The position numbers were made by a program, and so were the translations under genes. A stretch of 25,240 nt of DNA from positions 1 through 25,240 of the IMG/VR virus record IMGVR_UViG_3300047308_000014. One strand, 5' to 3'. The notes below the pieces were generated by a model. That model saw only the letters and a list, made by a program, of their open reading frames with translations, did not search any database and had not been told where the DNA came from. Every line of letters starts with the position of its first letter. Within the stretch, counting starts at the first letter, position 1. This document shows, one piece after another, positions 1 to 25,240 of this stretch. This DNA comes from a virus. Lineage: Duplodnaviria > Caudoviricetes.

Positions 1-147
1 TCCGACTTCTTCTGCAATTGCCTGTACTTCTTTTGCCGTCTTTTGGGCAGAAGCAACAGTACCCTTTACCTCTTTGTATAACTCACACCCTTTGCGAATA
101 GCGGCAACACAGCCGTTCGCCATCGCCAGAAGAGTGAGAGGGTCCAC
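1..147 (-). CDS. Hypothetical phage protein, N-terminal part (runs off window)
   Basis: Not in the ORF track. GTG at 147, just after the upstream stop, reads MDPLTLLAMANGCVAAIRKGCELYKEVKGTVASAQKTAKEVQAIAEEVG with no stop. The MDPxT plus amphipathic helix start is typical of small phage proteins near lysis genes. Confidence 0.75.
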   Translation of the reverse strand, partial: MDPLTLLAMANGCVAAIRKGCELYKEVKGTVASAQKTAKEVQAIAEEVG

Positions 148-148
148 A

Positions 149-373
149 TTAGGGCTTGTCTTGCTTGTTGTCTAACTTGTTGAAGATCTGCTTCAAGATG
201 TCTTTGATCTCTGCAATGTCAGCACGGTAGTCATCTTTTATGACATATTCGTGAGGCATATTGTTGATCTTGTCTTCAAGCTTGGTGATCTGTCTAGTCA
301 GTGTGTTGATCACATAGACAGCAAGAAACCCTGCAATGCTGACAATGGCATTGAATAGTTGTTGGACTTCCAT
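149..373 (-). CDS. Small membrane-anchored coiled-coil protein (holin-like or lysis-region protein)
   Basis: 74 aa with an N-terminal hydrophobic helix (LFNAIVSIAGFLAVYVI), then heptad coiled coil and a charged C-terminus. Located after the structural genes. Confidence 0.6.
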   Translation of the reverse strand: MEVQQLFNAIVSIAGFLAVYVINTLTRQITKLEDKINNMPHEYVIKDDYRADIAEIKDILKQIFNKLDNKQDKP

Positions 374-375
374 GA

Positions 376-1716
376 TTACCTCGGTGGTACTGAGCGGTAA
401 GGACTGCCAAGCTTTTGACGTTCAGCTTGCTTTCTGAGTTCTGTCTGTCGAGCAAATTCACGTTGCTCTTCAGGAGTGTAAAGAGTGCCTGGGGCCAATT
501 GAGAAGCAGTCATGCCTAAAGGCAATAACGCTTCAGCAACATTACCCATAGCTTCTCTAGCATTAGCGGCTTGACCAGCAGTCATAAGCAGACCAGCGGC
601 ACCACCAACCTTCATTGCTTTGCCCAACACTGGATAGTTTTTGGGTGGTGGAATACCCATAGCTTTTCGTTCAGTACGGTTTAATGTTTGCTCTGGAATG
701 TTTTCCTTTAGCCATGTGTCATACTTTTTGATGTCAGCATAAGCTTTGTCCATAGCTGGCTGACCACCACCATAAGGCTTGCCCTGATTGAATTCATCAG
801 TCATAAACCTACGAATGTCAGGACCAAATTCTTTTTCAAGGTAGTTGTCAGCACCACCAAAATCTTTTTTGAACACCTTGCCTTCCATCTCGGCAGCAAC
901 AGCTTGCTTGGTTGGGCGACCACCAGTTTTCTTTGGTTCAGTGGCGGCAGGAGTTGGCTGTGTAGGTGCCACAGGTGCGGAAGGTGCGGCAGGAGTTGCC
1001 CCAACATTCATGTAAGGGTTAGGAGTCTCTGCGCTAACAGGAGGCGCTACAGAGGCCGCAAAAGATTGGTCAAGAGATTGAACAGAAGGGGGTGCTACAG
1101 GCGCAGATGGCTGGAACCCAGGCTGGCCCATCATGGGAGGCTGTGCTTTGGCGGCTTGTTGTGCTTGAGATATCTCAAACAGCCTTTGTTCAATTGGATC
1201 TTTTGAAACTTTTACAACAGATTCTGTAGTAGGTTTGCCAAACTCAGGTTCAATGCGACCAGTAGTAGGCGCTTGATTGACATCCATTAAAGGCTCAACT
1301 TTACGGATAGTCCTGTCGGCAATAGACTTAGGTGGTGCTTTGGCTTTCCCGCCAGATTCATTTTCGCCGCCAAATGCTTTATTTGCTAACCAAGCAATTG
1401 CTGGTATAGCCGCAGCGCCTGCCGCTAATGGCAACAAGCTTTCCCAGTTTTTAGTAATGTCTCCAACTAAATTACTGGCGGCAGATTGAGGTTGAGGCGC
1501 AGGCATTTGTTCCTGCAATTGCTTGTTGGCTTCGGCTACTTTTTTAACAAGACCGCTTGCATTAGGTGCTTTGGCAACAGGCGCAGAAGGCGCTACAGGT
1601 CCAACGGGTTGTGCTTGAACCTGTGCAGGCGCTGGCGTTTGAACTTGTGCAGGCGCTCCACCATAGATAAATTTGTCGGTTTCTTCAACAGGAAACTCAG
1701 CGTATTTTGTTGCCAT
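376..1716 (-). CDS. Putative internal virion/ejection protein, Pro-Ala-Gln rich
   Basis: 446 aa with low-complexity P/A/Q linkers and a hydrophobic segment (LLPLAAGAAAIPAIAWLA). It is the last large gene after the tail genes, where podoviruses place ejection proteins. Confidence 0.55.
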   Translation of the reverse strand: MATKYAEFPVEETDKFIYGGAPAQVQTPAPAQVQAQPVGPVAPSAPVAKAPNASGLVKKVAEANKQLQEQMPAPQPQSAASNLVGDITKNWESLLPLAAGAAAIPAIAWLANKAFGGENESGGKAKAPPKSIADRTIRKVEPLMDVNQAPTTGRIEPEFGKPTTESVVKVSKDPIEQRLFEISQAQQAAKAQPPMMGQPGFQPSAPVAPPSVQSLDQSFAASVAPPVSAETPNPYMNVGATPAAPSAPVAPTQPTPAATEPKKTGGRPTKQAVAAEMEGKVFKKDFGGADNYLEKEFGPDIRRFMTDEFNQGKPYGGGQPAMDKAYADIKKYDTWLKENIPEQTLNRTERKAMGIPPPKNYPVLGKAMKVGGAAGLLMTAGQAANAREAMGNVAEALLPLGMTASQLAPGTLYTPEEQREFARQTELRKQAERQKLGSPYRSVPPR

Positions 1717-1719
1717 TTA

Positions 1720-3231
1720 TCAATCTCCTGGTGACAGGCCAATTTGGTTTCTGTTGTTGACCATCAAGGACCCTTTGGGAGGACGGATTACTCTGCCCTC
1801 AATATTCGATCTCATCTTGTGTTCAAAGGTGTTGTTGATGGCTTTAAAAATGTCTGACTGTTGGAAGTTTTGAGCCAATGAATCAACATCAAATGATTTA
1901 CCAGTCTTGGCTTGTTCTCTTTGAGCCGTATACAACTCTTTAGACCATGCCGCCATCAAAGCATTGTTTCTCTGTTGGCTAACACGGTTGGCGATCATTG
2001 CATCAGCACCACCAGTGTATGGGTCCGTGTCAGGCACAGTGTTCCAAGTAGGTGGTTTGACATGCTCTGGAATGTTTTTGTAAGCAATGTCGTTGGCGGC
2101 ATTCAAAGATTGCAAGCGCATAAAGTCTTGGAATTCTCCAGGACTCTTGATTACGCCTTGCAACTCTTGAGCCAAGGCAGCTTGCAAAGTTTGTTGCTCT
2201 TGGAGCATGTTGGCTTGTGACGATGTCGCCACATTTGCCTCACGCCCAGAAACACCAGCTTGTGTAGCGGCAGAAGTGCTTGCCCCTAAATTTCCTCCAG
2301 CAGACAGCTTGCTTCCAGGTGGAGGCACACCGCCATCTCCAGCGCCTTGCATACCCAGGCCACCAGAAACACCAGCGGTCTGACCAGCGACAGCTTGACC
2401 AGATGCGTTGACGTTTAACCCAGTTTCACTGGTTCTTCCAGTTGATCCAGAAAGCTGATTCAGCCTGTTAACAACACCCAGGATCTTTTGTCTGCGCTCT
2501 GATGGAAGAGTTGAGATGTAATTGAGTACAGGCTTTAGCTTGGTGGCTAATTGCAGTTGTTGGTCAATGTTCTCATTGGCACCACCAGCAAGTCGAGCAG
2601 CGTTATAGGCATCATTGGTTGCCAATTGGAATTGACTACGCAAACCTTGTTCAGCCAATTTGGCATTGTTTTTTGCGTTTTCCCAAGGCGCTGTTTGCAA
2701 GACTTTTCTGTCAGTATCAGTAAAAATGCCACCACGATTATCAAGAGATTTAATTTGATCTGGCGTTAAAAATTTACCTTCACGGTTTTTGATGCGCCCC
2801 GTGTAACCAAAATCATTTTCTTCACGGAAATAAACTTCATTGTTTACGTCACGGGCTTCTTTTTCAACAATACCACCGCCATTGAACCACTTCAATGCTT
2901 CGTTGTAATTGCGACCAAGGACGTTAACGATGACCTTATCCCACTGGGTTTTTTGGTTGGGTCGATATTCTTGAGTTTCTGTGTTGTGTTTTGCAACAGC
3001 GTCAGACAAAGCAACCCTAGCTTGTGGGCTACTTGCGTTGTTTACGTTGTTAACAATGGCTTTAAAAGTATCTGGGTACTCAAGAGTAACTTGAGCAACA
3101 CTGCTTGCCACTCCAGGCACCGCAGGCTTAACAGATTCTTTCATGGCATCAGGGCCACCAGAATATTGCTGTGGTGTTGAAGGAGGCGCTACAGGCGATA
3201 GAACCGCTGTGTTGTCATCAGGATATGCCAT
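1720..3231 (-). CDS. Putative internal virion/ejection protein
   Basis: 503 aa, alpha-helical Q/A/N-rich with a Gly-rich central stretch, no Cys. SD-like AAGGTG upstream. Sits in the ejection-gene position. Confidence 0.6.
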   Translation of the reverse strand: MAYPDDNTAVLSPVAPPSTPQQYSGGPDAMKESVKPAVPGVASSVAQVTLEYPDTFKAIVNNVNNASSPQARVALSDAVAKHNTETQEYRPNQKTQWDKVIVNVLGRNYNEALKWFNGGGIVEKEARDVNNEVYFREENDFGYTGRIKNREGKFLTPDQIKSLDNRGGIFTDTDRKVLQTAPWENAKNNAKLAEQGLRSQFQLATNDAYNAARLAGGANENIDQQLQLATKLKPVLNYISTLPSERRQKILGVVNRLNQLSGSTGRTSETGLNVNASGQAVAGQTAGVSGGLGMQGAGDGGVPPPGSKLSAGGNLGASTSAATQAGVSGREANVATSSQANMLQEQQTLQAALAQELQGVIKSPGEFQDFMRLQSLNAANDIAYKNIPEHVKPPTWNTVPDTDPYTGGADAMIANRVSQQRNNALMAAWSKELYTAQREQAKTGKSFDVDSLAQNFQQSDIFKAINNTFEHKMRSNIEGRVIRPPKGSLMVNNRNQIGLSPGD

Positions 3232-3241
3232 GTTTCACCTT

Positions 3242-3664
3242 TTAAGCCATTGCCATTGAAGCTAAGTTACTCAACCCACCTAGGCCTTGCAACAAACCTG
3301 TTTTTTGATCTTCATCTAAGTCAAACTCATATTGATATGCAGGCTGTGGCGCAGGAGCGGCAGGTGCCATTGGTGCGGCAGGAGCGGCAGGAGCAGTAGG
3401 AGCAACAGGCTCTCTCATGTTTTTAGCAGTAGACATTGCCCCAACAAAATTACCAGCCCCAACCTGTGATGCCATATTTCCTGCGTTAGACATCATGTTT
3501 TGCACAGGAGCAATTCTTTGATTCAAATATTGGTTGAAATCTTGAGGAGGAGGTATACCTTGCTTTGCAGGCGCTTCTTCCATGCCGCCTGTTTTGCGGT
3601 CAAAACCAGCGTATCCAGCCCAGTCTGAATATTGTTTTGGATCAGCAAAAGTAAAAGCAGTCAT
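3242..3664 (-). CDS. Hypothetical virion-associated (ejection module) protein
   Basis: 140 aa, Met/Gly/Ala-rich with an APAAP tract and C-terminal GLLQGLGGL. Co-oriented and tightly packed with its neighbours. Confidence 0.6.
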   Translation of the reverse strand: MTAFTFADPKQYSDWAGYAGFDRKTGGMEEAPAKQGIPPPQDFNQYLNQRIAPVQNMMSNAGNMASQVGAGNFVGAMSTAKNMREPVAPTAPAAPAAPMAPAAPAPQPAYQYEFDLDEDQKTGLLQGLGGLSNLASMAMA

Positions 3665-3673
3665 GTTTATCCC

Positions 3674-4408
3674 TTAAAGCTTGAACCCAAAACCCTTGCC
3701 GCTTTGACCACCAGTGCTTGTACCGCCCTGTGTGCCAGCAAAGTTAGGTGTCGTAGATTGTTGAGGTGTACCAAAGATCACGGATGCGTACTTGGAATAC
3801 ACATCTTGAGGTGTACCAGCAAACCCAATCCTTGATGCGGCGGCAGTCTGTGCGCCAGTAAGGTTCTGACCACCCAAGGTAGCCAGTTGCTGTGCGGCGG
3901 CGGCTTTGTTGGCTTGTACACCAGCACGGGCAGAAGCTGCGGCAGTGGCTTGGCGTTGCTCTTGTGTACTAGCAAGGTTGGCGTTAGCCAGAGCGGCCCT
4001 AGAAGAACCCAAACCACCAGCACCACCGTATCCAGCCACCTGTTGGTTGACTAGATCACGCCCAGACTCACGCCCAGCCTGCAAAGCGGCATTGACTTGT
4101 TGTTGCTCATACTGGGGGTCAAACAGCGATTGGAGGCCTTGGATACCGCTTGTCAGGGCAGAGGAGCCAGCACGTTCTTGTTGGGCACCTGCACGACCAG
4201 CAACATCCATTGCAGTCTTAGCGGCAGTGGTAGCGGCAGGGGCAACTTGCCCATACACATCTTTAGCCCCGCCAATCGTGGTTTTGTAAGCGGGGAAAGC
4301 TACTTCACTTAAAAACTTGGTTTGTTCGCCTAAAAGCCGTTTTTGCTCATCAGGCATTTGAACCGTTGTAGTCGTATTTTGACTACCAGATGATTTACCG
4401 CCACCCAT
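3674..4408 (-). CDS. Putative DNA ejection/pilot protein (analogue of P22 gp7/T7 gp14)
   Basis: 244 aa: MGGGKSSGSQNTTTT start, Ala/Gln/Gly-rich helices, GGAGGLGSSR motif, Gly/Thr-rich C-terminus. This composition is characteristic of podovirus ejection proteins. Confidence 0.65.
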   Translation of the reverse strand: MGGGKSSGSQNTTTTVQMPDEQKRLLGEQTKFLSEVAFPAYKTTIGGAKDVYGQVAPAATTAAKTAMDVAGRAGAQQERAGSSALTSGIQGLQSLFDPQYEQQQVNAALQAGRESGRDLVNQQVAGYGGAGGLGSSRAALANANLASTQEQRQATAAASARAGVQANKAAAAQQLATLGGQNLTGAQTAAASRIGFAGTPQDVYSKYASVIFGTPQQSTTPNFAGTQGGTSTGGQSGKGFGFKL

Positions 4409-4410
4409 GA

Positions 4411-4806
4411 TTAACCGCCTTTCCCTTTACCGCTACTTTGAGCGGGTGCTAGTTGCTGTGATGCATTATCCCACTGGGGAATAGTATTTGCATAGCGATT
4501 TGGTTGGCCCATCCTGGGTTGCCCAGAAGTGGCTGAATTGGTAGAACTGCCTTTTCCACGCATAGTGTTATCAGGAGGAGCGTAATTAGGTTGCTCATAA
4601 TTGCGCTGACCCTTGCCACCACCGCCGGGAGGCATAACAGCAGGCTGTGCCACGGATTCAGGTATAGGCTGGGCAACTTGATCTGGTTTTGGAATGGCTT
4701 GTGGGACAAGTGCTTTTACTAAAGCTTCATGAGTTCCACCTTTGCCAGATGATGGAGCAGGCTGGCTTGTTTGGGCTTGCTGTACTTGTGATGAAAATCC
4801 ACCCAT
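4411..4806 (-). CDS. Hypothetical disordered protein with repeated GKG motifs
   Basis: 131 aa, Q/P/G/S-rich with four GKG-containing motifs. SD AAGGA upstream; 2-nt gap to the next gene. Confidence 0.65.
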   Translation of the reverse strand: MGGFSSQVQQAQTSQPAPSSGKGGTHEALVKALVPQAIPKPDQVAQPIPESVAQPAVMPPGGGGKGQRNYEQPNYAPPDNTMRGKGSSTNSATSGQPRMGQPNRYANTIPQWDNASQQLAPAQSSGKGKGG

Positions 4807-4815
4807 GATGTTTCC

Positions 4816-5181
4816 TTATCTAAGTTCAGCCCATTTTAGGCTACCACCACTTACACCACTTGAATTGACAATATAAGTATTGCCCGGTGGAACTATTCCC
4901 GACACACTGCTATTAACAGCGCCACTAGCAAAACTATTCCAACCATTAATAGCTACAGAAACTCCATCAATAACCAACTCAAGATATTGATTAACTTGAC
5001 AGTTTCCTTGCACAGAAACTTGTATTGGTTTTGACGTGCTATTTGTATATGTGATGTTTACGCCTCTGCTTGCAGTTAAGTTTTGCCAAGTTTGGCTAAT
5101 TCCAATACTTTGAGCGGCAGTAGATTGAACAGTTGAATCTGGAAAAGTAATACCAAGTGTTCCGTCTATTTTTGTAGTCAT
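4816..5181 (-). CDS. Small tail-fibre tip/receptor-binding protein
   Basis: Start moved to ATG 5181 (MTTKIDG), which follows AGGAG; 121 aa. The C-terminal IGISQTWQNLTASR..TYTNSTSKPI..IVPPGNTY..WAELR pattern is a common tail-fibre C-terminal domain. Confidence 0.7.
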   Translation of the reverse strand: MTTKIDGTLGITFPDSTVQSTAAQSIGISQTWQNLTASRGVNITYTNSTSKPIQVSVQGNCQVNQYLELVIDGVSVAINGWNSFASGAVNSSVSGIVPPGNTYIVNSSGVSGGSLKWAELR

Positions 5182-5192
5182 AATAACTCCTA

Positions 5193-7226
5193 TTAAATGA
5201 TTGACCAATTACTACTGGTCGGCACAGTAACTTCTACACCATTTGCAAGCGTAGTTGGTCCTACACTCAAAGCATTTGAAGAACTAGCCACGGTAGATGT
5301 TTGATTTAAAGTTTTTGGGTTTTGCAAAAATGGGACGTTTAAATACAAAGAGGTGCCATCAAACACCATATTATTATTGGCGTTACCAGTCACCATCCGT
5401 CCATCAGCATACAAATATGTGCCAGCACCAGTCATGGTATTGCCACTAATCTGAGGAAGGTTGCCTGATATACCTACTTGAAGAGCATTAGTAAATACAG
5501 TTGTTGTAGATATTTTGTCGGCAGTGATTGTATTTTGAACAATCAAACTACCAGTAATATAAGTGGCTTGAGTAATCCAAGGATAACTACCGCTTGTATA
5601 TCTCCAAACAGTAGCGTTGCTATTATTGTTGTAGCTAACAGTACAAATATCACCAGCTACTGGAGTTCTACCAATAACAGCAATACATTCAGCATCACTG
5701 GGAGATGCAGGACTAGTGCTTGGTCCTCGGTCAACTACAAAAGTAGCAGAGCCATTTAATCCATTATTGCCATTAGCCCCGTTATATGCAATTGCACGGA
5801 TAGGATAGCTGGTATTTGTCCAATCTAGTGGGGATGTAAGCGTGGTAGCAACCACATTCAATGGAATAGTTATTTCCCAAAGAAAGTTGCCAGCCGTAGT
5901 GTTGGTTGGAGCGTCTGTAGACCATCCAGAAGGCGCTGTATAGGCACCAGTTGCCCAATCGTATGTAGAGGTCGTTGACGGCCTTGTAGGAGGCACTGAG
6001 GAGCCTGTCCACAAATAGATGGACGGGAATGCCGACATGATTCCATTAGCCCCGCCCACCCCTGGAATACCATCATAAACAACAGGCAAAATAATTGTTC
6101 TGCTAAGTGGGCTTAACAAGTTTGTGCCATTAACAGTAAGCGTTACTGTTACACCAGAAGAAGATGATGTTGGAGTAACAACTACAGATGCTGTTGTAGC
6201 AGAAGTAGGAGTGGCTCCAGATATTACCCAAGCATATGTTGGCGAAGTTACATTTGGCGTAACTGCTGTCAACGTAGCATTAGTTGGGGTATATGCACCA
6301 GCAGGATTTTGTACAAACCCAGTAAATCCAGATATATCAACAGATGGTCCAGAAGTGCCTTGAGCGCCGGGATCTGCAAATACAAGTTGAACCCTAGCTA
6401 CTGATGCTTGACTAACAACACCTAAACTGTTTTTATATCTAACCGGGACGTTGATATATGCAGGACTGGCAGACATTGCTGTTGGCGCAGGCCACAAAGC
6501 ATAATCACCAGCATCCGTTGGATTGCCAATGGTTATATTCGTATAGGAAATATCCCCATTACCAGTGGTTGATGAGTTACCAATACGCCAAGAGTTATTG
6601 ACAAACCCCACATTACTGTCTGTCTGTGCGTCAGTAAATGGGACAACAACGCCGCCATCAGTAGAAAACATGACTGGGTTGACGTTGGTAAAGACTGGAG
6701 AAAGAGGGTTACCAGTCCTTGGAACCTGCATTGTGGCTGGCGTAAAGTACGAAAAGAATGTTTCCGCAATCACCGGGATATTCCCAGAAGTCACCACATC
6801 AAGATCGATGGATGCGCCTGGGTCTATTAACCAACCAGCATCTGGAGCCGCAGTGGCAACTGCAAATTGAATCTGACGGCCACCAGTACATATAAACCAA
6901 AGAAACTTGGTAACCCCAAAACCACCCGTTGCTTGAGTCCAAATATAATCAACAGGATTAGAAGATTCAGCGGCATCATTATTATTTCTGATGCCAAAGT
7001 ACTGCCTGTTTGTAGGCGAGTTGCTAAAGTTAACAGAGCCATCAAAGCTGTCAGCATATTTGACAGCCATATACTTGTATAAATATCCTTGTACTTCCCC
7101 GGTAGGCCCACTGATCTGACCTGTATTAGGGTCAGCCGTGTAACTTGTGTTGAAATTACTCAATACATAGTTAAGCGCATCAGATATCTCCGATGTTGTG
7201 GGATTACCGTCAAGCAAAAAAGGCAT
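5193..7226 (-). CDS. Tail fibre/spike-like structural protein
   Basis: 677 aa, T/S/G/N-rich beta-type modules with short Gly-X-Y linkers (GAQGTSG, GNNGLNG) and a C-terminal NALSVGP..VTVP..W cap. Translationally coupled to the nozzle gene (TAATG overlap). Confidence 0.7.
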   Translation of the reverse strand: MPFLLDGNPTTSEISDALNYVLSNFNTSYTADPNTGQISGPTGEVQGYLYKYMAVKYADSFDGSVNFSNSPTNRQYFGIRNNNDAAESSNPVDYIWTQATGGFGVTKFLWFICTGGRQIQFAVATAAPDAGWLIDPGASIDLDVVTSGNIPVIAETFFSYFTPATMQVPRTGNPLSPVFTNVNPVMFSTDGGVVVPFTDAQTDSNVGFVNNSWRIGNSSTTGNGDISYTNITIGNPTDAGDYALWPAPTAMSASPAYINVPVRYKNSLGVVSQASVARVQLVFADPGAQGTSGPSVDISGFTGFVQNPAGAYTPTNATLTAVTPNVTSPTYAWVISGATPTSATTASVVVTPTSSSSGVTVTLTVNGTNLLSPLSRTIILPVVYDGIPGVGGANGIMSAFPSIYLWTGSSVPPTRPSTTSTYDWATGAYTAPSGWSTDAPTNTTAGNFLWEITIPLNVVATTLTSPLDWTNTSYPIRAIAYNGANGNNGLNGSATFVVDRGPSTSPASPSDAECIAVIGRTPVAGDICTVSYNNNSNATVWRYTSGSYPWITQATYITGSLIVQNTITADKISTTTVFTNALQVGISGNLPQISGNTMTGAGTYLYADGRMVTGNANNNMVFDGTSLYLNVPFLQNPKTLNQTSTVASSSNALSVGPTTLANGVEVTVPTSSNWSII

Positions 7227-8842
7227 TAAAACGCATCCTCAGTGACAGTGGCCTGGAAGTTCATGGCAGTCAAATTCCAAGCATTTGTAGCATCGTTTGA
7301 TTCTACTTTTATGGACACAGTCCGTACATTGTTTTGCTGAGTTGTCACCCAAGGCGTATCAGTAGAAATATTTGTAACCCCAGTAGCCCCATAAACAGGG
7401 GTTTGAGCAGTGGAGTTAGCACCGCCAACAGTGATATTGACCGTCCCAGTACCTGCAATCTCAGGCAACATCCTGTGGACATAGACCCTAGAACTGTACG
7501 GAACAGGTCCAGTGTCTGTAGACAAGGTCATGTTAGTTCGTTCAAACAATGCAGGAATGGGCGCTGAATTGATAAAAGAGTTGCCCTGGCCTGTCTGTAT
7601 CAACTTCTGGCTTGTTACCCCTCCACGGGCGTATGTGACGCACCTAGAGGTCAGCTTAAAAGCCCCTGAACTAAAGATGGGAGCCTCACTGGCATTGCAG
7701 GCACCATTGATCTGCTTGGGAGCATTCCATATCTGCAAGTCATAGCGGTATGACAACATACGGTTGCACCACCCAGTCGAGGTCAGATCGGGATAATAGA
7801 TCTCAATCTGGTTCTTCTGAGTGTTGTTGACCATGAAAAGACGTTCAGCATAGGTAGGGCTGAGGTTTGAGTAGAAGTAATCTCTCACCTTTTGGTTGCC
7901 CAATGGAGCAAAGTCTGACCCGTTGAACACCCAGATATCCCTACTGTCGACCCCATAAACGCTAGTGTCAGTATTTGTCCAGCAGTTGTTGTTGATCAAC
8001 CCTCGACCTTGGTTGTACAGACGGATACCAAAAATAGGTGCCGTGCTGTTTTGATAGGCAATTGGGGAAAAAACAACGGTGTCCCAGTATGAACAAACGT
8101 AGAAGTTACCGCCAAAAAAGAAGCCATCAATGATAGGCCCACGCACGGGAATCTCTTGTTCGTTGGCTACGTTATTCAAGGTGGGAACCCAGGTAGCAGG
8201 AACGCCAGTACCCGCAAATGCCTGTGACCAGCGAACAGTGGTTGGGTAGTTAATCGTAGATCCTGCCGTGAAATCTTTGGTGATGTTGCCTGCAATCAGA
8301 ATGTTTCCCACGTTGGGTGAGCAGAAGTTACGCACAAAGCCTGCCCTAGTTGCAGAGACACCAATGTCGTAATTCCACACGTAGTTGTCGGGAGCGCTGT
8401 CGTAAATGTAGATTTCTGTCGCTGTTGGCAGAAAGTACATTGGAGGACGCAAAGTGTCGTTAATGAAAAACACACTGCCCACCCAAGAAGTGGTGATGTT
8501 TAAGTCATTGGTATAACCACTCAAAGCCACGTTAGGGTTGGCTCCAACGCCGGGAGTTATATTGGTAATACCACCAGCAGTCAGCATGTACCACTTACCT
8601 TCTACAGTGGCAACAATGTAGACAAAGCTTGTTTCACTGCGAAACCCACTATTCATAAAGATAGGGTTACCAGGAATGGCAGACAGTATTTCTTGTTCGC
8701 CGTAGATCTTCTTTATTCCACGGACATCAGCCTCAACATTCAGCCCTGAGTTGTACTCATTTGGACCCAAAGCATTGCTTGGCACATCTGGAGTAAAACT
8801 CATGTTAGTGAACGGCGTTCTTAGTCTTTGATAGTCACTCAT
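7226..8842 (-). CDS. Putative tail nozzle/DNA stabilisation protein (P22 gp10-like beta-propeller)
   Basis: 538 aa, aromatic beta-rich, with a TVRWSQ..W..N.A motif and IWVFNG and YRYDLQIW blade-like segments. Size and position fit podovirus nozzle proteins. Confidence 0.65.
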   Translation of the reverse strand: MSDYQRLRTPFTNMSFTPDVPSNALGPNEYNSGLNVEADVRGIKKIYGEQEILSAIPGNPIFMNSGFRSETSFVYIVATVEGKWYMLTAGGITNITPGVGANPNVALSGYTNDLNITTSWVGSVFFINDTLRPPMYFLPTATEIYIYDSAPDNYVWNYDIGVSATRAGFVRNFCSPNVGNILIAGNITKDFTAGSTINYPTTVRWSQAFAGTGVPATWVPTLNNVANEQEIPVRGPIIDGFFFGGNFYVCSYWDTVVFSPIAYQNSTAPIFGIRLYNQGRGLINNNCWTNTDTSVYGVDSRDIWVFNGSDFAPLGNQKVRDYFYSNLSPTYAERLFMVNNTQKNQIEIYYPDLTSTGWCNRMLSYRYDLQIWNAPKQINGACNASEAPIFSSGAFKLTSRCVTYARGGVTSQKLIQTGQGNSFINSAPIPALFERTNMTLSTDTGPVPYSSRVYVHRMLPEIAGTGTVNITVGGANSTAQTPVYGATGVTNISTDTPWVTTQQNNVRTVSIKVESNDATNAWNLTAMNFQATVTEDAF

Positions 8843-9881
8843 TCATTAACTCCAGATTACTCAAAAGACGGTTGTCTGTTGGTGCAAATTCTAAAGCTTT
8901 CTTACAAAATTCAATAGCTTGATCTTTGAATCCCAAGCGATATGCCGCAATAGACGCTAGGTCATACGGGCGCTCAGTCCACACTACAGGGTCCATCGTG
9001 TAATTGATCTGTTTATCAGTAATGTTCAAAGCTGAAATAGCCGCACCATAGCACTCTGCCCACAACGACTTCCTGTAGGCGTACATAGCCAGATCCATCC
9101 AAGGTTCACGGGTTTCTGGGCACTCAGCCACAGCCAGCCGATACCACTTTACAGCCCGTTCATCTCCAAGTTCTTCATAGCACTTACCCAACAACCGCAT
9201 GGCATAACAACGCTCTGTTGTCCACACAGCGTCTGGCAGTGCTAGATACCTGTTTAAAGCCTCTATGCCTTCTCTGTGATGACCGTAGAACGTCAGTTCC
9301 CTGGCGTAGTAAAAAGCGTTTCTAGGGCATTCTTTGTCCTCTTTGACCGCTACTTTAAGCAGGTCAAGGTACTGTGATCTAGACTTTGTTGGGTCAGGGT
9401 GATGCGTGACTAGCAACATGTCTGAATGCGACCAGATTTCAGTCAGCCTGGGGTCAGGTCTGAGACTTTCATGGCAAGGGTGGTGCCAGTGATAGCCGTG
9501 GCGACTATGGATCTTTTCTGCATAGAAAGAGATGCCACTTCCCCAGTCAAACTTGTACCGCATTCTGGTGGTTTCATCCCTCCAGACACGTTCAATCTCT
9601 TGTCTCCACCCAGGTTCTAGGACTTCATCCAAGTCTAGGGATATGCAGATATCTACATCTCTGGGAAGTAAAGACAAGCAGGCATCTCTTGCCTTATCAA
9701 AGCGCCAAGGGCTGATGCAGATGTCGTAAACAACCGCACCATGCTCCTTGGCTAACTCAACAGTGTTATCTGTCGAGCCAGTGTCCGCAATAACAATGAG
9801 ATCAGCGTCTACAGCAGACTTACAAAAACGCTCAACAAACTGTGATTCGTTTTTGGATATTGCGTAGACAGCTATTTTCAT
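8835..9881 (-). CDS. Glycosyltransferase family 2 with C-terminal TPR repeats
   Basis: True start is probably ATG 9881 (MKIAVYAISKNE), overlapping the upstream stop as ATGA; 348 aa. GT-A motifs are ISKNE, IADTGSTD, FDKARD, DxD (LDLDE) and HPCHE, followed by TPR helices (FYYAREL, LLGKCYEELG, AIEFCKKALEFAP). Confidence 0.9.
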   Translation of the reverse strand: MKIAVYAISKNESQFVERFCKSAVDADLIVIADTGSTDNTVELAKEHGAVVYDICISPWRFDKARDACLSLLPRDVDICISLDLDEVLEPGWRQEIERVWRDETTRMRYKFDWGSGISFYAEKIHSRHGYHWHHPCHESLRPDPRLTEIWSHSDMLLVTHHPDPTKSRSQYLDLLKVAVKEDKECPRNAFYYARELTFYGHHREGIEALNRYLALPDAVWTTERCYAMRLLGKCYEELGDERAVKWYRLAVAECPETREPWMDLAMYAYRKSLWAECYGAAISALNITDKQINYTMDPVVWTERPYDLASIAAYRLGFKDQAIEFCKKALEFAPTDNRLLSNLELMNE

Positions 9882-10030
9882 TGCACGGTGTCTTTTACTT
9901 CTTGTACTGGCAGTTGGCCTGCAATCTTTTGAACCAGAGGCCAAGCGCCTGATCCTGTCGGCAATTGGTTGAGGACATTGATGATGTCTTTAACTTCTGC
10001 TTCCAAAAGGGTTAAGGTAATTTCTTGCAT
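9878..10030 (-). CDS. Small hypothetical protein (tail-fibre associated)
   Basis: Not in the ORF track. 50 aa, MQEITLTLLEAEVKDIINVLNQLPTGSGAWPLVQKIAGQLPVQEVKDTVQ. SD AAGGA upstream; its TGA overlaps the glycosyltransferase ATG. Confidence 0.8.
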   Translation of the reverse strand: MQEITLTLLEAEVKDIINVLNQLPTGSGAWPLVQKIAGQLPVQEVKDTVQ

Positions 10031-10042
10031 TGCTTTTCCTTG

Positions 10043-10075
10043 AAAAATGCCGCTGTTTGGGCCAGCGGGTTGCCC
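10043..10075 (-). promoter_or_regulatory. H-type pseudoknot/terminator-like RNA element
   Basis: Minus-strand RNA reads GGGC-AAC-CCGCUG-GCCC-AAA-CAGCGG-CAUUUUU. GGGC/GCCC and CCGCUG/CAGCGG are interleaved stems in a 52-nt intergenic gap. Confidence 0.55.
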
Positions 10076-10082
10076 TTATCTA

Positions 10083-10379
10083 TTATGCCCAAGGCACTCC
10101 AGTGGCGGTTACAGGGTTCTTCTGCAATTCAATCTGAGCCAGCAGGGATGCTTCCGTGGCATCCTTGTCCACGCCGCTTGTCCAGCACCAATCCAGCACT
10201 TCTTGCATGGTCACGCTGTCATAGGGGATTGTGGGTGTGCCGGGTTGCCATGAACAAGTGCTATACACAGATGCAGAGTAATCCCCATCGGTTGCATTTG
10301 CTTGCCAATGTGCGGTAGTGACAAAACCATCATAGGTTTGTCGGTCAAGTTGGGAAATGTTCCAGACTATGGTACTCAT
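10083..10379 (-). CDS. Conserved phage protein downstream of tail fibre (putative fibre assembly/accessory protein)
   Basis: 98 aa with W-rich motifs (TIVWNISQLDR, VTTAHW, IPYDSVTMQEVLDW, TGVPW). This type commonly follows S74-containing fibres. SD AAGGAG upstream. Confidence 0.7.
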   Translation of the reverse strand: MSTIVWNISQLDRQTYDGFVTTAHWQANATDGDYSASVYSTCSWQPGTPTIPYDSVTMQEVLDWCWTSGVDKDATEASLLAQIELQKNPVTATGVPWA

Positions 10380-10391
10380 GATTTAACTCCT

Positions 10392-10883
10392 TTAAGCGTG
10401 ACGGGCAAATTGCCCATGATACAAATTTCTTGCTTCGTGGGCGACCAATTCAGCAAGTTCAAAATCTTTAAATGTTCCGCAGTGAATAATTTTTTTATTT
10501 GCCATAACTCGAACCATCCAAACATTACGGTTTTTATGATAAAAAACATTTTTGCAATTTGATGTGTTGTTTTTATTTTTGTTTGCATTGTGACGGTTTT
10601 CACACCTGTTGGCAGGTCTTAAATTATCAATTTTGTTGTTTGAAATATTGCCATCAATGTGGTCAACAATTTCAGGCGTGTAACCATGCCACATTAAAAA
10701 AATAATCCTGTGAACAAGATACCGTTGGTTATTAATTTTTGTACGCAAATATGGATTTTTTCTTCCATTTGTTCCACCAACAGCATCCCCAATTTCAACA
10801 CATTGCGCCGTTGAAACTTTCCAATACAACACACCATCCTTGTACTCAAACAAGCGGTGTGCTTCTTCTTGAGTCAGGGACAT
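10392..10883 (-). CDS. HNH homing endonuclease with C-terminal AP2-like DNA-binding domain
   Basis: HNH motif YLVHRIIF..VDHIDGNISNNKIDNLR..EN and an AP2-like tail NVFYHKNRNVWMVRV..HCGTFKDFELAELVAHEAR..HGQFA. Visibly more AT-rich than its flanks. Confidence 0.92.
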   Translation of the reverse strand: MSLTQEEAHRLFEYKDGVLYWKVSTAQCVEIGDAVGGTNGRKNPYLRTKINNQRYLVHRIIFLMWHGYTPEIVDHIDGNISNNKIDNLRPANRCENRHNANKNKNNTSNCKNVFYHKNRNVWMVRVMANKKIIHCGTFKDFELAELVAHEARNLYHGQFARHA

Positions 10884-10886
10884 GAT

Positions 10887-12488
10887 TTATGCTCCTTCTA
10901 AAGCGGTTATACGGGCGGTGAGTTGGGTGATGAGGGCAGACTGTTCCTTGATTGCGGCAACCAACAAAGGTATGACTTCTGTGTACTGAACACCTAAATC
11001 ATCTGGATTGCTTGCGTCTACAGCTTCTGGTAATACCGCTTGCACATCTTGGGCGATCAAAAAACTTCTGCGAGTACCTTCTACATCTGTCTTGTACTTA
11101 CCAATAACTGCTCGGAGTGTTGATACCTTAGTCATTGCATCTGCAATGGGTTCAATAATGTCTTTTTTGCGTTCGTCAGATTGAGCAGTCCAAGATGTAC
11201 CGCCCCAAGCAATATAAGCACCTGTATTAAATGTTGTGTTGTTGTATCCATAGACAACATATTGGTCTGAACTATTCATACCAAAATTCCATTGCCTTGT
11301 GGAAGTACCTGCTGGATTTTGAGTTAAATAATTTCCAAAACCACCAGCATTTACACCAACTTGAAGTCCTTTAAACGATCCTGTTGAGATACCAGTAGTC
11401 CCCACCAGCAAGTTACCGTTTGGATCAAGAGACATCCGTTCTGCAAAAATAGTGCCGTTATAAGTCCAAAACGACATAGTCGAAACCGCACCAGAAGCTT
11501 CTGTTAATCTAATGCGCCCCGTTGGAGCCAAAGCCCCACCGCCGGGATTACCAGCCATATTTATATCAACCGCATTACCAACGGCACTGGTGGCTGAATT
11601 TATCAAAGACAGCGTAGGCCCAACAGTGCCACTTGCGGCTTTTCTTATATCAAGTATTGCTCCTGGCGATGTAGCACCAATACCCAAGTTACCGCTGGCA
11701 TCAAGCGTCATTGCTTGGGTGAAGGTGATTGCGTTACCTGCTGTGCCAGATAAGGCTGTATTCCAAATATGTAGGCCAGCATATTGCAAATATTGCTGTG
11801 AAGCTGCGGTGTTAATGTATTTCCAGTTTGCACCGTCAAAATAACAGTTGTTTGCAAAGGTTGTGTTGTTACTGCTATCAGTTGAAATAGAGCCTTGTTT
11901 GACTTGTACCGCTTTAAAAATGCTAGTCCAAGCACTAGGCGTAACACCCAATCCCAAGTTACCGCTGGCATCAAGGAACATCTGGTTTGTGCTGGCGGTG
12001 GTAAACAATACTTTATTGTTGACAGCATCAAAAGCAATGCCGTTTCCAGAGGCTCCCACGCCCGTTGCAATTGCCGCATATGTGGCATCGGTATACACAA
12101 ACAATGATTTGTTGGATGCCCCGCCATTTGTAAATCGTGCCACATCACCCGCAGCGGCTTTTGACACATCCAACTTATAAGTGGGCGAAACACCCACCCC
12201 CAAGTTCGTACCATCAAACACCAACGCACTACCCGTAGCCAAAGCACTTGTGCTTGAGGCATACACCACACCATTTGCGGTAAATGAAGTTAAGCCTGTG
12301 CCGCCAGCAGTAGTAGGGGTTAATTTATAACCAATTTTTTGAACTACGTTACTGCTGTCTTTGTAAAACAATATGCCATCAGCAGTGTTGATTGCCAACT
12401 CACCAGCCGCAAGGTTAGCCGCCAAAGGAGTATTGGTTGCAGTGCTTGAAGAATAAAGCTGGATGGGAGTGTAGTTAGTTTGTGCCAT
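10887..12488 (-). CDS. Tail fibre protein with C-terminal intramolecular chaperone (peptidase S74)
   Basis: 533 aa with an N-terminal LAAGELAINTADGILFYKD anchor, repeated LDxxGNLxxG knob modules, an SDERKKDII autocleavage motif, LIAQDVQAVLPEAV and a coiled-coil end. Confidence 0.9.
   Translation of the reverse strand: MAQTNYTPIQLYSSSTATNTPLAANLAAGELAINTADGILFYKDSSNVVQKIGYKLTPTTAGGTGLTSFTANGVVYASSTSALATGSALVFDGTNLGVGVSPTYKLDVSKAAAGDVARFTNGGASNKSLFVYTDATYAAIATGVGASGNGIAFDAVNNKVLFTTASTNQMFLDASGNLGLGVTPSAWTSIFKAVQVKQGSISTDSSNNTTFANNCYFDGANWKYINTAASQQYLQYAGLHIWNTALSGTAGNAITFTQAMTLDASGNLGIGATSPGAILDIRKAASGTVGPTLSLINSATSAVGNAVDINMAGNPGGGALAPTGRIRLTEASGAVSTMSFWTYNGTIFAERMSLDPNGNLLVGTTGISTGSFKGLQVGVNAGGFGNYLTQNPAGTSTRQWNFGMNSSDQYVVYGYNNTTFNTGAYIAWGGTSWTAQSDERKKDIIEPIADAMTKVSTLRAVIGKYKTDVEGTRRSFLIAQDVQAVLPEAVDASNPDDLGVQYTEVIPLLVAAIKEQSALITQLTARITALEGA
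11683..11975. repeat. 23-bp perfect direct repeat inside tail fibre gene
   Basis: cccaagttaccgctggcatcaag occurs at 11683-11705 and 11953-11975 (270-nt period) and encodes LDASGNLG. Confidence 0.9.
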
Positions 12489-12497
12489 TTTTTAACC

Positions 12498-12989
12498 TCA
12501 GAATGTGCCGCCGCTTACGCCACCAAGAACAGTTAAGTATATTGAAGAACCAGTCAGTTGAACCCAAGTGGTTGATTCTTTTATCCAAACTGTTTGAGGG
12601 GTTGTGTTTGTTTGTACGTACAGTTGATTAGATACACCATCACCACTTCCTGGCGCATTTGTACCCGTCAAAATAGGCAATCCAGCACCGCTAGAGTAAG
12701 CAAATTGCCCAGGCGTTGACCAAGTCAGACTGCTTGCGTTTTTACTGTTGACTACTGCAATTGATACCCACACCAAAGTAGTCGGCGTTGTAGGTGGTGT
12801 TGTCGACCAGCCAGCGGGAGGTACTCCAGTGTTAGTCGTGAAGTCCCAAGAGCCACCAGTTGGCGTTGCAGGTGCAGATGCACTTTGTTGAAACACAAAC
12901 CACTGAAAGTATGTGCCGCCAACAGTAAATCCACTGCCATACAAGCCAACGGATTCAGCATTCCCGCCGTAAAAACTAGCTGTGGTCAA
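12498..12989 (-). CDS. Short structural protein, paralogue of the collagen-like fibre termini
   Basis: 163 aa. Residues ~10-96 align with the N-terminus of 12986..14533 (GLYG..GGTYF..TPTGGSW.F.TN.G.PP.GWS.TPP), and both proteins end GVSGGTF. Confidence 0.8.
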
Positions 12990-14533
12990 AATGTACCCCC
13001 AGAAACGCCTGTAGTAGCGTTGATGCTACCAATAACAGACAGTTGTGTACCACTCCACACCAGATTAGCCGATCCAGCCAAAGCGCCAGCGTTGTTGTAC
13101 TGCACTTGAGTTGTTGACCCGCCAATAGCTGGAGTTGCTCCCGTGGGGCCTGTGGGGCCTATTGCTCCCGTAGGTCCTGTTGGCCCAGTCACAGTTGAGG
13201 CGGCACCCGTAGCACCCGTGGGGCCAGTAGGTCCAGTGGGGCCTATAGATCCAGTTGGACCAGTTGGGCCAAGCTGGGTGTACATGACTTGCGTAGCAGT
13301 GACAATAAGACTTGCAGTTGAAGGAGTTGTTGGAGTAGTTCCTCCTGCATACGCTTGTAACGTAACAGCAGTATTAGATGCTTGCCAATAAAGCTCTAAG
13401 TAATCATTTGCCGCAAGAGTTAAAACATAATTCCAGCCTACAACTGAGTGACCATCAATACCACCGTGTTTAGCTGGGATGGCAATAAATCCTGTTGATC
13501 CTGTTAAATCTGTTCCGTTTTTACGCACCCAAACTTGAACATCATGTTCTTGAGTATCTGTGTTTTGAAATTGACCAGACCATTGAAAGTTGTATGTCCC
13601 AGCATTTGTAAACACAACTCTTGATGTTGGGCTTCCTATAGAAACTCCATTAGCTTCATCAGTTGTGTTTAATGTCATTGCATAAGCAGTTGTAGTGCTT
13701 GCAATAGTTTGAGTTGTTGTGTCTTGGAATGCTCCGTAATACCCCAAAGCACCACCAGCACCTGTACCGCCTGTTGGACCAGTTGCACCCGTAGGGCCTG
13801 TAGCGCCAATAGCACCTGTTGGGCCAGTAGGACCAGTGACGGTAGATGCCGCACCTGTCGGACCTGTCGGACCTGTTGGCCCTTGAATACCCTGTGCGCC
13901 CGTGGGACCTGTTGGACCAGTGACACCTTGAATGCCTTGCGGACCTGTAGGACCAGTGGGACCAATGTCTCCAGTAGGCCCAGTAGCGCCAGTGGGACCT
14001 GTAACACCCTGAATACCCTGTGGGCCAGTTGGTCCTGTAGCCCCCGTAGGGCCTGTTACCCCTTGGATGCCTTGAGCGCCTGTTGGACCAGTGGCTCCAG
14101 TTGGGCCTGTAACGCCCTGGATGCCTTGTGAACCCGTTGGCCCTGTAGCACCTGTAGGACCAGTAGGACCCAAAGGACCAGTTGGGCCAATAGGACCCGT
14201 AGGACCTTGTTTAAAGATTTGCCCAGGAATTGACCAAACCAGTGCCGCTGAATCTCTTGAATTAACCAGCGCAATAGACAGCCAAACAATGGTGGTTGGG
14301 CTTACAGGTGGCGTGTTACTCCAGCCAGTCGGAGGAGTGCCTACGTTGGTTACAAAACTCCATGACCCACCCGTGGGCGTACCAGGGTTGGTAGCACTTT
14401 CTAAGAATATGAGGTATTCAAAGTAAGTCCCACCAAGCGTAGTGGGATTGCCGTACAGACCAGCGGTTTCTGCGCCCGTGGAGGCCGCAACAGTACCAGT
14501 TGCACTGCTTCCGTAAAGACCACCTGTTGCCAT
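12986..14533 (-). CDS. Collagen-like fibre protein with internal C1q/TNF-like (BclA-CTD-like) domain
   Basis: 515 aa with two Gly-X-Y tracts dominated by GPT. Between them is a beta-sandwich, [41 protein letters not shown], that fits the C1q-like pattern. Confidence 0.85.
13137..13270 (-). repeat. Collagen Gly-X-Y repeat tract (short)
   Basis: Encodes [46 protein letters not shown]; boundaries are approximate. Confidence 0.85.
13751..14206 (-). repeat. Collagen Gly-X-Y repeat tract (long)
   Basis: About 150 codons of GPT/GAT triplets with a recurring 18-aa unit [18 protein letters not shown] and synonymous codon variation between units. Confidence 0.9.
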
Positions 14534-14541
14534 GATGCTCC

Positions 14542-15528
14542 TTACTTGAACGAATATCTGTAGTCACGGGGCTGGAATTCTGATGTGAGGTGTTGATCAC
14601 CACCACGCCATTTATCCTTGAAGTTTTGATCTTCAATTAAGCCATAAGCCTCATCAATTCTGGTTTTCCATTTTTGGGCTTCTTCCACGTTTTTGTTTTT
14701 GTCGTAATACGATTCAAGAGTACCGTAAAAGTAACCTTCAGGGAAAGATGCCAGCGCACCATTGTTCTGCACAATAGGACTGATTGCATCCCCAGTAGGG
14801 CTAAACAAGAATGGGAAGGTACGTGTGTAATACGCCTTGATTTCTACGTTTGCACCAGGGTTTGGCGTAAACACATAATTAGGTCCGACTTCAGAGAATG
14901 ACGCACGGATTACCCGTGGAACGCCAAAAGGACGCACATACAGTTGGTCAATCATGCGGCGGCGAATGATCTCTCTGTCGCCAACACGGTCATAAATAAT
15001 CCAAGGGCCCATAGATGCCGCTGGAGTCCCAGGTGCCACGTTGCTATTGGGTGTCTCTTGAAAGAACAAAATAGGCCAGTTCATATCCGCAGGGATAGGA
15101 GCCATGCCGTTTGTGTCTGTAGTCAAAATAGTAGGATTTGCCCCATATGGATTTGTCCGCAATGCAGGCAACTCAATCGTCCGCATTTTCAATTCAGCAA
15201 ACTGAATACAAGACTGAATCTCAATAGAAGACTGAGTAGGAAGCTTCAAAATAGCTGTTGGCAAGGAAAGACCAGTCCACACGCCATCTGGGTCGTTAAC
15301 CAAAATAGTGGTGGTGGTCACCTCTAAAACAACGGTAAAGCTATTTATTAAACTGGGGCCGATAAAGTCGCCAACTTGAACAACAGAAGTTGGATTGGCA
15401 GATGTGGTGATAAGGCCTGTTGAAGTGTTGATTGAACTGGCGTTGATACCAGTTGCTGATGGGATTGCGCCTATCCACTGTGCTACTCGGCTAACTAAAA
15501 TATTAGCTGATTGAATGAATAGGGCCAT
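14542..15528 (-). CDS. Putative head-to-tail adaptor protein
   Basis: 328 aa with [17 protein letters not shown], a YY motif, [10 protein letters not shown] and a C-terminal EAQKWK..EA helix. The pattern and the position after the capsid genes fit podovirus adaptors. Confidence 0.7.
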
Positions 15529-15537
15529 ACCGAATCC

Positions 15538-16044
15538 TCACTTTGTAGGTATTGCTGGATTATAGGGGAGTGGAATTTTTCCGCTAGGGTGGCACACGAA
15601 ATCTGAATAGTATTCGTTGACAATAGCGTAAAAGAGAATCTTGTCCTCTTTCTCCTGTTTGATCAATTCCCAAGGGCGGTTGTTAAACCACTTGGAACTG
15701 ATTTCATGGGCAAAACACTTGGGCAGTTGCATCATGTGTGCGGTGCCTGCAAAGAATGGATTGTCAGTGCCGTGGATAGCATGAAACTCTCGGCGCTCTT
15801 TGCAAAACTGTTTTACAGCTTCAATGTTTTTTTGCTCATACTGGACATACCGTTCCCCGTCTTGAGCACCAATTTTGTAGTTGAGGTTAGCAGTTTGGAA
15901 TGTCTGCGACCAAGTGCCAGACTTGACTTCATTGAACAACTGATCATTTTTGCGTAAAACGCCTTCTATGCCAGACTCAAGATTACCCTTTAAATAGTAA
16001 TCTTCATTAACTTTGACGTCTTCATCTTTTAAATTCAATTCCAT
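15538..16044 (-). CDS. Hypothetical protein following major capsid protein
   Basis: 168 aa with a strong SD (AAGGAG); co-oriented. No motif recognised. Confidence 0.8.
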   Translation of the reverse strand: MELNLKDEDVKVNEDYYLKGNLESGIEGVLRKNDQLFNEVKSGTWSQTFQTANLNYKIGAQDGERYVQYEQKNIEAVKQFCKERREFHAIHGTDNPFFAGTAHMMQLPKCFAHEISSKWFNNRPWELIKQEKEDKILFYAIVNEYYSDFVCHPSGKIPLPYNPAIPTK

Positions 16045-16054
16045 GCTTTGCTCC

Positions 16055-16090
16055 TTTCCAAAGGAGGCCCTTGCGGACCCCCTTCAGAAA
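16055..16090 (-). promoter_or_regulatory. 16-bp stem-loop with GCAA tetraloop after the capsid gene (mRNA stabiliser/attenuator)
   Basis: UUUCUGAAGGGGGUCC-GCAA-GGGCCUCCUUUGGAAA pairs fully on the minus strand, using 4 G-U pairs. No U-tract follows. Confidence 0.7.
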
Positions 16091-16098
16091 TGAACCTA

Positions 16099-17256
16099 TC
16101 AGGTCAAATAACGAGCGCACTGAGCGGTGGGACGAGGTGCAGTCACAGCGGCTCCCGTGGGGGAGATGCCAGCCAACACGCCAACACCAGCAGGGTTACG
16201 CACGATCAAGGTGCCTTCCATGATGTACTGATCCAAGGAAGCGTCAGCATTGCTGAACACTTCGTTGTTTGGACCCAACTCACGCAAAGAACCCCACTGA
16301 ATAACATCAGGGTTCATAAACAACACGGAGGTGTTGTCAGCGCCAGTCTGGTCCATGATCCAGCAGTCATCAATCTGGTACGTGTAGTTGAAGTCACCTT
16401 CATACGTACCAATGGTGTCGCCCTTGTCAGCCGGGTTAAAACGGTTGATAGAACGGCTGGTAGGCAGGGTATCACTGATGTGAGTACGCATCGATGTTGG
16501 GACTACCATGTTGGTAATCTTGGCATTGAAGCGTTGCTCGGCAGTGGTAACCAACTGCTTGTACAGGAACGGGCTGAACTGTTGCAGGGTCTGACCGCTG
16601 GCAAACGAGAAGTAACCCAAACCAGCATTTGCCAACGAACCGTTGAAAGGCGTGTTGGTAGAAGTGGTGGAGGTCGTGTCGTTGCTATCAGAAGTAGCGA
16701 TATTCAACACTGCCGTGCCGCTGGTGGGGTTACCAGAGCGGGTGCCAGCGAAAGAATACAGCGAACCCATGCGGCGACCGTTGTTGGGTGAAGCACCTTG
16801 GGTAGCGGCTTGACCAGCGTACTTGATAGAGGCACCGTCAGCACGAACCAATTGCAACTCAACGTCAAACATGATCTCGGTCAATTGCTTGACTTCTTGA
16901 TATGCCTGGGGGTCGCCACCAGCCTGTTCAACAGCACGAGCGGTACCAGTGGCGCCGATCACGGTGGTGAAAATCTGGGTGTAGTTACCCAAGTTTGCAC
17001 GGGTGTTGGAGGCGGCGGCAGACGAGTCAACCGATGCACCTTCCAATTTTGCGTTCAAAGCAGGGGTACGGAAATAGTCATTAGGCCAAATGTGCAGAGT
17101 CGAATTGACTTTGCGTTTTTTGGACATAGCCATGTTAGTGACCGGGGTGCGGTCTTTAACATAGTTACTGACAGTCATATCGAGGTCTTTGACAACGATA
17201 TCGGTGGTATACGAGCCATTGCCGTTACCAAGTGCCGCAGAGGTAATAGTAGCCAT
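16099..17256 (-). CDS. Major capsid protein (DUF5309/SU10-like, HK97 fold)
   Basis: 385 aa with DLDMTVS..RTP, HIWPND, EG, NYTQIF, EIMFDVE and EGTLIVRNP motifs. Strong SD AGGAG, biased codon usage, directly after the scaffold gene. Confidence 0.88.
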   Translation of the reverse strand: MATITSAALGNGNGSYTTDIVVKDLDMTVSNYVKDRTPVTNMAMSKKRKVNSTLHIWPNDYFRTPALNAKLEGASVDSSAAASNTRANLGNYTQIFTTVIGATGTARAVEQAGGDPQAYQEVKQLTEIMFDVELQLVRADGASIKYAGQAATQGASPNNGRRMGSLYSFAGTRSGNPTSGTAVLNIATSDSNDTTSTTSTNTPFNGSLANAGLGYFSFASGQTLQQFSPFLYKQLVTTAEQRFNAKITNMVVPTSMRTHISDTLPTSRSINRFNPADKGDTIGTYEGDFNYTYQIDDCWIMDQTGADNTSVLFMNPDVIQWGSLRELGPNNEVFSNADASLDQYIMEGTLIVRNPAGVGVLAGISPTGAAVTAPRPTAQCARYLT

Positions 17257-17272
17257 TTGAAAAACTCCTGAG

Positions 17273-18382
17273 TTATCGGCGGCGTTTGTTTGCCGCCAAC
17301 ATGGTTGCTAAAAGGTCCCGACTCGCATTCTTATCGCCTGCCGCCGCTTTCCTTTGAAGTTCTTCGTTTTGGGTGCTGGGTGAGGTTTTAGCCCTGGCAG
17401 TTGGCTTACTAGCCGCCGCCAAAGATCCACCTGCATTTTTTACCTTGGGTCCTTCTCGGAATTTCATCCCATCCCGAATAAGACCTAAGAGATATTCATC
17501 ACTGGACACCAAATCAATGTTTTGGACACCAGGGACAAATGAACCACTTGCACCTTTCCACTCTTTAGACAACTTATCACGGAGTTCGCTAAAAGTTGCC
17601 TTGTTGGCTAGTTCTTTGTCGGCAAAACTTTGTCTTGACCGCTCTAACTGCTCTTTTACAAAAGCAGATCGGTGTTCAAAAAACTGCTCAACTCTGGGGC
17701 GGTTAGCTTTGATGAACGATGACTTCTCTTCTATCAGCGCAGAGTTTTGGCGTATTGCCGCTTCTGCTTCGCTACGTCTGATTTCATCAGTAGCGTTTTG
17801 ATAGATTTGTTGCCATTGCTGGTTATATTGCTGAAGGGTTACCAGTTCGTCTGCCGCAGTTTGTAGCTGTGGGACTACTGTTAACTCTAAACCAATTTGT
17901 AAACCATCAAGTTCACTTCGGCGTTTTGCCTCATATTCTTCAAAATCAGCACGTTCGGTTTTAAGCTTACGAGCATTTTCATCAATGTCGCTGGTTTGAC
18001 CAAGAAGAGTCGCCGCTTTCTTAGCTGTGATCTCAATAAACCCACCTTCGGCGTTTTTATTAGGAATCCGCAGTTTTAGATTTGGGTTCTCATCTGCAAA
18101 CTCAAAGAAATTAACTGGGTCACTAACTCCTTCGGAGGGATCATCAGTATTCTCTTCGCTTACAGTTTCTTCAGTTTCACCTTCAACATTTTCAGGTTCG
18201 GCCTCCAAATCAGGAGCCGCCTCGGGGGAAGATTTCTCTTCTTGTCCCGCTGGTGGCGGTTGACTACCATTTGGCTGGGGATTGTTTCGCCTGTTGGCGG
18301 CAATCATTCCAGCAATAGCGTCAACTGGGTTTGCGCTACCAGTTTGCTCTGTGACGGTCGAGTTTTCGATAACGTCTGACAT
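17273..18382 (-). CDS. Capsid scaffolding protein
   Basis: 369 aa with an acidic disordered N-terminus, long coiled coil and basic C-terminal helix (AAAGDKNASRDLL..KRRR). Lies between portal and capsid genes. Confidence 0.78.
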   Translation of the reverse strand: MSDVIENSTVTEQTGSANPVDAIAGMIAANRRNNPQPNGSQPPPAGQEEKSSPEAAPDLEAEPENVEGETEETVSEENTDDPSEGVSDPVNFFEFADENPNLKLRIPNKNAEGGFIEITAKKAATLLGQTSDIDENARKLKTERADFEEYEAKRRSELDGLQIGLELTVVPQLQTAADELVTLQQYNQQWQQIYQNATDEIRRSEAEAAIRQNSALIEEKSSFIKANRPRVEQFFEHRSAFVKEQLERSRQSFADKELANKATFSELRDKLSKEWKGASGSFVPGVQNIDLVSSDEYLLGLIRDGMKFREGPKVKNAGGSLAAASKPTARAKTSPSTQNEELQRKAAAGDKNASRDLLATMLAANKRRR

Positions 18383-18385
18383 ATG

Positions 18386-18727
18386 CTATTCCTTTTTCGT
18401 TAAAGTTTCAACATTTTTATTTGCCACTTTAGCGAGAAATTCACTCTTTTCGACAAAGGTAATGAAATCCCGGACTCCAGCAACATAATATGCGTTCTCA
18501 ATTCTTTCTGAATCGCCTTTACTATCTTCAAGGCGGCTTAACATGTCAAACCTGTACAGGTTAAACATCAATGCAAAATCTTCGCTACGCAAAAGCCGAC
18601 CTGCGGCCTCTCCGTTTTGAATTACTAGAGTTCGTTGTTCAGGATTACCCCCTTTTTGTGCATCTATCCCCTTGGTTCTTCGGTTGAAGTGTTCTCTGAT
18701 CTTAGTTACTATGCTATTCATTGCCAT
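18386..18727 (-). CDS. Hypothetical protein between portal and scaffold
   Basis: 113 aa; the start may be ATG 18721 given AAGGA spacing. The GEAAGRLLRSEDF..ERIENAYY helical pattern is typical of the small post-portal gene. Confidence 0.75.
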   Translation of the reverse strand: MAMNSIVTKIREHFNRRTKGIDAQKGGNPEQRTLVIQNGEAAGRLLRSEDFALMFNLYRFDMLSRLEDSKGDSERIENAYYVAGVRDFITFVEKSEFLAKVANKNVETLTKKE

Positions 18728-18730
18728 CCT

Positions 18731-20884
18731 TTAATCAATTTGTACGGCGCTTAACTTTCCACGTTTTGCCGCAATTCCCTCAAACATGTTGTCCATGTCA
18801 ATGTCTTCAGCTTGTTTGTACAGCAACGCTGTTTTTGCCGCTGTTTCTTCCACTTTAGATTTATTGAGATCAACCTTTGATTGGGTTTCTTGCTGTTCAG
18901 GGCTGGGACCTTGAGCCGCCTTGGCCTGCACAATCTTTGCCGCTTCGTCAAAAGTAGGCAGGTATGCATCGCAGTGCTTAACACCCAAGGCATAGAGCGT
19001 GTCTTCGTAAGGACGGCGTAATTTTGCAAACAACTCAGGCACTTCTGGAGACATCTGAGTGAGCGCCTGGGCAAAAGCAGTCTGAGCCTGGATGATCAAC
19101 TGTTGACGGGTTAAGCGGTTTTCTTCGGACAAGAACCCCAAAGCCATGTCAATGTTGATCATGCGGCGATCAATAAAGTCGTAGTTTTCCATTGACTTGG
19201 CATCAAGAAAATCTTGGCCTTCCATGCAAGCGTTTGCCAGTTGCTGGATGTTGTAGTCATCAGAATACTGAATCATGGTCTTCCAGACGATATAAATTGC
19301 GTCTTTCAAGCCAATGGCGCAGTTCTTAATCATCTCATCTTGGATCAACTGATTTGGACCCATTGCCAATTGCAACTTGTACCCGCTGTTTCCGTCTTTC
19401 ATCACCTCTGGATTGAGGGTGTCGTTGGGATTGGTCATGCCAAGCATTGCCATCTTGTCGGCATCAAACCGATCCATAGCGTCTTGTATATACGCAAGGT
19501 TGCCTTGCATTGGGGCAAACTCAAATACGTGCTTACCTGGATCAAATTTGCGGTCCAAAATAAACATGGCAGATACACCACGTTGTATTTCTTCAGCGTC
19601 AATAAACTCTGGGTTGACACCAATGCGTGGGGTAGATGCCTGCAAAGCAAAAGCAATCTCAGCACGGTTGATAGCGGTTTTGTATTCCTGCAAAGGAACC
19701 AAACGCTCACCCTGGGAATACCCAAAGAAGTTGCCCACAATGGGTTTGGGGCACATGCTTGCCAATGGGATGAAATCGACTTCTTTGATATACAGGATGT
19801 AGGAGCCTGAATAGCAGATCTCTACTGTTTCTTCTTCTCCGTCACCGTCTACATCCCGGCGCATCCAGCAGGTGGTCAGCATAACCACACGGCTAAACCG
19901 ATCAGCGCCAGCAGAAGCAATTACGCCTTGACCAGGGACAGGGGTTGAATCTCGTGCGTGGAGAGCCAAATCGTTTTCCAAAGCACCAGCTTGGTAAGCA
20001 CCAGCAGGACCGTAGGCGGCATGTTCAGCAAATGACTCGAGTTCAATATACGGGTACTGTTGTTTGGCCTCATGGATAGTCATGGGCTGGTAGAAACCAC
20101 AGAAGTCTTGGTTTTGAATGCCAGGAATAGTGGGGTTACAGACAAAGTAGTGTTGTGCAACGTGCTTAATACGGATGTTGGTTGAGTAACCAGTCATCTT
20201 GTATTTGGCACGATATATCGTATTGGCTTTAATGCTGTCTTCCATGTCGACCGATGCACCTGTCTCATCAGGCATCATGGTTTCTTGCATCACGCCTTCA
20301 AGGTTGACATCAATACGGCGCATTTGCTGGCGCTTGGTAGTCAGACCTTTGTCAGCCGCCATGATCTCAAAAGAACGCAATTGATCTTTAGTGCCTTCAA
20401 CTTCTTTGTACTGGGTAATGGGTTCTCGCACGGGGGAGATCATCACAATGCCGTTTTTGTGGAGCAATGCGTCTTGCGTCCAATCACGGATGATTTGATA
20501 TGCATCGTTTTTGCTGTTAATGAAGTATTTCACCATGTCAGCGGCTTGCATTGAGCCAACATCAGCTTCGTTAAACTTCTGGAATTCAAAGTTAACTTCA
20601 CCGTCAGGCATCAGGCCTTTGGTAATGACAGCGGTTGAATAATCAATACCAGGGGTAACGACTGGAGCAATATAATCAATGCCCCGAATAGGTTCTGTAG
20701 AGTTGGATACTGGGATGTTCAGATAGTGATAATCCGTCATCCGATTGAGGGTGTTTTTAGCTTGAGTCAGTCTCAAGTAATCCACCATTTTTAAGTAAGC
20801 TTCGTGGGCTACTTTGTACTCAATTCCTTTATTGCCAGGAGGACTTTCCAAGCTTTCCACAACGATGTTTTGTTTGTCCAGCAT
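18731..20884 (-). CDS. Portal protein (P22-like)
   Basis: 717 aa immediately after the large terminase, with DALLHKNGI, DVDGDGEEE and PKPIVGNFFGYS motifs and a Q/A/K-rich C-terminal barrel-like coiled coil. Confidence 0.88.
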   Translation of the reverse strand: MLDKQNIVVESLESPPGNKGIEYKVAHEAYLKMVDYLRLTQAKNTLNRMTDYHYLNIPVSNSTEPIRGIDYIAPVVTPGIDYSTAVITKGLMPDGEVNFEFQKFNEADVGSMQAADMVKYFINSKNDAYQIIRDWTQDALLHKNGIVMISPVREPITQYKEVEGTKDQLRSFEIMAADKGLTTKRQQMRRIDVNLEGVMQETMMPDETGASVDMEDSIKANTIYRAKYKMTGYSTNIRIKHVAQHYFVCNPTIPGIQNQDFCGFYQPMTIHEAKQQYPYIELESFAEHAAYGPAGAYQAGALENDLALHARDSTPVPGQGVIASAGADRFSRVVMLTTCWMRRDVDGDGEEETVEICYSGSYILYIKEVDFIPLASMCPKPIVGNFFGYSQGERLVPLQEYKTAINRAEIAFALQASTPRIGVNPEFIDAEEIQRGVSAMFILDRKFDPGKHVFEFAPMQGNLAYIQDAMDRFDADKMAMLGMTNPNDTLNPEVMKDGNSGYKLQLAMGPNQLIQDEMIKNCAIGLKDAIYIVWKTMIQYSDDYNIQQLANACMEGQDFLDAKSMENYDFIDRRMINIDMALGFLSEENRLTRQQLIIQAQTAFAQALTQMSPEVPELFAKLRRPYEDTLYALGVKHCDAYLPTFDEAAKIVQAKAAQGPSPEQQETQSKVDLNKSKVEETAAKTALLYKQAEDIDMDNMFEGIAAKRGKLSAVQID

Positions 20885-20885
20885 A

Positions 20886-22478
20886 TTAAATCCTCTGCAT
20901 CTTGCCCTCTATGGGCTTAAAGCGTTTTTGCACAAAATTGTTTGTCCTGCTGACCAAAGATTCCCCGTGCCCTTGGATCAGCGCCAAAACGCCAATCCTG
21001 GCTGAGTCAATGTGATCATCAGGATCAGAAAACCGCCCAGCGTCATCAATGGCGTAGTTTCTAGCTTCATCAAGGAATGCTTTGCAGGATTCATTGATCA
21101 TAAAAGAATTACGCTCCATACCCATCCGCATTATATTGATTCCGTATGCTTTGTGGTTAGTGACTTTGCCTTGATCGTTTGGCGGGTTAAGAATAGCACC
21201 TGGAATACAGTTTAGTCCATATGTATCTTCAAAAACCTCTCGGATAGATTGTTCCGTCAGCGTATATCGTCCAGCAGTGGCGGCATCATGCGGCAAAGCA
21301 ATAGGCACCCCCCTGGAATCGTTGTCCATCAAATAATGCACATATTCGTCTGGAGTCTCACCCATAGGGACCGTCACTTGTCTGTGCAAGTAAATCATCT
21401 CAGCCACTGGATCTCTAAAGAAAAAGCTAATCACGGTGGGGTCGTTTTTAATCCCCAAATCAAAGCTAATTAACCGCTCAAGCTTTTCATTATTCTTAAG
21501 ATCAAGGTCTATTGTTTTATATGTGGGCCAATTAAGAAGCGGAAAGACCACGCCTTTGCCTACCAATGGAATGCCTTTCATGCGGCAGTCTCGCTCCCAC
21601 GGCATAAAGTCTCGGGCTAGTTGTTCCCGCTCTTTCTGGGAGAAGAATTCCTCACCCCATTCATTCTTAAATGGCACATCATCCCAGGTCACCCGCACGT
21701 GGCAGTAGCCATCGATGTTGTCCCAGAACTTACGCACTAGCCCTGAGAGTCCTTTAAGGGGCGTGAATGAACAGATAACCTGTCCTTCTCTAGACGCTGT
21801 ACGCACAACAAGTTCTGAGAAAGTTTCGTCTGGAGGTTGTTCGTCAAGCACGACAAGATCCAACTCAAATCCCTGGAGGTGTCGGACTTGCTGTGTGTAG
21901 TTGGAGAAATACAGCTTAGACTTTCCACCTGAGATGTGCCAGACTTCAATGGCAAGGACGTTGGCTCCGTCTGATCGAATGGATTTTTCATCAATCTTGT
22001 CCTTTGGAATAGTCCCAGAACCTAGCTTGTACCCTTGCTTAATATCATCGCAACCCAGCAATTTAGACTGCAATGTCTTAGCTACCTGCTCCCAGGATTC
22101 CCCGGCGCACATAGCCACAATGGGCTTATCCCACACCTTACCGTCCCAGTCGGGAGGATAAATGCCTGTCAAATGATAGGCTGTCTCAAAGGTAGACGCA
22201 ATGGTTTTGCCAGCACGGTTAGCCGCAATCATGCCCCGGCGGCTAAATTCTTTGCCAGTCTTAAAAAATTTCTTTTGATACGGAAAGGGACGGAACCACT
22301 TTAACTGGTTAAATTGCATGTCTTGTGCAACTTTGTCCCTGGCTATCTTCATAGCCTTGAGTTGTTCAGGGCTGAGATACTTGATGGCTTTCTTACCGCC
22401 AGCAAGCTGAACCATGTGCTTTAACGCCCGATCTTTGTAGATCGGTAGTATGTATTCACTGGATTCACTCTTTGCCAT
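20886..22478 (-). CDS. terL: Terminase large subunit (P22 gp2-like)
   Basis: Adenine-binding PYQ, Walker A AANRAGKT, Walker B LVVLDE, coupling motif SFTP, and nuclease acidic residues FDLG..DPT and DDHIDSAR. Confidence 0.95.
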   Translation of the reverse strand: MAKSESSEYILPIYKDRALKHMVQLAGGKKAIKYLSPEQLKAMKIARDKVAQDMQFNQLKWFRPFPYQKKFFKTGKEFSRRGMIAANRAGKTIASTFETAYHLTGIYPPDWDGKVWDKPIVAMCAGESWEQVAKTLQSKLLGCDDIKQGYKLGSGTIPKDKIDEKSIRSDGANVLAIEVWHISGGKSKLYFSNYTQQVRHLQGFELDLVVLDEQPPDETFSELVVRTASREGQVICSFTPLKGLSGLVRKFWDNIDGYCHVRVTWDDVPFKNEWGEEFFSQKEREQLARDFMPWERDCRMKGIPLVGKGVVFPLLNWPTYKTIDLDLKNNEKLERLISFDLGIKNDPTVISFFFRDPVAEMIYLHRQVTVPMGETPDEYVHYLMDNDSRGVPIALPHDAATAGRYTLTEQSIREVFEDTYGLNCIPGAILNPPNDQGKVTNHKAYGINIMRMGMERNSFMINESCKAFLDEARNYAIDDAGRFSDPDDHIDSARIGVLALIQGHGESLVSRTNNFVQKRFKPIEGKMQRI

Positions 22479-22653
22479 ACAAGTCTCGCAGGCTTAACAA
22501 GATCTCTGCGGCTGATGCCAAGTAATAGATCTCAATAGGCTGAAGCTTGTTTGCCCCCTGAAGGTCTTTTTGCAACCATTCAAGGGTTTTTCTTGCACAC
22601 ACTTCAGCCTGCCCAGACAACCTTTGGCGAAATACCTCGGTGTAGTCGCTCAT
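22465..22653 (-). CDS. Small hypothetical protein overlapping terL start
   Basis: 62 aa, helical. Abuts the upstream stop and overlaps terL by 14 nt. Confidence 0.7.
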   Translation of the reverse strand: MSDYTEVFRQRLSGQAEVCARKTLEWLQKDLQGANKLQPIEIYYLASAAEILLSLRDLYGKE

Positions 22654-23295
22654 TTAAGCCCACGGATTGGCAATATTCTTTTGGGCAATAGCCACAACTT
22701 CTTTGTCAATCAAAGGCCAAATGCCGCTACCTTTTTCACCAACACAGTACGTGTACAGACCACGGCCTTCTTTGGTCAAAGTGCCATCAGCACGGCGCAA
22801 AACAGTCTCTGGTGTACGGGGGTCTAACCACGTATATTTCTCAGGCTGTACTTGACCGTACTTGTTAAGCCGGGACCCAACAGCGACTTTCTCTACTGGA
22901 GCCACAATCTGGAAAGTGATCACACCGTTTTCATATTTCTTGAAATCGATTGCCACTTTTTTATCCGACTGAGGGTCATCAGGGTGAGGCATGTTGGTGG
23001 CCCCAAAGTAATGCACCTGTGAATCCTCGGAAGGTAGATCTTCACTTCTTGCAGGCATGATACGCAACTCATCTTCAGGGATAAGTTCACGCCGATCTAC
23101 ATACGGATTTTCGTCCGTCAGGAATTCACCGGGGACTTTCTTGCCCTCTAGTGCATTACGGGCGGCGTGGTACTGGTCTTCTTTTGGTTTGCCAACAAGG
23201 TCCAGAGCAATCTGGGTCTTATCGTAAACAAATTGGGCCAGTTCTTTAGCCGTGGGAAGGTCGGCCTTTAAGGCCTCAATGTCATACGTTGCCAT
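22654..23295 (-). CDS. Hypothetical protein
   Basis: 213 aa with SD AGGA; co-oriented. No motif recognised. Confidence 0.8.
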   Translation of the reverse strand: MATYDIEALKADLPTAKELAQFVYDKTQIALDLVGKPKEDQYHAARNALEGKKVPGEFLTDENPYVDRRELIPEDELRIMPARSEDLPSEDSQVHYFGATNMPHPDDPQSDKKVAIDFKKYENGVITFQIVAPVEKVAVGSRLNKYGQVQPEKYTWLDPRTPETVLRRADGTLTKEGRGLYTYCVGEKGSGIWPLIDKEVVAIAQKNIANPWA

Positions 23296-23307
23296 GCTAT
23301 TCCTTGT

Positions 23308-23448
23308 TTACTCTTCTACTACAATCTCATCACCAACCTGGGGACGGTGTTGAGCCACATAATCAAAAGACAAAATCTGTTTAGATCCGTCTTCCAACAC
23401 TGCAATGATTTCGTTGTTTTCACCACGTTCAAATTCGGTAATCTTCAT
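23308..23448 (-). CDS. Small hypothetical protein
   Basis: Start moved to ATG 23448, 1 nt after the upstream stop; 46 aa, MKITEFERGENNEII..YVAQHRPQVGDEIVVEE. Confidence 0.65.
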   Translation of the reverse strand: MKITEFERGENNEIIAVLEDGSKQILSFDYVAQHRPQVGDEIVVEE

Positions 23449-23449
23449 A

Positions 23450-23668
23450 TCAAACCTTTGAGGGAACAGAGGGTTTAGTGAACTTGCCACCACGGACATT
23501 GTTGGTGTGTTGGCTAGAAACAGTCAAGACTTTGTAGGCATTCTCAACAGCAGTAGCCACCGTTTGACGGCGCTCATTCTCTGCGGCATGGCCTTTAAGT
23601 TTGTCGTTAATGCCCTTAGTCAGGCCTTTACGCATAGCGGCACCACCGCTGATTACTTTTCCGTACAT
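23450..23668 (-). CDS. Small basic hypothetical protein
   Basis: 72 aa with SD GAGG upstream; fills the operon without overlap. Confidence 0.7.
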   Translation of the reverse strand: MYGKVISGGAAMRKGLTKGINDKLKGHAAENERRQTVATAVENAYKVLTVSSQHTNNVRGGKFTKPSVPSKV

Positions 23669-23675
23669 GATGACC

Positions 23676-23948
23676 TCACTTCAAATAGGAAGAAGAGCGA
23701 TAGTCATCGTTGCAACCATAGTTGGAAGCAGGACGAGACACTTGGACTTTCTGATTGCGAGAGACAACATTGCCGCCAGCAGAAGGAGCGCCTTGTGAGC
23801 CAGCGGCAAGTGCCGTGTTGCCCATAGAACCAGTGATAGAAGTCACGCCGCCGCCTTTTTTGGCAGGGTGCTTATCAATGTTGCCTTTGCGATTTGGAGC
23901 CTGCGCCATCAGCGTAGGAGCCTTATTACCAGATGTATAACCGCTCAT
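23676..23948 (-). CDS. Small disordered Gly/Ser-rich hypothetical protein
   Basis: 90 aa, with an ATGA overlap with the upstream ORF. Confidence 0.7.
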   Translation of the reverse strand: MSGYTSGNKAPTLMAQAPNRKGNIDKHPAKKGGGVTSITGSMGNTALAAGSQGAPSAGGNVVSRNQKVQVSRPASNYGCNDDYRSSSYLK

Positions 23949-24088
23949 TTTGAACCCTTTCGTTTGGCTTGAGCATCACGTTTAATTTGGTAAGCAATCG
24001 CAACCGCTTGGTCTTGTGGCTTACCCGCCTTCACTTCCGTCTTCACATTCTGGGAGAAAGCTTTCTCCGTCTTAGACTTGGTCAGCAT
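23945..24088 (-). CDS. Small basic phage protein (GKPQxQAVAIAY type)
   Basis: Not in the ORF track. 47 aa, MLTKSKTEKAFSQNVKTEVKAGKPQDQAVAIAYQIKRDAQAKRKGSK, a motif often seen near phage packaging genes. Coupled to neighbours at both ends. Confidence 0.8.
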   Translation of the reverse strand: MLTKSKTEKAFSQNVKTEVKAGKPQDQAVAIAYQIKRDAQAKRKGSK

Positions 24089-24089
24089 A

Positions 24090-24452
24090 TTACACCTTTT
24101 TAAGAGATTCCATGAAATCTTTCAACGCCTGATCAGCATCCACCTCTTCATCCCTGGTGATGTTCTGAACGTGTTCAATCGAGATAATAGGTGCCCTTGA
24201 ACTCTCAAAGGTAGCCAGCTTTTCAGCAATTCTAGACTTCTCTTTAATGTCCAACTCATCAGACTGCATAGCCTCAATCAGAACATCCATAGCCGTTTTC
24301 AATGGAGGTAGACCCATTGATAGGCGTTCTTCATTGAGTTTATTAAAGTGAGCGCCATACTCAGTGACTTTGTTGACAATAGATTTGGGTCGACCACCTT
24401 TGTTCTTGCGAAAGTCAGTGACCTTAGATCCCTCTGGCCTCATTTCAAACAT
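24090..24452 (-). CDS. Putative terminase small subunit
   Basis: 120 aa with an N-terminal basic NKGGRPK motif followed by helices (AMDVLIEAM, KSRIAEKLA). Upstream of terL. Confidence 0.5.
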   Translation of the reverse strand: MFEMRPEGSKVTDFRKNKGGRPKSIVNKVTEYGAHFNKLNEERLSMGLPPLKTAMDVLIEAMQSDELDIKEKSRIAEKLATFESSRAPIISIEHVQNITRDEEVDADQALKDFMESLKKV

Positions 24453-24943
24453 GCAATACCTTTCTCAGTTCGTATCCAAGCGTAAGAGCCATTCACTGTG
24501 AACCCACGCTTTTTGTGAATCTTCATAAACCCATCATGCTCCCCCCTAATAGAAGTAGAGCAAACAACAGGCACACCCCAAGTATGCGCCCAAAGTATAT
24601 GCTGGTCAATCATCTCATTAATCATCCGCACCCTTGTCTTTACAGGTAGCTGTAGATCAAGGTGGTGGAACTTAGCATTACTGATCTCTTCATTGCTGTA
24701 GGTTGTATAACCTCCCCGGTCAAACCAGCAAAAGCCTAGCAGTTCATCAAGGGGTTCACATCTACAAACCGCAATAAACTCACGGCCCTTATTAAATATC
24801 TGCTCAGTAGTGGCAACCGTTAACCTATGCCTAAACACTGCTCTATCTCTAGTAAGCACCCCATCTATCTCCGCTCCATAGATAGAGTCACTCATCTCAA
24901 CCATATCATCAATGTCATACAAAGGGTGCGCCAATGACCACAT
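24440..24943 (-). CDS. GNAT-fold acyltransferase-like protein
   Basis: 167 aa following GNAT topology: DIDDMVEM helix, FIAV..LLGFCW strands, WAHTWGVPVV, and FMKIHKKRGF resembling the motif-B (xYxxxGF) end. The canonical RxxGxG loop is not obvious. Confidence 0.55.
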   Translation of the reverse strand: MWSLAHPLYDIDDMVEMSDSIYGAEIDGVLTRDRAVFRHRLTVATTEQIFNKGREFIAVCRCEPLDELLGFCWFDRGGYTTYSNEEISNAKFHHLDLQLPVKTRVRMINEMIDQHILWAHTWGVPVVCSTSIRGEHDGFMKIHKKRGFTVNGSYAWIRTEKGIACLK

Positions 24944-24962
24944 ACTATGCCTTTCAATAGGT

Positions 24963-25097
24963 TGTTGGTGGCTACTGGCCCAGTCAATTCACCACCGCAA
25001 TCCGCAATGGAACCACCAACACGGCTGGGCACTGTTTGTCCAACGAGCAAGAAGCCTCAATTGGCTACCTGTGGCTGGCAATCCCCATGCGTGTTAA
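24963..25097 (-). ncRNA. Candidate structured leader RNA with two overlapping multistem domains
   Basis: Stem A pairs 25079-25095 with 25018-25034. Stem B pairs 25011-25021 with 24963-24973 and encloses two hairpins. G-U pairs favour the minus strand. Confidence 0.5.
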
Positions 25098-25107
25098 TGC
25101 TGGCGAC

Positions 25108-25113
25108 AGTATA
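25108..25113 (-). promoter_or_regulatory. Possible sigma70 -10 element (TATACT) for the late operon leader
   Basis: TATACT lies ~11 nt upstream of the structured leader. No convincing -35 or TGn extension is present. Confidence 0.3.
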
Positions 25114-25240
25114 CCCATATCTTGGAAAGAAATGGAAGCACCTAGGGACTGTGGGTGTAAGGAGGGAAGGAAGGGAAGGGAGTGGTGGGAAAGCTTTGGG
25201 GCAAAAAAGTTTTTGTAAAAATTTTGGGAATGGGGGAGTG

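Follow-up and report, generated by a model that had tools for sequence, protein, structure and literature searches.

A glycosyltransferase that tracks Gly-Pro-Thr collagen repeats in phage tail fibres and probably modifies them

We analysed a 25,240-nt stretch (the window) of an uncultured, short-tailed phage, in which a glycosyltransferase (GT) gene lies within the tail gene block, 3.1 kb from the gene of a fibre with collagen-like Gly-Pro-Thr (GPT) tracts (Table 1). The adaptor at the upstream edge of this variable block had no PDB sequence match. Contigs of run X1, a possible source sample, showed zero letters differing from the window, and one of them spans the whole collagen gene; contigs of the RNA runs X19 and X20 represent relatives only, mostly at 90%–95% identity. 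We placed the GT start at the ATG at 9881, replacing the TTG at 9944. With this start the gene overlaps both of its neighbours, in agreement with the preliminary description: the 50-aa ORF, which is absent from the ORF list, terminates in an ATGA that spans the GT start, and at the GT 3′ end the nozzle gene begins 8 bases inside.

Table 1. Features of the tail block, in order along the window
Feature	Positions	Strand	Basis
Nozzle protein, downstream edge of variable block	7226..8842	(-)	8zkk nozzle gp16, E 2.3e-8
GT2-TPR glycosyltransferase, SgtA/SunS-like, 348 aa	8835..9881	(-)	Pfam, alignment, fold
50-aa ORF over GT start; in 5 blocks with and 9 without the GT, unlinked to it	9878..10030	(-)	
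DUF7936 protein; in 6 blocks with and 7 without the GT, unlinked to it	10083..10379	(-)	
HNH-AP2 endonuclease, likely mobile insert	10392..10883	(-)	contigs of two runs skip 10364-10879
Tail fibre carrying a Peptidase_S74 chaperone; lacks a GPT tract, no demonstrated GT link	10887..12488	(-)	
Paralogue of fibre N-terminal domain, 163 aa; family in 3 blocks with and 4 without the GT, unlinked to it	12498..12989	(-)	
Collagen-like fibre, 515 aa, 31 GPT; putative proximal long tail fibre, likely acceptor	12986..14533	(-)	repeat count; position behind adaptor
Distal collagen tracts, 8 + 6 triplets, 9 GPT	13133..13270	(-)	repeat count
Internal domain of TNF/C1q fold, likely for trimerisation; optional in the relatives	13271..13753	(-)	AlphaFold model, fold matches
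Main collagen tract of 40 Gly-X-Y triplets without a break (18 GPT, 26 Thr in Y), residues 110-229	13847..14206	(-)	repeat count
Fibre N-terminal domain, ~105 aa; putative virion anchor	14219..14533	(-)	shared by GPT, Gly-X-Ser and repeat-free alleles
SU10-type adaptor (lead), upstream edge of variable block	14542..15528	(-)	model features and synteny

The GT had been read as a GT2 enzyme with intact DTGSTD and DxD motifs and TPR repeats, and this reading held. PF00535 (GT2) matched with E 1.9e-6 (28.3 bits against a cut-off of 23.3) and PF13428 (TPR) with E 9.5e-6; DTGSTD occupies residues 33–38, and the DxD lies in LDLDE (D83–D85). Residues D33, T34, G35, S36, D38, D83, D85, and E86 are invariant in 44/44 aligned homologues, and T37 is at least 90% conserved among them. 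Pfam score, invariant motifs, and fold together place the protein in the GT2 GT-A class. SunS and ThuS chains take the first six places among its fold matches, and its catalytic domain matches GmaR, ThuS, and SunS in sequence. The score against TIGR04195 (SunS family peptide S-glycosyltransferase) was below threshold (15.2 bits, with a cut-off of 350), and no glycocin precursor gene was recognised in the window's tail block. No signal or membrane segment is evident. Comparison with known peptide glycosyltransferases, which had been suggested as a check, revealed a full-length homologue in SgtA of Clostridioides difficile (27% identity over 368 columns, E 3e-26; HHalign 98.9% over 329 columns), the sole characterised close homologue. 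SgtA itself was identified via a primer from its paper, with bclA3 directly behind it.

The fibre carries the Thr-rich (GPT)n tracts and the C1q-like domain ascribed to it. Pfam and PDB profile sequence searches did not recognise the internal domain; in fold comparisons, its AlphaFold model (pLDDT 95.7) matched TNF/C1q structures, among them 9h38 and 1wck, C-terminal domains of BclA (E 6e-8 to 5e-7). A likeness to BclA had been proposed, and it extends to the GPT tracts and the TNF/C1q fold, but not to the architecture: the domain (residues about 261–421) sits between two collagen tracts and not at the C-terminus, and the N-terminus is of phage type. The fibre gene lies directly behind the adaptor gene, as gp12 lies behind gp11 in SU10 in the available text of PMC9509320. 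The C1q domain had also been counted as part of a glycosylation system. Among 59 distinct ORFs with this domain, 36 have GPT repeats, 16 have Gly-X-Ser repeats, and seven are repeat-free, which rules it out as a marker of the system and leaves that part of the proposal without support.

Relatives were gathered by their core tail genes (nozzle or adaptor), blind to the GT, giving 160 loci, 83 with the whole block, and finally 73 non-redundant tail blocks. Thirty-one combined a long GPT fibre with the GT, 13 combined a Gly-X-Ser fibre with a different GT cassette, 28 had neither, and one had six GPT and no GT. The GT was present in 31/31 blocks with at least 13 GPT and in 0/42 others (uncorrected Fisher 8e-20). 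The block set had been enlarged because a first tree of 35 rows yielded only four independent pairs (p 0.125); in the tree of blocks, each trait changed 11 times, and the nine pairs that are independent and lie on starred branches are concordant (p about 0.004). The suggested co-occurrence of GT2-TPR enzymes and GPT collagens across related phages is borne out by this GT-blind, tree-corrected sampling.

All 13 Gly-X-Ser blocks carry, in the GT's slot, a different GT2 cassette together with GT9-like and methyltransferase genes, a pairing for which there were only four independent pairs (p 0.125). Their fibre repeat is proline-free, the cassette's 322-aa GT2 gave no match to the family profile of the window's GT, and Pfam reported no TPR in the cassette's GTs. 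When whole records were searched for any PF00535, hits were obtained in 0/29 without a long repeat (0/14 near-complete), 13/13 with Gly-X-Ser, and 8/8 with GPT. A search of the 42 GT-less records with alignment A3 gave no match, the positives having come from separate companion searches; L242 and L748, with six GPT each, lack the GT. Across the window's lineage, pairing of the GT with long GPT tracts is strict, and phages whose fibre has the Gly-X-Ser repeat carry a different GT cassette in its place. Because the GT occurs only with a long GPT fibre and is swapped where the repeat carries Ser, it likely acts on the phage's own fibre. Co-transfer may also contribute to the pairing, since both genes lie in a single variable block.

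We asked how the rest of the block behaves relative to the GT. In 30 blocks, fibre and GT are separated by zero to eight genes (0–5.6 kb). Blocks that have the GT and blocks that lack it both contain the families of the window's intervening genes; a chaperone-like family shows enrichment alongside the GT (10 blocks with it vs. one without). Fibre Thr content was 0.154 with the GT and 0.153 without it, ruling out general Thr/Ser richness as a predictor of the GT. Since the intervening genes do not follow the GT and Thr richness is not predictive, the idea that other Thr/Ser-rich fibres are further substrates finds no support. These data also bear on the possibility that the GT glycosylates another virion protein (capsid, nozzle, or other Thr/Ser-rich fibres) and is associated with the collagen merely by linkage. 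Phage GTs do modify capsid and tail tube (Freeman 2023, as relayed in the available text of PMC12363180 and PMC10877033), the GT gene overlaps the nozzle gene, and jumbo-phage homologues lie among head genes. However, capsid and nozzle are highly similar in phages with and without the GT (major capsid proteins of both are 82%–93% identical to the window's), fibre Thr content is equal in the two groups, and the GT tracks only the GPT tract, across up to eight intervening genes. We therefore regard this possibility as unlikely.

Scans anchored on repeats covered fetched flanks of up to 10 kb. The GT family was found near GPT repeats in 16/70 contigs, near GPQ repeats in 2/75 (both with GPT-rich collagens), and near Gly-X-Ser repeats in 0/29; the other cassette was found in 18/29 Gly-X-Ser contigs and 0/70 GPT contigs. 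In scans anchored on the GT, all 35 viral loci for which 7.5 kb or more of upstream sequence was available had a GPT collagen, as did 33/43 well-flanked bacterial loci; the other 10/43 had none. In the reverse direction, only 18 of 45 GPT-anchored records had a full-length GT family member, and four of the 11 near-complete ones had no match to the family. One of these four has a GT4 ∼1.2 kb from the collagen and one a GT2 ∼8 kb away; in the other two, whose collagens are mixed and charged, the scanned genes include no GT. The GT family is dispensable for some GPT collagens. Among cultured phages, DSL-LC01 has two GPT collagens, WJZ48555 and WJZ48556, followed by WJZ48552, which belongs to the same GT family as the window's enzyme (47.6%); P19250A pairs a Gly-X-Ser fibre, gp23, with the other cassette, gp24–26. 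The homologues in jumbo phages PaBG, Y3, and Afa-NA1 (26%–33%) have no collagen within 8–10 kb; the four collagens of these phages lie 15–45 kb from the GT homologue and have only zero to six GPT each. We estimate ∼9700 GPT and 1600 GY(S/T) stretches in IMG/VR, and one search returned ∼5000 protein clusters for the GT family.

The GT family occurs widely in Bacillota, most of which have no LPS. This is one of several observations at odds with the usual view of aquatic phage GTs, in which the enzyme would modify the host surface (LPS or cell wall) against superinfection. Such a role has been proposed for other GTs (PMC7029224, PMC10202952, available text), the PHROG 13126 match of the GT is labelled beta-1,4-glycosyltransferase, and the PaBG member carries a LOS glucosyltransferase annotation; yet these labels are annotations only. 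No NCBIfam LPS GT model passes for the window's GT, the best folds are peptide GTs, and the listed fold matches include no LPS GT. A host-surface role would moreover leave the correspondence between GT type and fibre repeat unexplained, and we judge it distinctly improbable. Glycosylation of phage DNA against restriction, put forward for freshwater actinophage GTs in the available text of PMC10202952, seems extremely unlikely: the gene belongs to the tail operon, and the fold matches listed for its product include no DNA GT. Neither the 26 proteins of the window nor the 20 non-structural ORFs scanned in a near-identical complete genome included a hydroxymethylase or TET/JBP.

Taken together, the evidence makes it probable that the GT O-glycosylates Thr of the phage's own GPT collagen fibre, possibly enabling the fibre to fold. 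A soluble, SgtA-like GT2-TPR enzyme would place a sugar on the Y-position Thr of the Gly-Pro-Thr fibre inside the infected cell. Its TPR half would bind the unfolded, polyproline-II-like collagen chain and its GT-A half would move the sugar from a host nucleotide-sugar to Thr (for SgtA, UDP-GlcNAc with Mn2+); no sugar-pathway gene was seen in the near-identical complete genome. The C1q domain would trimerise the chain. (Gly-Pro-Thr)10 is a random coil that folds only once galactosylated (PMC11923368, available text, citing Bann 2000), so the GT would stand in for prolyl hydroxylase, and the resulting stalk would be stiff and hydrated. If the fibre is glycosylated, folding is somewhat favoured as the purpose, and shielding or adhesion may be side effects.

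A variant of this scheme makes the TPR half a folding chaperone for the collagen, with sugar transfer secondary or absent. It would account equally well for the co-occurrence, and the profile of the GT family gives a weak hit (E 0.003–0.01) to the TPR domain with which collagen prolyl 4-hydroxylase binds peptides, with SgtA matching TPR_P4H below the cut-off; these matches, however, are no better than generic TPR hits. The invariance of the nucleotide-sugar and metal-binding motifs in all 44 homologues speaks against this variant, and the substituting Gly-X-Ser cassette consists of GTs in which Pfam reports no TPR, making a chaperone with secondary or absent sugar transfer very unlikely.

Fibre glycosylation could be part of a larger pattern. 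We put forward, as a plausible but tentative view, that aquatic phages exchange cartridges of repeat and enzyme for glyco-collagen fibres, which would be a widespread class of viral glycoprotein now misread as LPS or DNA modification. The cartridges would comprise a GPT shaft with GT2-TPR, a proline-free Gly-(Tyr/Phe/Ile)-Ser shaft with GT2/GT9/methyltransferase, and in some cases GPT with GT4. In each shaft type a sugar on the Y-position hydroxyl would permit the triple helix, and the helix of the Ser allele, collagen-like but with neither proline nor charge, would be held together by glycosylation. If the GT does glycosylate the fibre, virion glycosylation in phages would extend from mycobacteriophage capsids to the tail fibres of abundant aquatic phages, and a GT family filed in databases as host-modifying would be reassigned. 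An anomalous abundance of Thr-Gly-Pro triplets in viruses has been noted, and when, and to what extent, glycosylation of Thr drives folding is described as open (PMC11923368, available text). The GT/fibre pair makes this question testable, with both alleles available in the cultured phages, and work on recombinant collagen would profit from a soluble enzyme able to stabilise collagen that lacks hydroxyproline. We found no description of a phage GT2-TPR paired with a collagen fibre in the literature covered, mostly open-access texts.

The closest known counterpart is SgtA/BclA3. SgtA (358 aa), of the same size class and domain order, shares the motifs KNE, DTGSTD, LDxD, WxxPxHE, and PRxxFYYxREL with the window's GT, and both are encoded near GPT/GAT collagen; SgtA puts beta-O-GlcNAc on Thr of GPT/GAT peptides (PMC7157674, available text). 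At its modest identity the window's GT belongs to a sister clade and is not an orthologue: in a quick, midpoint-rooted tree of 38 hand-picked rows, SgtA groups with L699_462 (99*), separate from the window's clade, and a Paenibacillus locus has one GT of each clade in tandem. Moreover, the putative acceptor here is a virion fibre, encoded at some distance, instead of a spore coat protein. The glycocin S/O-glycosyltransferases SunS and ThuS, together with GmaR, share the GT-A fold with C-terminal TPRs, but at 15%–18% identity, and no bacteriocin or flagellin gene lies near the window's GT. Flagellin is the substrate of GmaR in Listeria. The GPT collagen joined to a TNF/C1q-fold domain recalls Bacillus BclA and F-BclA, but in the window the domain is internal and optional, and the N-terminus is phage-specific instead of an exosporium anchor. 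EPclA of an E. coli prophage is likewise a collagen-like phage tail fibre; it is rich in charged GPK/GER/GET repeats and stable as a recombinant protein without glycan (PMC3368898), whereas the window's tracts are almost charge-free. Finally, the mycobacteriophages Che8, Corndog, and Myrna use phage GTs to modify their own capsid and tail tube (Freeman 2023, via the sources above). The system proposed here would likewise be a phage-encoded GT acting on its own virion protein, but with a collagen repeat as the probable target and folding as the possible role, in place of antibody shielding.

The window (25,240 bases) belongs to a short-tailed, SU10-like phage and carries its virion module, encoded on the minus strand. 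The sequencing run matching it best is a freshwater metagenome, possibly its source. A complete relative (G001), whose glycosyltransferase (GT) is 97% identical to that of the window, has a GH19 lysin gene as well as an Rz-like gene, and these suggest a Gram-negative host; Burkholderiaceae genomes hold GT homologues at 68%. The preliminary description had proposed that a GT2-TPR enzyme, lodged between overlapping genes, glycosylates a collagen fibre of Gly-Pro-Thr (GPT) triplets. The gene indeed overlaps both neighbors, namely a 50-aa ORF on its upstream side and, downstream, the nozzle gene, and its product has GT2 and TPR domains with motifs that are invariant across 44 homologues. With 31 GPT triplets in all, the fibre includes an unbroken, nearly charge-free tract of 40 triplets. 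Its C1q-like domain was borne out by a predicted model with an internal TNF/C1q fold that resembles the C-terminal domain of BclA, although here the fold sits between two collagen tracts.

Genes and loci discussed in the text (L-numbers, fetched loci)
Feature	Location	Strand	Remark
Terminase		(-)	virion module of window
SU10 portal		(-)	virion module of window
SU10 major capsid protein		(-)	virion module of window
Adaptor, variable fibre block, nozzle		(-)	virion module of window
GT (GT2-TPR)	window 8835-9881	(-)	start 9881; 348 aa
Collagen-like fibre	window 12986-14533	(-)	515 aa
HNH gene	window 10364-10879		likely mobile insert, because contigs from two runs skip exactly this gene
bAvd and reverse transcriptase genes (DGR-like), then sulfotransferase and APS-kinase-like gene	L262:1829-5247		occupy the cassette slot in one relative
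2OG-Fe(II) oxygenase	L290:7828-8934		directly before GT in one GPT phage
GT4 (GT-B)	L085:6080-7129; L144:17158-18213		adjoins collagen in GPT phages lacking GT2-TPR
P19250A gp23-26	L747:7759-13409		KX815270.1
DSL-LC01 collagens to GT homologue	L734:6535-13077		OQ999401.1
GenBank annotation in antisense frame over major capsid gene	L748:7955-9004		MW202484.1
Tandem GT2-TPR genes	L699:462-2733		also L657, L667, L684, L690, L698, L711

We asked how the GT and the repeat are distributed among relatives fetched blind to the GT (80 loci by nozzle and 80 by adaptor). The whole block was present in 83 of the 160 loci; the 77 incomplete ones were dropped, and dereplication at 99.5% left 73. Blocks fell into three states: 31 had 13–54 GPT together with the window's GT family, 13 had a Gly-(Tyr/Phe/Ile/Trp)-Ser repeat with a different cassette immediately before the nozzle, and 28 had neither repeat nor GT. 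The remaining block (L242) had six GPT without the GT. Thus the GT was present in 31/31 blocks with at least 13 GPT, as the proposed co-occurrence had anticipated, and dereplicating at 95% (59 rows) or 90% (50 rows) preserved the three-state pattern. The Gly-X-Ser repeat occupies the same fibre gene, often surrounding the same C1q domain; its cassette joins a 322-aa GT2 to a GT9-like gene and in most cases adds a methyltransferase or GT2-methyltransferase. Whole-record searches for PF00535 confirmed the GT absences in blocks, with matches in 0/29 records that lack a long repeat (of which 14 are near-complete), 13/13 Ser-repeat records, and 8/8 GPT records tested (seven from the 31 blocks).

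On a tree of adaptor and nozzle that included the window, the GT and GPT each changed 11 times. Across nine independent pairs on starred branches, GT and GPT changed in the same direction in 8.8 on average and never in opposite directions (p about 0.004); the Gly-X-Ser repeat and its cassette agreed in 4/4 independent pairs (p 0.125). Elsewhere among these loci, the L262 sulfotransferase and APS-kinase-like genes are possibly a further fibre-modifying cassette, and the L290 oxygenase could be a prolyl hydroxylase.

Linkage offers another account of this association. Fibre and GT were separated by 0–8 genes (0–5.6 kb) in 30 GT-positive blocks, and the window's intervening genes belong to families that GT-positive and GT-negative blocks both contain. 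One chaperone-like family was enriched (10 GT-positive vs. one GT-negative block) and was missing from 21 of the 31 GT-positive blocks. The suggestion that other Thr/Ser-rich fibres are also partners was not supported: the Thr content of fibres was 0.154 in the presence of the GT and 0.153 in its absence. The GT therefore tracks the repeat, not its neighborhood or Thr content.

Outside the lineage, repeat-pattern scans covered part of IMG/VR, with flanks fetched for 80 loci per pattern and family membership set at ≥200 bits. The GT family was found in 16/70 GPT contigs vs. 2/75 GPQ contigs (p 2e-4, uncorrected for kinship and habitat) and 0/29 Ser-repeat contigs, whereas the other cassette was found in 18/29 Ser-repeat, 0/70 GPT, and 0/75 GPQ contigs. 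In whole-record sets of 50 submitted loci each, taken from the longer ones, full-length members occurred in 18/45 GPT vs. 2/48 GPQ records; two more GPQ records had intermediate GT matches and Thr-rich collagens. The family was absent from four of 11 near-complete GPT records searched whole, which speaks against a strict rule. One of these four has a GT4 beside its collagen, possibly a third kind of pairing.

Starting from the GT, in locus sets that were selected for it and contain kin, GPT collagen accompanied 59/80 viral loci (35/35 where the upstream flank was at least 7.5 kb) and 53/80 bacterial loci (33/43 with 5 kb present on both sides). Several bacteria have two tandem GT2-TPR genes, mostly adjoining GPT collagen; the Paenibacillus pair consists of one SgtA-like gene and one from the window's family. 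Jumbo-phage homologues had only short mixed collagens, far away: in PaBG, Y3 (a "hairy" phage), and Afa-NA1 (L735–L737, L749–L751; jumbo and related phages), a distant homologue lies between DNA ligase and head protease, 15–45 kb from four short charged collagens.

Cultured phages exist with each pairing. Methylophilaceae phage P19250A has a 1201-aa fibre, annotated as tape measure, with 281 Gly-X-Y triplets (mostly Gly-X-Ser); next comes the cassette of methyltransferase, GT2, and GT9-like genes, whose products are all annotated as hypothetical. In actinophage DSL-LC01, two collagens (17 and 22 GPT) precede a halogenase-annotated gene and then a GT homologue.

Given the observed family, fold, motifs, operon position, and repeat-specific pairing of the GT, we propose by analogy with SgtA that it would O-glycosylate Thr of the fibre, probably from a host nucleotide-sugar. 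Glycosylation would serve fibre folding, since (Gly-Pro-Thr)10 stays a coil until galactosylated (PMC11923368). GT-less phages had at most six GPT and GT-positive phages at least 13, as would be expected if longer tracts need the enzyme more; shielding and adhesion may also play a part. Three close homologues (P0047, P0079, P0092) are fused to a C-terminal methyltransferase, which suggests methylated glycans. Aquatic phage GTs have been read as protecting DNA or changing the host surface (PMC10202952, PMC7029224). Our search of the accessible literature found no description of a phage GT paired with a collagen fibre. By sequence comparison the pairing is real, non-random, and well supported; the biochemical step is predicted.

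The GT model (pLDDT 94.1) best matched the folds of SunS and ThuS (E 1e-13 to 1e-15), and the catalytic part of the family profile matched GmaR, ThuS, and SunS. SgtA was retrieved through a primer printed in PMC7157674, and the BclA3 peptide SML7 of that paper was found in the gene right behind it. The window's GT aligned with SgtA from end to end (27%, E 3e-26), in a comparison that the preliminary description had suggested, and the two fell in sister clades of a quick tree (38 chosen rows); the GT is therefore built like SgtA but is not its orthologue. The pairing joins two known kinds of system, the chemistry of SgtA and BclA3 and the glycosylation of phage virions.
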